The notes beneath the pieces are model-generated. The model was not told the origin of the DNA. It made no database searches and was given only the letters and a program-made list of their open reading frames with translations. Below, in pieces: positions 1 through 64,000 of a stretch of 64,000 nt of DNA (positions are counted from its first letter, which is position 1; the number at the start of each line of letters is the position of its first letter). The stretch is from Sulfurimonas sp. GWF2_37_8 (lineage in GTDB: Bacteria > Campylobacterota > Campylobacteria > Campylobacterales > Sulfurimonadaceae), in contig MIBW01000008.1 of NCBI GenBank assembly GCA_001829625.1, forward strand, positions 65,455 to 129,454, in the 5' to 3' direction. A program made the translations under genes and the position numbers.

Positions 1-1
1 C

Positions 2-1015
2 GAAAAGTCACTTTATATTTCTATCTGGTACTACATTGCGACTTTCTTAGGTATAGCTATGCTTTATCTTTTCAACAATATGGAGATCCCTACAATGTTA
101 GCAGCGTCTCCGGCAGGTGAAAGTGGAATTGGTGCTTGGTACCATTCAGTTTCAATGTACGCAGGTACAAATGATGCGCTAGTACAATGGTGGTATGGTC
201 ACAACGCGGTTGCGTTTGGTTTTACAGTTCCTATTGTTGCTATGATTTACTATTTCTTACCAAAAGAGTCAGGTCAAGCTATCTACTCATATAAATTATC
301 ATTACTCTCTTTCTGGGGATTAATGTTTGTTTACTTATGGGCTGGTGGTCACCACTTAATCTACTCTACTGTTCCAGATTGGATGCAAACTATGGGTTCG
401 ATTTTCTCAGTAATCCTTATCTTGCCATCTTGGGGTTCAGCAATTAATATGCTTCTTACAATGAAGGGTGAATGGCAACAAGTTGCGGCATCTCCATTGA
501 TTAAGTTTATGGTTCTTGGTTCAACATTCTATATGTTCTCTACATTAGAAGGTCCTATTCAAGCAATTAAATCTGTTAATGCGATTGCTCACTTTACAGA
601 CTGGATAGTTGGTCACGTACATGATGGTGTTCTTGGTTGGGTTGGCTTTATGATTATGGCTGCACTTTATCACATGGCTCCACGTGTATTTAAACGTGAG
701 ATTTACTCTAAGTCTTTAATGGCTACACAATTTTGGATCCAAACTTTAGGTGTTGTTTTATACTTCACTTCTATGTGGATTGCTGGTATTACTCAAGGTA
801 TGATGTGGCGTGCTCACGATGAATTTGGTAACTTAGCTTACTCATTTATCGATACAGTTACAGTTTTACACCCTTACTACACTATCCGTGGTGTTGGTGG
901 TTTATTATACTTAGTTGGTTTCTTAATGTTTGCTTATAACATCTACAAAACTATGACTGTTGGTCGTAAAGTAGAAGAGTCTGAGCTTCAAAATGCATCG
1001 CCTATGGGCGCTTAA
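2..1015 (+). CDS. ccoN: cbb3-type cytochrome c oxidase subunit I (5'-truncated by window edge)
   Basis: Frame is open from base 2 (EKSLYISIWYY...). Has WWYGHNAVAF, GHH and HVHDG heme-copper motifs. Confidence 0.97.
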   Translation, partial: EKSLYISIWYYIATFLGIAMLYLFNNMEIPTMLAASPAGESGIGAWYHSVSMYAGTNDALVQWWYGHNAVAFGFTVPIVAMIYYFLPKESGQAIYSYKLSLLSFWGLMFVYLWAGGHHLIYSTVPDWMQTMGSIFSVILILPSWGSAINMLLTMKGEWQQVAASPLIKFMVLGSTFYMFSTLEGPIQAIKSVNAIAHFTDWIVGHVHDGVLGWVGFMIMAALYHMAPRVFKREIYSKSLMATQFWIQTLGVVLYFTSMWIAGITQGMMWRAHDEFGNLAYSFIDTVTVLHPYYTIRGVGGLLYLVGFLMFAYNIYKTMTVGRKVEESELQNASPMGA

Positions 1016-1030
1016 TAGAAAGGATTAATT

Positions 1031-1723
1031 ATGTTTCATTGGTTAGAAAAACATCCGTTCTTTTTCGCGGTAGGTGTTTTTGTTTCAATAGCTTTTGCTG
1101 GTTTGATTGAAATCGTTCCAAATTTTGCACAGGCTTCACGTCCTGTAATCGGTACTGCTCCATACTCTACACTAGAGTTAGCGGGTCGTCACGTTTATAT
1201 TAAAAATAGCTGTAATGCTTGTCACTCTCAGTTGATTCGTCCTTTTAAATCTGAAACAGATCGTTATGGACACTACTCTTTAAGTGGTGAGTATGCGTAT
1301 GATCGTCCATTCCTTTGGGGTTCAAAAAGAACTGGTCCAGATTTGATGCGTGTTGGTAATTACCGTACAACTGACTGGCACGAAAATCATATGAAAGAGC
1401 CACAGTCTGTAGTCCCAGGTTCAATCATGCCTGCATATACTTGGATGTTCAAAAACACAGCTGATATTAATACTGCATATGCAGAGCAACTTACAGTTGC
1501 GCAGTTTTTCGCAGTACCTTACAATAAAGAAGTTCCTATGAAAGATGGATCTACTAAAATTGTAAAAATGGGAGAAAGTGTTGCGGATGCAAACGCTTTA
1601 GCTTTGGAAGAAGCAAAAGCAATTGCTGCAGATATGAAAGATCAAGATGTTAAAGATGCAGTTGCAAACGGTCAGATTCCTGAAATCGTTGCTTTAATTG
1701 CATACATGAACAGTCTTAAATAG
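1031..1723 (+). CDS. ccoO: cbb3 oxidase subunit II
   Basis: CNACHSQ heme motif and WGSKRTGPDL; follows ccoN. Confidence 0.97.
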   Translation: MFHWLEKHPFFFAVGVFVSIAFAGLIEIVPNFAQASRPVIGTAPYSTLELAGRHVYIKNSCNACHSQLIRPFKSETDRYGHYSLSGEYAYDRPFLWGSKRTGPDLMRVGNYRTTDWHENHMKEPQSVVPGSIMPAYTWMFKNTADINTAYAEQLTVAQFFAVPYNKEVPMKDGSTKIVKMGESVADANALALEEAKAIAADMKDQDVKDAVANGQIPEIVALIAYMNSLK

Positions 1724-1735
1724 TAAAGGATTCAA

Positions 1736-1939
1736 GTGAATATTGCTGAACTACAAGCTTATGGTTATTTTGCACTTACGGTTTTTATGGTACTCGTATT
1801 ATATGGATATATATACCATTTGTACTCAAAAAAAGAAGATGCTGATGGACATGATTATGAAGAATATAGCAATATAGCACTTAGAGATGATGTGACCGAT
1901 ACACCTGTATCGGCTATATCTGATGATAAAGAGAAATAG
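1736..1939 (+). CDS. ccoQ: cbb3 oxidase subunit CcoQ
   Basis: 67 aa, one TM helix, GTG start with AAGGA RBS, lies between ccoO and ccoP. Confidence 0.88.
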   Translation: MNIAELQAYGYFALTVFMVLVLYGYIYHLYSKKEDADGHDYEEYSNIALRDDVTDTPVSAISDDKEK

Positions 1940-1948
1940 GAGAGATAT

Positions 1949-2872
1949 ATGAATAAGCTTTATCTTGGGGGAGCTATATTTACCATTCTTATGTTAGCGT
2001 TTACATACGTATCTGTAGGCGGTTCTGAGGGTGGATTAAATGGCGATATCGTCAACATGCTGGCTATTGCAGGTGCGGTTGCGCTTGTACTAATTTCAGT
2101 ATTTGTTGTAATCAAGTATGTTCGTCAAATGCAAACAGACACAGCTGATGGTGAATTGGCTGATGAGAGCTGGGACAATATTGGTGAATATAAAAATCCG
2201 GTTCCAATGGGCTGGGCTATTATGTTCTTAGGAACAATGATTTGGGGTATGTGGTATTTTGTAATTGGTTATCCAGTGAATGCATATTCACAAATCGGTG
2301 AATACAATGAAGATACTGCTGCGCATAATGAAAAATTTAACACGCAATATGAGTCTATCACTGGTGATAGATTGGTAGAAATGGGTGAATCTGTTTTCTT
2401 GGCAGAGTGTAAAGTGTGTCACGGTCTATCAGCAGATGGTATCGAAGGCAAAGCTGCAAACTTAAAAGTAAGACTTGAAGCTAAAGTTGTAAAACATGTT
2501 GTAGAAAATGGTTCTAATAATCATTTATTGGGCAGTGAAATGCCAATGCCTGATCGCAATGGTCTTTTCAACAATAATACAGGTGCTTTAATCACAGATG
2601 CTGAGATTGATGCAGTTTCTCAATTTGTTGCAAACGGCATGAACGGTGCTGGTGCTGAAGTGTTTGCTGGTGCGTGTGCTTCTTGTCACGGTGAAGACGG
2701 TAAAGGTATGGAGTATGTTGCTCCAAATGTTGCTGAGTTTACACCTGTGTTAGTTGTTAATGTATTAAATCACGGTAAAAAAGGTGCTATAGGTACTATG
2801 CCTGCGTTTGATAGACTTAATGCAAAACAAAAAGAAGCTGTTGGTGCTTACATCAGTAGCTTAAGTAAATAA
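1949..2872 (+). CDS. ccoP: cbb3 oxidase subunit III (diheme)
   Basis: WDNIGEYKNPVP FixP-type N-motif and two CxxCH (CKVCH, CASCH). Confidence 0.95.
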   Translation: MNKLYLGGAIFTILMLAFTYVSVGGSEGGLNGDIVNMLAIAGAVALVLISVFVVIKYVRQMQTDTADGELADESWDNIGEYKNPVPMGWAIMFLGTMIWGMWYFVIGYPVNAYSQIGEYNEDTAAHNEKFNTQYESITGDRLVEMGESVFLAECKVCHGLSADGIEGKAANLKVRLEAKVVKHVVENGSNNHLLGSEMPMPDRNGLFNNNTGALITDAEIDAVSQFVANGMNGAGAEVFAGACASCHGEDGKGMEYVAPNVAEFTPVLVVNVLNHGKKGAIGTMPAFDRLNAKQKEAVGAYISSLSK

Positions 2873-2882
2873 GGAGTCAGGT

Positions 2883-3092
2883 ATGAACGAAAATAGAAGC
2901 GTATTTGCTCTTGATGGTGTTACAGGTATGTTGATTGCAACTGTGTTATTATTATCAATCCTTGTATTCTTAACAATACAGGCGCTTGGTGTTCAAAATG
3001 CACAGGCAAGCAATTATTACGATATCAAAGATGAATCTTCAATAAGAATGAATAGCGTGGATAACGCTAAGCATATTATTGATGTGAAGTAA
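2883..3092 (+). CDS. DUF4006-like small membrane protein of the cco operon
   Basis: FALDGVTGMLIATVLLLSIL motif, AAGGAG RBS, typical position after ccoP in Campylobacterota. Confidence 0.75.
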   Translation: MNENRSVFALDGVTGMLIATVLLLSILVFLTIQALGVQNAQASNYYDIKDESSIRMNSVDNAKHIIDVK

Positions 3093-3102
3093 GGAGCAGA
3101 TA

Positions 3103-3192
3103 ATGGAAAAAATTATTGCATGGGGCCTTGTTTTAATGGCAGCCTATACTCTTTACGCAGTTACAATCGGGCAAGCTGTGCTTGTTGGTTAG
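3103..3192 (+). CDS. 29-aa hydrophobic small protein (not in the ORF track)
   Basis: AAGGAG RBS then MEKIIAWGLVLMAAYTLYAVTIGQAVLVG*; fills the operon gap. Confidence 0.7.
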   Translation: MEKIIAWGLVLMAAYTLYAVTIGQAVLVG

Positions 3193-3200
3193 GGATATCA

Positions 3201-3908
3201 TTGAAAATTTTTAATAGAGGGCTTTTTGCCCTCATCCTCACAATTTTATTTCAATCACAACTTAGTGCAGAATATTTATATAAAGATGACGTCATTCACA
3301 ATCCAAATTTTAGTGCAGATGTAGAAAAAGTTGGCAGTGAGCTTTACCAAAAAACAGGTATAGCACTAAGACTTTTGATGTTGCATGAGCTACCAGATGG
3401 AGTGAATATTCTTGAATATCAGGAAAAAGTCTTACAAGAACTCTCTGGACCTACAATACTGCTCACATTTTCAGAGCTGAATATGAAGGTAGATATTTTA
3501 GCAAACGATACAATTTTATATGAGTATTTTGACAAAAAACAGGTTTTAAGTCCTGTAGCTTCACAAGTCCAAGCTGTTATAATGGCTGCGATGTATGGAA
3601 AAAACTGGGAACACTTCAAATATATGGCAAATGATTACGGCGGAAGTATTCTGCCGCTTATTTCTGGCAAAGCAAAGCCTGAGCAACGCTTAGGAATGTA
3701 TTCTGGTTCTATGTTCAATGGGTACATTGATATAGCAGAACAAATAGCAGTGAGCAAGGGTGTTGTACTTGAAAACGCAGCTGGAAATGCAAATAAAAAC
3801 AGTATTTTATTGCTCAAAGTATTGTTCTATGGTTTTATAATTTATGCTATATTCATGTTTATTAGAATAAAGCTAAAAAGAAGGAGAGAACCCAGTGAGC
3901 AAAAGTAG
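3201..3908 (+). CDS. Periplasmic/membrane protein of the cco operon (TPM-like, uncertain)
   Basis: In-frame TTG at 3201 gives a signal-peptide-like N-terminus; C-terminal TM helix. Confidence 0.65.
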   Translation: MKIFNRGLFALILTILFQSQLSAEYLYKDDVIHNPNFSADVEKVGSELYQKTGIALRLLMLHELPDGVNILEYQEKVLQELSGPTILLTFSELNMKVDILANDTILYEYFDKKQVLSPVASQVQAVIMAAMYGKNWEHFKYMANDYGGSILPLISGKAKPEQRLGMYSGSMFNGYIDIAEQIAVSKGVVLENAAGNANKNSILLLKVLFYGFIIYAIFMFIRIKLKRRREPSEQK

Positions 3909-4401
3909 TGGAAGAGTTTGGCCATATGCGATAGGAGCTTCAATATTATTAATTTTTAGTGCTTGTGTAGCGACTATAATAGTGACAAGTAAAATGCCTG
4001 TTGAAGCGAGTGATACTTATATGATGGGTTACCACGAAGCGGATGCTAGTGCTAATGAAATCATTCAAGCGCAGATTGCTTTTGATAAAAAATACAATAT
4101 TGCATATCAAACGCAAGCGCTGAATGTACAAAATACACAACTTATTTATAGAGTTACAGATAAAGAGGGCGTAGCGGTTGATAATGCAATTATTAAAGTT
4201 ATCGTGACGCGACCTAACAACCATAAACATGATCAAGAACTTCTCAATCCTAACATAAATAACGGAGTTTATACCTTTGCCCCTATCACCCTTGCTCAAG
4301 AGGGAAGATGGGATATTATGGCGAAAGTAGAAGTTGACGCTCAACAAAGATTTTACAATCTCAAAGCCGATACAAGAGCCAAAGAGACATTTGAATATTA
4401 A
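3895..4401 (+). CDS. ccoH: FixH/CcoH family protein
   Basis: WPYAI N-terminal TM anchor and YtkA/FixH-like TRP...GRWDI region; cco context. Confidence 0.75.
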   Translation: MSKSSGRVWPYAIGASILLIFSACVATIIVTSKMPVEASDTYMMGYHEADASANEIIQAQIAFDKKYNIAYQTQALNVQNTQLIYRVTDKEGVAVDNAIIKVIVTRPNNHKHDQELLNPNINNGVYTFAPITLAQEGRWDIMAKVEVDAQQRFYNLKADTRAKETFEY

Positions 4402-4448
4402 ACTTCTTTTATGAGTTTTATGGGTTAGCTCATGAGGGGTGTAAATAA

Positions 4449-6794
4449 ATGAACGAAACGACTATAGTTTTACCTTCTGCCCGTGCTATTAGGCACGAGC
4501 AACTCCACATCCAAACGCAAACACTTTTCCTTTCGAATTATATAACTATGAGTGATTTTGTGTCAAAGCTATGTATTGTAAAAGATTTTAAGATACATGA
4601 TGAAGATAGCAAAACTTTATTGCTTCTTGAAGCTTCAGATTTTAAAGCATTTTCTCAGCTGCAGATAGAGAGAAACTTTTTTACATTTACAAAAAACTCT
4701 TCTTATATTTTCAATTTTTTTGAAGAACTTAGTGCTGAGATGTATGCTATCAATACGCTTGATACTTCAGATATTTATGCAGAGTATGAAGAACACATCA
4801 GCATACTTCAAGAGCTTTACAAACGTTATGAACAGCTATGTTATGAAAAAAAACTTTTAGATAAAATCTTTTTGCCAAAGCTTTATGCTTTCAACAAAAG
4901 CTATGCTGCTGTGCACAAAACAATAAATATTCATGTAGCGGGGCATCTTACAAACTTTGAGTTGGAGCTTTTGGAAAAATGTTGTGAGTATGCGCAGGTA
5001 AATATACATATACACACTACAAGTTTTAATACAAAAATGCAAAATAAATTTCTTGATTTAGGCATAGAACTTGAAAAAGATTGTAGATATGAGATCTCTT
5101 TAAACGCAAGAGAGATACGCACGAAAGAGGCGACACAAAAAAATAAAAATATCAAATGTGAATCAGTGAGTGAAGCACTTTTGCAGCTTGCGTTTATCAA
5201 GCAGAAGATTTATGCGTTTATCCAAAAAGGGTATGAAGCGCAAAATATTGCAGTAGTCTTGCCCGATGAAAAATTTGCAGATATACTGAAACTTTTTGAT
5301 GAAAAGTCAAACTTTAACTTCGCTATGGGAGAGAGTTTTGCCAATACACAGAGTTACCAAAAACTCGACGTGACACTTCAAGCTATAGAGAGTGACACAA
5401 AAGAAAATGAAGCAAAACTCACAAGAGTTGGCGATGAGATGTATCTTGAACTTTTTTCCATTTACTACAAAAATGCAAAAGAGATAAACATACTTGAATA
5501 CCTTGAAAAATACATAGAGTTTATCGCAAGTAAGGTTGAGCGCAAAATATTTAGTGAAGAGATATACAGCTTTAAAAACATCCTTCCATTTATGCAAGAG
5601 ATGAGTGTAAAGTCTCTTTTACATCTTTTTTTACAGCGTCTTGGGCAAAGAACTATAGATGATGTTCGTGGCGGAAAGATAACCGTGATGGGAGTTTTAG
5701 AAACCAGAGCAGTTGCGTTTGACGCTGTTATAATTGTAGATTTTAGTGATGCAAATGTTCCAAGAAAAAGCGATAAAGATATGTTTTTAAATACAAAAAT
5801 CCGTACAATCGCCGGCTTGCCGACAATGAATGACAGAGAAAATTTACAAAAGCATTATTATGAAAGGCTCATAAACTCAAGCAAAGAGGTCGCTATTTGT
5901 TACGTTGAGTCAAGTCAAAGCTCCGCTTCGCGTTTTTTAAAACAGCTGCATATTGAGCAAATAAAGCGTTATTCTGAGCAGGATTACGCGCAGATACTTT
6001 TTCATAAACGCAGCATTTCTAAAAGAGAAGATGAAAAAATTGTGTGTGAATATAATTTTAAAGACCAGAAACTCTCAAACACAAAACTCAAAACATTTTT
6101 GACCTGTAAAAGAAAATTTTATTACAGATATATTAAGCACATAAACGCCCATGACATTCCAAAAGATATGCCAAAAGAGTGGGAAATTGGGATTGATGTT
6201 CACAGTGCACTCAAAGAGCTTTACAGCAAAAAAAATAGCTATTTAAACGCAGGTGAGCTCAAACGCGACTTGCAAAAAGAGTTGGACAATGTTTGTGGAC
6301 GAAGTGAGTTAGAAAAATATCTCATTAGTATGTACAAAAAAAGTTTAGATGCGTTTTGCGAAAATGAGATACAAAGGTTTCAAGAAGGCTGGCAGGTTCT
6401 TAGTTGTGAAGAGAACTTTGAATGCGACTTTGCAGGAGTAAAACTTGTCGGGCAGATTGATAGAATTGACAAAAGAGAAGATGAGATTTTTGTACTCGAC
6501 TACAAAACAGGTTCTTACCCGCTTTACACAGCGAAAAACTTCACCCAAGCGACAGATTTTCAGTTAGAGTTTTATTATCTTTTGAGCAAAAAATTAGCGA
6601 GTAAAACGCAGTGCGGATACTATGACCTCAAAGAGTCAAAAATTGTTAACGAACTCTTTTTAGAAGAAAAACTTGGCGTTTTAGAGTCTAACATCAAAGA
6701 TATTTTAATGCATGAAACGCATGAGTTTGACAAGTGTGATGATGTGAAGGATTGTCTGTATTGCGAATTTAAGATTATCTGTGGGCGAGAGTAG
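4449..6794 (+). CDS. addB: AddB-like PD-(D/E)XK nuclease subunit
   Basis: MGVLETR, GQIDRID...LDYKTG nuclease motif, C-terminal Cys cluster (C..CLYC..C). Confidence 0.85.
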   Translation: MNETTIVLPSARAIRHEQLHIQTQTLFLSNYITMSDFVSKLCIVKDFKIHDEDSKTLLLLEASDFKAFSQLQIERNFFTFTKNSSYIFNFFEELSAEMYAINTLDTSDIYAEYEEHISILQELYKRYEQLCYEKKLLDKIFLPKLYAFNKSYAAVHKTINIHVAGHLTNFELELLEKCCEYAQVNIHIHTTSFNTKMQNKFLDLGIELEKDCRYEISLNAREIRTKEATQKNKNIKCESVSEALLQLAFIKQKIYAFIQKGYEAQNIAVVLPDEKFADILKLFDEKSNFNFAMGESFANTQSYQKLDVTLQAIESDTKENEAKLTRVGDEMYLELFSIYYKNAKEINILEYLEKYIEFIASKVERKIFSEEIYSFKNILPFMQEMSVKSLLHLFLQRLGQRTIDDVRGGKITVMGVLETRAVAFDAVIIVDFSDANVPRKSDKDMFLNTKIRTIAGLPTMNDRENLQKHYYERLINSSKEVAICYVESSQSSASRFLKQLHIEQIKRYSEQDYAQILFHKRSISKREDEKIVCEYNFKDQKLSNTKLKTFLTCKRKFYYRYIKHINAHDIPKDMPKEWEIGIDVHSALKELYSKKNSYLNAGELKRDLQKELDNVCGRSELEKYLISMYKKSLDAFCENEIQRFQEGWQVLSCEENFECDFAGVKLVGQIDRIDKREDEIFVLDYKTGSYPLYTAKNFTQATDFQLEFYYLLSKKLASKTQCGYYDLKESKIVNELFLEEKLGVLESNIKDILMHETHEFDKCDDVKDCLYCEFKIICGRE

Positions 6795-6888
6795 AGATGT
6801 CGCAAACACTCTATATATAAAAAAACTATATAAGTATTTTATATATAGTATGATACAATTAATTTATATTTTTTAATAAAGGATATCA

Positions 6889-8028
6889 ATGTTTCATAGT
6901 GGAAGCCCCGTAAAGGGAAAAGATTTTATAGATAGAAAAAAACATCTCCCACTCTTTAAATCCTATCTTGATAACAATCAGCATATCATGATAAAAGCCC
7001 CAAGAAGATTTGGAAAAACATCGCTCATCAAGCATATATTTGACTATGAAAAGGGGTATGATTTTATCTACATAGACATAAGACTGCACCACTCTTTAGA
7101 CTCGTTGTCCAAACAAATACTCGATAGCGCATACAGTTTTGTAAAGATTGAAAACTTCATTAGACAGACAAAAAACTCCCTTTTAAATCTTCTAAAATCT
7201 ATCAAAACCATCTCCATCCCCGATATGGCAGAAATCACTATTGATTTGGTTAGCAAAGATAGTGACCCCATAGAGCTTTTTATCCACTCTTTAAATGTAG
7301 CCCATAGCATAGCGACTTCAAAGGGTACAAATATAAAACTCATATTTGATGAGTTTCAAGACATCACAAAACTCTATGATAAAAATATCTTAGAAGTGCT
7401 TCGTTCGGTTGCACAGCACCATGAAAATATCACTTATGTTTTTTTAGGAAGCATAGAGTCTATCATGACTGACATCTTTGAGAGCAAAGCATCCCCGTTT
7501 TTTCATTTTGCAAGCGTGATAAAACTAGACGGACTTGACGCTGATGAACTTTTTGACTACACCAAAACAGAGTTTGACAAACATGGCATCGCTTATGACG
7601 CAGAACTTTTATACAGTACGATAACTTTTTTAGAGGGGCATCCTGAGTACAGCGCAAAAGTATTGCAAACTCTCTACATAAACGCCATGTTAGAAAAAAA
7701 GTCCATAGAGTATAGCTGTGTACTTAACGCCATAAGCTTTAGGGTGCTAGAAAATAGAGCCTATCTTGATGAGCTTATATCGAAACTAAAATCTAAAAAA
7801 CACCACTTTGAAGTGGTCTATGCCATGGCAAACAACCTAAGCCACGAGATGGACTCAGCCACGCTGTACAACACACGCGTATCACTAGAAAATATGGGAC
7901 TCATAGCAAAACTGCAAAAAGGCGAATACAAAATAGTAGATATATTTTTAAAAATCCTCCTGCAACAACATGACGACAAGATGGTAGCACTTGATGGAAA
8001 ATTGGATATTGGGCTTGAGTATGAATAA
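6889..8028 (+). CDS. P-loop ATPase (archaeal-ATPase/ATPase_2-like)
   Basis: Walker A APRRFGKTS, Walker B IFDEFQ, GSPVKGKDFIDR N-motif. Confidence 0.8.
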   Translation: MFHSGSPVKGKDFIDRKKHLPLFKSYLDNNQHIMIKAPRRFGKTSLIKHIFDYEKGYDFIYIDIRLHHSLDSLSKQILDSAYSFVKIENFIRQTKNSLLNLLKSIKTISIPDMAEITIDLVSKDSDPIELFIHSLNVAHSIATSKGTNIKLIFDEFQDITKLYDKNILEVLRSVAQHHENITYVFLGSIESIMTDIFESKASPFFHFASVIKLDGLDADELFDYTKTEFDKHGIAYDAELLYSTITFLEGHPEYSAKVLQTLYINAMLEKKSIEYSCVLNAISFRVLENRAYLDELISKLKSKKHHFEVVYAMANNLSHEMDSATLYNTRVSLENMGLIAKLQKGEYKIVDIFLKILLQQHDDKMVALDGKLDIGLEYE

Positions 8029-8046
8029 TCGGAAATTTTACACTCA

Positions 8047-9237
8047 ATGATTTATTCTAAAATAATCTATGAATACAGCAAAATAGAAGATGCTGATTTA
8101 AAGCAATTTATTATAAACACGCCTCAGCTTCACAAATACTTCAAACTCGACTGGAACATCTTAAAATCACGCCAATATTGTGGCATACTCAACTTTGAAG
8201 GGGAAGATTATTATCTGCTTCCAAAAATCAGCAATAAAAATGAAAAGACAAATTTAGACACTTTTATTTATATGCTCATGTGCGCCTATGACATCAAACT
8301 TCAAAACGAAGATATAGCTTCATGTGAAAATCAAACTCATACGATTTTGGAAGTTTTTATCCAGATGTTTGCAAAAAAATTGTTTCAAGAGTTGCAGTTT
8401 GGTATTTTCAAAGAGTACATTACAGAACAAGAAAACCTCACAACGCTTCGTGGCAAATATCTCATCAATGAGAACCTCAAATATAACCACATAAAAAACA
8501 AAATCTACTGCGAATATGATGAATTTAGCATGAATAATGAACTCAATCAGTTTTTTCTTTTTGCAATAAAATCTTTACTGCCGTTTGCAAAAGACAAGAG
8601 AATTCTGATGCAGTGTGAAATTGCACTTGATGAAGTTGAGGTTAAAAGTTTTGATATAAATGGTTTAAATATTCACTTTCACAGGCTCAACAACAGGTTC
8701 AAAGAGAGTTTTGAATTTGCGATTTTACTTTTGCAAAAGTCCATTCCGCTCTTTAGCAAAGATAAAAAAAGTTTCGCATTTTTGTTTGACATGAATGAGT
8801 TGTTTGAGAAATTTATAGGCAGAATGATTTTGAGCTTAGACCCAAAAACGAAGCTCCAAAATAAGAAAAACTTTGGCAACCTACAGTTAAAACCAGACAT
8901 AATAACATCTAACATGATAATAGACACAAAGTATAAAATATTAAGAAGCAAAGAGGACTTGGCGGTGAGTGACAAATACCAAATGTTTGTCTATGGCACA
9001 AACTTTGAATTAAAAAACACGATGCTTTTGTATCCGAAGCATTTGGAACATTTTGATTATGAACTGCATTTGGGCAAAGGTGAGAAGGAGATTGGTTTGA
9101 AGATAAGAAGTATTGACTTGGAATGCGCTGTGCGCGATAGCGAGGAAGTGCCCTTGGGGCATGGAAGTTGTGGGTATGGTGAGTTTTTGGATGAGATGAA
9201 AAATAGAATTGAAGGGGTTTTAAATGGCGAAAATTGA
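8047..9237 (+). CDS. mcrC: McrC family restriction endonuclease subunit
   Basis: FDMNELFEKF, LKPDI...IIDTKYK, DKYQMFVY. Confidence 0.88.
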   Translation: MIYSKIIYEYSKIEDADLKQFIINTPQLHKYFKLDWNILKSRQYCGILNFEGEDYYLLPKISNKNEKTNLDTFIYMLMCAYDIKLQNEDIASCENQTHTILEVFIQMFAKKLFQELQFGIFKEYITEQENLTTLRGKYLINENLKYNHIKNKIYCEYDEFSMNNELNQFFLFAIKSLLPFAKDKRILMQCEIALDEVEVKSFDINGLNIHFHRLNNRFKESFEFAILLLQKSIPLFSKDKKSFAFLFDMNELFEKFIGRMILSLDPKTKLQNKKNFGNLQLKPDIITSNMIIDTKYKILRSKEDLAVSDKYQMFVYGTNFELKNTMLLYPKHLEHFDYELHLGKGEKEIGLKIRSIDLECAVRDSEEVPLGHGSCGYGEFLDEMKNRIEGVLNGEN

Positions 9238-10471
9238 TAATGAACAAATAGAAGATTTGTACAAAAAATTTAGAATATTTTATCAAAGTAATAATATTGA
9301 TTTTGTAACTATTCAACAGAGTAAGATTGTAGATAATATTGTTCAAGTTATTTCTAAAGAAAAGAAGTTTTTTTGGAATGAAACAAGTTTAAAAGGATAT
9401 ATAGTTAATCTAATATATATGTTCAAGGGAGAAGGGTTTAAATGGACCATAAATAGTTTTGCGGAAAATTATTTTATAGAAAATATTTGTAAAGACTTTG
9501 GACCTGAAATATGTGATAAGGCTAAATTCGCTTTAGAAGAACATAAAAAATATTATAAAAATATTACAAGTAGAGATAATGAGATCTTGAAAGAAAATGA
9601 AATTAATAAAGAAAACAAGAACTTACTAAACATCAAAAACATAATCCTCTACGGAGCCCCAGGAGTTGGAAAAACTCATAATTATAAGAAACTTGTGGCA
9701 CTAATTGAAGGAGGCGATTTTTTAGAAAATAAAATTTTTGATTTTATAATCAACAATAAAGATGATGAAATTGAAGAAGGTAGTGTCGATAGATTGTTTA
9801 AACAAATCAAAGATGAAGAACGATTAGAGTTTATAACCTTTCATCAAAGCTACTCATATGAAGATTTTATAGAGGGTTTTCGACCAAATGAAAGTGGAAA
9901 TATTAAGCTTGAAGCTGGAATCTTTAAAAGATTATGTGACGAGGCATTCAAACAAAAAGAACAAAACTTCTACATAGTCATAGACGAAATCAACCGAGGA
10001 AACATCTCTAAAATCTTTGGCGAACTTATCACGCTCATCGAAGAGGACAAAAGAGATATTTACGAAGTGACGCTTCCCTACTCAAAAGAAAAATTCAAAG
10101 TGCCTTCAAACCTCTACATCATTGCCACAATGAACTCTACCGACAAATCCATAGCGACGATAGATATCGCACTCAGACGCCGTTTTACATTTTTAAAAAT
10201 GAAGCCAAATGTTGCACTTATAAACTTTCCAGATGCCAAAGAGCTGTTTAATAAGTTGAATGACTTTATTTCTGATGAAGATAAAGGAAATTTGGGTAAA
10301 GATTATCAGTTAGGACATAGCTATTTTATGAATATTGCAAGTTATGAAGATTTGGAATTTGTAAAAGAGTACAAAATTAAACCGCTTTTAGAAGAGTATT
10401 TTTATGTGGATAAGGCTAAATTAACCGAAGCCTTAAATATTTTAAACATAGAAAATTCACATGACATTTAA
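9224..10471 (+). CDS. mcrB: McrB family AAA+ GTPase
   Basis: GAPGVGKT, TFHQSYSYEDFIEGFRP, IDEINRGN, TMNSTD, ALRRRF, GHSYF. Confidence 0.92.
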   Translation: MAKIDNEQIEDLYKKFRIFYQSNNIDFVTIQQSKIVDNIVQVISKEKKFFWNETSLKGYIVNLIYMFKGEGFKWTINSFAENYFIENICKDFGPEICDKAKFALEEHKKYYKNITSRDNEILKENEINKENKNLLNIKNIILYGAPGVGKTHNYKKLVALIEGGDFLENKIFDFIINNKDDEIEEGSVDRLFKQIKDEERLEFITFHQSYSYEDFIEGFRPNESGNIKLEAGIFKRLCDEAFKQKEQNFYIVIDEINRGNISKIFGELITLIEEDKRDIYEVTLPYSKEKFKVPSNLYIIATMNSTDKSIATIDIALRRRFTFLKMKPNVALINFPDAKELFNKLNDFISDEDKGNLGKDYQLGHSYFMNIASYEDLEFVKEYKIKPLLEEYFYVDKAKLTEALNILNIENSHDI

Positions 10472-10994
10472 AAATCTAATCTCAAACATAAACGATATGC
10501 ACAATACATTGCAGATAAAAGCTTTGCAAAGTGTAAGCGTAAATCTAACCATCAGAAATTATCTCATCGGTCATTATATAGTTGAGTATGAACAAAATGG
10601 GAACGATAGAGCCAAATATGGTGCAAAAGTTCTTGAGAGTATGGCTGATAATTTGAAACATATCAAAGGATTGTCAACAACAAACCTAAGACTTTTTAGA
10701 CAGTTTTATAGTATGTACCCTCAAATTCATCAGTCACTGACTGATGAATCGAAGATAAACCTAAAAATACAAACAAATAAGCTTTTAACTCATCTTACTT
10801 TTACTCACTTTGTAGAACTTATAAAAATAGATGACAAAACAAAACGACTCTGTTACGAAGTAGAAACCATCAAAGGTAACTGGAGTGTACGGGAACTCAA
10901 GCGACAAATAGAAATACTGCTTTATGAGCGAATAGGTTTGTCAAAAGATAAAAACGCTTTACTAAAAAGTTTAAATTGTGAGAAGAAGATATGA
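10461..10994 (+). CDS. DUF1016/YhcG N-terminal-domain-only protein
   Basis: IGHYIVEYEQNG..RAKYG and WSVRELKRQI motifs; ends before the nuclease domain. Confidence 0.75.
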   Translation: MTFKNLISNINDMHNTLQIKALQSVSVNLTIRNYLIGHYIVEYEQNGNDRAKYGAKVLESMADNLKHIKGLSTTNLRLFRQFYSMYPQIHQSLTDESKINLKIQTNKLLTHLTFTHFVELIKIDDKTKRLCYEVETIKGNWSVRELKRQIEILLYERIGLSKDKNALLKSLNCEKKI

Positions 10995-11989
10995 TAAATA
11001 CAATACAAAACCAGACTTTCAACAAAATTTTACAAACCATACAAGATACAAGACAAAAAGCATTAAAGCAAGTTAATAGCGTACTTATGGAACTTTATTG
11101 GGATATTGGAAAATATATATCTACTAAAACTATTAAAGAAAATTGGGGGAAGGGTGTCGTTCATGAGTTGGCTATTTTTATAAAGACACAAGACCCTAGT
11201 ATTAAAGGATTTAGCGATAAAAACTTATGGAGAATGAAACAGTTTTATGAAACTTATCAAAATAATGAAAAACTCTCGGCACTGCTGAGAGAATTATCTT
11301 GGACAAATAACTTACTTATATTGTCTAGTTCAAAATCAGATGAAGAGAGAGAATTTTATTTATTACTTGCTGTAAAAAGTAGATACTCTTCAAGAGAGCT
11401 TGAAAGACAAATAAAAAGTGGTATATTTAAGCGAACAATGCTTGGAAATGAAAAGTTATCATCGGTTGTTAAGGGATTGCCACAAGATACTACAAATATA
11501 TTTAGAGATAGCTACGCATTGGAGTTTTTAGATTTGCCATCCCCGCATAAAGAAAATGATTTGCAAAAAGCACTTATTGGTTCGTTAAAAGATTTTATTT
11601 TAGAGCTAGGTGTTGGGTTTGCTTTTATAGGAGAAGAGCACCGTTTACAGGTTGGTAACGAGGACTTTTATGTTGATTTACTTTTTTATCATAGACATTT
11701 AAACTGTTTGGTCGCATTTGAATTAAAAGTAGGTAAATTTAAACCAAGCCATCTTGGACAATTGGAGTTTTACCTTGAAGCATTAGATAGAGATGTAAAA
11801 ACAAAAGAAGAAAATCCGAGTATTGGGGTACTCCTTTGTAGAGAAAAAAATGATGAAGTTGTAGAGTACGCCTTAAGTAGAAGTCTCAGTCCAACAGTAG
11901 TAGCTGAATACGAAACGAAACTTATTCCTAAAAAAATATTGCAACAAAAACTCAATGAACTTTATGAACGGTTTGAAAAAAATGACTAA
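10991..11989 (+). CDS. YhcG/DUF1016 PD-(D/E)XK nuclease family protein
   Basis: YWDIG, FILELGVGFAF, DLLFYH...ELKVG...GQLEFY. Confidence 0.9.
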   Translation: MINTIQNQTFNKILQTIQDTRQKALKQVNSVLMELYWDIGKYISTKTIKENWGKGVVHELAIFIKTQDPSIKGFSDKNLWRMKQFYETYQNNEKLSALLRELSWTNNLLILSSSKSDEEREFYLLLAVKSRYSSRELERQIKSGIFKRTMLGNEKLSSVVKGLPQDTTNIFRDSYALEFLDLPSPHKENDLQKALIGSLKDFILELGVGFAFIGEEHRLQVGNEDFYVDLLFYHRHLNCLVAFELKVGKFKPSHLGQLEFYLEALDRDVKTKEENPSIGVLLCREKNDEVVEYALSRSLSPTVVAEYETKLIPKKILQQKLNELYERFEKND

Positions 11990-14735
11990 ATCAATGTTCA
12001 TAAACAACCTAGCCTACGAGGCAAGTGCTGGCAGCGGAAAAACTTTTATGCTTGTTGTGCGTTATTTGAGCCTGCTTTTTAAGGGCGCTGATGCTAGTAA
12101 AATCTTGGCACTTACCTTTACAAACAAAGCGGCTCATGAGATGCAGGAGCGGGTTGTTTTAACGCTTGAAAAGTTGGAGAGTCGTGGGGAACTTGCTGAG
12201 ATTGCAAATGTAACGGGACTAAGCCAAGAAGAGTTGCTTCTCAACCGTAAAAGAATTCTGGATGAGTTTTTAAACTCTAACACGAAGATTATGACCATAG
12301 ACAAATTTTTTACGCAGATTTTGCGTAAGTTCTCACTCTATGCTTCTTTAATGCCTGATTTTACGACCATGAACTCTCAACATGAACTCAAACTACTCTC
12401 GCGTTTTCTAAAAGAGGTGAGCGTTGCAGGGAAAAAAGAGACACTTATTGAGCTTTCTTTAGAATCTAAAAAAAGACTTGAGAGTATTTTTACCCTTTTG
12501 GATGAGTTTTACATTAAACAAAAAGAACTCTCTCACCTAAGGTTTACAAAAGAAAAACCATACAAATATGAAAAACTAGCAATGGAGAGTTTTGCAGAGC
12601 TTCAAAAACTAGTACGCTTATGCGAGAGCGCTTCTTCAACGGCGTTAAACGCAGTAGATGCAGAAAATTTTGAAGAGTTGCGTTTAAAGAGCTGGATTGG
12701 GAGAGAAACGCTTGAATACAGAACCTTTTCTAAGTGTTTTAGACCAGAGATGGACAAATATCTTTTGGAGATAAACGCAGCAGTGTTTGGGTATAACAGA
12801 GCTAAAGAGCAGAATTTTTTTCATGCGCTCAGTGAACTTGGAGATATTTACGTAAAAGCCAAAAAAGCACTTTATACGGACGATAGTGAGCTAAGTTTTA
12901 GCGATGTCAGTGTTTTGGTCTATTATTTACTTCAAGAGAGAGTTGAGAGTGAATTTTTGTACTTCAGACTTGATGCGCAGATTGAGCACATATTACTCGA
13001 TGAATTTCAGGATACGAGTATTTTACAGTATGCAATTCTCAAACCGCTTATCGATGAAATTCTCTCAGGTGGTGGCGTTTTTGAAAATGGCAGCTTCTTT
13101 TTTGTAGGGGATGTGAAGCAGTCTATTTACAGATTTCGTGGCGGAGTAAGCGCACTTTTTGGACAGGTTCAAGAGATGCATGAAACAAAACTTGAAGCAC
13201 TTTTAACAAATTACCGCTCGCAAAAAGAGGTGGTGGAATTTGTAAACGCAGTCTTTGCACAGAAAATAAAAAACTATGCAGCGCAAAACGTAAAAGCAGG
13301 AGCAAATGGCGGTTATGTTGAAGTTCTTGAGTGCGAAACTCCCCAGCAAGAAGTGCTTGAACAGGTGAAAAAACTCATAACTTTGGGCGCAGATGTAAAT
13401 GAAATAGCGATTTTGTGCGCAACCAACGGAGATGGTGAAGTTATGAAACAGATGCTTCAAGACGAGCATATTGAAGTGGTGACGGAGACGACTACCAAAC
13501 TCATCAACCAAAAGAGTGTCAAGGCTGTTTTAGAGTATTTGAAGTATCTTTATTTTGGCGAAGATATTTACAAATATAACTTCTTTTCTCTTATAGAAAA
13601 AGAACCAGAATCCATAAGTAGAGTTGATTTCAACAAGGTCAAACTTCTGGATATCGTAAAAAATGTGATCGAAAAATATGCACTTTTTGATGGAGATTTT
13701 CACCTAATACGTTTTTTGGATTTGCTACGTAACTACAGTTCTATCGAAGCACTTTTGTTTGAATATGAACGCATTGATGCAAGTGCTGCTGCTTCGGATG
13801 TGCGTGGTGTACGTGTACTCACTATCCATAAATCCAAAGGTTTGGAATATGAACATGTCATTGTGATGGATAGACTTAAAAAAGCGCCGCCCTCAAGAGA
13901 TGCCATCATCTATGAGTATGAAGGTATCCACCTGCAAAATGTTTATCTGCGCATGAGCGGACGTGAATCTTTGGATACAGAGTATGCAAATGCGATTTTC
14001 AAAGAAAAAATACTAGAAACAGAAGATTCCTTTAATGCGCTTTATGTCGCGTTTACAAGGGCAAAAGAGAACCTTTTTATTGTTATAAAACTTAAAGATT
14101 CGATGTTTGATATTTTGGATTTAGAACTCTCTTCACATGGGACACTTGTGTGTAAAAAACAAGATATTCAAACGCAAGATACTTTTGAAAAGCTTCAATA
14201 CAAAGCACTCTATTATGGTACGCAAAGCGATATACTTGAGCAAGCAAGTGAACAAGAAGAAGACCTCGCCGCTATCAATTTTGGGCTTGCGTTACATTAT
14301 ATGCTTGAGATGTTGCCTACGTTTTCTAATGAACACATAGAAGATGCAAAAGATGCTCTTATCAATAAATATGGCTATATACTGAGTGAAGATGAGATCC
14401 AAGATATCATTCAAAGAGTGAAAAATCTGCTTCAAGATAAAATATTTGTGGAACTATTATCAGAAAAATTTTACCGCGAAAAAGCCATCAAATATAAAAA
14501 TAATCTTCGTTATATCGATCTACTTATAAAAGATGAAACGCAGTCACAGACTTCTTTGTTTGAGAGTCGGACAAAATGGAAAATAGTTGATTATAAAAGT
14601 TCCATGAATTACGCTAAAGAGCATAGTAAACAGGTTCGTTATTATATAAACGCAGTCAAAGAAATCACAGGTGATGAGGTGGAGGGATATCTTTGTTATT
14701 TGCTCAAAGATGAGATTAAAATTCTCAAAGTTTAA
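11982..14735 (+). CDS. addA: AddA/RecB-like helicase-nuclease
   Basis: ASAGSGKT, LTFTNKAA, LDEFQDT, GDVKQSIYRFRG, TIHKSKGLE, YVAFTRA, C-terminal IDL...DYK. Confidence 0.9.
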   Translation: MTKSMFINNLAYEASAGSGKTFMLVVRYLSLLFKGADASKILALTFTNKAAHEMQERVVLTLEKLESRGELAEIANVTGLSQEELLLNRKRILDEFLNSNTKIMTIDKFFTQILRKFSLYASLMPDFTTMNSQHELKLLSRFLKEVSVAGKKETLIELSLESKKRLESIFTLLDEFYIKQKELSHLRFTKEKPYKYEKLAMESFAELQKLVRLCESASSTALNAVDAENFEELRLKSWIGRETLEYRTFSKCFRPEMDKYLLEINAAVFGYNRAKEQNFFHALSELGDIYVKAKKALYTDDSELSFSDVSVLVYYLLQERVESEFLYFRLDAQIEHILLDEFQDTSILQYAILKPLIDEILSGGGVFENGSFFFVGDVKQSIYRFRGGVSALFGQVQEMHETKLEALLTNYRSQKEVVEFVNAVFAQKIKNYAAQNVKAGANGGYVEVLECETPQQEVLEQVKKLITLGADVNEIAILCATNGDGEVMKQMLQDEHIEVVTETTTKLINQKSVKAVLEYLKYLYFGEDIYKYNFFSLIEKEPESISRVDFNKVKLLDIVKNVIEKYALFDGDFHLIRFLDLLRNYSSIEALLFEYERIDASAAASDVRGVRVLTIHKSKGLEYEHVIVMDRLKKAPPSRDAIIYEYEGIHLQNVYLRMSGRESLDTEYANAIFKEKILETEDSFNALYVAFTRAKENLFIVIKLKDSMFDILDLELSSHGTLVCKKQDIQTQDTFEKLQYKALYYGTQSDILEQASEQEEDLAAINFGLALHYMLEMLPTFSNEHIEDAKDALINKYGYILSEDEIQDIIQRVKNLLQDKIFVELLSEKFYREKAIKYKNNLRYIDLLIKDETQSQTSLFESRTKWKIVDYKSSMNYAKEHSKQVRYYINAVKEITGDEVEGYLCYLLKDEIKILKV

Positions 14736-14826
14736 TCTCCTTAAACTACTAGAAGATAATTATTATCCTTTAAGAAGAGTTAGCATAGAATGTTTCTGTT
14801 ATACTTAATGACAAAAGGTTCTCTTT

Positions 14827-15235
14827 ATGAAAATTTTATTTTTATTTTTATGGGCATACAGTTTTGCTCTTAGTGCTACTTTTACTGAGGCGATAGTTGC
14901 ACTCAAAGAGAACAATCTTTTACATATGCAACAAATCATCATAACTCCAAAAGATGCCAATCTAGCGGCTGAGAATAAAAAAAGTATCTTGATGTACAGC
15001 GTATGGGTGGGAAATAATCCTGCTGTGAGTATGCTTGTAGCAAGGGGGGCGGATATAAACGCGCAGGATATTGATGGGAAAACGGCACTTATGCTTGCAC
15101 TGTATGCCCAGCGACAGGAGATAGCGGTATTTCTCAGGTGCAGATCTTGCTCTCGTTTCAAATGATAAACAAAATGCACTATCTATGATGGGCGCACAAG
15201 ATAAAAAAGAGCTGTTGCAAATGCTGCAACAGTAG
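14827..15235 (+). pseudogene. Secreted ankyrin-repeat protein with frameshift near 15136
   Basis: GADINAQDIDGKTALMLA repeat; the ankyrin-like sequence continues in the +1 frame (GADLALVSNDKQNAL...) to TAG at 15233-15235. Confidence 0.7.
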
Positions 15236-15372
15236 TCTTTCAAACTGCTTTGAATCAAACCTTAAATAAACCAAAAATTAAGCTATATTAAAGTTTATAT
15301 GGCTATACTTTCGCCACTCAAATAAGCATTATAAAAATGTTTTGATAAAAAATTTACTTGAAGGGTTCAAGA

Positions 15373-15795
15373 ATGAAATTTACTAAAATTGCAACTTCTG
15401 AACAAATCGATCAAAAATGGGTTTTGATTGATGCTGAGGGAAAAACATTTGGTCGTATCATTACAGAAGTAGCTACTTTACTTCGTGGTAAGAACAAAAC
15501 TTGTTATACTCCAAACATTGACTGTGGTGATTACGTTGTAATCGTTAACGCTTCTAAAGCAAAACTTAACGGTCTTGGTAAAATTGCTAACAAAGAGTAT
15601 TTCTCATATTCAGGATACTTTGGTAGTACAAAAAGTGTTAAAATGACTGAACTTTTAGCGAAAAATCCAGAGAAACTATTTAGATTAGCTACTCGTGGTA
15701 TGCTTCCTAAAACTAAGCTTGGCGCTAAAATGATTAAAAAATTAAAAATTTATGCAGGTGCTGAGCATCCTCACACTGCACAACTTGCTAAGTAA
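15373..15795 (+). CDS. rplM: 50S ribosomal protein L13
   Basis: KWVLIDAEGK, LRGK, DCGDYVV, GMLPK, HPHTAQ. Confidence 0.98.
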   Translation: MKFTKIATSEQIDQKWVLIDAEGKTFGRIITEVATLLRGKNKTCYTPNIDCGDYVVIVNASKAKLNGLGKIANKEYFSYSGYFGSTKSVKMTELLAKNPEKLFRLATRGMLPKTKLGAKMIKKLKIYAGAEHPHTAQLAK

Positions 15796-15805
15796 GGATT
15801 GATTT

Positions 15806-16195
15806 ATGGCAAAAATATATGCAACAGGTCGTCGTAAAGCGTCAATAGCAAAAGTATGGTTAACTCCAGGAACAGGTACAATGTCAATCAACGGTCTTTC
15901 ACTAGACGCATGGTTGGGTGGTCTTGAAGCTAAAAAGCTTCGTGTTAAACAACCACTTGTATTAACTAAACAAGATACTTCAGTTGATATCGTAGCTACT
16001 ACTTTAGGTGGTGGTTTCGGTGGTCAAGCTGATGCACTTCGTCATGGTATTTCTCGTGCTTTAGTAAAATTTAACCCAGAGTTAAAAGCTATACTTAAGC
16101 CAGAAGGTATGATGACTCGTGATTCACGTACAGTTGAACGTAAGAAGCCAGGTAAGCGCAAAGCTCGTCGTTCTCGCCAATTCTCTAAACGTTAA
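15806..16195 (+). CDS. rpsI: 30S ribosomal protein S9
   Basis: ATGRRK, GGG.GGQA, ERKKPG...QFSKR. Confidence 0.98.
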
Positions 16196-16207
16196 TCATT
16201 TTCTTTC

Positions 16208-16250
16208 TTGCCACTCCTCTTTTGGGGCTTGGCAAACTCTTCTATTTTAT
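16208..16250 (+). terminator. Possible intrinsic terminator after rpsI
   Basis: Imperfect hairpin TTGCCA...TGGCAA followed by a T-rich tail. Confidence 0.4.
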
Positions 16251-16326
16251 AACTTCAAAAACAAAATAATCCAACCTTAAATCTTATTGATATATAATCC
16301 CGTTTATAAATAAAAAAGGTCTTTAT

Positions 16327-17703
16327 ATGAAAAAAATTCTCGTTCTTCTCTTCGTTCTTGTTCTGCTTGCTGCAGCACTTCCAATCGTCGGAAATAAGCT
16401 TGTTTCGAGTGTTTTGGATGAAAAAATAGAACTCCTTCACGACAATGGGATAGATGTTAAGGACACTATAGTAGAAAGTTCGTATCTTCACACTAAAATA
16501 CATTATGAGTTTTTACTTCAAGAGAGTGAGAAGTTTTTCGCTTATCTCAATCAATCTTCTCATGGTGAAATCCCTTCTTATATACAGGATGCAATTGATG
16601 GCGTTTTGCTTGGCGTTGATGTTTCTTATAGCAATGTGCCATTTATGAACAATATCGTAGTAGATATATATCCTATAAAACTCTCTTCAAATACAATGGA
16701 TACACTTCAAGAGAGCGATAAAAATTTTTATAATTTTGTGAACACTTTTTTATCAAAAAAAGGAATTTTATACAATTTACAATACGACATGATAAGCGAA
16801 GGTTTTAGTGGTTATCTCAAAGATATCAACGAATCATACGTGGATAATGATGGTACAAATCTTAAGTTTTCTCTTGTTGGAATGAGCTATCAAGGAAGCG
16901 GAAATCTTATCGCACCAAATATTTTAAGTTCACAATTGCAAACTATCTCTATCGAAGCTATAAAAGATACTTTTGAGATGAAGTTCAATCTTTTGGATTT
17001 ACATACAGAATCAGAGTTTGCGTCTAAAAGTAAATATGCAAACGCAGTGACACTGGGTAGTTTTGATTTGAGTATGAGTGGAGATGATAATGTTTCTATG
17101 AATGCAAAAAATGTTCAAGTTAGTATGTCCGCAGATACTCAAGATGCTTTTGCGCAGATATATGCAAAGAGCTCATTTGAGCAGATGCAAGTAGATGCAA
17201 ATGCACTTAAGGCTTCTATGGAAGGATTCAACTACGACATTTCGATAGTTGACCTTGATAAAGATGCTTTGGAAGAACTACAAGATATTTTGGGTGAAGC
17301 TAAAAATAGCCAATCAGAGATACTGGAGTTGAAAATGAAAGAGAGTTTTATCAAACTCCTCTCGCGCGGAGTGACACTCAATATCGATGATTTTTCGTTT
17401 AAAAAATTGGTATTAGACAAAACGCAAGATCTCAAAGGTATCTCAATCTCTTCAGAGATTACATTTAAGGAAGATCCGGCTTTGGCCAATAAACTTCTTT
17501 ACACTCCAGCACTTTTGGCGCAAAACCTTGATACGGATATCAAATTAAAAATTTCTAAAGAGATTTTTAATAAAATAAATGAGACAACACCTATAGCTGC
17601 GCTTGTGTTGCAGTATGCAAAAGAAGAAGCAAACAACCTTGTTTTTGAAATGATTATGCATGATGGTGAAGTCATGATCAACGGCAGAGATATCAAGAGA
17701 TAA
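16327..17703 (+). CDS. YdgA/DUF945-like protein
   Basis: N-terminal anchor, beta-rich body, C-terminal DGEVMING. Confidence 0.6.
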   Translation: MKKILVLLFVLVLLAAALPIVGNKLVSSVLDEKIELLHDNGIDVKDTIVESSYLHTKIHYEFLLQESEKFFAYLNQSSHGEIPSYIQDAIDGVLLGVDVSYSNVPFMNNIVVDIYPIKLSSNTMDTLQESDKNFYNFVNTFLSKKGILYNLQYDMISEGFSGYLKDINESYVDNDGTNLKFSLVGMSYQGSGNLIAPNILSSQLQTISIEAIKDTFEMKFNLLDLHTESEFASKSKYANAVTLGSFDLSMSGDDNVSMNAKNVQVSMSADTQDAFAQIYAKSSFEQMQVDANALKASMEGFNYDISIVDLDKDALEELQDILGEAKNSQSEILELKMKESFIKLLSRGVTLNIDDFSFKKLVLDKTQDLKGISISSEITFKEDPALANKLLYTPALLAQNLDTDIKLKISKEIFNKINETTPIAALVLQYAKEEANNLVFEMIMHDGEVMINGRDIKR

Positions 17704-19212
17704 ATGCGCACTCTTTTCCTTCTTTTTCTCTCTTGTAGCCTTTTTGCAGCGACGCTGCATCTGGCAACTGCATCCAATCCTTCACGTCTTAATCCAATCC
17801 TTGCTACAGATTCAAGCTCTTCTGAAATCGCAGGATTTTTATTTAACGGTTTAGTGAAGTATGACAAAGATGCTTCAACGATTGTAGGTGATTTGGCGCA
17901 GGATTTCTTTTTTAAAGACAACACTACACTTCTTTTCAAACTCCGTCCCAATGTCACTTGGCATGATGGTCAAGCTCTTACATCCAAAGATGTGGTATTT
18001 ACGTATGAAACACTTATTTCATCCAAAATTGTCTCTCCTTATAGTGCAAACTTTCGTTTTGTGCAGAGTGTAAAAGCAATTGATGATTTGACACTTGAAG
18101 TCAAATATACAAAACCCTATTTTAAGGCTTTAGAGACATGGATGATGGGTATTTTACCAGAGCATATTTTGAAAAATGACGCCAATATTATGAACTCTGC
18201 GTTTAACACAAAACCAATAGGAACTGGTCCATACAAACTCTATCAACTTGAACACTCAAAAAATATCATTCTGGAGGCAAATAAAGCCTATTTTGAGGGT
18301 GAACCAAAAATAAAACGCATAGCATTTCACGTTATAGCTGATCCAATGACCCGATTTTTGATGCTCAAATCTGCTGCACTTGATATCGGTTCTATCGAAC
18401 CAATGGAGTATGAGAGACAAATCAGCAAAGATTTTTTTAAGAGTTTTAGTGTTTATGAAGAGATAAGCCGTTCCTACACTTATCTCGGGTTTAACCTCAG
18501 ACGAGAAAAGTTTCAAAACCCAAAAGTGAGAGAAGCACTCTCGTTGGCAATTGATAGAGAACAACTAGTCAAGATACTTTTTTTTGATCATGCAAAGGTC
18601 TGCACGGGTCCATTTTTACCTTCGACAAAAGCTTTTAATGCAGATGTTAAAGCCCCAAAACGCGATATCAAAAAAGCCAAAGAACTCTTAAAAGAAGCGG
18701 GTTATGATGAAGTTAATCCATTTATTTTTGAGATAGCGACCTCCAATGCAAACTCTATCCGACCTTATGCGGCTGAAATATTGCAACATCAGCTCAAAGA
18801 CGCTGGAGTCATCGTCACTTTACGTGTGATGGAATGGCAGGCATTTTTAAACACAGTTGTATTTCCAAATGATTTTGATACCGTTCTGCTTGGCTGGGGA
18901 CTCTCACCCATGCCTGATCCATATATGTTCTGGCATACGCAAAGTGATAAAAAAGGTGGATTTAACCTTGTCGGATATAACAATCCTCGTATGGACAAAA
19001 TGATAGAAGATTCGCAAGAAATCATAGACAAAACGCAGCTTGATGCACTTTTTAGAGAAATGTTTCAGATTATTGTAGATGATAACCCGTATCTGTTTTT
19101 GTTTATACCAAACGCAATCACAGCAGTGGATACAAAGATACAAAACATAGAGTCAACTCCAAGTGGGATTTGGCACAATTATATTGATTGGGAAAAAGAG
19201 GAGATAGAGTGA
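17704..19212 (+). CDS. ABC transporter peptide/nickel-binding protein (SBP family 5)
   Basis: LFNGLVKYD, LRPNVTWHDG, PIGTGPY. Confidence 0.9.
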   Translation: MRTLFLLFLSCSLFAATLHLATASNPSRLNPILATDSSSSEIAGFLFNGLVKYDKDASTIVGDLAQDFFFKDNTTLLFKLRPNVTWHDGQALTSKDVVFTYETLISSKIVSPYSANFRFVQSVKAIDDLTLEVKYTKPYFKALETWMMGILPEHILKNDANIMNSAFNTKPIGTGPYKLYQLEHSKNIILEANKAYFEGEPKIKRIAFHVIADPMTRFLMLKSAALDIGSIEPMEYERQISKDFFKSFSVYEEISRSYTYLGFNLRREKFQNPKVREALSLAIDREQLVKILFFDHAKVCTGPFLPSTKAFNADVKAPKRDIKKAKELLKEAGYDEVNPFIFEIATSNANSIRPYAAEILQHQLKDAGVIVTLRVMEWQAFLNTVVFPNDFDTVLLGWGLSPMPDPYMFWHTQSDKKGGFNLVGYNNPRMDKMIEDSQEIIDKTQLDALFREMFQIIVDDNPYLFLFIPNAITAVDTKIQNIESTPSGIWHNYIDWEKEEIE

Positions 19213-19856
19213 TTATACTTTTTGATTTGGATGGAACATTAATAGACTCAACGGAGGCAATTTTAGAGAGTTTTCATCACACATTTGAGTCTCATGGATG
19301 CTCGCAAAGAGATACGAAAATGGTCAAATCTTTGATTGGATATCCGCTTGATATTATGTTCTATGAACTAGGTATAGAGCAGGAAAATGTTTGGGATTTT
19401 GTTGCTACATACAAAGAACATTATCGTTTGATTTCTACTCAAAAAACGATACTGCTTTCAAACGCAAGAGAAGCTATTGTTAAAGCAAGTGGATTTGCAG
19501 AATTAGGAATTGTGACGACAAAAACAGGTGAATATTCGCAAATACTTCTAGAACATTTTGGTCTTATGCAATATTTTAAAGTGCTTATCGGACGAGAAGA
19601 TGTAGAAAATCCAAAACCACATGAAGAGCCTATTTTAAAGGCTTTAGAAAGTTTTAACAGTGATGAAAAAGATATTTGGATGGTAGGCGATACAAAACTT
19701 GACTTACTTTGTGCGAGTAATGCACAGATAAAATCAATAGCAGTATTGAGTGGTTATGATACTTATAAAACACTAAAAAAGTTTACTAATGTTGTATTAA
19801 GTGATGCTCTTGAGGCTGTTGCGTATTTAGAGAAGAGGCATATATCACACAAATAA
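19209..19856 (+). CDS. HAD family hydrolase (phosphoglycolate phosphatase-like)
   Basis: FDLDGTLIDS, KPHEEP, MVGD; GTG start overlapping the upstream stop. Confidence 0.9.
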   Translation: MIILFDLDGTLIDSTEAILESFHHTFESHGCSQRDTKMVKSLIGYPLDIMFYELGIEQENVWDFVATYKEHYRLISTQKTILLSNAREAIVKASGFAELGIVTTKTGEYSQILLEHFGLMQYFKVLIGREDVENPKPHEEPILKALESFNSDEKDIWMVGDTKLDLLCASNAQIKSIAVLSGYDTYKTLKKFTNVVLSDALEAVAYLEKRHISHK

Positions 19857-19973
19857 CTTATATATACACTAAGGATAAATCCATCAAGCTATATTTAAGA
19901 GCAACTTGCCTAAAATACACTAAATTAGAAATAAGAGAAAACTTATAAATTTTCTTAAAAAAAAGGAGAATGA

Positions 19974-20531
19974 ATGCTAGAAATAAGATGGCATAGCCGC
20001 GCTGGACAAGGTGCAGTAACTGGTGCTAAAGGTTTGGCGGATGTTATTTCAACAACTGGTAAGCATGTACAGGCATTCGCATTTTACGGCTCTGCAAAGC
20101 GTGGAGCTGCGATGACGGCATACAATCGTGTAAACGATCAGATGATTATGAACCATGAAAAATATATGGAACCTGATTTTGTTTTCGTAATCGACCCCGC
20201 ATTGGTTTATACTTCTGATGTTACGATCAATCATAAAGAAAATACTGTTTATATTATCACAACACACATGAGTACACAAGAGCTTGTGGCATCTCAACCA
20301 AAGCTCGCAGACAAGAAAGTTTATACAGTTGACTGTATCAAAATTGCTCAAGAAACTATCGGTAAACCTATCCCAAATACACCTATGCTCGGAGCTTTTA
20401 TGAAAGTTTCAAAAATGTATGATATAGAATTTTTCAAAGAGAGTATGGTGAGAATTCTTGGAAAACTACCACAAAAAATCATTGATGCGAATATGATAGC
20501 AATTCAACGCGCATATGATGAAGTGAAATAA
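19974..20531 (+). CDS. porC: Pyruvate:ferredoxin/flavodoxin oxidoreductase gamma subunit
   Basis: EIRWHSRAGQGAVT, PNTPMLGA. Confidence 0.93.
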   Translation: MLEIRWHSRAGQGAVTGAKGLADVISTTGKHVQAFAFYGSAKRGAAMTAYNRVNDQMIMNHEKYMEPDFVFVIDPALVYTSDVTINHKENTVYIITTHMSTQELVASQPKLADKKVYTVDCIKIAQETIGKPIPNTPMLGAFMKVSKMYDIEFFKESMVRILGKLPQKIIDANMIAIQRAYDEVK

Positions 20532-20538
20532 GGAGAGA

Positions 20539-20937
20539 ATGATGGCAAAGAGAGGATGGGACGAATTTGAAATCGGAGCAATGCTTCGTTCATTTGATGG
20601 AGTGTCAAATGATATCGCGACTACACTGCAGGAAGACCGTAATTACTCACAAAGCAACTCTTTTGTTGCAAGCGTTGCAGATTGGAGAATAGCAAAACCT
20701 GTTTTTAATAAAGACTTCTGTATTGATTGTCAGTTTTGTTGGATTTACTGTCCAGATATGTCAATCATCGCTAGAGATAAAAAGATGATTGGTGTGGATA
20801 TGGATCACTGTAAAGGCTGTGGTATTTGTGTTGAAGTATGTCCTACAAACCCTAAATCACTTTTAATGTTCCCTGAACAAGCAGATGAAGAAGCAGAGCT
20901 TTCACAATGGCCTGCAAAAGACAAGGAGACAAAATAA
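20539..20937 (+). CDS. porD: POR delta subunit (2x[4Fe-4S])
   Basis: CIDCQFCWIYCP and CKGCGICVEVCP. Confidence 0.93.
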   Translation: MMAKRGWDEFEIGAMLRSFDGVSNDIATTLQEDRNYSQSNSFVASVADWRIAKPVFNKDFCIDCQFCWIYCPDMSIIARDKKMIGVDMDHCKGCGICVEVCPTNPKSLLMFPEQADEEAELSQWPAKDKETK

Positions 20938-22160
20938 TGGCATTTGATAAAATGGAATTAAGAGATATCGAAGTATGGGATGGTAACTTTGCAGCTGCAC
21001 AGGCTTTAAGACAGTGTCAGATTGACGTTGTTGCGGCGTATCCTATTACTCCATCAACTCCTATTGTTGAGGGTTATGCAAAATTTTTGGCTGATGGTTA
21101 TGTAGAAGGTGAGTTTGTTATGGTTGAGTCTGAACATGCCGCGATGAGTGGATGTATCGGTGCTGCTGCAGCGGGCGGACGTGTTGCGACTGCAACTTCT
21201 TCTCAGGGTTTTGCACTTATGGTTGAGACACTTTACCAAGCTTCTGGTATGCGTTTACCAATTGTACTTAATGTTGTAAATCGTGCACTTGCTGCACCAC
21301 TCAATGTAAACGGTGACCACTCAGATATGTACCTAGGTCGTGATAGCGGCTGGATTCAGCTTGATGCGTATTGTCCTCAAGATGCGTACGACTTAAATTT
21401 CATCGCATTTAAAGTTTCAGAAGACCATGAAGTAAGACTTCCGTGTATGGTTCACCAAGATGGATTTATGACATCTCATACTGCACAAGGTGTCAAAACA
21501 TTAACAGATGATCAAGGGTATGGTTTTGTAGGGGAATATAAACCTATGAACGATATGTTAGACTTTGAGCATCCAGTAACTCATGGTGTTCAAACTGAAG
21601 AAGATTGGCACTTTGAACACAAAGCACGCCAGCATAATGACCTAATGACTAAAGTATTTCCAAAAATTGAAGCTGCGTTTGACGCTTTTGAAAAACTTTC
21701 GGGACGTAAATACAATATCGTTGAAAAATACGATATGGATGATGCGGATGTATCAGTAGTTTGTATGGGTACATCAGTGGAAACTGCACGTGAAGTAGCA
21801 ACTGAGATGAGAGCAAAAGGCATCAAAGCTGGTGTTGTTGGACTTCGTGTAATCCGTCCGTTCCCGTTTATGCAGATTCAAGAAGTGCTTAAAGATGTAA
21901 AAGCTATAGCTGTTCTTGACCGTTCATCTCCAAATGGTGCTCCTGGTATGTTGTTTAATGAAATTGCTGGATGTCTTTTTAATACAGATACAAAAGCATT
22001 ATTATCTGGTTATGTTTATGGTTTAGGTGGTCGTGACTTAACTAAAAAACATTTGGTTGATTTATTTACTGAGCTTCAAGCAAATGTTGATGCCGGCAAA
22101 ATATTGACTCCATTGCAACAGTTTATCGGTGTTCGTGGACCGAAACTATCATTTTTATAA
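20937..22160 (+). CDS. porA: POR alpha subunit
   Basis: AAYPITPST, ESEHAA, TATSSQG. Confidence 0.94.
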   Translation: MAFDKMELRDIEVWDGNFAAAQALRQCQIDVVAAYPITPSTPIVEGYAKFLADGYVEGEFVMVESEHAAMSGCIGAAAAGGRVATATSSQGFALMVETLYQASGMRLPIVLNVVNRALAAPLNVNGDHSDMYLGRDSGWIQLDAYCPQDAYDLNFIAFKVSEDHEVRLPCMVHQDGFMTSHTAQGVKTLTDDQGYGFVGEYKPMNDMLDFEHPVTHGVQTEEDWHFEHKARQHNDLMTKVFPKIEAAFDAFEKLSGRKYNIVEKYDMDDADVSVVCMGTSVETAREVATEMRAKGIKAGVVGLRVIRPFPFMQIQEVLKDVKAIAVLDRSSPNGAPGMLFNEIAGCLFNTDTKALLSGYVYGLGGRDLTKKHLVDLFTELQANVDAGKILTPLQQFIGVRGPKLSFL

Positions 22161-22170
22161 GGAGAAAACT

Positions 22171-23127
22171 ATGAGTGAAATGAAAAAGATAAAAAACTTA
22201 AAAGAGTTTTCAACATCAGCAGATCGTTTTGAAGGTGCAAACCTTTTATGTCCAGGTTGTGCACACTCCATCATTGTTCGTGAAGTGCTAAACGCAACAA
22301 ATGATGATTTGGTGCTTTCTGCATCAACTGGTTGTTTAGAAGTGTGTACTGCGGTTTACCCATATACTTCTTGGGATGCTTCTTGGATTCATATCGGCTT
22401 TGAAAATGGCTCAACCGCAGTTGCAGGTGCGGAAGCTATGTATAAAGCACTTAAAAATAAAGGTCGTCTAAAGCAGCCTGATCGTAACCCTAAATTTGTA
22501 TCTTTTGCAGGTGACGGTGCTTCTTACGATATTGGTTTTCAGTGGATTTCTGGTTGTATGGAACGCGGGCATAATATTATGCACGTTGTTCTTGACAATG
22601 AAGTTTATGCAAATACAGGTGGACAACGTTCATCTTCAACACCAATCGGTTCAAGTGCAACAACAGCTCCAGCTGGCCGTGTAAGCTATGGTGAAAAAAG
22701 AAATAAAAAAGACATGGTTTCAATCATGGCATCACATCATATTCCTTACGCAGCGCAAGTTGCTCCAAACAAATGGAAAGATATGGTAAAGAAAATCCAA
22801 CACGGTTTTTCAGTGGATGGTCCGGTATTTATTAATGCTGTTTCTCCATGTACAACAGAGTGGAAATTTGATCCTAAAGATACAATGATGATTACAGATT
22901 TAGCAACTGATTCATTGGTTTTCCCACTTTATGAAATTATTGACGGACATGAGCTAAATATCACATACAGACCAAAAAATGTTGTGCCTGTTGAAGAGTA
23001 TTTAGCAGCTCAAGGACGTTTTAAGCACCTCTTTAAAGATGAGTATAAATACTTAATCAAAGAGTGGCAAGAACGTGTAGATGCGAACTGGGCATATCTA
23101 AACCGTCGCGAAGAAGCTCGCGTATAG
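22171..23127 (+). CDS. porB: POR beta subunit (TPP-binding)
   Basis: CPGC, GDG...DNEVYANTGGQ. Confidence 0.94.
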   Translation: MSEMKKIKNLKEFSTSADRFEGANLLCPGCAHSIIVREVLNATNDDLVLSASTGCLEVCTAVYPYTSWDASWIHIGFENGSTAVAGAEAMYKALKNKGRLKQPDRNPKFVSFAGDGASYDIGFQWISGCMERGHNIMHVVLDNEVYANTGGQRSSSTPIGSSATTAPAGRVSYGEKRNKKDMVSIMASHHIPYAAQVAPNKWKDMVKKIQHGFSVDGPVFINAVSPCTTEWKFDPKDTMMITDLATDSLVFPLYEIIDGHELNITYRPKNVVPVEEYLAAQGRFKHLFKDEYKYLIKEWQERVDANWAYLNRREEARV

Positions 23128-23308
23128 CGAAAACTTTGCTTCGGCAAATCTTGTGCCAGATGAGTAAACGGCAGACTTGAAGTCTAGCCTTTTTGCTCCT
23201 CAGACATAATCACTCACCAAATCGAAATTTTCTTCACTTTTTTTTCATCAATTTTTTTCATTTACACAATTAGCATTATAATAGTTCAGATGCTTTTGAG
23301 GAGTTGTT

Positions 23309-23881
23309 ATGCTTGATAAAGTTTTACTACAAATTGCAAAAAGTGTTATTCTCAGTCAATTTGATAATTCATATAAAGTTCAGGGGACGAGACTTTTGCA
23401 AGACTTTCCCTCTTTAGCGAGAAATGGGGCTGCGTTTGTTACGCTTCATTACGAGCAAAGTTTGCGTGGCTGCATTGGCTCTATTATTGCTCACCAAAGT
23501 TTATTGGATGATATTATCGCCAATGCGTACTCTGCTGCGTTTAGAGACCCTAGGTTTCCACCACTCTCAGCTAATGAACTTCCTCATCTTAAAATTGAAG
23601 TCTCTGTATTGGGTGAACCGAAAATTTTAGAGTATGAAAATTATGATGATTTACTGGATAAAGTTCGGCCAAATATTGATGGGCTTATTATAAAACACGG
23701 AGTGTATCAAGGAACTTTTTTACCACAAGTGTGGGCAGAACTTCAAACGCCGCTGGAATTTTTAGAGCACCTAAGTTACAAGGTCGGCGCAAATCCTTTA
23801 ATATATAAAGAACATCCAAAGATATACAGTTACACAGTGGATGCCATTGAGGAGAAATTTGATGAAATATTACCGCTATAA
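23309..23881 (+). CDS. amrA: AmmeMemoRadiSam protein A (AMMECR1)
   Basis: FVTL...LRGCIG, AFRDPRF, TFLPQVW. Confidence 0.92.
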   Translation: MLDKVLLQIAKSVILSQFDNSYKVQGTRLLQDFPSLARNGAAFVTLHYEQSLRGCIGSIIAHQSLLDDIIANAYSAAFRDPRFPPLSANELPHLKIEVSVLGEPKILEYENYDDLLDKVRPNIDGLIIKHGVYQGTFLPQVWAELQTPLEFLEHLSYKVGANPLIYKEHPKIYSYTVDAIEEKFDEILPL

Positions 23882-24851
23882 AGATGAACACTCCATAGTA
23901 TGTTTATTGTGTAAACATTATTGTACGCTAAAAGAAGATAAAAGTGGGATTTGCGGCGTTAATTTTAATGAAAATGGAGAGCTTGTTAATCGAACTTATG
24001 CCCATCCGAGTGCTGTACATATTGACCCGATAGAAAAAAAGCCGCTTTATCATTTTCAGCTTTTCTCAAAATCTTTTTCACTTGGAACAGTCGGCTGTAA
24101 TTTTCGCTGCCCGTTTTGTCAGAACTATACTATTTCGCAAACGACAGATATAGATATATCAGTTGTTTACATGCCAGAAGATATCGTGCATTTGGCATTA
24201 GAACACAAAACGCAAAGTATAAGCTACACCTATAATGAGCCAACAATCTGGTATCCGTATGCTAAAGATATCGGAATTCTTGCAAAAGAACACGGTCTTA
24301 AAAATGTTTTTGTCTCTAGTGGTTATGAGTCTGCAGAAGTAATCAAAGATATGAAACTTTGGATTGATGCCGTCAATATAGACCTCAAAAGTTTTTCACA
24401 TGATTACTACAAAAAAGTCCTCAAAACAGATCTTGATGGCGTATTAAAATCTTTGGTCGCATTTGCTGCAAGTGGTATTTGGCTTGAGATTACAACTCTT
24501 CTTATCCCCGGTGTCAATGATAGCGACGAAGAGATAGAACAAATGGCTGCGTTTATTGCTACAAATATTGGGGCTGAGATACCTTGGCATTTCTCTGCGT
24601 TTCATCCTGATTATAAGATGCTTGATACACCGAGAACACCATACTCTACTCTGGAAAAGGCAAGAGAGATTGCCCACAAACACGGCATACTTTATGTTTA
24701 TCTGGGAAATGTGCCAACAGATGCAAATACTTATTGCCCAAAATGTAATGCCTTGCTTATCGACAGAAATAGTTTTGAGATTCCTGCTTTGGATATACAT
24801 AGCAGCTCATGCAGACTTTGTGGCGAATATATAAAAGGAGTTTGGTTATGA
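23862..24851 (+). CDS. amrS: AmmeMemoRadiSam radical SAM enzyme
   Basis: DPIEKKPLYHF, CNFRCPFC, YTYNEP. Confidence 0.92.
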   Translation: MKYYRYKDEHSIVCLLCKHYCTLKEDKSGICGVNFNENGELVNRTYAHPSAVHIDPIEKKPLYHFQLFSKSFSLGTVGCNFRCPFCQNYTISQTTDIDISVVYMPEDIVHLALEHKTQSISYTYNEPTIWYPYAKDIGILAKEHGLKNVFVSSGYESAEVIKDMKLWIDAVNIDLKSFSHDYYKKVLKTDLDGVLKSLVAFAASGIWLEITTLLIPGVNDSDEEIEQMAAFIATNIGAEIPWHFSAFHPDYKMLDTPRTPYSTLEKAREIAHKHGILYVYLGNVPTDANTYCPKCNALLIDRNSFEIPALDIHSSSCRLCGEYIKGVWL

Positions 24852-25642
24852 AACGCAACATGAGTGTAGCAGGAACCTTTTATCCTGCAAACAGTACAGA
24901 GATAAAGCGCTATTTTACTCATTTTAGCGCATTATATGATGAAAGAAAGAAGCTCCCGCAAATAAAGCCCAGAGCCATTATAGTACCGCATGCGGGTTAT
25001 GTTTATTCTGGATATACGGCGGATATCGCCTATAGAATGTTACAAAACGCAGGAATAAAAACCGTAATAGTTCTAGGACCTTCGCATAGAGTTGCGTTTG
25101 AAGGAGTGAGCCTTGGAAAATATGAGAGTTACGAGACGCCTTTTGGCGCAATAGAGGCGGATGAAATAGTGACAAAGGAGATTGCAGAAGAATTTGAACT
25201 TGCGTTTATAGAGCAAGCTCACGCGGAACATAGCACGGAAGTACAGTTTCCTTTTATCAAATATTATCTTCCTGACGTGAGGCTTATAGAGCTTGTTTAT
25301 TCGGATGCTACACCATTTCTCTTGTCGAAGATTATTGAGTTTGTACTTGAGAAAAAAGATTGTGGTGTGATTATTAGTACGGACTTGAGTCATTTTTATA
25401 CGCAACAAGAGGCCAATCAACTTGATAATATTTGCCTAAACGCAATCGAAAATCTTGACCTAAAAGCACTCCACAAAGGGTGCGAGGCGTGTGGAAAAAC
25501 AGGCGTAGAAGCAATGCTTCAAACCGCCATCAAGATGGAGTTGCAAACGCAGCTACTTGACTATAGAACATCAGCCGATGTAAGCGGTGACATGAGCCGC
25601 GTAGTAGGTTATGCGAGTGCTTGCTTTATGGATAAAAATTAA
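24848..25642 (+). CDS. amrB: AmmeMemoRadiSam protein B (MEMO1)
   Basis: VAGTFYP, PHAGYVYSG, EHSTEVQ, STDLSH. Confidence 0.92.
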   Translation: MKRNMSVAGTFYPANSTEIKRYFTHFSALYDERKKLPQIKPRAIIVPHAGYVYSGYTADIAYRMLQNAGIKTVIVLGPSHRVAFEGVSLGKYESYETPFGAIEADEIVTKEIAEEFELAFIEQAHAEHSTEVQFPFIKYYLPDVRLIELVYSDATPFLLSKIIEFVLEKKDCGVIISTDLSHFYTQQEANQLDNICLNAIENLDLKALHKGCEACGKTGVEAMLQTAIKMELQTQLLDYRTSADVSGDMSRVVGYASACFMDKN

Positions 25643-25710
25643 CAAAATTACCTCAGAATTTTTGAGCAAAAAAACGCTAAAATGCCTTCACTTTTACTAA
25701 GGATGTGACT

Positions 25711-26214
25711 ATGCCATTATTGGACTCTTTTACTGTTGACCATACTATTATGCCGGCACCTGCCGTGCGCCGTGCTAAGGGGATGAAGACACCTTCGGGT
25801 GATGATATTACTGTTTTCGACCTGCGTTTTGTCAGACCAAATGAAGCGATACTTTCGCAAGAAGGTATCCACACGCTTGAGCACCTTTTTGCTGGATTTA
25901 TGCGTGTTCATCTTAATGCAAAAGATGTAGAAATCATCGACCTCTCACCGATGGGCTGCCGTACGGGATTTTACATGAGCGTTATCGGAAATCCTGAGGA
26001 ACAAAGAGTCGTTGAGGCGTGGGAAGCTTCCATGAAAGATGTACTTAATGTACAAACGCAGCAAGATATCCCAGAGCTCAATGTTTATCAGTGTGGTACT
26101 TACAAAATGCACTCACTCGAAGATGCAAAAGCGATAGCTTCAAATGTACTCAAACGCGACATAGATATCATGGATAACGAAGCACTCAAGCTTGATATGT
26201 GCAAGGTGGACTAA
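25711..26214 (+). CDS. luxS: S-ribosylhomocysteine lyase
   Basis: [25 protein letters not shown]. Confidence 0.97.
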
Positions 26215-26517
26215 ATGTATCTGCTTTTACCTATGGACAGTGAAGAAGTTCAAGAAGCAAGACTCACAAAAGTTTGCGATGCAAAAGTTTGGGCGCAGGT
26301 ACTTGTAGAAGAGGGGCAAGTTGTGGAGATATTTCACAGTGAGACGTATGATGGTTTTGAGAACTTCTCAGAAGCAGTTATATTTACAAGTGATGCGGAA
26401 AATCCTATGCCTTTTATGGAGATGAATATGATGCCGCTTGTTGCGCATACGCAAAGAGATATCGATGATGTTGTTGAAGCTTATCTCTTTCGCGAACTCC
26501 ATGATATGGCATATTAG
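26215..26517 (+). CDS. Hypothetical protein
   Basis: Abuts luxS; acidic 100 aa; no motif recognised. Confidence 0.6.
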   Translation: MYLLLPMDSEEVQEARLTKVCDAKVWAQVLVEEGQVVEIFHSETYDGFENFSEAVIFTSDAENPMPFMEMNMMPLVAHTQRDIDDVVEAYLFRELHDMAY

Positions 26518-26525
26518 AAGAAAAT

Positions 26526-27023
26526 ATGCCACATTTGAAGCAGTTTTTGGAACTTTTTAACCCGCTTCCTGGCAATCACTATATCCAAGTAACGACTGAA
26601 GTTGATACAACAACAGAGGCACTTTATCTGCTCATGCAACAAAAAGAGGGTGAAATGCGTATCGCTTTTTATAATGAAAAAGAGAAGCATGAGTTGCAAA
26701 GTATCTATCCTGATGCAAAGATTCAACATATAAAAAATTTCTCGCATCCATTTCGTGCTTTGCCTCGTGACAACGATATTGTCATCTTTAAAGATATTTT
26801 TGCCCAACACAAAAAACAAGAAATCATGCTCAAAACAGCCTATACGACTTTGGCAAACACGGCAGAACTTATCATCATGGAAAAAAAAGGAACGATAGAT
26901 ATCCAAGCCCTTAAAGAGTTGCTAGAACACTACGAATACCGTACCCCAAACGCCATAGATATCCTCCCAGACTATGACTTGATCATTGCCAAAAAGATGC
27001 ATATGTGGGGAAATGGGCTTTAA
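26526..27023 (+). CDS. Hypothetical protein, possibly a degenerate methyltransferase-like fold
   Basis: Co-oriented ORF ending KKMHMWGNGL; the fold guess is weak. Confidence 0.55.
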   Translation: MPHLKQFLELFNPLPGNHYIQVTTEVDTTTEALYLLMQQKEGEMRIAFYNEKEKHELQSIYPDAKIQHIKNFSHPFRALPRDNDIVIFKDIFAQHKKQEIMLKTAYTTLANTAELIIMEKKGTIDIQALKELLEHYEYRTPNAIDILPDYDLIIAKKMHMWGNGL

Positions 27024-27034
27024 GTTCATCTTTC

Positions 27035-29035
27035 TTACTTCGTCTCATATTGCTGTGGATATGAGAAGATTGGCAGATATTCTGGGTCGTAGTTATCGCC
27101 GTTTTCATCTATAAGAGTAGGTACTTTGCCTACTCCCAAAAGAATTGTCTCCTCTGTGTGGTAAGGTCTGTCTGTGATCGTCTCGCCAAATTCATAGGCA
27201 GTGCCGTCTATATGTGTAAAACTCTCGTTGGCATCTCTGTAATATTTGTAAGTAAAGATGGTTTTGCCGAAGTAATCTTTACCTTTTGTAAAACGCTGCG
27301 TTTTGACTACTTTTCTATAGCCTTGCGCAGTTTTTAGTGACTCTTCAAGTGTCGGATAAAGAAGCGGCGCTTGGATGTAGCCTTCTTGGGTGAGGTACTC
27401 TTTTTTAGCGGTAAATTCCCGAATGAGAGTGAGTCTTGTTTCTTGAATCTCTTTGAGTTGTGTGACATTTTCAAAGGCTAGAGCGGGAAAATCAGCACTG
27501 TATCCGTTTGCTTGAGTGATGCTGTTTTTAAGATACACTTCCATAGAGCTTGGCATATCTCCATAGAGGGAAGCCCCCACAACATGGCTCAAAAATTTTC
27601 GATACTCCCCGATGTTTGCATCTCGGTTGATAGGGTCGCCTCTGTGCGCGCCTCCTGCCGTTTCATCATGAGCTGCGTTTGCACTCTTTTTATACCCTAA
27701 ATAATCCATTTCCCTCCAACCCAAATCACCTGCAAATTTGCGTGAAAATGACCAAACCGTGTCGATGGTATTGCCTGTTCCTGAGGTAAACTGTGCTGGT
27801 TCAAAACCGTATTTTGAGCTGTGACAGCCAACACATTGCATAAGTTCCTCTGGAGTTTGTCCTCGAAGGGAGCCATTTTCATCTTCTATAAAGCCGCTCA
27901 TCCACCATCCCGCACCGTTATCTATCCATGTTTCTTTGTCGTTGTAGTAAAGCGGCGCGTTTTCTTCTTTTGTTACAGGCTCATTTGTGTAATGCATAAA
28001 CCATTTGTACATATAACGAACCTCTTTTACACGAGAAGAGCGTGTTCCTGGAAATTTTGAGTTTACTCCGTCCGCTTCGATATCTACATAGTGAAGCGGA
28101 TGTGCAAACTCTGTCTTGAGTGGAAAAAGTCCTCTGTGGAGCGGCTCATCACTGGCTTTGCCCACATAATGTGTCATGCCATTTTCAATTCTGTCTTGAA
28201 TGGCTTGTTCCAAAAGTTCAAGGTTTTGTTTGTAAATATCAAGACTAAAAGTGCCATTATTCTCTTGCATAAATTTCCCATCAAGGCGAATATAGATACC
28301 ACTGACACTTCCCGTATGTGGCGTAAAAATTCCGTATGGCATAAAATTAACTGCTCTCCAGCCAGTGTTATGGCCCCTTTGGTCGCTAAATATTGATTCA
28401 TCATCATCATTTGTTGTTCGTACAAATCCGTCATCTTGGGCAGGCAGAGCACTTGGATTGAGTGCAGGAAAGAGGCGAAACGCATCATCTTTTAGGGCAC
28501 TGTTCGTCACTTTAGCATCGCCTTGTCTTTTGTTGTATGCTGATTGCCAGTTATCTGTTTGGATGTAGCTTTTCATGTCCCATGCGTTTGCATCTATGCC
28601 CAGTTTTGCAAAGGCTTCATCAAGTTTATGCGGAGTGATGGTATTTTCCCAAGGGTTGATATTTGGCGAGACGCTAAATCTATCAGCTGCGCCAAAAGCG
28701 TACTCGAGTTGGAGATTGCCTATGTACTCATCAAAACCAGCTTGCGCTAAAGTGCTCCCTAATTTTTGTTTGGCCGCTGCGTTTGAGTGGCAGAAGAGAC
28801 AGGCATTTTGTGTGCCAAAAGAGGTTTCAATGTAACACTGCGCGGGGATGTTTGCATAAGGATTAGTAAAAAGAGTGCGGCTGCGAAGTTCGCTTATCAT
28901 AGGTGCTGGTGCAAGGGTTGCGTTTTGTTCTGCATCAGGCGTTTGCAGCGCTGTATCATCGCTAGAACCGCAACTCACAAAGGTTAATCCGCTTACAAAA
29001 AGTAAAATAAAGAGAGTGAAGGAGTATTTTTTCAT
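27035..29035 (-). CDS. Putative diheme c-type lipoprotein of unknown function
   Basis: Lipobox-like FVSC; CLFCH and CVGCH motifs; directly downstream of phoX. Confidence 0.7.
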   Translation of the reverse strand: MKKYSFTLFILLFVSGLTFVSCGSSDDTALQTPDAEQNATLAPAPMISELRSRTLFTNPYANIPAQCYIETSFGTQNACLFCHSNAAAKQKLGSTLAQAGFDEYIGNLQLEYAFGAADRFSVSPNINPWENTITPHKLDEAFAKLGIDANAWDMKSYIQTDNWQSAYNKRQGDAKVTNSALKDDAFRLFPALNPSALPAQDDGFVRTTNDDDESIFSDQRGHNTGWRAVNFMPYGIFTPHTGSVSGIYIRLDGKFMQENNGTFSLDIYKQNLELLEQAIQDRIENGMTHYVGKASDEPLHRGLFPLKTEFAHPLHYVDIEADGVNSKFPGTRSSRVKEVRYMYKWFMHYTNEPVTKEENAPLYYNDKETWIDNGAGWWMSGFIEDENGSLRGQTPEELMQCVGCHSSKYGFEPAQFTSGTGNTIDTVWSFSRKFAGDLGWREMDYLGYKKSANAAHDETAGGAHRGDPINRDANIGEYRKFLSHVVGASLYGDMPSSMEVYLKNSITQANGYSADFPALAFENVTQLKEIQETRLTLIREFTAKKEYLTQEGYIQAPLLYPTLEESLKTAQGYRKVVKTQRFTKGKDYFGKTIFTYKYYRDANESFTHIDGTAYEFGETITDRPYHTEETILLGVGKVPTLIDENGDNYDPEYLPIFSYPQQYETK

Positions 29036-29152
29036 GGAGTTTGCCCGATTTTAATTTTTATAAGTGGATTGTGAATTTATTTGATTTGAGTCTTGCCTGA
29101 ACCAAATACGACTGAAGTCGTATCTCTAAAGTTTTGCAAGAAAAACGAGTAA

Positions 29153-29180
29153 TTTCAAAGAGGCAAAAGCCTCTTTGAAA
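29153..29180 (-). terminator. Perfect 12-bp hairpin directly after the phoX stop
   Basis: TTTCAAAGAGGC-AAAA-GCCTCTTTGAAA. Confidence 0.65.
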
Positions 29181-31058
29181 CTATTTAAGACCTGGCATTC
29201 CGCCGATGTAACCGAAGTTTGCATTGTATTTGTCGATTTGTGCGCCGAGAACAGCTTTTAAATCCGCTGGAGTTGTGCTTGTAAAGTCTGCATGGTGTTG
29301 TGAATTGCTCATGATGTACGCATGGCCATTTTCATTGTCAACTACTTGAAGACCTGTAGATTCTCCACCAGCTACTACAGAAGCGATTCTTGAGAGTTTA
29401 TGTGAATCAACATTGTAAGCCCACACGAAGTTGTTTGTGTGTGTTCCACTGTCTTCACCAACAAATAAAGTTCTCATTTTTTCAGAGAAAGCAATGTTGT
29501 CTGTGTTAGCTATTTTGTTTGGATTACAAGTATTTCCAACTGCATCTGTAGCAATCTCTTCACCGATAAGGCCTGTTGGAGCCATAATACTCACACCGAC
29601 ATACTCAGAGTTGATGGCATTTCCATCTGTATCGTTTTGGTCACTCGCAAGAGTAATCTCATACGTTGCACCACAGTTGTTTTTTGCTACTCTAATGTCA
29701 TCTTTTGCAAATGAAGCATCTAGGAGCATTCCCTTGTCTTGGTAACTGATAGCCATATAAGCTTTTTTGTTTTTCTCATCAATTGCGATACCTTCCATTT
29801 TGTTCCACTCAGTTGTAGCCCCTAGCATAGAAGCATAACGGCGTGGTTCAAGAAACGCAGCAGCTTTTTCCATACCAGCTTTAAGTTTTAAGTATTCTAC
29901 ACCTGTGTGTCCAGCTTTAATAGCAGTATAACTAGTTGTATCAGCACCGTCTGTAACTTGTGTAGGTGTCAAGTAGTCAAAAATATCCGCAAACGTAAGA
30001 GTATCTGCTAAAGTTTTTACTTCGCTCTCAGTTGCGTGACCAAGCTTAATCCAGCTCAAAGTTCCTGCAGCCGTAGCACTTCCATCAGCATTCGTTTGTG
30101 TGAACTTTTGCGCATACAGTGTCCCTGCTGAGAGGTCATTTGTCGTGTCGCCTACGAACATAAGTGACAATACATTGGTGCCGTCATCACCGTAGAGCGC
30201 AGTTTTGCCATCGCCAAATACTTTAGCCATCTCCCAAGTACCTTTACCCATTGCATAACGCTTGTTAAGAACGTATGAGCCATCAGCTTTAACTTCAACC
30301 TCTTGGTTGTATCCGTAGTGGTATGGATTTGCAGTTTTTGTGTTCTCCCAGTAAAGCTCAGTCATAGCAGTAAGACCTTTAGTAGCAGTTGCTAATTTTG
30401 TACCACTTGCCTCTGTATAGTAAAGGTCATAATCCTCTTCTCCACCTAAGTGTGTATTCCAAGGTGTTTGTGAACCAAAACAAAAAATCCATCCGCCCTC
30501 TACGCTTGAGTGGTCTATTGGTTTTTGGTCAACTGCTTTAAGTTTACCGCTTGCATCTTGTGTTATGTTTGTGAGAAGCATATTCATAGGCATTCTTGAA
30601 CTTGGTTTTGAACCATCAGCAAGAATCCAGTCATACTCTAAGTGTGAAACCATAAAAAGTTTTCCATCAACACTTAAGAGAGAGTTAGAGTCCGGAGTTT
30701 CAGCTATAACAGGCGCTCCGTCTTTGTCCATAAGTGGTTCCATGTTATGGTTATAAAGTTGCCCAGCAGCATGTGCGTTAGTTCCTACTTTATCTTTAAC
30801 ACCAAAAAGTTTTACGTACTCAAGTGGATAATCAGTAAACTCTGTAGCACTTGTGTAAACACGAGCTTTTGCAGTTGAAAATGATCTGCTCATATCAGCA
30901 ATATTTGATGGTGCATCCATACCAATAAATTCTACTGCCGTTGCAGCTACTGCTACTGCTGTAGTCGCATTTGTATCACTACTATCGTCACTGTCATTAC
31001 ACCCAACTATACCCGTAGCAAGGACTGCCAGCGCAGCCAAACTTAACCATCTTTTCAT
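29181..31058 (-). CDS. phoX: PhoX/DUF839 alkaline phosphatase lipoprotein
   Basis: Lipobox IVGC; CFGSQTPWNTHLGGEE, GDD, KMEG, NTDN...GED, ESTG. Confidence 0.85.
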   Translation of the reverse strand: MKRWLSLAALAVLATGIVGCNDSDDSSDTNATTAVAVAATAVEFIGMDAPSNIADMSRSFSTAKARVYTSATEFTDYPLEYVKLFGVKDKVGTNAHAAGQLYNHNMEPLMDKDGAPVIAETPDSNSLLSVDGKLFMVSHLEYDWILADGSKPSSRMPMNMLLTNITQDASGKLKAVDQKPIDHSSVEGGWIFCFGSQTPWNTHLGGEEDYDLYYTEASGTKLATATKGLTAMTELYWENTKTANPYHYGYNQEVEVKADGSYVLNKRYAMGKGTWEMAKVFGDGKTALYGDDGTNVLSLMFVGDTTNDLSAGTLYAQKFTQTNADGSATAAGTLSWIKLGHATESEVKTLADTLTFADIFDYLTPTQVTDGADTTSYTAIKAGHTGVEYLKLKAGMEKAAAFLEPRRYASMLGATTEWNKMEGIAIDEKNKKAYMAISYQDKGMLLDASFAKDDIRVAKNNCGATYEITLASDQNDTDGNAINSEYVGVSIMAPTGLIGEEIATDAVGNTCNPNKIANTDNIAFSEKMRTLFVGEDSGTHTNNFVWAYNVDSHKLSRIASVVAGGESTGLQVVDNENGHAYIMSNSQHHADFTSTTPADLKAVLGAQIDKYNANFGYIGGMPGLK

Positions 31059-31110
31059 CTTTCATCCTTTTTTAAATTGCGAAAGAGTAGAAAGTTTTTA
31101 TTACTAAGGT

Positions 31111-31137
31111 GGCACATTTTAGTTACATTGTTGCAAC
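31111..31137 (-). promoter_or_regulatory. Putative pho box upstream of phoX
   Basis: Minus strand GTTGC-N6-GTAAC-N6-GTGCC with an 11-bp period; loosely resembles the Campylobacter PhosR box GTTTC-N6-GTTTC. Confidence 0.45.
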
Positions 31138-31182
31138 TTTTTTCATTCTTTGCTTTAAATAAAATATACTTATAATATATTA

Positions 31183-32880
31183 ATGAAAAACATTCTGGAG
31201 GAGTATAATATGCAAAAAGATAAATGTATTTCTAAAATTAATTTAGACGAAATTCACTCTATCAATTATAAAACCAATACAGATTTACTAAAAGCCATTT
31301 TAGAGAGTTCTCCTAATATTATCGTTTTTGCTCTCGATACAGAGTATAATTATTTGGCTTTTAACTATGAGCATAAAAATGTTATGCAATTTATCTGGGG
31401 CAAAGAGATTGAACTTGGTATGAATATGATTGAAATCATCGCGAGAGAGGATGATCGACAAAAAGCGAAAGATTTTTTTGATAGAGCCATTAGGGGAGAA
31501 TATTTTATAAATGAAACAGAATATGGAAATGAAGCTTTGTCTAGGAAGTTTTGGCGAACCTATTATTCACCTATTTATGAGGATAACAAAAAAGATGTTA
31601 TTGGTCTGACATGTTTTAACCTAGACATCTCTGAACAAAAGTACAATGAAAGACAACTCTCTTTAGCCGATTTGGCATTAAATATTATCACAGATGCAAT
31701 TTATCTAATAAACGAAAAATATAAAATTATCTATGTTAATCAAGCTGCTTGTGACATGCTTGGGTATTCCAAATCAGAACTGCTTAGTAAAATGATTTTT
31801 GATATTGATCCGTTGGTAACGCCAGATGAAATAAATATCACTAAACAAACTACACTAACGAATAAAGTAGTACAGTTTGAAACGAAACATAAACGTCAAG
31901 ATGGTTCGATTTTTGATGTTGAAATTATCACATACCCCTATATGGATGGAGAGTTTTGTTTAAGCGTCGTAAAAGATAGTACAGAACGGAAAAAGAATGA
32001 AGAAAAACTAAAACTTCTGGCAAGCGTCTTTACCAGTGCAAAAGAGGGAATTGTTATTACTAACACAAAAGGGATAATTGTTGATGTGAATGAGGCATAC
32101 ACACTTATTACTGGGTATTCAAAAGATGAAATTGTAGGTCAAAATGCGGGATTTTTAAAATCAGACAAACATGACAAATCATTTTATAAAAATATGTGGA
32201 ATGAATTAATTCAAAACAAATATTGGATTGGGGAGATATGGAACAGACGAAAAAATGGGGAAATTTTTGTCGAAAGGCTTACGATATCTGCTATTAGTGA
32301 CTCGAATTCGAATATTTCCAGTTACGTGGGATTATTGACGGATATAACAACGGGGAAAGATTATGAATCTACCTTGGAGCGAATGGCTTTTTATGACTCT
32401 TTGACGGGATTACCGAATCGATTGTTGTTTGCTGAGAGGATCAATCAAGCAATGATGTTTTCAAAACGTTTAAAAACTATCATTGCAGTTTGCTATTTGG
32501 ATTTAGATGCATTTAAACCTGTCAATGACTGTTTTGGGCATAGTGCAGGGGATAAGTTGCTTATTGAGATTGCGAGACGTATGCAAAATCATGTTAGAGA
32601 GAGTGATACGGTAGCTAGAATAGGTGGAGATGAATTTGCAATATTGCTTTTAAATATTAATAGTATTGAGGAGTGTGAGAAGATTATTAGTAAAATGCTG
32701 GTCAGTATTAATGAAACATACATTCTCCCAAATAACAAAGGTGTTAATGTAACCGCAAGTATCGGAGTTGCCCTCTATCCGCAAGATAATGTAGCTTCCG
32801 ATATTTTACTCCGTCATGCAGATCAGGCGATGTATTTGGCAAAAGAGAGTGGGAAAAATAAGTATATATTTCACACATGA
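31183..32880 (+). CDS. Multi-PAS diguanylate cyclase
   Basis: Three PAS-like segments; YDSLTGLPNR, RESD I-site, intact GGDEF. Confidence 0.92.
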   Translation: MKNILEEYNMQKDKCISKINLDEIHSINYKTNTDLLKAILESSPNIIVFALDTEYNYLAFNYEHKNVMQFIWGKEIELGMNMIEIIAREDDRQKAKDFFDRAIRGEYFINETEYGNEALSRKFWRTYYSPIYEDNKKDVIGLTCFNLDISEQKYNERQLSLADLALNIITDAIYLINEKYKIIYVNQAACDMLGYSKSELLSKMIFDIDPLVTPDEINITKQTTLTNKVVQFETKHKRQDGSIFDVEIITYPYMDGEFCLSVVKDSTERKKNEEKLKLLASVFTSAKEGIVITNTKGIIVDVNEAYTLITGYSKDEIVGQNAGFLKSDKHDKSFYKNMWNELIQNKYWIGEIWNRRKNGEIFVERLTISAISDSNSNISSYVGLLTDITTGKDYESTLERMAFYDSLTGLPNRLLFAERINQAMMFSKRLKTIIAVCYLDLDAFKPVNDCFGHSAGDKLLIEIARRMQNHVRESDTVARIGGDEFAILLLNINSIEECEKIISKMLVSINETYILPNNKGVNVTASIGVALYPQDNVASDILLRHADQAMYLAKESGKNKYIFHT

Positions 32881-32911
32881 ATGAATGTGCAGTGTATAAT
32901 GCACTTTAAAA

Positions 32912-33001
32912 GCATAGAGTGTAGATTTTATAAGCGGGGTAGATAGCACTGATGATAAGGCTAGTGAGCTTTATGTTCGTTGTGTGAGAGCAGAACAGTA
33001 G
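32912..33001 (+). pseudogene. Orphan 3' end of an Lcl/DUF1566 gene (decayed variable-region copy)
   Basis: Reads A*SVDFISGVDSTDDKASELYVRCVRAEQ*, collinear codon-for-codon with the last 30 codons of the genes ending at 40197 and 40837. Confidence 0.8.
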
Positions 33002-33189
33002 TTTGGATTTTGGTCATTGCTAGTCGAAGACGAAGCAATCTAATTTAATTTAGTGCGTAATGAAAATTGTTCTACCTAAAAAATAATAGCCAGAGGGGTT
33101 ACTAAGTCCTTCCTCGTCACTGCGAATGCAATGAAGCAGTCCACTGCGTAAAAATAGATTGCCGCGCTTCGCTCGCAATGACAAAACTT
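32972..33189 (+). repeat. Direct repeat copy 1 (matches 40808-40945 plus 41187-41301)
   Basis: Shared blocks such as AGTCGAAGACGAAGCAATCTA, AAAAAATAATAGCCAGAGGGGTTACTAAG and TAAAAATAGATTGCCGCGCTTCGCTCGCAATGACAAAACTT. Confidence 0.92.
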
Positions 33190-33239
33190 TTTCGCTCATA
33201 ATGACAGGGCTCTTGCATCATAAGGGAAAAATAATTTAT

Positions 33240-33291
33240 GAAATATATTTCTTATTAAATTAAAAATATGCTATTGTATGAAATATATTTC
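33240..33291. promoter_or_regulatory. Two palindromic operators upstream of the hipB-like gene
   Basis: Perfect palindrome GAAATATATTTC at 33240-33251 and 33280-33291. Confidence 0.7.
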
Positions 33292-33307
33292 TCATTTAGG
33301 ATACAGT

Positions 33308-33553
33308 ATGACACTTCAAGAGTTAGGTTTAGAGATAAAACTTCTTAGAAAAGCAAAAAAATGGTCGCAAGACGATTTGCAAAATTACTCGGGAATCACT
33401 AAACGCACCATAAGTAAAATTGAAAATGGCTTTGTTGAAGAGATTGGTATTAAAAAAGTTGAGACAATTTTAGCCTTGTTAGGCTACGAGTTTTCTCTTC
33501 GAGAAAAAGGGCGACCAAGAACATTAGAAGAGTTGCAAAATGAACGAAAATAG
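33308..33553 (+). CDS. hipB: XRE/HTH antitoxin (HipB-like)
   Basis: LRKAKKWSQDDL...TISKIENG HTH; overlaps hipA; start at 33308 inferred. Confidence 0.8.
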   Translation: MTLQELGLEIKLLRKAKKWSQDDLQNYSGITKRTISKIENGFVEEIGIKKVETILALLGYEFSLREKGRPRTLEELQNERK

Positions 33554-34691
33554 TCTCAAAGTCTTTGTAAACAAGCAATATTCAGGTAATTTGACACATG
33601 AAGATGAGCAGTTTGTTTTCAACTATACAGATTCTGCAGAGTCTGTAGTCTCTTTGACCATGCCTAAACGCAGGGCTAGTTGGAACTCTAAAAAACTTCA
33701 TCCTATCTTTGAGATGAATATGCCAGAAGGTGCTTTAAGAGAAGCTATCAAAAATCACTTTGCAAAAATTTACAAGATGGATGATTTGAACTTTTTAAAA
33801 CTTATAGGTCCCTATGTATTGGGACGCGTAAAGTTTAATGAAATCATTGAGACAAAAGAAAATCTCAAACTTGATGCTATTTTACATAGTCCTAAAGAGA
33901 GACTTTTTGAAGAACTGATGCAAAAATTTGCCATTCGTTCCGGTGTTTCAGGGGTTCAGCCGAAGCTCTTGCTCACGGCTCAAAACAGAACTACCATGAA
34001 GTTTGAGCACTTCATAGTGAAATCTTGGGAAGCTTCCTACCCGCAGCTTGCACTCAATGAATACTTCTGTATGCGGGCCATCCAAAATGCCAACCTTCCA
34101 ACGCCAGAGTTTTATCTCAGTGATGATTTGTCTATGTTTATTATGAAACGCTTTGACATCAACGAAGATGAAAGTTACCTTGGTTTTGAAGATATGTGTG
34201 TTTTGAGTGCAAGAGGTACGGATGAAAAATACAACGGAAGTTATGAAGAGATAGTGCGAATCATAAAAGATGTAGTTGTGCCTCAAAAAAGAAAAGAGGC
34301 ACTTCGTGTCTTCTTTGGGGCACTTATTATGAACCATTTGCTGAGAAATGGCGATGGGCATTTGAAAAACTACGGTGTTTTGTATGAAAATGATTTTGAA
34401 GATACAAGACTTGCTCCAATTTACGATGTCATAACGACAACCATATACATACAAAATGACATTCCTGCACTTAAACTTAGTGATGGAAAAGTCTGGTTTA
34501 AAGAGAAAACGTACAAAGATTTTGCAACAAAAAGTTGTGGACTCATGACAAAAGAGTACCAAGAAATAGTACATATTTGCTACAACGCAATACTAAAGAC
34601 AAAAGAAGAGATAGATGCATATAAGAGCACAGACAAGGAAGTATCGGCATTTTTACAAAAGCTAAAAGATGCTTGGATGGAGAAAATATAA
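33540..34691 (+). CDS. hipA: HipA family kinase toxin
   Basis: SLTMP/MPEG N-domain, SGVQPK, NGDGHLKN, LAPIYD. Confidence 0.92.
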   Translation: MNENSLKVFVNKQYSGNLTHEDEQFVFNYTDSAESVVSLTMPKRRASWNSKKLHPIFEMNMPEGALREAIKNHFAKIYKMDDLNFLKLIGPYVLGRVKFNEIIETKENLKLDAILHSPKERLFEELMQKFAIRSGVSGVQPKLLLTAQNRTTMKFEHFIVKSWEASYPQLALNEYFCMRAIQNANLPTPEFYLSDDLSMFIMKRFDINEDESYLGFEDMCVLSARGTDEKYNGSYEEIVRIIKDVVVPQKRKEALRVFFGALIMNHLLRNGDGHLKNYGVLYENDFEDTRLAPIYDVITTTIYIQNDIPALKLSDGKVWFKEKTYKDFATKSCGLMTKEYQEIVHICYNAILKTKEEIDAYKSTDKEVSAFLQKLKDAWMEKI

Positions 34692-34699
34692 GGGGATTT

Positions 34700-34808
34700 A
34701 GATTGCTTCGTCGTTCCTCCTCGCAATGACGGCGTTTGTGTCATCGCGAGCAAATCTTCTGTCATCGCGAGCAAACCTCTCGTCATTGCGAGCGAAGCGC
34801 GGCAATCC
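34700..34808. repeat. Cluster of REP-like palindromic units (GTCATTGCG...GCAATC / GATTGC...CGCAATGAC)
   Basis: One reverse unit, two partial GTCATCGCGAGCAAA tandem copies and one full forward unit. Confidence 0.8.
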
Positions 34809-34941
34809 CGTTCCTCCCCAATCACAAAATGTGTAATTTTGAAACAAATAAAAAATCTACAACACAAGCCTCTACTGTATCAATTTATATACAATTGCAA
34901 TCCGTTAAAATAATACAAAATTTAACAAAAAAGGTTTTTAA

Positions 34942-37900
34942 ATGAAAACTGTTATCAAAAAATTATTTAGAGGGAGAGAGTTACTAGTTAAAGCACTACT
35001 CTTTATGATTGTGCCGTTTGTCATGATTGGCTGTAGCGGCGGAGGGGGAAGTTCTGATGCAGTTAGAGGTACACAGTACAATACAGGTGTTTTTTTAGAC
35101 AGTGCTGTAGAAGGTGTAAAATATAAAACTTCTTCTGGACTTGAAGGGTATACAAATATTAAAGGTGAATATCAGTATAAAACTGGAGACACAGTTGAGT
35201 TTTTAGTTGGAGATGTGTCTTTAGGAGAAGTGAATGCTAAAGATTTAGTTTCGGTTCTGGAACTTGATAGTGCTATTGAGGTTATGATGCTTTTACAAGC
35301 ACTAGACGATGATAAAAATCCAGATAATGGCATCAACATATCTAAAGAAACATTTAAATTGTTTACAAGTTCTGGTATTGATGTCAGTACTGTTAGTCCA
35401 GATGATGCAGATTTTTTGGCAAACTTTGAAAGTATTGCAAAAACTCCATTTGCTGTAAATTCAAACGATGCATTGGAGCACGCAAACTATTCGCTTATGT
35501 TAGAAAACTTAAAAGCAGTTAGTGAAAATCTTTATGATTATTATGTAGGTAATGTAAATATATATAATAATAATCCAATGATAAATCAAACCCTCTTGCA
35601 AACATCATCAACCAAAAGAGTTGCTCTTTATCACTATGCGTATGTAACGAAAATTGAACTTTCCCTTATGCAAATGAATGCCAAAGCAAGGATAGATGGT
35701 GATTTTGATTCATTAGAGTTACGCAGAAAAGCTATCGCAGATGCTGCAACAATTATGACTGAATCCCTTGCATTAGCAGCAAAAGACCCAAAAGATTTTT
35801 CTGTAGCACTTCATTTAGTTGATAGAACTAAAGACTATGCATCGGGGCAGCTTTTAGAGCATGGACAAAATATTATTGACGAGCAGTTTCCAAATGTTCC
35901 TGATGAAATAAAACAACCTTTATTTAGTGCGGTACAAAATGTATACTCATGTGCAGAAATGTTTGCAAAGCCTGATATGTCAAGTAAGTTAGGTTGTGCT
36001 ACTGCATTGGGAGCTGACGCCCTCAATATAGTAAATGATGCCCATTCATCTTGGGAGCTTTACGCATCTTCAAAAGCGTTAAACACGTTAACTGTTTTAG
36101 ATACTTATCTTACAGAGTATTTTTTAGCTGGTGAAGATTTAAACTTTTTGTACCAACGGTATGGTGTTAGTAGTGAAGAAGCTCTCATTGAAAAGTTAAA
36201 ATCAAAAGTTGGTGATTATAGCTTTGATTCAACATTATTCACAACACTAAAAGGTAACTTTATAGGTTCAGTTCGCAGCAAAACAGTTGACTACTTTAAC
36301 AAATACGGACTAAAGTATAACTATGATGTCGGTCAAAATATTGCTCTAAGTCCTCGCATTACAAAAGGAAAATATAATGTAGAAGATAATGCATTTTCCA
36401 TCTGTTATACAGCAAGTAATAGTTCTTATTTTTATCTGCAAAATATCTCTTTAAAAGTAGATATTTTTGATGGGGCTTCTACTCTTGGGGGTAAACAAGT
36501 CTCAATACCCTCAATGGGGCAAAGAAGTTCTTTGAATGAAAGTTGTATCAATATTCCACTCAATACAAATGTAAGTTTTAACAACAACTATTTTACGGCA
36601 AAAGCGACATTCAATTATACCGTCGAGAGTGTAGTAAATACAGTAGAAGCTTCACAAGTTATTTATCTATCTGAGGGAGATATTTTTGATATTTTAAAAC
36701 AGAGTGCTTATCCAAATGTTGTCATTGATACAACAGCAAGAGTAAAAGACAATGATGCATTGTTGATAACGGCATTTCAAAGCCATGTTGACTCTTCTCA
36801 GGGCACTTTGCTTTTTAACTGGAAGCAGGTAGATGTAAATGGGTATGAAGTAATTATACAAAATGCAACAACGCATACCCCAAACATCGCATTACCTTCT
36901 CTTCCTAGTGGCATACAGCAAAAAACTATATGGTTAGAACTAACTGCAACGGCTTCTTTAAGCAAAAAACAAACCATAAAAACAGTTAAAATTGTTGTTG
37001 ACTCTTCTATGGAAGCAAACATAGAACAACCCACAGCAAATGCTGGTATAGACGCCACGATAAACCTGAATGAAACTTACAGCTTTCACGCAACTAACGC
37101 AAATGTAAAGTACACAAAAGGTGACGAGAACATAGTCTGGATTTGGCTAAATGGAGCAGGAGAAATTATTAGTGGTGAGCAGGATTTTAACTATATTTTC
37201 AAAACACCTGGAAGTTATATATTTACACTTGAAGTAAGTGATAGTAATGTTTATAATGAAAATATCATCAGCAGAGATACTATCTCTATTACTGTAAATG
37301 GAATTGCTACTGAAAACAACGTACCGCAAGCCTCATCTCAGAGTGTTGGCTTGAGTGAGGGTGAATCTAAATTACTTACTCTTGCTGCAACGGATGCAGA
37401 TGCCGATAACTTGAGTTACCTAGTCGTGTCGCAGCCGTCTCATGGCACACTTAGTGGAGTCGCTCCTAACTTAACATACACTCCATATGTAGGCTATAGC
37501 GGAAGCGATAGTTTTACTTTCAAGGCTAATGATGGCAAAACAGACTCCAATGTTGCGACAGTGTCCTTAAATATTGCACAACTTTTATTTAAACAGATTG
37601 CGTTTATGAGCGAGTCTGCTCCGCTTGACAATAGTGTCATAGAAAGAGGAAGTAATTTTACAAAAACTTGGACATTTAAAAACAGTGGTAACCTTGACTT
37701 GGCAAGTGTGCATGTCGTCACCGTTAGTGCACCTACGGGGCTTCAAACAAGCGTGACTCAAAACGTTAACGGTTCGTTGGCGCAAAACGCTCAAACAAGT
37801 TATGCTTTAAGCATTGATGTACCGAGCTCTCTTGCTGAGGGAACGTATGAAGCTACGTTTAAACTTGCAGATGCAAACGGAGACTTGAAATACGCAAATG

Positions 37901-40197
37901 GTAATACAGCTGCTTTTTCTTATAAATTTGTAGTGGCAAAACCAAATGATTTTAAAGCACTTGCGTATCTTTCTTCGACTGTGTATCAGATGGGTGAAAA
38001 TGCTTTGCTGAGCATAGTCATAAACGATGGAAACAGCCCATATACTGCAACTGTCAGCTGGGGAGATGGGGCAACAACAACACAAGAGATACCAACAGCT
38101 TCTAATGCCATAAACCTTGCCCATGCTTACGCAAGTACAGGAAGTTATGTTGTAAATACGCAAGTAGTCGACGTAATGGGACAGAGTGCGAATGTTTCAA
38201 ATACACTTGAAGTGCTAGATGGAGTACAAAGCGTGACAAAATGGAGTGTTTCGGGGGCAAATCTTGAAACAAATACAAACACGCAAAATGTTCCTGTAGC
38301 AGTTACAGCACAAGATGGTTATGCAACGTATGATACATCTTGGACACCTCAAGAGAGTAGCCTTGATTATTGGCTGGCGTATAAATTGCCTGTGCCTGAT
38401 GGTGTATTTAAAATGAATAGAAAAATGCGTCTCACACTCGTCTCTAAAGCAGGAGAACTGCAAGACCACGACCGCGTTTTAACCTATGCTCTTTCAAATG
38501 GGAAAAGTTATGCCTATAACATTATGAGTAATATAAACGACGGGAGTGGATTTATTCGTACAAAAGATTTTCAAGGAAGTGACACAAAACGAGATGTAGC
38601 TTCGCTTACAGATAACGCTCTTGGTGTAATGATAAATCAACGAGCTTATGCGATTGAGAGTAGTTATGGCGGTACTTCCAACAGCGCAACACTGAGTGCA
38701 TTCAAATATGAAAACGCGACCTATACTCTTTTAAGTGGTTCAGGTACAGAACTAGATGCATCCGCAAGCCTCAAAGAAATAGCTATTAACTACAAAGGAA
38801 ACGGGACTTCTTATCTTCTCTTTTTAGAGTACGACAAAAATGGTGATGGCGTTTATAGCAGTGAAGAGAAAATTATTCTCAACACACAAACAATGGATGT
38901 TGACTGGTCTGCGTTTGTAGATGTTACACAAGAGGATATATCAGCAAAATTGCTAGATAAATCTTTCTACCAAAATTATTGCGGAAATGTGAGTGCTTTA
39001 ACATTTACAAGTGGCGGAGTAATAATAAACATAGATAGCGATGGAAATGAAAGTTCGCAAAATTATCGTATAGAGGGAAATACTCTTTATGTTGATTTTG
39101 ATCAGGGGGAAAAGGCTATTGTATTTCTAGAACAAACATCTGATTACATTAAAATGAGCTACGGTGCACCGATGTATTATAGTCAAACAGTAGCCCAACA
39201 AAACCCTGAAAATAGTGACTGTTCAGACACGTCAAACACTAAAGAAGCTATCAGTACCACATTAAATTGGAGTGGAACAATTCAATTTTTGGATGAAAAT
39301 AACAACCCTATAGCAATTCCATCGGATGCAAAATTGCGTATAACCCCTGATGTAGAACAAGTAGACGGAGCTTGGGGTGGCTTTGATATTATAATCAATA
39401 GCGATGGAACATGGAATACAAATACAGTTTATCCAAACACAGAAATGAACTTAACCAACTTTACATCTGCGCATACATATCAGTTTGCGGTGTATGCGGA
39501 TAGTAATAATAACAATAATTGGGACTCTACGGAAAAAGTTTATGGAGGGTTTATAGAAAACAATCCTTCTGAAGCTTTACTAAGTGATTTTAATAACCAA
39601 ACAGTTATGGTAACCATAAATACAACAGTATTGCAACTAAGTCAGGTGGTTGTCAAAAAAACAGGACAAACTAAAAGTTATGACGCAAATGGCAACGAAG
39701 TTACAGATGGAAGCCTAAAAGATGATGGTTACTATCAAAAAGGACTTACACAAAGCTACACAAGAGCCTCAGACACCGTCACAGATGAGCTCACAGGACT
39801 CATGTGGCAAGATGATGCAGCGGCAGCTTCAACAGCAAAACAGTGGCTTACAACCGATAACTACAACACATGTTCCAACGATACTTCATCCCCAGCATGT
39901 TACGACACCAGCGGAGACACGGCAGCTACTTACTGCTCAGAGCTAACTCTTGGTGGCTACACAGATTGGAGACTTCCTACTTCTATAGAACTTGAAGGTA
40001 TTTTGGACTATGGCAAAGTAAATCCAGCTATAGATACAACCTATTTTAACAATGTTAGCTCTAGCAGTTATTGGAGTTCTACTACCGGTGAGGGCTTTAA
40101 GGACGGTGCGTGGGCTGTGGGCTTCAACGGCGCCTATGTGGAGTACGGCGGTAAGGACGCTAACGGCTATGTTCGTTGTGCGAGAGTAGGAGAGTAG
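34942..40197 (+). CDS. 1751-aa surface lipoprotein with Ig-like/PKD stalk and C-terminal Lcl (DUF1566) domain; putative DGR target 1
   Basis: Lipobox MIGC; PKD/Big-like repeats; NBR1-Ig-like FTKTWTFKNSG; TGLMWQ, DWRLP, YWSST...YVRC. Confidence 0.85.
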   Translation: MKTVIKKLFRGRELLVKALLFMIVPFVMIGCSGGGGSSDAVRGTQYNTGVFLDSAVEGVKYKTSSGLEGYTNIKGEYQYKTGDTVEFLVGDVSLGEVNAKDLVSVLELDSAIEVMMLLQALDDDKNPDNGINISKETFKLFTSSGIDVSTVSPDDADFLANFESIAKTPFAVNSNDALEHANYSLMLENLKAVSENLYDYYVGNVNIYNNNPMINQTLLQTSSTKRVALYHYAYVTKIELSLMQMNAKARIDGDFDSLELRRKAIADAATIMTESLALAAKDPKDFSVALHLVDRTKDYASGQLLEHGQNIIDEQFPNVPDEIKQPLFSAVQNVYSCAEMFAKPDMSSKLGCATALGADALNIVNDAHSSWELYASSKALNTLTVLDTYLTEYFLAGEDLNFLYQRYGVSSEEALIEKLKSKVGDYSFDSTLFTTLKGNFIGSVRSKTVDYFNKYGLKYNYDVGQNIALSPRITKGKYNVEDNAFSICYTASNSSYFYLQNISLKVDIFDGASTLGGKQVSIPSMGQRSSLNESCINIPLNTNVSFNNNYFTAKATFNYTVESVVNTVEASQVIYLSEGDIFDILKQSAYPNVVIDTTARVKDNDALLITAFQSHVDSSQGTLLFNWKQVDVNGYEVIIQNATTHTPNIALPSLPSGIQQKTIWLELTATASLSKKQTIKTVKIVVDSSMEANIEQPTANAGIDATINLNETYSFHATNANVKYTKGDENIVWIWLNGAGEIISGEQDFNYIFKTPGSYIFTLEVSDSNVYNENIISRDTISITVNGIATENNVPQASSQSVGLSEGESKLLTLAATDADADNLSYLVVSQPSHGTLSGVAPNLTYTPYVGYSGSDSFTFKANDGKTDSNVATVSLNIAQLLFKQIAFMSESAPLDNSVIERGSNFTKTWTFKNSGNLDLASVHVVTVSAPTGLQTSVTQNVNGSLAQNAQTSYALSIDVPSSLAEGTYEATFKLADANGDLKYANGNTAAFSYKFVVAKPNDFKALAYLSSTVYQMGENALLSIVINDGNSPYTATVSWGDGATTTQEIPTASNAINLAHAYASTGSYVVNTQVVDVMGQSANVSNTLEVLDGVQSVTKWSVSGANLETNTNTQNVPVAVTAQDGYATYDTSWTPQESSLDYWLAYKLPVPDGVFKMNRKMRLTLVSKAGELQDHDRVLTYALSNGKSYAYNIMSNINDGSGFIRTKDFQGSDTKRDVASLTDNALGVMINQRAYAIESSYGGTSNSATLSAFKYENATYTLLSGSGTELDASASLKEIAINYKGNGTSYLLFLEYDKNGDGVYSSEEKIILNTQTMDVDWSAFVDVTQEDISAKLLDKSFYQNYCGNVSALTFTSGGVIINIDSDGNESSQNYRIEGNTLYVDFDQGEKAIVFLEQTSDYIKMSYGAPMYYSQTVAQQNPENSDCSDTSNTKEAISTTLNWSGTIQFLDENNNPIAIPSDAKLRITPDVEQVDGAWGGFDIIINSDGTWNTNTVYPNTEMNLTNFTSAHTYQFAVYADSNNNNNWDSTEKVYGGFIENNPSEALLSDFNNQTVMVTINTTVLQLSQVVVKKTGQTKSYDANGNEVTDGSLKDDGYYQKGLTQSYTRASDTVTDELTGLMWQDDAAAASTAKQWLTTDNYNTCSNDTSSPACYDTSGDTAATYCSELTLGGYTDWRLPTSIELEGILDYGKVNPAIDTTYFNNVSSSSYWSSTTGEGFKDGAWAVGFNGAYVEYGGKDANGYVRCARVGE

Positions 40198-40200
40198 TTT
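40056..40200 (+). repeat. Putative DGR variable region 1
   Basis: Ungapped match to 40696-40840 with 35 mismatches, 33 of them at codon positions 1-2. Confidence 0.8.
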
Positions 40201-40208
40201 TGATTTTT

Positions 40209-40268
40209 GTCATTGCGAACGAAGTGAAGCAATCTATGCGTTCAGATTGCTTTGTGCCTCGCAATGAC
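40209..40268. repeat. REP-like hairpin immediately after VR1
   Basis: GTCATTGCG...AAGCAATCT-N8-AGATTGCTT...CGCAATGAC. Confidence 0.8.
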
Positions 40269-40446
40269 GGAAGAAGATGTCATTACAAGAACCAAAAAAG
40301 GTAAAATGAGCCTTGAAGAGATAAAACAATTTTTGTCTATCCAAGCTTCATTTGTAGGGCATATAAAGCACGCAAATAGCTATAACTTAATGAAAAAAAT
40401 AGGAGTGATAAATGAGAGTAATCCTTTTGATTATAATAGGGCTTAG
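40269..40446 (+). pseudogene. C-terminal remnant of a DGR-type reverse transcriptase
   Basis: GKMSLEEIKQFLSIQASFVGHIKHANSYNLMKKI resembles the S(W/Y/F)xGHxKHA(N/D)(S/T)Y end of DGR RTs; no catalytic YxDD region remains. Confidence 0.7.
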
Positions 40447-40837
40447 CCTGCTTCATGCAGAACTAACAAGAGATAGTGCTACAAGCGTAGTGAGCGATAG
40501 TGTGAGTAGCTTGCAGTGGCAAGATGATGTGATTGGTAGCACCATCGCATGGCAAAGCGCAATAGACAGATGTGAGAATTTGGTTTTAGGTGGGCAGAGT
40601 GATTGGCGACTACCAAATATCAATGAGTTAAAAACTATTATAGACAGAAGCAGAGCAAATCCAGCTATTGCAATGGCATTTACACATACACAAACTAGCT
40701 CTAGCTATTATTGGAGTTCTACTACCAATGAGAACTATAAGAACAATGCGTGGTATGTGTACTTCGGCCGCGGCGCTGTGAACAACGGCAATAAGAGCAA
40801 TAACTATTATGTTCGTTGTGTGAGAGCAGGACAGTAG
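40412..40837 (+). CDS. Secreted stand-alone Lcl (DUF1566) protein; putative DGR target 2
   Basis: AGGAG RBS, signal peptide, LQWQD, DWRLPNINEL, YWSST...YVRCVR. Confidence 0.88.
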   Translation: MRVILLIIIGLSLLHAELTRDSATSVVSDSVSSLQWQDDVIGSTIAWQSAIDRCENLVLGGQSDWRLPNINELKTIIDRSRANPAIAMAFTHTQTSSSYYWSSTTNENYKNNAWYVYFGRGAVNNGNKSNNYYVRCVRAGQ

Positions 40838-40840
40838 TTT
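40696..40840 (+). repeat. Putative DGR variable region 2
   Basis: Partner of 40056-40200; retains many AAC/AAT codons. Confidence 0.8.
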
Positions 40841-40954
40841 AATTTTTGTTTTTGTGAGTCGAAGACGAAGCAATCTAGCTTAGTTTAGTGCGTAGTGAAA
40901 ATTGTTATATCTAAAAAATAATAGCCAGAGGGGTTACTAAGCCCTCTGTTTTGA

Positions 40955-41017
40955 TTAATGTAGAGCGGGCGTGAACACCATCAGCACTAAAAAGACTATT
41001 ATTATCCGAGAATACAT
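40955..41017 (-). CDS. 20-aa hydrophobic peptide, candidate type I toxin (Ibs-like)
   Basis: GAGAAAGG RBS 6 nt before ATG; MYSRIIIVFLVLMVFTPALH*; hairpin CAGAGGG/CCCTCTG downstream. Confidence 0.65.
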   Translation of the reverse strand: MYSRIIIVFLVLMVFTPALH

Positions 41018-41072
41018 ATGTGACCTTTCTCGAAAAATCCACTCCCACCCCTACCGTGCTAAAAAAATTAGC

Positions 41073-41114
41073 AAAAAAAAAGGGTCAAGACCCGAAAGTC
41101 TTAACCCCATTTTT
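41073..41114. terminator. Bidirectional intrinsic terminator in the candidate type I TA module
   Basis: 11-bp stem at 41082-41107 with a UUCG loop on the minus strand; 9-U tail on minus, T-run on plus. Confidence 0.7.
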
Positions 41115-41162
41115 CGATAGTCTGGTAGTAAATCAGACAGTTACATATGTATTTCGAGAGAA

Positions 41163-41171
41163 AGTATAACA
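41163..41171 (-). promoter_or_regulatory. Extended -10 promoter (TGnTATACT)
   Basis: Minus strand reads TGTTATACT, preceded by a T-rich tract. Confidence 0.55.
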
Positions 41172-41304
41172 TAAAAAATAAAAATTCCTTCCTCGTCATC
41201 GTAAACTTAAGTCGCACTCAATGAGACTAAAGTCTCATCTCCAAGAAGCAGTCCACTGTGTAAAAATAGATTGCCGCGCTTCGCTCGCAATGACAAAACT
41301 TCTT

Positions 41305-41394
41305 GTCATTCCGTACTTGATACGGAATCTCCGTTAGTCTAAAGAAGTAGCTGCGTTTTCACACATGAGACCCAGAACCCAAGTTCAGGGTGGC
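41305..41394. repeat. Second REP-like family (GTCATTCCG-ACTTGAT-CGGAATCT type), two degenerate arms
   Basis: GTCATTCCGTACTTGATACGGAATCT and AGACCCAGAACCCAAGTTCAGGGTGGC; related to 46884-46909. Confidence 0.6.
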
Positions 41395-41405
41395 GGGTTG
41401 GGAGT

Positions 41406-43520
41406 TCAGGGTGCGGGGGTTGTGTAGATGAGACTCAATCCCACTTTTCCTTTTTCCTGGTCGATGGAGACAACCTCTATTTGTGGAAGAAATTGGTTGA
41501 GTGAGAGTACTTCTAGTGGGTGGGTTATGCGTTTGGCGCTCATTTTAGAGATGTGAATCATGCCGTCATTTTTAAGACCTATGTCCACAAATGCTCCAAA
41601 ATCGGCGATGTTTCGTACAACTCCTGAAACAAAACTTCCCTCTTTGAGCATTTTGATGTCGGTAATGCCGTCCTTAAAAGGAATGGCGAGAAGTTCTTCT
41701 CTTGGGTCGAAGCCTGGTTTTTGCAACTCTTTTATGATGTCCCGAAGGGTCTCTTTACCAATGGCGAGTTCTTTGGCTTTTTCATCTACGTTGATTGCGT
41801 TTAAGTCCAAACCTTTGAGTTTTTTAGCCGCTTCATAGCTCTCAGGGTGAACGCCGGTGTTATCAAGCGTCTCTTTCGCGTCTTTAATGCGGATAAATCC
41901 TGCCGCCTGCTCATACGCTTTTTTGCCCAGACCTTTGACTTTTAAAAGTTCATTTTTACTTTTAAAAGCGCCTTCGCCCTCACGAAACGCAATGATATTT
42001 TGCGCTATTTTTGCCCCGATGCCAGCAACAAATCCAAGCAGTGAAAGTGAGGCTGCGTTTATATCCACGCCCACACGGTTGACAAGGTCGCCCGTCACAT
42101 CGATAAGTTTTTTCTCTAAGAGTTTTTGGTCAACGTCATGCTGGTACTGTCCGATGCCCAGAGATTTGGGGTCTATTTTTACAAGTGCCGCCATAGGGTC
42201 GCCGAGACGCTGTGCGATGGAGATAGCGCCTCTGATGGTCACATCAAGCTGAGGATATTCGTCTTGGGCGATTTTTGACGCGCTGTACACCGACGCGCCT
42301 GCCTCTGAGACAACTGTGTAGTTGAGTTTTGCATTTTCTTCACGGTTAAGCCGTGCAAAGAACTCCTGCGTTTCGCGTGAAGCCGTACCGTTACCGATGG
42401 CGACTGCTTTGATGTCGTATTTTTTAGCCAATGCTAAAATCTTCTCTTTTGAGTTGTGATAATCTTTTTTCGGCTCAGTTGGGTAAATGACGGCAGAGTC
42501 GAGATATTTGCCGTTTTCATCTATGACGGCGAGTTTGCAACCACTCACAAACGCAGGGTCAACGCCTAAAATAACTCTTTTTGTTACAGGCGGAGTCATA
42601 AGCAGTTGGCCGAGGTTTTTGCCAAAAACATCAATGGCGCTGATGTCTGCTTTTTCCTTTACAATGCTTTGCACTTCGCGCTCAAGTGAGGGAAGCAGAA
42701 GTCTTTTGAGCCCGTCTTTGTAGGCATCAAAAAGAAGCTCTTTAGAACTTTGCGCATTTCGCGGGATTTTAGTGCGTTTGATGTTTTCTTCAACTCTCTC
42801 AAGGTCAATAGAAATCTTGACAGAGAGCTCTTTTTCATGTACGCCGCGCATAATGGCCAAGTAGCGGTGAGATGGGATGTGAGCCACTTTTTCGCTTTTG
42901 CCTGCAAAGTTTTTGAAGCTGCCGTTTTCATCAAAAGTTTTTGTCGCTTTGGTCTCCAGCGAGCCAAAACGCAGCATGGTGTCACGGATGCTCTCACGCT
43001 CTCTAGGCTCATCCGCATAACGCTCTGCCAAGATATCTTGAGCGCCTTTTATGGCATCTTCGACTGAGAGGACAGTTGCGTTTAGGAATTTTTTCGCCTC
43101 GCGTTTGAACTCTTCAAGCGTGAGTCTTGCGTTTTGTAAAATGTCGGCTAAAGGCGTTAAACCGTTTGCGATGGCAGTTGTCGCGCGTGTGTTTTTCTTT
43201 TCTTTAAAAGGTCTGTAAATGTCTTCTAAAACGCGAAGAGAATCCGCTTCGTCTATGCTTTTTTTGAGCTCAGTCGTGAGAGTCGCTCGCTCGCTTATAA
43301 GACGAGAAACTTCCTCTTTGCGTTCTAGGAGTTTTTTTGCGCTCATGTATATGGCTTCAAAATCACGAAGCACTTCATCGCTTGCCCCGCCCGTCATCTC
43401 TTTACGGTAACGAGCGATAAAAGGAATGGTGGAACCCTCATCTAAAAGTTTTAAAATGTTAGCAATGTGTTCTTTTTTGAGGCTTGTTTTTGAGGCGATT
43501 TGTTGTATAAGTTTGTTCAT
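41406..43520 (-). CDS. tex: Tex family RNA-binding transcriptional accessory protein
   Basis: TIPFIARYRKE, AIGNGTASRET, SEAGASVYSAS, GIGQYQHDV, C-terminal S1 domain. Confidence 0.95.
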   Translation of the reverse strand: MNKLIQQIASKTSLKKEHIANILKLLDEGSTIPFIARYRKEMTGGASDEVLRDFEAIYMSAKKLLERKEEVSRLISERATLTTELKKSIDEADSLRVLEDIYRPFKEKKNTRATTAIANGLTPLADILQNARLTLEEFKREAKKFLNATVLSVEDAIKGAQDILAERYADEPRERESIRDTMLRFGSLETKATKTFDENGSFKNFAGKSEKVAHIPSHRYLAIMRGVHEKELSVKISIDLERVEENIKRTKIPRNAQSSKELLFDAYKDGLKRLLLPSLEREVQSIVKEKADISAIDVFGKNLGQLLMTPPVTKRVILGVDPAFVSGCKLAVIDENGKYLDSAVIYPTEPKKDYHNSKEKILALAKKYDIKAVAIGNGTASRETQEFFARLNREENAKLNYTVVSEAGASVYSASKIAQDEYPQLDVTIRGAISIAQRLGDPMAALVKIDPKSLGIGQYQHDVDQKLLEKKLIDVTGDLVNRVGVDINAASLSLLGFVAGIGAKIAQNIIAFREGEGAFKSKNELLKVKGLGKKAYEQAAGFIRIKDAKETLDNTGVHPESYEAAKKLKGLDLNAINVDEKAKELAIGKETLRDIIKELQKPGFDPREELLAIPFKDGITDIKMLKEGSFVSGVVRNIADFGAFVDIGLKNDGMIHISKMSAKRITHPLEVLSLNQFLPQIEVVSIDQEKGKVGLSLIYTTPAP

Positions 43521-43652
43521 ATGTATCTTTTTTTTGGCAATTATACATTTGTCTGGAGTGTTTTTTTATAAAAATAGTTTATTTAAAAAAAAATACTGAT
43601 TTGCTTTTAAGGAAAAAATAGTAACAATAGCACGAACATCTAGGAGAACTGC

Positions 43653-44141
43653 ATGGCAAACAATGAAATAAACTTTCCAGACAAAAAATTTATCGTTTCA
43701 AAAACTAATCTCAAAGGGCGTATTACATATGGGAACGCGTTGTTTTTAGAAATGTCCGGCTATGAAGAAAAAGAGCTAATGGGTACACCACACAACATTT
43801 TGCGACATCCTGATATGCCTAAACTTGTTTTTCAGCTTTTATGGGAGTATGTACAAAGTAACAAAGAGATTTTTGCGTATGTAAAAAACAAGACTAAAAG
43901 TGGTGATTACTATTGGGTCTATACCCATGTAACACCTTCTTTTGATGGTAATGGTAAAGTTGTGGGATACCACTCCGTACGACGTAAACCAAAACTTGAA
44001 GCATTAAGTACCATTAAAGCACTCTATAGTTCCTTACTTGATGCTGAACGTAATGGGGGCGTAGCAGCTTCCCAAAAACTTCTTGATACAAAACTTTCAC
44101 AATTAGGAAAAACTTATGATGAATTTATCTTCACTCTCTAA
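43653..44141 (+). CDS. Stand-alone Aer-type PAS protein (CetB-like)
   Basis: [37 protein letters not shown]. Confidence 0.88.
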
Positions 44142-45555
44142 GGCGCAATACGCCAATATTGCTTCTTTGGGAATTTTTTTTCTTTCTTTAGTCTTAGAGA
44201 TGTTTTTTAATGGTTTTAATTGGCTTCAAGTTTTGGGTATTTTAAACTTCACCCTTGCATGGATAGTTTTTATAAATGTTCGCTGGGCAAAAGAGAACGT
44301 GCTTCGTGTTGCCGAAGTTATAAAAGATGCAGAACAAGGAAATCTTGAGTCACGTATCATAAATATCAAAGACCATGCTGAGATGCATGATCTTTCATGG
44401 AGTGTAAATAATCTTCTTGATCAGATAGAGATATTTATGCGGGAGATTAAAGCAAGCATTGAAGGGGCAAGTGCAAAAGTGTATTATAGACGTATTATTA
44501 CTGATGGTCTTGCAGGTTCTTACAGCTACAACGCTTCTCTCGTCAACAAAGGTGTGGATGCGATGGAAGAGAGTAATGACTTAATTGAACGTGTTGCTAT
44601 CAACAATAAACTGACAACAATAGGGCAGGGTGTTGTAGGCGGGCTGAGTATTGTTCAAAAAGACCTTGGAGGGAGTATTGAGCGTTTGAGTAATATCGTT
44701 GCAACCAGCCATAAAACAGCAGATAATTCAAGCAAAACAGTTTCAGAACTAGAAGTGATCACTAACAAGCTAGGATCACTTTTGGAACTTGTGCAGATAT
44801 CTACTTCTTCTATCAATATGCTCAATCAAAAAACAAATGAGATCAACTCTGTTTTATCACTTATCAAAGATATTGCAGACCAGACAAATCTTCTCGCACT
44901 AAACGCAGCTATAGAGGCAGCGCGCGCAGGAGAACACGGGCGCGGTTTTGCTGTAGTTGCTGATGAGGTGCGTAAGCTCGCAGAACGGACACAAAAAGCC
45001 ACCGGTGAAATCGGTATCGCAATCCAGTCTCTACAGCAAGATGCGGGTGAACTTCACTCAAATGCTGAAATCATGAGCGATATCGCCAATGAATCAAGTA
45101 CATCTATAGAAGAGTTTAGGGGCGTACTTAATGAGTTTAATATAGATGCTGTTGCAACTTCCAAAGCGGCCTCGATTATTGAAAGTTCAACTTTTATTAC
45201 TTTAGCGAAAATCGATCATATCATCTTTAAATCCAATGCATTTAGCGCTATATTCCATGGCAAAACAAAACATACATTTGCAGATCATCACAATTGCCGA
45301 CTTGGTAAATGGTATGAAACAGGTAAAGGAAAAGAACACTTCACCAAGTTACCTAGCTATGCAAAGGTAAATGCACCTCATATGATTGTTCATGAGAGTG
45401 TTCATGCAAATCTTGAGTTTATAAAAAATGGGGATACAGTTACTCAAAATAAAGAACAAATAATTAATAACTTCATACAGATGGAAGAAGCAAGTGATGT
45501 TCTTATGGGACATCTTGATAGCTTACTTGAAGAATCTTTAGTATTAACGAAATGA
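44116..45555 (+). CDS. Methyl-accepting chemotaxis protein with C-terminal CZB domain (CetA-like)
   Basis: Two N-terminal TMs, [44 protein letters not shown]. Confidence 0.9.
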
Positions 45556-45639
45556 GTAAAAAGTTTTTAGAAGTACCTTGTTATTATTTATGATACAATA
45601 CGCGCGATAACATCATAAATAAAAGCCAAGGATAATATA

Positions 45640-46635
45640 GTGAAAGTTTTACAATCTGTTATAGCCTTTTTCCTTTTGATTTCAATCTTTAGTGGATGTG
45701 CAAAATCTAGAGCAGAAAAAGAGATAAAAACTAAAGACAATAATGTTAGCATAAGAATTGAAGGTTCAACCTATCCTATACAAAAACAAGAGTTGATATC
45801 ATCAGTACCTGGATATATTAATGAGATATTTGTTAAAGATGGGGATAAGGTTAATGTTGGAGATCATATATTTTCATTAGATAAAGAACTTATTAACCTT
45901 GATATAGCAAATAAGAAGTCCGAAATAGCTTCACTTGAAAGCATTAGAGATCATAAAACTCAAAAACAAACAGCTGAAAAAAATATTCCAGCTATTAACC
46001 TTGCAGCAATTGAATTAAGAAAAGTAGCAGCTTTACAAGCAAAAGGCTATGTGCATGATTTTGAAGAGAATCAATATAGAAAAAACTATATTAATGCTAT
46101 TTATGATAACAATAATAATGAGAACCAAGACAATTATGAAAAACATCAAAACATCAATAGCGAGATTATGAGAAAACAAGTAGAACTTAAAAAACTTGAA
46201 TATCAATTAAAGCATGCCGATGGGTATGCTCCTATTGGTGGGTATATTTCAAATTTTAATATAAACTTAAGAGAACATATCCAAGAAAATCAAAAAATAT
46301 GCTCTTTTATAGATTTTGATTATGTGATTGTCAGAGCTGGATTTGCAACAGGTCTTTTACCATTTATACAAGAAGGACAATTGGTAGATATTACATTTAT
46401 TACAGTACCATCTTATAAAGTAGTAGCAAAAGTTTCTAAAATTAATCCTATTGTTGATCCACAATTCAATAGTATGACAATTGACATTATTGTGAAGAAT
46501 AATAATTACCTCCTACAAGAAGGTACAAAAACACTAGTCAATATTTCTCTTACAAAAGAAGGTCAAGATGCCGTTAAGAAATATTTTAGAAGTAATTCTG
46601 AAGAAACAACGATTCAAATAAGTTCTGATATATAA
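45640..46635 (+). CDS. HlyD/MFP-type periplasmic adaptor lipoprotein
   Basis: Lipobox FSGC; lipoyl-like VPGYINEIFVKDGDKV; APIGGYI; VSKINPIVDP. Confidence 0.75.
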   Translation: MKVLQSVIAFFLLISIFSGCAKSRAEKEIKTKDNNVSIRIEGSTYPIQKQELISSVPGYINEIFVKDGDKVNVGDHIFSLDKELINLDIANKKSEIASLESIRDHKTQKQTAEKNIPAINLAAIELRKVAALQAKGYVHDFEENQYRKNYINAIYDNNNNENQDNYEKHQNINSEIMRKQVELKKLEYQLKHADGYAPIGGYISNFNINLREHIQENQKICSFIDFDYVIVRAGFATGLLPFIQEGQLVDITFITVPSYKVVAKVSKINPIVDPQFNSMTIDIIVKNNNYLLQEGTKTLVNISLTKEGQDAVKKYFRSNSEETTIQISSDI

Positions 46636-46883
46636 AGTATCAAACTTAAAATTTATTTGTCTATCAGTTGTGTTGAACATGAAGTGTATGATTTTAGTTA
46701 AAAGCGATAATTTTAATGTGTTTAATCCCGTTGTTGGTAGTTATGGTTACGCAATCAGACAAACTAATTTGTTTGAGTTAAAGGTATTTGAAAGTTCCTT
46801 TTTACTCTCTTTATAAACTATCAAAAATGAGTTCTTCGGACTTTTAAAATATCTTTTCTTATAATAGACCTCTTATATAACGT

Positions 46884-46909
46884 AGATCCTGAATCAAGTT
46901 CAGGATGAC
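46884..46909. repeat. REP-like palindrome
   Basis: AGATCCTGAATCAAGTTCAGGATGAC. Confidence 0.7.
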
Positions 46910-46970
46910 AAAAAACAAGATAGTTTGTGACTCTAAACTTGATTTGTTGGCTTATGAAAGAAGTCTAATA

Positions 46971-48233
46971 CTACACCAAACCAAGAAGTGCTACAAAAAG
47001 CACTGCTGGTGTGATAACAAGACCTACTTTCATATATTCACCCCAGCTTATTTTTACACCTTTTTGCGCCAAAACATGAAGCCAAAGAAGTGTTGCGAGT
47101 GAGCCTATAGGTGTCATTTTCGGACCAAGGTTTGAACCGAGGATATTTGCATACACAAGCGCTTCATTTCCTATATATCCTACCTGATCTATCGCGATAT
47201 CCATAATCATAATTGTGGGCATATTGTTCATCACAGAACTAATAAACGCAGATAAAAATCCAGTCCCCACAATAGCTATAAAATCCCCATGAGTGTTTAG
47301 TTCTCGTATCCAAGAAGCTATAACATCTGTTAGTCCTGCGTTTTTGAGACCATAAACAACAACATACAAACCGATACTAAACCACACTACCTGCCAAGGT
47401 GCTGCTTTTATCGTCATGAGCGGTTTTACCGCTTTATAATAATTGGCAATAAGAAGAAAAACTAAAGCACCACCAAGGGCAAAAACTGATACAGGAAGAT
47501 GATAACTGTCACCTATAAAATATCCTGCCATTAGTAGTGCTAAAAACCCCCAAGAAAACCTGAACATAGTATGATTTTTGATAACAGAAGAGGCTTCTGG
47601 AAGTTTTGATACATCGATGCTAAAAGGGATATCTTTGCGAAAATAGAGCCACAATACCGTGATTGAAGCTAAAATAGCCAAGATATTAGGTAAAAACATA
47701 TTTTGCGCATATGTCACAAACCCTATATTAAAATATCCAGCTGTTACAATATTTGTCAGATTAGAGATAACAAGCGGACTTGAAGCACTATCTCCGATAA
47801 ATCCTCCTGCCATCAAAAATGCAAAGATAGCAAGAGGTTTCATCTTGAGATATTTCATCTTTGCAAGCAAAATTGGTGTGAGAATAAGTGCGGCTCCATC
47901 ATTAGCAAAGAATGCAGAAACAAGCGCGCCAAGAATAAGTATATAAACAAACATCAGATGTCCGTTGCCACGGCTGAGTTTCGCCATTTTTATGGCTGCC
48001 CATTCAAAAAATCCTATCTCATCAAGTATCATAGAGAGGATAATGATACCGATAAACGCAAGCGTCGCATCCCAAACAATAGAAACAACACTTAAAACGT
48101 CTGTAAAGTCCACCACACCAAATATAAGTGCTACAATAGCCCCAGTTACTGCTGTTGTCCCTATCTGAAGCCCACGTGGCTGCCAGATAACAAATGCCAA
48201 TGTCACCAAAAATACAAACATTGCTAAAAACAT
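46971..48233 (-). CDS. arsB: Arsenite efflux pump ArsB
   Basis: VIWQPRGL, FANDGAALILTP, MNNMPT, LGPKMTPIGSLATLLW. Confidence 0.93.
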   Translation of the reverse strand: MFLAMFVFLVTLAFVIWQPRGLQIGTTAVTGAIVALIFGVVDFTDVLSVVSIVWDATLAFIGIIILSMILDEIGFFEWAAIKMAKLSRGNGHLMFVYILILGALVSAFFANDGAALILTPILLAKMKYLKMKPLAIFAFLMAGGFIGDSASSPLVISNLTNIVTAGYFNIGFVTYAQNMFLPNILAILASITVLWLYFRKDIPFSIDVSKLPEASSVIKNHTMFRFSWGFLALLMAGYFIGDSYHLPVSVFALGGALVFLLIANYYKAVKPLMTIKAAPWQVVWFSIGLYVVVYGLKNAGLTDVIASWIRELNTHGDFIAIVGTGFLSAFISSVMNNMPTIMIMDIAIDQVGYIGNEALVYANILGSNLGPKMTPIGSLATLLWLHVLAQKGVKISWGEYMKVGLVITPAVLFVALLGLV

Positions 48234-48282
48234 AGGTTACTCCTTTTTTTCTTTGGAAACTATAGCAGAATAAAATCATTAA

Positions 48283-48298
48283 ATCAACATATGTTGAT
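48283..48298. promoter_or_regulatory. ArsR/SmtB operator
   Basis: Perfect palindrome ATCAACATATGTTGAT (ATCAA-N6-TTGAT) between divergent arsB and arsR. Confidence 0.75.
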
Positions 48299-48345
48299 AT
48301 ATAAATAATATTCTGCTACAATACGACAAATAAAAAGGGGCTTGT

Positions 48346-48684
48346 ATGGAAATATTTCTCAAAAGTGTTGCTGCACTTAATGATGAAACACGTATTTTAC
48401 TACTGCGTTTTCTTGATGTGCACGGAGAAGTTTGTGTGTGCGATTTGCAAAACTCACTGGGAATGATACAGTCGCGTCTTTCTCGTCATCTGAAAATTTT
48501 AAAAGAGGCGGGTTTTTTACGTGTCGAACGTCAAGGAACGTGGGCATATTATAAAATACGCACACCTCTGGATCGTTTTAGGCAAGAAGCACTTCAAGAG
48601 ATACGCCATCTTGACATACAACTACCTCCACGCAAAAAGGCTTCTCAAACAGGAGAGTGTAGTTTGGAACAAGGGCTTTGTTAA
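48346..48684 (+). CDS. arsR: ArsR family repressor
   Basis: EVCVCDL metal site, QSRLSRHLKILKEAG. Confidence 0.92.
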   Translation: MEIFLKSVAALNDETRILLLRFLDVHGEVCVCDLQNSLGMIQSRLSRHLKILKEAGFLRVERQGTWAYYKIRTPLDRFRQEALQEIRHLDIQLPPRKKASQTGECSLEQGLC

Positions 48685-49178
48685 TTTACTTTTTGGTTCA
48701 TAAGGACAAGTTCTAAACTTCCACTCACATAGTTTGCAAAAAATGTTATAAATTTCACATCATCCATATCAAAACCACCTTCTTTATTGAGTAATTCTAA
48801 GATGCCTATAATCTGGCGTTTGGAGTCAAAAATAGGGGCGGTGATAATGTTATGTGTTGTGTAGAGCGTTTCTTTATCTATCTCTGTAAGAAAGTGTATA
48901 TTTTTATAAGGTTCATTCTCCAAAATAGGTTTTTTTGCGCTCAGTGTGTGGCCAACTATCCCTTTGTCTGACGCTACTGTTATCTTCTCGACACCATCAG
49001 CGAGTGTCGTCCAAAGTTCTTTTTTGTCCAAATCATAAATAAATACAGAACATCTATCTGCATGAATAACATCTTTAGCATATTTGGATATCAACGGTAA
49101 ACCTTCGCGTAAAGAAGGTTTACGCAAAAGTTCTCTGCCAAATTCGACAAGCTTAGAGTAGGTATCTGCATATTTCAT
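48681..49178 (-). CDS. Stand-alone GAF domain protein
   Basis: ADRCSVF, GIVG, IGILELLNK...F...D. Confidence 0.85.
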   Translation of the reverse strand: MKYADTYSKLVEFGRELLRKPSLREGLPLISKYAKDVIHADRCSVFIYDLDKKELWTTLADGVEKITVASDKGIVGHTLSAKKPILENEPYKNIHFLTEIDKETLYTTHNIITAPIFDSKRQIIGILELLNKEGGFDMDDVKFITFFANYVSGSLELVLMNQKVN

Positions 49179-49243
49179 AGTACAGTGCCTTTTATTTTAG
49201 TTTAGAAATATTATAGTGTAAAATGGCGTTAAAAAAAAGGACT

Positions 49244-49597
49244 ATGATGCAAGAGATAACGATATGGCATAACCCAAAGTGCTTAAAATCCCGTGAAGCT
49301 ATAGCTATATTAAATGCAAGCGGCTGTGAAAGTAAAATAGTGAAATATTTGGAAACTTCACAAAATACACAAGAGATAAAAAAAGTAATGAAGATGTTAG
49401 GCATAAACGCAAGAGAGCTCATGCGAACAAAAGAAGAACTCTACAAAGAGTTGAAACTGGGAGAAGAACAAAATGAAGAAAGACTCATAGAGGCGATGGT
49501 ACAAAACCCAAAACTCATTGAAAGACCTCTTATCATTAAAGGCAACAAAGCAATCATAGGAAGACCGCCGTCCCTGATAGTTGATTTTCTAAAATAA
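49244..49597 (+). CDS. arsC: ArsC family arsenate reductase (glutaredoxin type)
   Basis: IWHNPKCLKSR and PKLIERP. Confidence 0.8.
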   Translation: MMQEITIWHNPKCLKSREAIAILNASGCESKIVKYLETSQNTQEIKKVMKMLGINARELMRTKEELYKELKLGEEQNEERLIEAMVQNPKLIERPLIIKGNKAIIGRPPSLIVDFLK

Positions 49598-49610
49598 AAT
49601 AGTTGCGCGT

Positions 49611-50045
49611 TTACTGCGCTTTTTCTATGCTTACCCCGTTATCCTGTAAAAACTTTGAGATAGTTTCAGAGTGTGTATGCTCATATGATTTTGCGTAAAC
49701 TATGCGTTTGATACCGCTTGCTATAAGGTTTTTACTGCACTCACTGCAAGGTTCAAGCGTTACATAAATAGTAGCGCCTTCCACGGAGATGCCCTTACGC
49801 GCTGCCCAGATGATGGCATTCATCTCTGCATGGATTTCATAGGTTTTAGACCACTCATGGTGTTCGCTGGTATAGGTACCCTCCCAGTGGTCACAACAAT
49901 TTTTATATCCTGCGGGTGTCCCGTTATATCCCGTACTGAGGATACGTCCGTCTTTGACGATAACAGCTCCAACCTGCTTAGAGACACATTTCGAAGCACT
50001 TGCTATCTCTGTCGCTATGTTGACAAAATTAGTATCATTTAACAT
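49611..50045 (-). CDS. dCMP deaminase family
   Basis: GYNGTP, HAEMNA, PCSEC. Confidence 0.92.
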   Translation of the reverse strand: MLNDTNFVNIATEIASASKCVSKQVGAVIVKDGRILSTGYNGTPAGYKNCCDHWEGTYTSEHHEWSKTYEIHAEMNAIIWAARKGISVEGATIYVTLEPCSECSKNLIASGIKRIVYAKSYEHTHSETISKFLQDNGVSIEKAQ

Positions 50046-50057
50046 CGGCTGCGTTTA

Positions 50058-50891
50058 TTATGGAAGTCTAATGATATTGATATCAGTGTTTTGACGAAGA
50101 CGTACAAAGTAATCACCTAAGACTTGTTCGCGTTGCTCTTCCATGATTTTATTGGTGATTTGGTTTTTGACACTCTCAATCCCATCATTTTTTGCAGACA
50201 CAACACTTTTGAGATAAAAACTCATAAAAGCGCCTTTGCCATCAGGGACAATCGGTGTAAAAGTATTGAGGCGTGTTTTTTCAAGCAACGAAGCGAGTTC
50301 TGGAGAGATTCTTTCATAAGGAAGTTCCTGCTCCATCATAGCAATCTCAGGAGAGTAAAACATAATATTGTCTATCTTCTCTTGCAGTTTTATCTGATCT
50401 TTTGCCGTATAAATCGTCACAGCAAAAGAACTTGGATGGGTAAAATCTTCCTGATGCAGGTCGTAATACTCTTGTACTTCCGCGTCTGATGGAGGGTTCA
50501 TTGCAGAGTAGGAGATCGCTGAATAAAGTTTTTGACTCAAAAGTTTTTGTTCTATTTTTTCTTTTAGTTCTGTAGAACTAATGCCGTTTGCGTTTCGTAT
50601 AGCTTCATAAAACTCGCTCACACTGAGGTTATTTCTCCCCGCCGTTACTTTAATATCTTCATACACTTCTTCACTCGATACGCTAATTTTTTTATCTTGT
50701 ATCTCTATCTCTTCAAGTGCCCTGCGGATGAGAATGTCAGAGGCTTTTTTTGCATCGACATTGGAAATGGTCATCTCTTTTTTTACATCAAAAAGTGTTA
50801 TCGCTTTTTCTTTTACGACAACTGCGACTCCGTCAACAATCTCTGCGTTTAACAAAGAAGCTAAAATAAGTGTTAGAAATATTTTGTACAT
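50058..50891 (-). CDS. SurA-like periplasmic chaperone/PPIase
   Basis: Signal peptide, IVDGVAVVV...IT, C-terminal LRQNTDI. Confidence 0.7.
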   Translation of the reverse strand: MYKIFLTLILASLLNAEIVDGVAVVVKEKAITLFDVKKEMTISNVDAKKASDILIRRALEEIEIQDKKISVSSEEVYEDIKVTAGRNNLSVSEFYEAIRNANGISSTELKEKIEQKLLSQKLYSAISYSAMNPPSDAEVQEYYDLHQEDFTHPSSFAVTIYTAKDQIKLQEKIDNIMFYSPEIAMMEQELPYERISPELASLLEKTRLNTFTPIVPDGKGAFMSFYLKSVVSAKNDGIESVKNQITNKIMEEQREQVLGDYFVRLRQNTDINIIRLP

Positions 50892-50983
50892 ACCAAAACC
50901 TGTGTCTGAAATTTGAGAGTTATTTTACCCTTCTTTAACCAACAATAGCCTAAAATTGCGCAACTATAACTCAAAGGCTTTTC

Positions 50984-52372
50984 ATGGTTGTCACTCGTTT
51001 TGCTCCAAGTCCTACAGGCTATCTTCACATTGGCGGTCTTAGAACCGCTCTTTTCTCTTATCTTTGGGCGAAAAAAAATGGCGGGAAATTTTTACTTCGT
51101 ATCGAAGACACAGATAAAGCAAGAAACTCTGAAGAAGCTGCTATTGCTATTGTCAATGCTTTTGCATGGTTAGGTTTAGCACATGATGGTGAGATAACGT
51201 ACCAGTCAAAACGCGACGATATCTATGCCAAATATATCCAGCAACTACTTGATGAAGGTAAAGCATATAGATGCTATATGAGCAGGGATGAACTCACAGA
51301 ACTTCGTGAAACACAGATGGCAAACAAAGAGAGAACGATGTATGACGGAAGATACCGTGACTTCGGTGGTACACCACCTGAGGGCGTTGAAGCTGTTATT
51401 CGTATCAAAGCGCCAACAAGCGGGCCTATTGTTGTCAAAGATGGCGTCAAAGGTGATATAACATTTCAAGCCGAAGATATCTTAGATGATTTTGTTATCG
51501 CGCGTGCTGATGGAAGCCCAACATACAACTTTGTCGTGGCGGTGGACGATGCACTGATGGGTGTCACCGAAGTCATCCGCGGCGATGATCACCTCTCTAA
51601 CACACCAAAACAGATAGTAGTTTATGAAGCTTTGGGATTTGTGATACCTGCGTTTTATCATGTACCTATGATACATAATGCGGAGGGCAAAAAACTCTCC
51701 AAACGAGATGGAGCAACTGATGTTATGGCGTATAAAGAGATGGGGTACACACCTGCGGCACTGCTAAATTTTTTGGTGCGTTTAGGTTGGAGCCATGGGG
51801 ATCAGGAGATATTTTCTATGGAGGAGATGATTGAACTTTTTAATCCAAAAGATATCAATAAATCCGCCTCTATCTACAACACACAAAAGCTTGATTGGTT
51901 AAGCTCTCACTACATCAAAAATATGCCAAATAAAGAACTTGCTGAACTCTTAGAGTTTTATGGTCTTGTTTTGACTTCACATGACAAAAAAGAGATCTTG
52001 CTTGATTCACTCAAAGAGAGAGCAAAAACACTCAAAGAGCTTGCAGAACTCACGAAAGAGGTACTTGCAACACCTACAAGTTATGATGAAAAAGCAGTTG
52101 TAAAAGGCTTCAAAGCAGATGCAACTGAGATTCTTAATACTTTTGCTGCAAAGATAAATGCAGCGGATGAATTACACCTTCCAAGTGATTATCACCAACT
52201 CATGGAAGCCGTTGTTCAAGAGATGGAAATAGGATTTGGTAAAATAGGACAGCCACTTCGTATAGCCCTTTTAGGCAAACTCAGTGGTCCAGGACTTGAT
52301 AGTGTGATGTCTATTATCGGCAAAGAAGAGACACTCACAAGAATCGCAAACGCAATAGCTGCGAACTCCTAA
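50984..52372 (+). CDS. gltX: Glutamate--tRNA ligase
   Basis: RFAPSPTGYLHIGG, LRIEDTD, KLSKR. Confidence 0.96.
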   Translation: MVVTRFAPSPTGYLHIGGLRTALFSYLWAKKNGGKFLLRIEDTDKARNSEEAAIAIVNAFAWLGLAHDGEITYQSKRDDIYAKYIQQLLDEGKAYRCYMSRDELTELRETQMANKERTMYDGRYRDFGGTPPEGVEAVIRIKAPTSGPIVVKDGVKGDITFQAEDILDDFVIARADGSPTYNFVVAVDDALMGVTEVIRGDDHLSNTPKQIVVYEALGFVIPAFYHVPMIHNAEGKKLSKRDGATDVMAYKEMGYTPAALLNFLVRLGWSHGDQEIFSMEEMIELFNPKDINKSASIYNTQKLDWLSSHYIKNMPNKELAELLEFYGLVLTSHDKKEILLDSLKERAKTLKELAELTKEVLATPTSYDEKAVVKGFKADATEILNTFAAKINAADELHLPSDYHQLMEAVVQEMEIGFGKIGQPLRIALLGKLSGPGLDSVMSIIGKEETLTRIANAIAANS

Positions 52373-52403
52373 ATTATCAGCAGGCGGAAAACTCCGCTGT
52401 GTC

Positions 52404-52988
52404 TTATTTCACGATTTTTATATGAAAAATTTCATCGAGCATGATAAGCAGCTCATTTTTCGCAGAACCTGCGAAACTGTTTTCCAAGAAGTGGTTGATT
52501 CCTTTTCCTGCGTGTTGCACCAAAGGAATAAGTTTGATACCCGTTATCTCTGAGATAAAATGAGATTTATCTCCCTCTTCGTAAGCATGAAGTAAAATAG
52601 AGCGAGAAAAGTTGTTGAGTATGTGGTAGTAAATATGTAAAAACTCTGCTTCAAGGACTTCAAGACCATAGAGATGGGTCGCTATTTTCCACTCATGTGA
52701 AGCGATAGGATGGACTTTATTGGGTTTGATATTGATTCCTATCTCCTCTTTTATCTCCCGCACCAACGCGTCTAAAAGTTCTTCTCCTTCATCAACCGTA
52801 CCCCCAGGAAAACCCATACGCCCATCCCAACGGTCTATCATGATGATAGCAGGACAACGCATACCTTTAATATCGTCGTTAAAATACTTCCAAGGAGATA
52901 TCTCTTTAACATAGATCACCAAAAAAACTGCGTTTTTCTTGTCTCTATATAAGTCTCCAAATTCGACTCTTTGCATCTTTACAACCAC
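52404..52988 (-). CDS. NUDIX hydrolase, NUDT16-like
   Basis: RWDGRMGFPGG...REIKEEIG Nudix box and C-terminal FLENSFAGSA. Confidence 0.8.
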   Translation of the reverse strand: MVVKMQRVEFGDLYRDKKNAVFLVIYVKEISPWKYFNDDIKGMRCPAIIMIDRWDGRMGFPGGTVDEGEELLDALVREIKEEIGINIKPNKVHPIASHEWKIATHLYGLEVLEAEFLHIYYHILNNFSRSILLHAYEEGDKSHFISEITGIKLIPLVQHAGKGINHFLENSFAGSAKNELLIMLDEIFHIKIVK

Positions 52989-53199
52989 ACTTTGTTTAAA
53001 ATAATTTTGAAATACTACAGCAAGTAAACTTACTATCTGATGTTACGCACTAAAACGAACTTGTCCGTCTTTATGGCAAGGACAAATCTCTCTGCAAGCT
53101 CTCAAGCTACGAAAACTATCTAGTTTCAGAACTAAAAATGCGTGAGTCACCACGTTAAAATTCAGATTATAGAGACGAGGTACCCCTTGAGGATAAACA

Positions 53200-53338
53200 T
53201 AGATTATGTCAATCCGAAACTGGACTTTGACAATCTCTCAGGTCAACATATTTTCAAGGAGAGATCAAAAAATGCTTTAGGATTATGATACAATCTTAGG
53301 AGACTTTATGTGTTGATACAGAATTGATTACACTCCCC
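53200..53338 (+). mobile_element. IS256-family transposase 3' remnant with right end
   Basis: MSIRNWTLTISQVNIF resembles the IS256 C-terminal MPIRNW...SQ..I.F; followed by terminal-IR-like GATACAGAATTGATTACACTCCC. Confidence 0.55.
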
Positions 53339-53480
53339 AAAATCATAATTTAAAGTTCCACCTATGTTACCACAACGTAGGAATATTTTTTACCTTCTCA
53401 ATTAGTCAAGTGTTTATGCGCAGGAGTGCTCAAGTGGATGCGCGCTATCAATATAAAGATATTATGTTAGAATACAACTC

Positions 53481-54419
53481 ATGACACATAGCAAACTCTT
53501 AGATCAGTTCAGGTCTTTTTATTTTAGAAATTATCCCAATGACATGGAACTCCAAATAGAGTATTTTTCGGTTTTTGGTGGGCTTGGTTGGGATGTAGAT
53601 AGTTCCAAATCTTTTGAAACACTTCTCTATGAGCTCATCTTTGCAAACTTTGAGTTACTCAATGAAAAAATGACACAGCTCACATTTAATAGTCATAATA
53701 AAAGACTGCTGCGTGCTTTGGCGGTCGGTGATAGAAGGATTTTTTCTGCGTTTAATAGAGCGGGACTTAACAATAAAAATGGAGGAGTTGCGCTCAACTA
53801 CCTCCAAGAAAAAGAGCTTATCAGTATAGAATACTCCAGAGAAGAACCAGCAAGAAGCCTGCAGCCTCATGGCAAACTTAAACGTGAAATAGCTAGACAT
53901 CGCATCTCTCACAAAGTCCTTTTTTCACAACCTTTTGTGCGTTTTTGGTTCTATTTTATCGCGCCACACATCAAAGATATCAAAGAGAAAAATTATGAAA
54001 ATGTCATCAAAATATTTCATGAACGTCAAAATAGCTACACAAGTTTAGTTTTTGAAGAACTTTCAGAAGTGCTTCTGAACTACCATATACGTGACTCACA
54101 AATACTCAGTTCGGGAAGTTATTGGGATGCAAAAGTAGAGATAGATATACTTACTGTAACCAAAGATGAAAAAATTTATGTGGGCGAATGTAAATGGACA
54201 AATCACATAATTAACAAAAAAGAGTTTCACAAAATCATCGAAAAATGTGAAAAGCTCGATATAGAACCCTATCAGATAGCGTTTTTTTCAAAAAGAGGTT
54301 TTTCTAAAGAGCTTTTAAATATGCAGAGTAAAGATCTTGCACTTTATAGTTGTGAAGATTTCAAAGCACTGCTAAAAAATAGTGCTCGCGAAGAGTTAAT
54401 AGAAAACTTTATTAACTAA
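53481..54419 (+). CDS. DUF234 domain protein (C-terminal PD-(D/E)XK)
   Basis: PFVRFWFYFI, FEELS, YWD..VEIDI...GECKW, FSKRGFS. Confidence 0.82.
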   Translation: MTHSKLLDQFRSFYFRNYPNDMELQIEYFSVFGGLGWDVDSSKSFETLLYELIFANFELLNEKMTQLTFNSHNKRLLRALAVGDRRIFSAFNRAGLNNKNGGVALNYLQEKELISIEYSREEPARSLQPHGKLKREIARHRISHKVLFSQPFVRFWFYFIAPHIKDIKEKNYENVIKIFHERQNSYTSLVFEELSEVLLNYHIRDSQILSSGSYWDAKVEIDILTVTKDEKIYVGECKWTNHIINKKEFHKIIEKCEKLDIEPYQIAFFSKRGFSKELLNMQSKDLALYSCEDFKALLKNSAREELIENFIN

Positions 54420-55215
54420 CAACACGCAGTGCAGTATAAGCTTCTTGAAGAAGTTGAAATTTTTGTGTGTAGTGCTGCAACATATGAGGACACTCATGAA
54501 AAACCTTATCAGGATGATAAACTTTGGTGAGTTTTTTGTAGCTTTTTTTCAGAGCATCTTGACTTGCACCTACAGGACATTCCAAAACTGTATAAAAATA
54601 TTTGTTCTCCTCTTCTGCCTCTTCTTTACATAAATCACCAAAAGAAAAACTTGCAAAATCTGAGTAAAGCTTACTCATAAAGTGGTTGTCAAAAGTGTAC
54701 TGGATATTGTAGTGCAAAATATGACGTTTGCCCAGTGCACGTTCTAACCTTGCTTTGGCTTTGTAATCCGATACATCCACAAGCAATGAGATATCTGTTC
54801 CTCTCTCCACATATACATCCAACTGAGAACGCAGATAACTAATGACCCATGCGTTTGGTTGATTAAGTGTAATAAGAACGGCGTTTTTGTCATAGGCATA
54901 AAGATTTACCTGAACATTGTGTGTATCTTCTAGCTCGTGAAGCTCTATTTTGATAGGTTGTGAACCATATTTCAACATAGAACGCAAAAAAAACTCATGT
55001 GAAAAATCATGCACAGAGGCGTGATATCTGCTCAACTGATGTAAAAACTCTTCGCGTATCTCTTTAAGACTCTCATTCCTAAAAACCAAAACAGCCTTTG
55101 GCAAAAAGAGCATTCCACGGGAATGATGACCTAAAAATTCTTTCATCCACGAACTGTTTAAAGTGTCAAAATTCGTGGTAATCAATATAAGGTTGTTGCG
55201 TAAAACAATCTCCAT
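54412..55215 (-). CDS. C-terminal J-domain protein
   Basis: LKKSYKKLTKVYHPDK...FQLLQEAY. Confidence 0.82.
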   Translation of the reverse strand: MEIVLRNNLILITTNFDTLNSSWMKEFLGHHSRGMLFLPKAVLVFRNESLKEIREEFLHQLSRYHASVHDFSHEFFLRSMLKYGSQPIKIELHELEDTHNVQVNLYAYDKNAVLITLNQPNAWVISYLRSQLDVYVERGTDISLLVDVSDYKAKARLERALGKRHILHYNIQYTFDNHFMSKLYSDFASFSFGDLCKEEAEEENKYFYTVLECPVGASQDALKKSYKKLTKVYHPDKVFHECPHMLQHYTQKFQLLQEAYTALRVVS

Positions 55216-55386
55216 CTCTCAACCTTTTGATAACTAATTTTTTAATTAGTAGCAATTTTGGTTCCAAATCTAGTTTGTAATGACGAAGTATCCAGCGTTG
55301 TGTGAAGATAAACTTAATTCATAATCTAGATTTTATAAGAAATCTAATACATCATAAAGAACTTATGACGACTATTGAACTTATTT

Positions 55387-56808
55387 TTATCGATTGTATA
55401 AAAAAACTCTACCTAAAGGTAAAGCTTTATCGGTAAATATTTCTTTCTCAAAAATCAATTTTACAACAACTCCTTCGTCTTTACTTTTTACCCACTCTTT
55501 TTGATATGCATCAAAAATTTGAATATCTTCAGGTATTAATGAAGAGATAATATTGATATACTTTGTTTCATTATAAGCATTACTAACCAAAACAAAACCA
55601 TTGGTATAAAAACGTATATAACCATTGATAGCATCAAGTTTTTGATACTTTTCACCTAATGGAGAGCCTAAGTCATAAAAATATATTTCATTTCTTTCTA
55701 ATGCTCTGTCTTGTGGAACTTCAGCATATACAATGCTATCAGAAAGTTTTCCCATAGCATACCCATAATAAATTGCATTTTTTGGCTCCACCTGGAGATA
55801 AGTATTCGTATTTTTTATCTTAATATATTTTGGGGCTATATAATTCATATAGATAAAATTTTCAAATCCATCTTTTTTATATTTCTTTTTATAATCATCT
55901 AATATATTAATGAAATATAAAGAGTCCTCTATTGTACTTGAATCTTTATAAATTGGATAATATCTTGTAATGTCAGCATTATCAACAAAACCTTTTCCTT
56001 GAATATTAGCATTTATCTTTATATTTTGTGTTGTTGTAATATAACTTTCTGTCATATCATAGTTTGCGTAAGATAATAATGAATCATCTCTAAAAGCTTG
56101 ATTTGTAATAATAAAAACATTATTATTTTTTAATTTACTATAAAAATTCTCAACTGTATGTAAATATTTTTCTTCTGGATACTTCGCTAAAGTGTATTGA
56201 TTTATTTCTTGATTTTCAGTTTCTAATAAAAACTTAGCTGAGCCCCAATCAAAAAACACTCCGTTAAAACCTTTTGTTTTCATATTTATTATCAAATTAT
56301 CTACTCTTTTATTGACAACATCTTCATCAAAGTAATTATAATAATAATCTTCACACCAATCGTAATTATTGCGAACACAATGAGTAAAAGGACCATTAGG
56401 ATTTAAAGTAGCAATATTTTTATTGGTGTGCAGCCACTTAACAAAGTCTTCACTAGAACCATCTTTGTAGTAATAAAAAGCAGGCATCCAATCATAGCCT
56501 ACTAGATGTTTTATATCAAGCAGACCTTTTGATTTTAATAAATTATAATCAATATCTCTATCATAAAGTCCGCCTGTTTGAACTATCTCAAATTTTGTTG
56601 CCCACTGAGTATCACCTTTATTATTAAATAATACTGCAGTTGCAAAATCACCTTTTTTATGCTTAATTGAATTATTATGACTTATCTCAGAAATAATATA
56701 TTTATCCTTTTCTGATAAAAACGAGTTACTATCAATGGCAAATGCAAGTTCTGAAAAAGTTAATAAAAGAACTAAAAATATTTTTTTGCTTCGGTTCAAT
56801 ATTATCAT
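55387..56808 (-). CDS. Secreted putative glycoside hydrolase (GH114/PelA-hydrolase-like)
   Basis: Signal peptide; GFNGVFFD...NQAF...TES pattern; EPS-cluster context. Confidence 0.55.
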   Translation of the reverse strand: MIILNRSKKIFLVLLLTFSELAFAIDSNSFLSEKDKYIISEISHNNSIKHKKGDFATAVLFNNKGDTQWATKFEIVQTGGLYDRDIDYNLLKSKGLLDIKHLVGYDWMPAFYYYKDGSSEDFVKWLHTNKNIATLNPNGPFTHCVRNNYDWCEDYYYNYFDEDVVNKRVDNLIINMKTKGFNGVFFDWGSAKFLLETENQEINQYTLAKYPEEKYLHTVENFYSKLKNNNVFIITNQAFRDDSLLSYANYDMTESYITTTQNIKINANIQGKGFVDNADITRYYPIYKDSSTIEDSLYFINILDDYKKKYKKDGFENFIYMNYIAPKYIKIKNTNTYLQVEPKNAIYYGYAMGKLSDSIVYAEVPQDRALERNEIYFYDLGSPLGEKYQKLDAINGYIRFYTNGFVLVSNAYNETKYINIISSLIPEDIQIFDAYQKEWVKSKDEGVVVKLIFEKEIFTDKALPLGRVFLYNR

Positions 56809-57716
56809 GATTTTATCTTTATTATATCTTTCAATTTCATATCTTTTTTATATAAAAAAATTGCTAATAAAAGAAAATAGACAGCAAACATTACAATATG
56901 ATATAAAGTAGCACTAACAAAGGCATCTTCTTTCCCAACTCCATGATTCTCTAAAAAAAGCATCACAACAGCTTGAAATGTACCAACACCTGCAGGAGTC
57001 AAAGGAATTGCGAATGCAATTGTTGAAAAAATAAAAAGTTCTAATATATTTTCAAAGCTTAAACCAAAATCTACTGCGTAACTAAAAAATACAAATGAAG
57101 CTAAAAAGTATATTAACCAAACTAAGAGTGTAAAACTAAACACAGAAAATGGTTCTCTTAATATTTTATTAACGTTGTTATATATTTTTTGTGAGTATAT
57201 TCTTAAAAATCTAAACGGTATTTTTTTAAGAAATAATAGAATTCTTTTAGATTTAAAAAAAATAATTATAAAAATAATTAATATAGATAAACCAATAATA
57301 CCATTTTTTATAGCTGAGCTTGAAAAATATAAATATGCCCAAAAACACATAAGAAGAAAGAGAATAATAATATCAAAAAATCTTTCGACAAAGACTAAAG
57401 AAATTCCTCTATGAAAACTATACTTATAAAACTTTTTCATGTAAAGTGCTTTTGATAATTCACCTAATTTTGCTGGTAGTATCATATTTAGTGCCGTCGA
57501 AACTGTTATAGTTTCATAAGAAATTTTAAATGAAACTTTTGACATTTTCATCCATCTAAATGACAACGCAAGTTGTCCTAAAAAGACTACAAAGCTTGTA
57601 AGCACAACTCCATACCAAGAAACAATAGAAAGATTAATCTTATCTACATCAAAATCATGAATAATATAAAAGACAATTAATAATAAAAACAATATTTGAA
57701 TGATTTTACTTTTCAT
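56805..57716 (-). CDS. Lysylphosphatidylglycerol-synthase-TM/flippase-like membrane protein
   Basis: RW, NMILPAKLGE, ERFFD, PLTPAGVG. Confidence 0.85.
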   Translation of the reverse strand: MKSKIIQILFLLLIVFYIIHDFDVDKINLSIVSWYGVVLTSFVVFLGQLALSFRWMKMSKVSFKISYETITVSTALNMILPAKLGELSKALYMKKFYKYSFHRGISLVFVERFFDIIILFLLMCFWAYLYFSSSAIKNGIIGLSILIIFIIIFFKSKRILLFLKKIPFRFLRIYSQKIYNNVNKILREPFSVFSFTLLVWLIYFLASFVFFSYAVDFGLSFENILELFIFSTIAFAIPLTPAGVGTFQAVVMLFLENHGVGKEDAFVSATLYHIVMFAVYFLLLAIFLYKKDMKLKDIIKIKS

Positions 57717-57727
57717 AATACATCTTT

Positions 57728-58768
57728 TTACTCACTTAACTTTTTTAATAATGCTATTTTTATGTCAAGATCTTTATGTGGCTCTGATTTAATGTCTATG
57801 TTAATAGCTTGTAACAAAAACTGTAGCCCTAAAATTGTTGGTAAAACTATCATCAAATCTGTTCCAGCTGTTATATTTACACTCGGAGTAAAAATCCAAG
57901 TTTTGATACCATATAATGTACCAAAAGCAAACAACGGCAAGCCTACTGCTGTATAAAGCGAACCAGCATTAAAATCGTATATAAAGTATTTTAACTTTAT
58001 TCTTTTTACTAATCCTTTAAAAAGTTTTTTTGGAAAATCTAAAAGAGTCTTTTTAATACTTAATGAGCTAACTTCATCGCCATATTTTGCAGGCATACCG
58101 ACATCTTTAACAACGGCTTCTGTAATGTTTAAATTAATCAGGATGTCACTTTCAAAAAAATATCGTTTATCTAATGAATCAAGTGGCAATTTTTCTAGTG
58201 TATTTTTATATATAGCTGTATATCCATTAGTAGGGTCCATAATAGTCCAATAACCACTTGCAACTTTTACAAGGAATGATAAAACACTATTTCCGAAAAG
58301 TCTAATACTGGGCATGGATTTTAATGCTTCTAAATCTCTAAATCTATTTCCCTTAGTATAATCAGCTCTGTTTTCTATTAAAGGTTCCAATAAATGTATC
58401 ATAAATTTAGGATCCATTTGTCCATCACCATCAACTTTTACAATCACATCCGCTTCAAGCTCCAATGCTTTTTTGTATCCACTGACCATAGCACCACCAA
58501 CACCTTGATTAACTTCATGATGAATGATATGTACACTCTTTTTTTTAGATTTAAAAGGAGCAACAGCCTCATTAGCTTCATTATATTGAATCTCTATCTC
58601 ATCTACACCATCAAGCACTTCATAAGATTTATCGGGGCATTTATCATCAACAACTATTATAAAATCTACATACGCAGGAAGTCCTAACACTACATCCTTT
58701 AAAAAAGGTCTTACCTTATAACTTGGTATTACGACTGCTACATTTATGCTATTTAACTTATCAATCAT
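57728..58768 (-). CDS. GT2 glycosyltransferase (polyprenol-phosphate glycosyltransferase-like)
   Basis: VVIPSY, VVDD..PD, NQGVGGA, VDGDGQ, DPTNGY, two C-terminal TMs. Confidence 0.9.
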   Translation of the reverse strand: MIDKLNSINVAVVIPSYKVRPFLKDVVLGLPAYVDFIIVVDDKCPDKSYEVLDGVDEIEIQYNEANEAVAPFKSKKKSVHIIHHEVNQGVGGAMVSGYKKALELEADVIVKVDGDGQMDPKFMIHLLEPLIENRADYTKGNRFRDLEALKSMPSIRLFGNSVLSFLVKVASGYWTIMDPTNGYTAIYKNTLEKLPLDSLDKRYFFESDILINLNITEAVVKDVGMPAKYGDEVSSLSIKKTLLDFPKKLFKGLVKRIKLKYFIYDFNAGSLYTAVGLPLFAFGTLYGIKTWIFTPSVNITAGTDLMIVLPTILGLQFLLQAINIDIKSEPHKDLDIKIALLKKLSE

Positions 58769-60266
58769 TTTTATTCCACTTAAATCTAATTTTATTTATT
58801 TTATTATTTAATGACTTTTCTACATCTAAAAAAGCATCAACGACTACTGAAGCAAACATTTTATCTCTCATTTTATCAACTTCAACTAAGGCCTCCTCAT
58901 GAGTTTTTCCCTTTCTGTAAGGTCTATCCCCAATTATTCCTGTATAAAATTCACCAAGCGCAACAATTTGTGAACTTAACGGTATTTCAGCATCTTTAAT
59001 GCCAAAAGGGTATCCTTTACCATCATATCTTTCGTGATGATATTTTATAATTTCAGTAATAGGATACACGTGTGAAATAGGTTCTACTATAACACTTCCT
59101 ATAAGTGGATGTTCTTTAATAAGATTCATATCACTCTCTTCAATATTGTCTTTTTCTAAAACAGAAAACACATCACCAACCATGCCTATATCATGCAAAT
59201 ATGCTCCTAGAGAAATGGCATCTATCTCTGATTCAGACAAATATAATGATTTAGCAATTTCAACAGATATAGTTTGTACCATCAAAGAATGATCACGATA
59301 ATATTCATTTCCTAACTCCATACCTTCATTAGTAAATTTCAATAACTCTAAATAATTTTTAACCATTTCACTTTTACCATCTATATTTACTAAAAAAGAA
59401 CCAGCTGTATCTAAAAAAGAACCTATCTGTATCATCTTTTCTCTATCCAACTCTTTATTGTCATAAAATTCTAGTTTATAGGGTGTATTTCTTATATAGA
59501 ATGTCTTTTGTAAAGGATAATCAAAACTATTAAGATAAACATACATAAGTTCATCCGATTTTGTGAGTAGTTTAGCGCCTTTTGCATCAGTAATTTTCAT
59601 TATCAAAGCAACGAAAAAATTTAAAAATTGCTTATTATCCATTTGCAATTTCATTAATGAAACAGAAGTGCTTTTACTCATACTAAGTAGAGCATCTGCA
59701 CCTTTTGCTTTAAAAATATCTGAGATTGCACCATAGTAACTTAGCATAACATCCAAATATCCAGCAAATTTTTGTCTATCTAATTTTTGTTTTGAATAAA
59801 GAAGAATCATATAATTATTGTCATTTCCAATAAAAACATCTATTATATATTTGCCACTTTCTGTAATGTTAGCTAGCTCTCTTTTAGCAACCCTAAGAGA
59901 AATAGATGCATCTTTGTTTTCTGCAATGTTTGATTCAATTAGAACATATGTTTCACCTCTTAATTCATACAATGCTATATAATGCGATTTAATTATTTCA
60001 GCACTTTTTAACAATACTTCCCCAACACTTTTAATATCTTTTTTAGTACTAAGTTTTTTTAGACTTTCATCTATTGCTTGAGCTTCTACTCTTTGCTGGA
60101 TACTCTTTCTAAAATATCGCATTGCTACCAAAAACATAATGAAGGCCACTATAACAAATATCCACCAGTATTGACCTAAGAACTGATTAATTAGTTCAAA
60201 AATAGACGAAATTTGTTCTGGCAATACATTATTAAGATAGTCTCTACTTTGCTCAAAAATACTCAA
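58761..60266 (-). CDS. Membrane-anchored HD-GYP domain protein
   Basis: N-terminal TM; LHDIG, HHERYDGKGYP, RPYR. Confidence 0.88.
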   Translation of the reverse strand: MSIFEQSRDYLNNVLPEQISSIFELINQFLGQYWWIFVIVAFIMFLVAMRYFRKSIQQRVEAQAIDESLKKLSTKKDIKSVGEVLLKSAEIIKSHYIALYELRGETYVLIESNIAENKDASISLRVAKRELANITESGKYIIDVFIGNDNNYMILLYSKQKLDRQKFAGYLDVMLSYYGAISDIFKAKGADALLSMSKSTSVSLMKLQMDNKQFLNFFVALIMKITDAKGAKLLTKSDELMYVYLNSFDYPLQKTFYIRNTPYKLEFYDNKELDREKMIQIGSFLDTAGSFLVNIDGKSEMVKNYLELLKFTNEGMELGNEYYRDHSLMVQTISVEIAKSLYLSESEIDAISLGAYLHDIGMVGDVFSVLEKDNIEESDMNLIKEHPLIGSVIVEPISHVYPITEIIKYHHERYDGKGYPFGIKDAEIPLSSQIVALGEFYTGIIGDRPYRKGKTHEEALVEVDKMRDKMFASVVVDAFLDVEKSLNNKINKIRFKWNKND

Positions 60267-62428
60267 TTGTTAGCCTTTTTTCGTAAATATTCAATATAGT
60301 CACGATTATCAATTTCATACACCGTAATTGTCTTTGTCTTATAATATTCGCGGATATTATCATGATTTAACTTATATATTGCAACCCAGCCTTTTATATT
60401 TCCTTGAATATCACCTCTCCATCTATAGTACCACTCTCCAAGTCCTCTATAGGCATTTGCCTGATTTTCTGTAAATATATAAATTTTTTCAGTAGGTACA
60501 GGTAGATATTGATTATATGGTGAGTAATCATTTAAAAAATCTTGAGTATTTATATGATAACCTTTATTTCTAATTTTTGAAAAACTTTGTACATATTCAA
60601 CTCCACTCCAGCTAAAAGGTCTGTTTTCACTATTAATTTTAAGAATTGCTGCAGGAATTGAAGTATATTGGACTAAATTTATATTTTGCCAAAATCTATC
60701 ATCGTTATAAAACTTCGGTAATGCGAGAATAGAAAGAAAAAAGAGAGCATACATAAAAGTAATTATCACGCCTCTCGCATAATTTTTAAAAATTTTAAAG
60801 ATAGGCTGATAAAAAAAATGATAAAAATGAAAAGAAGCTAATAAAGTTAAACCTAAAAATAAATATTCTGCCAATCTTCCTTGTTTTGCAAGAACTATTG
60901 TTCCAGCATGTGGTCCATAGTATGCTATGAATACTCCTAAGGGAAACATTAATATACTAATATTTAAAAACTTTCTTTTCATAAAGATTGTAGAAATCAA
61001 TGCAATAATAAAAAAAACAAAATATGAAAGATGCAAAGCTGTAATATCTACTATTGAAACGGATAGATAACCTGTTTTAAGTGTCTTAGCTAAACCTTTT
61101 GTTCCAATTAACTTATCTAAAAATGGAGCAGCATCACCAACTTCAGGAGGAATTCCATATTTTATCATCGACAAAAGCCACAAACTACCCAAAAATGCAG
61201 CCGCTAAAATTCCAATTAATGCTTTTACAACCAATTTATATTCATATTTTCTTGCTATTGCAGCTACAATAGCAATTAAGACACTAACAACAGCCAGTGT
61301 AATAACGGCACCAGCATGAAAAACAAATATTAAAAATAGTGATAAAATATACACTATTAAAAAAGCATTTGATTTTGTTTGAAAAGTTTTAATTAGAAAG
61401 TAAACATTTAGTAAAACAAATATCGATGAATGTTCATAGGCCAAACCTGTCATATATCTATTGTATGGTTCATACCCTATTTTATGACCATTTATTAATG
61501 TATCCAGTGCACTAGGTACATAAAAATGAAATCCATAAAAATCCCTTGTTTCTGGATAATCAGTAACAACGACTACGCCAAGAATCATATCTGAAATTGG
61601 CGACATAAATACCATTCCAAATAACATAACAGCAAATAAACCTACATATTTTGACCCACTAAATTCTTTGACAACATAATATATTGACAAAAATAAATAT
61701 ATCCATAGAAGAACAGGATAAAGAGTTAATAGCACAACTTGATCAATATTTGTAATTAAATTTACAAAAAATACAATTACTGGCATCCCATAAAAATATG
61801 CACCAAATGTTTTATGATCAGCGTATAAGATATTTTGTTGTAGCGAACCAACCCATTCAATATACTGAGAAGTATCAGAGGAAGGATCAGCATAACTGTA
61901 CATTCCTTTAATCATTAAAATACCAATTATGTAAACGAAAACAACTAGAAAAAGTGTTTTTTGTAAAAAAGTATAAAAAGTCATAGATTTTTGTAATTTA
62001 AAATATTTATTTTTACTATATGCAATAATATTATTTTTTAATATGACAGGATGATCAAGAACGTCAAAAATCCACAATAATATAGATTTTTTTAATTCAG
62101 ACATATATTGAATCGGATCTTCTTTATAATACCATTTCTTAAACGCAAGTTTTGTAAACCATAAAACGATCCCAAATAAAAGGATACTAAAAATTTTCAT
62201 AAGCACCAAGATAGGAATTACTACTTCAATATATGCAATCATGAAAAGAACATTGTAAACAAATTTTTGAACACCGCTCCCAGTATGCTCTTGTGGGAAA
62301 ATTTTCGTCGGTAACCAATAAAATGCAAAATAACCCATCACTAATATCTTTGCAACATACCAGATATTACTCTGATATAATTGAAATAAAAGACTTAAGT
62401 CAATAAAATAATATCCTTGATGGTACAT
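60263..62428 (-). CDS. Polytopic membrane protein (GT-C/polymer-modifying-like, uncertain)
   Basis: Many TM helices with soluble loops; EPS context. Confidence 0.55.
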   Translation of the reverse strand: MYHQGYYFIDLSLLFQLYQSNIWYVAKILVMGYFAFYWLPTKIFPQEHTGSGVQKFVYNVLFMIAYIEVVIPILVLMKIFSILLFGIVLWFTKLAFKKWYYKEDPIQYMSELKKSILLWIFDVLDHPVILKNNIIAYSKNKYFKLQKSMTFYTFLQKTLFLVVFVYIIGILMIKGMYSYADPSSDTSQYIEWVGSLQQNILYADHKTFGAYFYGMPVIVFFVNLITNIDQVVLLTLYPVLLWIYLFLSIYYVVKEFSGSKYVGLFAVMLFGMVFMSPISDMILGVVVVTDYPETRDFYGFHFYVPSALDTLINGHKIGYEPYNRYMTGLAYEHSSIFVLLNVYFLIKTFQTKSNAFLIVYILSLFLIFVFHAGAVITLAVVSVLIAIVAAIARKYEYKLVVKALIGILAAAFLGSLWLLSMIKYGIPPEVGDAAPFLDKLIGTKGLAKTLKTGYLSVSIVDITALHLSYFVFFIIALISTIFMKRKFLNISILMFPLGVFIAYYGPHAGTIVLAKQGRLAEYLFLGLTLLASFHFYHFFYQPIFKIFKNYARGVIITFMYALFFLSILALPKFYNDDRFWQNINLVQYTSIPAAILKINSENRPFSWSGVEYVQSFSKIRNKGYHINTQDFLNDYSPYNQYLPVPTEKIYIFTENQANAYRGLGEWYYRWRGDIQGNIKGWVAIYKLNHDNIREYYKTKTITVYEIDNRDYIEYLRKKANN

Positions 62429-62434
62429 TTTTAC

Positions 62435-63757
62435 TTATCTTTGTTTTATAATAAATTCAACTCTTCTGTTTAATGCTCTTCCATTGTCAGTTAAATTTGT
62501 TGCGATTGGATTACTTTCACCAAGACCCTTTGTTGTAATCATATCTGCAGGTATTCCCATTTTTACAAGTTCTTTTTTGACACTATTGGCTCTTTGGCTT
62601 GACAAATTATCATTATACGAATTCGAGCCAACATTGTCTGTGTGACCTACAACACTTAACTTTATTGATGGTTTTGCTTTCCAATATTCCACTATCGGGT
62701 TTAGGTTTTGGATACTATCTTTCTTTAGCTCGTATGATTTATACTCAAAATTAAGATTATGTAAAGTTATCACTTTGTCTTCCACTACTGCCTCAGATTC
62801 TACCACCATAACTTCGCTAAGGGCTTCTTTAGGCTGTACATTGTACATTCTATTCATTAGATAAAACATCAATTTCCATCTAAGAAGCTCCCCATCATAC
62901 ATTTTGTCTTTAAATTCAAAAGGTCTTAAAAATACGACACCACCTTTTCCATATTGAACAAATGAGACTAATGGTTCATTGTTTTTTGTTGCTAACAAAG
63001 TCATTCCATTAGGCATGAAGTCAGCAGACATAAAATCATTAGTTACTATATCTAAATTTTGGATATCATTAAAATACTCTATATTACTAGTTGTTTCAAA
63101 TGAAATTTTAAGTGGCTCATAATTGATATAATCTACCTTATTCCCAACAGTCATATACGTTTTAACTTCCCTATCAAAAAACTTCAACTCTTTACTTTTA
63201 TCAACAATGTTCTTTACAATTGCTTCATGGTTGATTTCCCCATTTTTCTTGAAAGTATCATATCTAGTTGAATAAATACCACCTTCAACCCATAGTATTC
63301 CACCTTCTCCAATCCACCATTTAAGTATTTCTTGTTCTTTGTTTGATAAATTGTATGTAAAGCCTAAATTTGTAAAAAGATCATTCGATACCCTTTTAAA
63401 TTCATTAGCCCAAGTTGGCAATATATAGACAAAATCTTCCAGATAAGGATTAACTCTCAATTTCCAAAAATCCACATCTTTTACATGTGAAAATTTATAC
63501 CTGTAGTCAATTTTATCATAAAATTGATTTGAGAACTTACCATTAAAATCTACTATAGGTTTATTTGATATAAATGGAAAATCTTCCAATAATTTTCTAC
63601 CATTATTAACATCTTTTAATGCATACTCTGCTGACACATCATAAATTTCAACTGTTTCTGGCGTTAATATACTTTTTTCAAGTACACTCTGCTCTTTACT
63701 AGCACATCCACCAAAAAAACCAATAGCAACAAGTGCAACAAATACATAATTCCTCAA
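62435..63757 (-). CDS. Lipoprotein with C-terminal OmpA peptidoglycan-binding domain
   Basis: Lipobox FGGC; GHTDNVG...NDNLSSQRA...NRRVEF. Confidence 0.88.
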   Translation of the reverse strand: MRNYVFVALVAIGFFGGCASKEQSVLEKSILTPETVEIYDVSAEYALKDVNNGRKLLEDFPFISNKPIVDFNGKFSNQFYDKIDYRYKFSHVKDVDFWKLRVNPYLEDFVYILPTWANEFKRVSNDLFTNLGFTYNLSNKEQEILKWWIGEGGILWVEGGIYSTRYDTFKKNGEINHEAIVKNIVDKSKELKFFDREVKTYMTVGNKVDYINYEPLKISFETTSNIEYFNDIQNLDIVTNDFMSADFMPNGMTLLATKNNEPLVSFVQYGKGGVVFLRPFEFKDKMYDGELLRWKLMFYLMNRMYNVQPKEALSEVMVVESEAVVEDKVITLHNLNFEYKSYELKKDSIQNLNPIVEYWKAKPSIKLSVVGHTDNVGSNSYNDNLSSQRANSVKKELVKMGIPADMITTKGLGESNPIATNLTDNGRALNRRVEFIIKQR

Positions 63758-63767
63758 AACGAACTCC

Positions 63768-64000
63768 TTAAAATGATGAATAGTAATAAAACTCTAGGTC
63801 TTTAAACATTTTCAACGCATACTTAAAACTTACAAACCAAAAAGCTATACTACCTACTAATAAACCCAATACGGCATATTCTAATCCAAAGATTCTGCTG
63901 AAAATTATACCAACTATTATATTAATTATGGCAGCTATAACAATTGAATTTAGTGAAAAACCTTGCCTTGAAAATGAAAACATAAACAATACATTCATTA
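63768..64000 (-). CDS. 3' end of a membrane transporter, PelG-like (truncated by window edge)
   Basis: TM helices ending LEFYYYSSF, resembling the C-termini of PelG-like proteins. Confidence 0.5.
   Translation of the reverse strand, partial: MNVLFMFSFSRQGFSLNSIVIAAIINIIVGIIFSRIFGLEYAVLGLLVGSIAFWFVSFKYALKMFKDLEFYYYSSF

What the first reader, a model, noticed from the sequence alone, without database searches (positions are those of the whole stretch)
40056..40840. Two Lcl/DUF1566 genes carry paired DGR-type variable regions
Seen: 40056-40200 and 40696-40840 align without gaps (offset 640) and show 35 mismatches in 145 nt, although the genes upstream are very different. Only 2 mismatches fall at third codon positions. 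24 have A in one copy. Six more sit at positions 1-2 of NNY codons (e.g. gct/tat, ggc/tac, ggc/cgc), which fits an A in an unseen template. Structural codons (YWSSTT, AW, F, YVRC) are identical. Known: this is the signature of DGR adenine-specific mutagenic retrohoming on C-type-lectin-fold targets. Inference: a 1751-aa surface lipoprotein and a 141-aa secreted protein were diversified from one AAY-rich template, roughly ...ACTACCAATGAGAACAATAAGAACAATGCGTGGAATGTGAACTTCAACAAC...AATAAGAACAATAACAACTATGTTCGTTGTG.
Basis: partly seen in the sequence, partly recalled or inferred. Interest (0 to 1): 0.85.

Follow-up and report, generated by a model that had tools for sequence, protein, structure and literature searches.

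The report
Gutted diversity-generating retroelement, two frozen targets
Two genes for predicted surface-binding proteins carry the mutation pattern of a diversity-generating retroelement, but only the tail of the element's reverse transcriptase is left between them, so their variable ends are likely frozen; the same cassette is intact in some related bacteria and broken in different ways in others.

Summary
Relatives carry the full cassette target1-avd-TR-RT-target2, spaced 1.7-2.2 kb, with near-perfect adenine-only TR/VR differences; 26 of 33 VR1/VR2 mismatches fall on adenines of a real relative TR (p=3e-8). No RT, avd or TR was found in this 83%-complete genome, and a separately assembled contig bridges the junction unchanged. 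So this is a two-target DGR (DUF1566/Lcl class, likely Sulfurimonas) that lost about 1.5-2 kb of machinery; past retrohoming is well supported, present activity is not. Decay is common: of 20 places in 17 of 194 genus genomes with this RT tail, 12 are decayed, 6 intact, 2 cut by contig ends. Degenerate DGR loci and two-target DGRs are published; this is a new member of a known kind.

The parts
34942..40197 (+). Target gene 1, 1751 aa: predicted lipoprotein (Cys31 after a hydrophobic stretch, by eye), PKD, Big_9/cadherin-like and other Ig-like domains, C-terminal Lcl/DUF1566 domain
   Evidence: closest relative is the 1675-aa gene at G191:C6 (62% over 582 aa, 58% over the last 241 aa)
40056..40197 (+). 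VR1, variable region of target 1; carries a template-type G at 40192 in its 3' constant tail and four core differences not explained by adenine mutagenesis
40209..40268 (+). REP/MITE-like palindrome at the deletion junction (DNA hairpin -18.1 kcal/mol); related arms at 33154-33191, 34773-34807, 41266-41298 and elsewhere in the genome
40291..40446 (+). 3' stub of a DGR reverse transcriptase gene: last 51 codons (residues 317-367 of a 367-aa intact relative), no catalytic core; contains the Shine-Dalgarno (40402-40405) and start of target 2
   Evidence: E 2e-24; 82% aa, 88.5% nt
40412..40837 (+). [quoted passage not shown]
   Evidence: (pLDDT 93.6)
40696..40837 (+). VR2, variable region of target 2; closer to the template (9 AAY codons), with the target-type C in its tail
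32903..33110 (+). Context: 3' remnant of another Lcl gene plus downstream DNA, forming an imperfect direct repeat with 40808-40945 around hipBA and both targets
33278..34691 (+). Context: hipB-like HTH gene and hipA-like gene upstream of target 1

Best explanation
This is the remnant of a two-target diversity-generating retroelement: both variable regions and the tail of the reverse transcriptase gene remain, while avd, the template and most of the enzyme are missing here, so the two predicted surface-binding domains are likely frozen at the sequences last written into them. Steps: (1, shown in relatives) the cassette is target1-avd-TR-RT-target2, with the RT 3' end overlapping the start of target 2; (2, established DGR mechanism, inferred here) TR RNA was reverse-transcribed with errors at adenines and the cDNA replaced the 3' end of each target, which explains identical silent sites and differences at AAY positions 1-2; (3, shown) about 1.5-2 kb between the genes is gone and a palindromic repeat sits at the junction; (4, inferred) the repeat took part in the deletion, and the RT tail was kept because it holds target 2's ribosome-binding site and first 11 codons; (5, inferred) VR1 has since drifted at non-adenine sites; both proteins likely still work as fixed C-type-lectin-fold adhesins or receptors.
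For: RT stub: E 2e-24 to a full RT, 82% aa identity to the closest two; full relatives hit RVT_1 (E 9e-21) and are preceded by a bAvd/Avd-like gene. In the 20 cognate TR/VR pairs scored, 9-23 mismatches fall on template A and 0-1 elsewhere. Window mismatches: 26 of 33 on A of the L042 TR (49 A in 129; Fisher p=3.5e-8; 2.8e-9 to 5.5e-5 over 8 TRs). Codon-position pattern matches active VR pairs and is the reverse of orthologous drift. Gap between target 1 stop and target 2 start is 214 bp against 1714-2184 bp in 10 intact cassettes. A separately assembled 4243-nt contig spans 39500-40940 with no difference or gap and joins across the missing part when laid on an intact relative. No RT, avd or TR in the assembly. 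12 decayed copies in 9 genomes show the same fate with different breakpoints.
Against: The cognate TR is not available, so adenine specificity is tested only against relatives' TRs (VR2 alone is only weakly enriched: p 0.008-0.3). The genome is 82.7% complete. The runs that bridge the junction may be the source of this assembly and are shallow (word depth about 6). Non-A differences also occur in presumed functional DGRs (23% of 372, PMC5758913), so the four on VR1 do not prove drift. The role of the palindrome in the deletion is positional only.
Confidence: 0.83

Rival explanations
1. Degenerate locus still diversified in trans: a complete avd-TR-RT lies in the unassembled part of the genome or in a subpopulation and keeps rewriting VR2 (and perhaps VR1), as reported for Thiohalocapsa PB-PSB1.
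For: Genome only 82.7% complete; VR2 keeps the target-type tail and agrees with the majority template base at all four non-A core sites; trans action on degenerate loci is published (10.1101/2023.09.22.558884, section 8).
Against: No second RT tail, avd or TR-like copy in the assembly; the laid contigs show no other letters inside either VR core; VR1 has a template-type tail base and non-A changes.
Confidence: 0.07
2. Chimeric origin: target 1 and target 2 came from two sister cassettes with slightly different templates and were joined by recombination at the palindromic repeats, rather than by one deletion in one cassette.
For: All four non-A core differences and the tail G lie on VR1; N-terminal parts of target 1 are modular among relatives; repeats and a second Lcl remnant flank the region.
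Against: Silent sites are identical between the VRs (0 synonymous codons in the 114-nt core), whereas TRs of different genomes differ at many silent sites (21 of 150 nt for two of them); G191:C6 has the same target1-repeat-target2 order with the closest target 1.
Confidence: 0.08
3. No DGR history: ordinary paralogues homogenised at their 3' ends by gene conversion, then diverged under positive selection at binding residues.
For: Positive selection also enriches codon positions 1-2; Lcl genes without DGR parts exist in the genome.
Against: Cannot explain the RT stub in the exact cassette position, the fit of mismatches to template adenines (p=3.5e-8), or the same layout with TR and RT in relatives.
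Confidence: 0.02

Closest known systems
DGRs with DUF1566/CLec2 targets, category 'd' of Wu et al. (PMC5758913), exemplified by the Legionella DGR (ldtA)
   Same: VR at the C-terminus of a DUF1566/Lcl C-type-lectin-fold domain; short stand-alone targets and long targets with Ig-like stalks; avd, TR, RT in relatives; two targets per cassette (50 of 372 DGRs in that survey).
   Different: Here avd, TR and the RT core are absent; host is likely Sulfurimonas (Campylobacterota), a group not named in the main text passages I searched; RT 3' end overlaps the start of target 2.
'Degenerate' DGR loci of Thiohalocapsa PB-PSB1 (10.1101/2023.09.22.558884)
   Same: Targets with CLec VRs kept while RT or TR is missing; MITE-like inverted repeats stand where the machinery was.
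   Different: There each class keeps one complete locus in the same genome and most degenerate loci are still diversified; here no complete locus was found in the assembly, and decay is seen across many species rather than among paralogues of one genome.
Bordetella phage BPP-1 DGR (mtd-avd-TR-brt)
   Same: Gene order target-avd-TR-RT in the intact relatives; constant 3' tails that differ between VR and TR (IMH/IMH*-like).
   Different: Chromosomal, second target downstream of RT, Lcl-type rather than Mtd-type lectin fold (Z 7.8 to Mtd 1yu0 vs 13.1 to Lcl 8q4e).

Membership tests
Diversity-generating retroelement (functional) | VR at the 3' end of a target gene with a C-type lectin or Ig fold | tested here: met
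   Pfam Lcl_C in both; target 2 model pLDDT 93.6, best match Lcl C-terminal domain 8q4e Z 13.1, rmsd 2.4 over 112 residues, Foldseek E 6.5e-5
Diversity-generating retroelement (functional) | VR differs from its template at adenines | tested here: met
   Only against relatives' TRs: 26 of 33 VR1/VR2 mismatches on A of L042 TR, p=3.5e-8; 27 of 31 core mismatches at sites with A in 35-100% of 17 TRs
Diversity-generating retroelement (functional) | Template repeat present | tested here: not met
   None between the genes, none in the assembly by blastn with VRs and with two relative TRs or by a degenerate pattern; assembly 82.7% complete
Diversity-generating retroelement (functional) | Intact reverse transcriptase | tested here: not met
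   Only residues 317-367 remain; RVT_1 search 0 of 1; tblastn with two relative RTs finds only the stub
Diversity-generating retroelement (functional) | Accessory gene avd | tested here: not met
   NF033474 0 of 1; tblastn with two relative Avd proteins gave no hit
Diversity-generating retroelement (functional) | IMH at the VR end that differs from IMH* of TR | tested here: inconclusive
   At one tail position 25 of 25 VRs have C and 17 of 17 TRs have G or T in 17 TR-bearing loci; window VR2 has C, VR1 has G. That this base is the functional discriminator is inferred
Diversity-generating retroelement (functional) | Hairpin downstream of IMH (not universal: 34% in PMC5758913) | tested here: inconclusive
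   A 60-nt palindrome starts 12 nt after VR1's stop; only a weak degenerate arm follows VR2
Diversity-generating retroelement (functional) | Ongoing variation at VR adenine positions in the population | tested here: inconclusive
   Only contigs of depth about 6 were available; no other letters in the VR cores; contigs drop rare variants
Degenerate DGR locus (Thiohalocapsa type) | Targets with VRs kept, machinery missing or broken, inverted-repeat element in its place | tested here: met
Degenerate DGR locus (Thiohalocapsa type) | A complete cassette of the same class elsewhere in the genome acting in trans | tested here: inconclusive
   Not found in an 82.7% complete assembly

The most novel reading that the evidence does not exclude
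In this genus the DGR has a life cycle: the cassette diversifies two Lcl proteins, then throws out its own machinery again and again (VR-by-TR recombination, repeat-associated deletion, internal RT deletions), which locks in a chosen binding variant; the RT tail survives as the translation start of target 2, and one lineage of such frozen targets has become an ordinary conserved gene between secF and leuS under purifying selection. DGR decay would then be a route by which bacteria mint new fixed surface receptors, and this window is an early stage of it.
Probability: 0.3. Interest if true: 0.68.

Novelty: new member of a known kind. Interest (0 to 1): 0.42.

Why it matters
DGR finders need an RT with a TR/VR pair, so loci like this one would be missed; here decayed copies (12) outnumber intact ones (6) among places that keep the RT tail. 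The genus offers a graded series from intact cassette to stand-alone gene, which makes a question raised in DGR modelling work directly testable: whether hypermutation is lost by selection in stable settings (loss of RT activity is named as needing study in 10.64898/2026.02.18.706561, passages seen). It also points to a family of apparently clean two-target DGRs in free-living Campylobacterota.

Tried and rejected
TR elsewhere in the genome: blastn with both VRs and with two relative TRs and a degenerate pattern with 3 mismatches found nothing but the VRs and the remnant at 32972. RT/avd elsewhere: none. Laying the contigs of the source-like metagenome run on an intact relative's cassette at 80% likeness covered 12 of 30 bins, mostly the stub, the VRs and short pieces of other contigs; avd bins were empty; an uncovered part proves nothing. 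No RNA holder listed; the one RNA run laid nothing. VR1 as a VR-TR fusion (as at G135:C30 and G065:C8): rejected, because VR1's stop is followed by target-type downstream sequence, not by the RT start. First structure job (10 sequences, with signal peptide) gave pLDDT 54.7 and was not used. Sequence search of PDB with target 2: no hit below E 0.13. Pfam and NCBIfam do not recognise the stub alone. No IS200-like/RAYT transposase found in this genome with one relative's protein as query. Rfam: one chance-level hit (E 0.25) in 32800-41500; no tRNA in the window. Metagenome scan with target 2 gave only 2 loci. Earlier findings of this scan: nothing. G-rich substitution in VR1 (17 of 22) is at the top of the range seen in 24 cognate VRs (0.17-0.76), not clearly outside it.
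Full report
Observation. The two stretches align without gaps at offset 640: 35 mismatches in 145 nt, 17/16/2 by codon position, 24 with A in one copy; similarity stops sharply on both sides. They are the 3' ends of a 1751-aa gene (34942-40197) and a 141-aa gene (40412-40837), both with Pfam Lcl_C/DUF1566; the long one also has PKD, Big_9 and cadherin-like domains. Upstream of the repeat 14 of 29 codons for identical residues differ silently; inside the 114-nt core none does. So the 3' ends share a recent DNA source although the genes are old paralogues.

What lies between the genes. The 214 bp gap holds a 60-nt palindrome (40209-40268) and an open frame whose last 51 codons (40291-40443, stop to 40446) match the C-terminus of reverse transcriptases of relatives: E 2e-24 and 2e-23, 63-82% identity to the eight scored, 88.5% at DNA level to the two closest. 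They correspond to residues 317-367 of a 367-aa RT, so the catalytic core is gone. The stub overlaps the first 11 codons of gene 2 and contains its Shine-Dalgarno; the same overlap is seen in the intact relatives.

Intact relatives. Searches of 41 relatives, of 194 genomes of the genus and of the genome collection (34 loci, 23 analysed, the 11 distant RTs of 32-36% identity left out) gave cassettes target1-avd-TR-RT-target2. The RT hits RVT_1 (E 9e-21) and the small gene hits bAvd (E 3e-8) and NF033474 (E 6e-8, 2e-6), below the curated cut-offs. In the 20 cognate TR/VR pairs scored, 9-23 mismatches sit on template adenines and 0-1 elsewhere. The titles of the closest named records are Sulfurimonas, Sulfurovum, Arcobacter and unnamed Campylobacterota; the window's genus is inferred to be Sulfurimonas.

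Adenine test for the window. With the TR at L042:798-926 as stand-in, 26 of 33 VR1/VR2 mismatches in 129 nt fall on its 49 adenines (p=3.5e-8; 2.8e-9 to 5.5e-5 for eight TRs). Of 31 core mismatches, 23 lie where 76-100% of 17 distinct TRs have A, 4 where 35-65% do (each with A in one window copy), and 4 (40133, 40143, 40167, 40181) where 0-24% do; at all four VR2 has the majority template base and VR1 differs. Ten intact cassettes have 3 such differences in 189. VR2 alone against single foreign TRs is only weakly enriched (p 0.008-0.3). At one tail position 25 of 25 VRs have C and 17 of 17 TRs have G or T (two of the 17 loci have the same TR peptide; L091, whose template slot is itself VR-like, was left out); VR2 has C, VR1 has G. 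Twenty of 42 residues differ between the two VR peptides, while the scaffold Trp, Phe and Cys residues are invariant or nearly so in 78 homologues.

Fold. An AlphaFold2 model of mature target 2 from 78 sequences has pLDDT 93.6; best matches are the Legionella Lcl C-terminal domain (8q4e; Foldseek E 6.5e-5; Z 13.1, rmsd 2.4, 112 aligned) and other C-type lectin folds, with the DGR targets TvpA (Z 8.2) and Mtd (Z 7.8) lower. A shared fold shows no ligand; surface exposure of the variable residues was not computed.

Is the machinery elsewhere, and is the deletion real? No RT, avd or TR was found in the 1.9-Mb, 82.7%-complete assembly. The gap is 214 bp against 1714-2184 bp in 10 intact cassettes. 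A separately assembled 4243-nt contig covers 39500-40940 with no other letter and no gap and joins across the missing part on an intact relative. These runs may be the source of the genome and are shallow, so they argue against misassembly but are not an independent sample and cannot show rare variants.

How common is decay? The stub matches 20 places in 17 of 194 genus genomes. By: 6 intact (G011, G056, G076, G077, G163, G206), 2 cut by a contig end (G069, G153) and 12 decayed in 9 genomes. RT residues kept: 317-367 (G000, G088), 319-367, 334-367, 335-365, 337-367, 343-367, 1-46 plus 300-367, 1-92 plus 283-367, 1-112 plus 271-366, scattered pieces (G091:C30), and a whole RT without avd and TR (G135). 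At G135:C30 and G065:C8 target 1 runs straight into the RT start, as VR-by-TR recombination would give. G191:C6 and G111:C17 have both targets and no RT match. The query was the C-terminus, so its retention in all these is partly by construction, and most genomes are draft assemblies. On a 31-row tree of target 2 outside its VR (317 columns; G076, G206 and several named loci left out; L091 labelled intact), the label 'decayed' needs 9 changes, 7-9 in bootstrap trees and at least 3 by well-supported branches. The window's gene sits in a 100/98 clade with G153:C372 (RT residues 153-367 present up to the contig end), G191:C6 and four stand-alone genes that lie between secF and leuS, three of which keep about 30 nt resembling the RT tail; seven genes of that type differ mainly at third positions (296 of 359). 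One origin of that stand-alone gene from a frozen target 2 is inferred, not shown.

Mechanism. Established for DGRs (PMC5758913, section 3 read whole): TR RNA is reverse-transcribed by RT with Avd, adenines are miscopied, and cDNA replaces the VR from the IMH upstream. Inferred here: this happened at both targets; later about 1.5-2 kb was deleted, probably with the palindromic repeat involved (repeats also stand at the junctions in G079 and G088); the RT tail stayed because gene 2 starts in it; the VRs are now fixed. The two proteins are predicted cell-envelope ligand binders, one on a long Ig-like stalk.

Known and new. Papers seen: PMC5758913 (section 3 and passages; DUF1566 targets are category 'd', 14%; two targets in 50 of 372; non-A differences in 23%); 10.1101/2023.09.22.558884 (sections 7-8 and passages; degenerate loci, MITE-like repeats replacing RT or TR, trans action); 10.1101/2020.04.01.020958, PMC11661182, PMC8867640, PMC10686091 and 10.64898/2026.02.18.706561 (passages only). 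Searches pairing DGR terms with Sulfurimonas or Campylobacterota listed no paper on these cassettes, and the words campylobacterota or epsilon(proteobacteria) did not occur in the main texts searched; I saw no supplements, and the large DGR tables there may well hold members of this family. The names REP, MITE, IMH and lipobox are applied by resemblance, not from a library hit.

Verdict. Real, well explained, a degenerate two-target DGR: new member of a known kind. The added value is the genus-wide decay series. Interest 0.42.

Noticed in passing
window 40915-41165, minus strand (ORF 41017-40955): Conserved non-coding-looking element found in 60 of 194 genus genomes, up to 4 matches each: -10-like box, structured 5' leader, Shine-Dalgarno, a 20-codon hydrophobic ORF, terminator hairpin; 14 of 59 predicted pairs show two-sided changes in 11 copies. 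It looks like a type I toxin-antitoxin mRNA (resemblance to Ibs/AapA recalled); no Pfam or Rfam match; no paper with 'type I toxin-antitoxin' and Sulfurimonas. Antisense RNA not located.
   Followed up: partly
window 32903-33110: 3' remnant of another Lcl gene: first half resembles the end of the Lcl gene on contig C91, second half and downstream DNA resemble VR2's tail (88% over 104 nt), bracketing hipBA and both targets as a direct repeat about 7.8 kb apart. G095:C25 has a similar tail-only remnant.
   Followed up: partly
G000:C13, Lcl lipoprotein gene (L004): A long GA dinucleotide run just after the likely start puts the gene out of frame, suggesting phase variation; target 1 has a short GA-rich remnant at the same place (about 34969).
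   Followed up: no
L091:4705-4833: In an otherwise complete cassette the template slot between avd and RT holds a VR-like, adenine-poor sequence and VR1 has a template-type tail, as if the template itself had been mutagenised.
   Followed up: no
L027:132-2711 (G011:C127): Target 2 is read through into an 859-aa protein, so its VR is N-terminal/internal yet differs from TR only at adenines.
   Followed up: no
L099:4370-4850: Variant gene order TR-avd-RT in a second cassette.
   Followed up: no
VR1 (40087-40107), L039, L029, L030: Several VRs of different loci share an EG-x-x-DG-like outcome at the first variable loop; may reflect A-to-G bias, shared ancestry or selection for one ligand.
   Followed up: no
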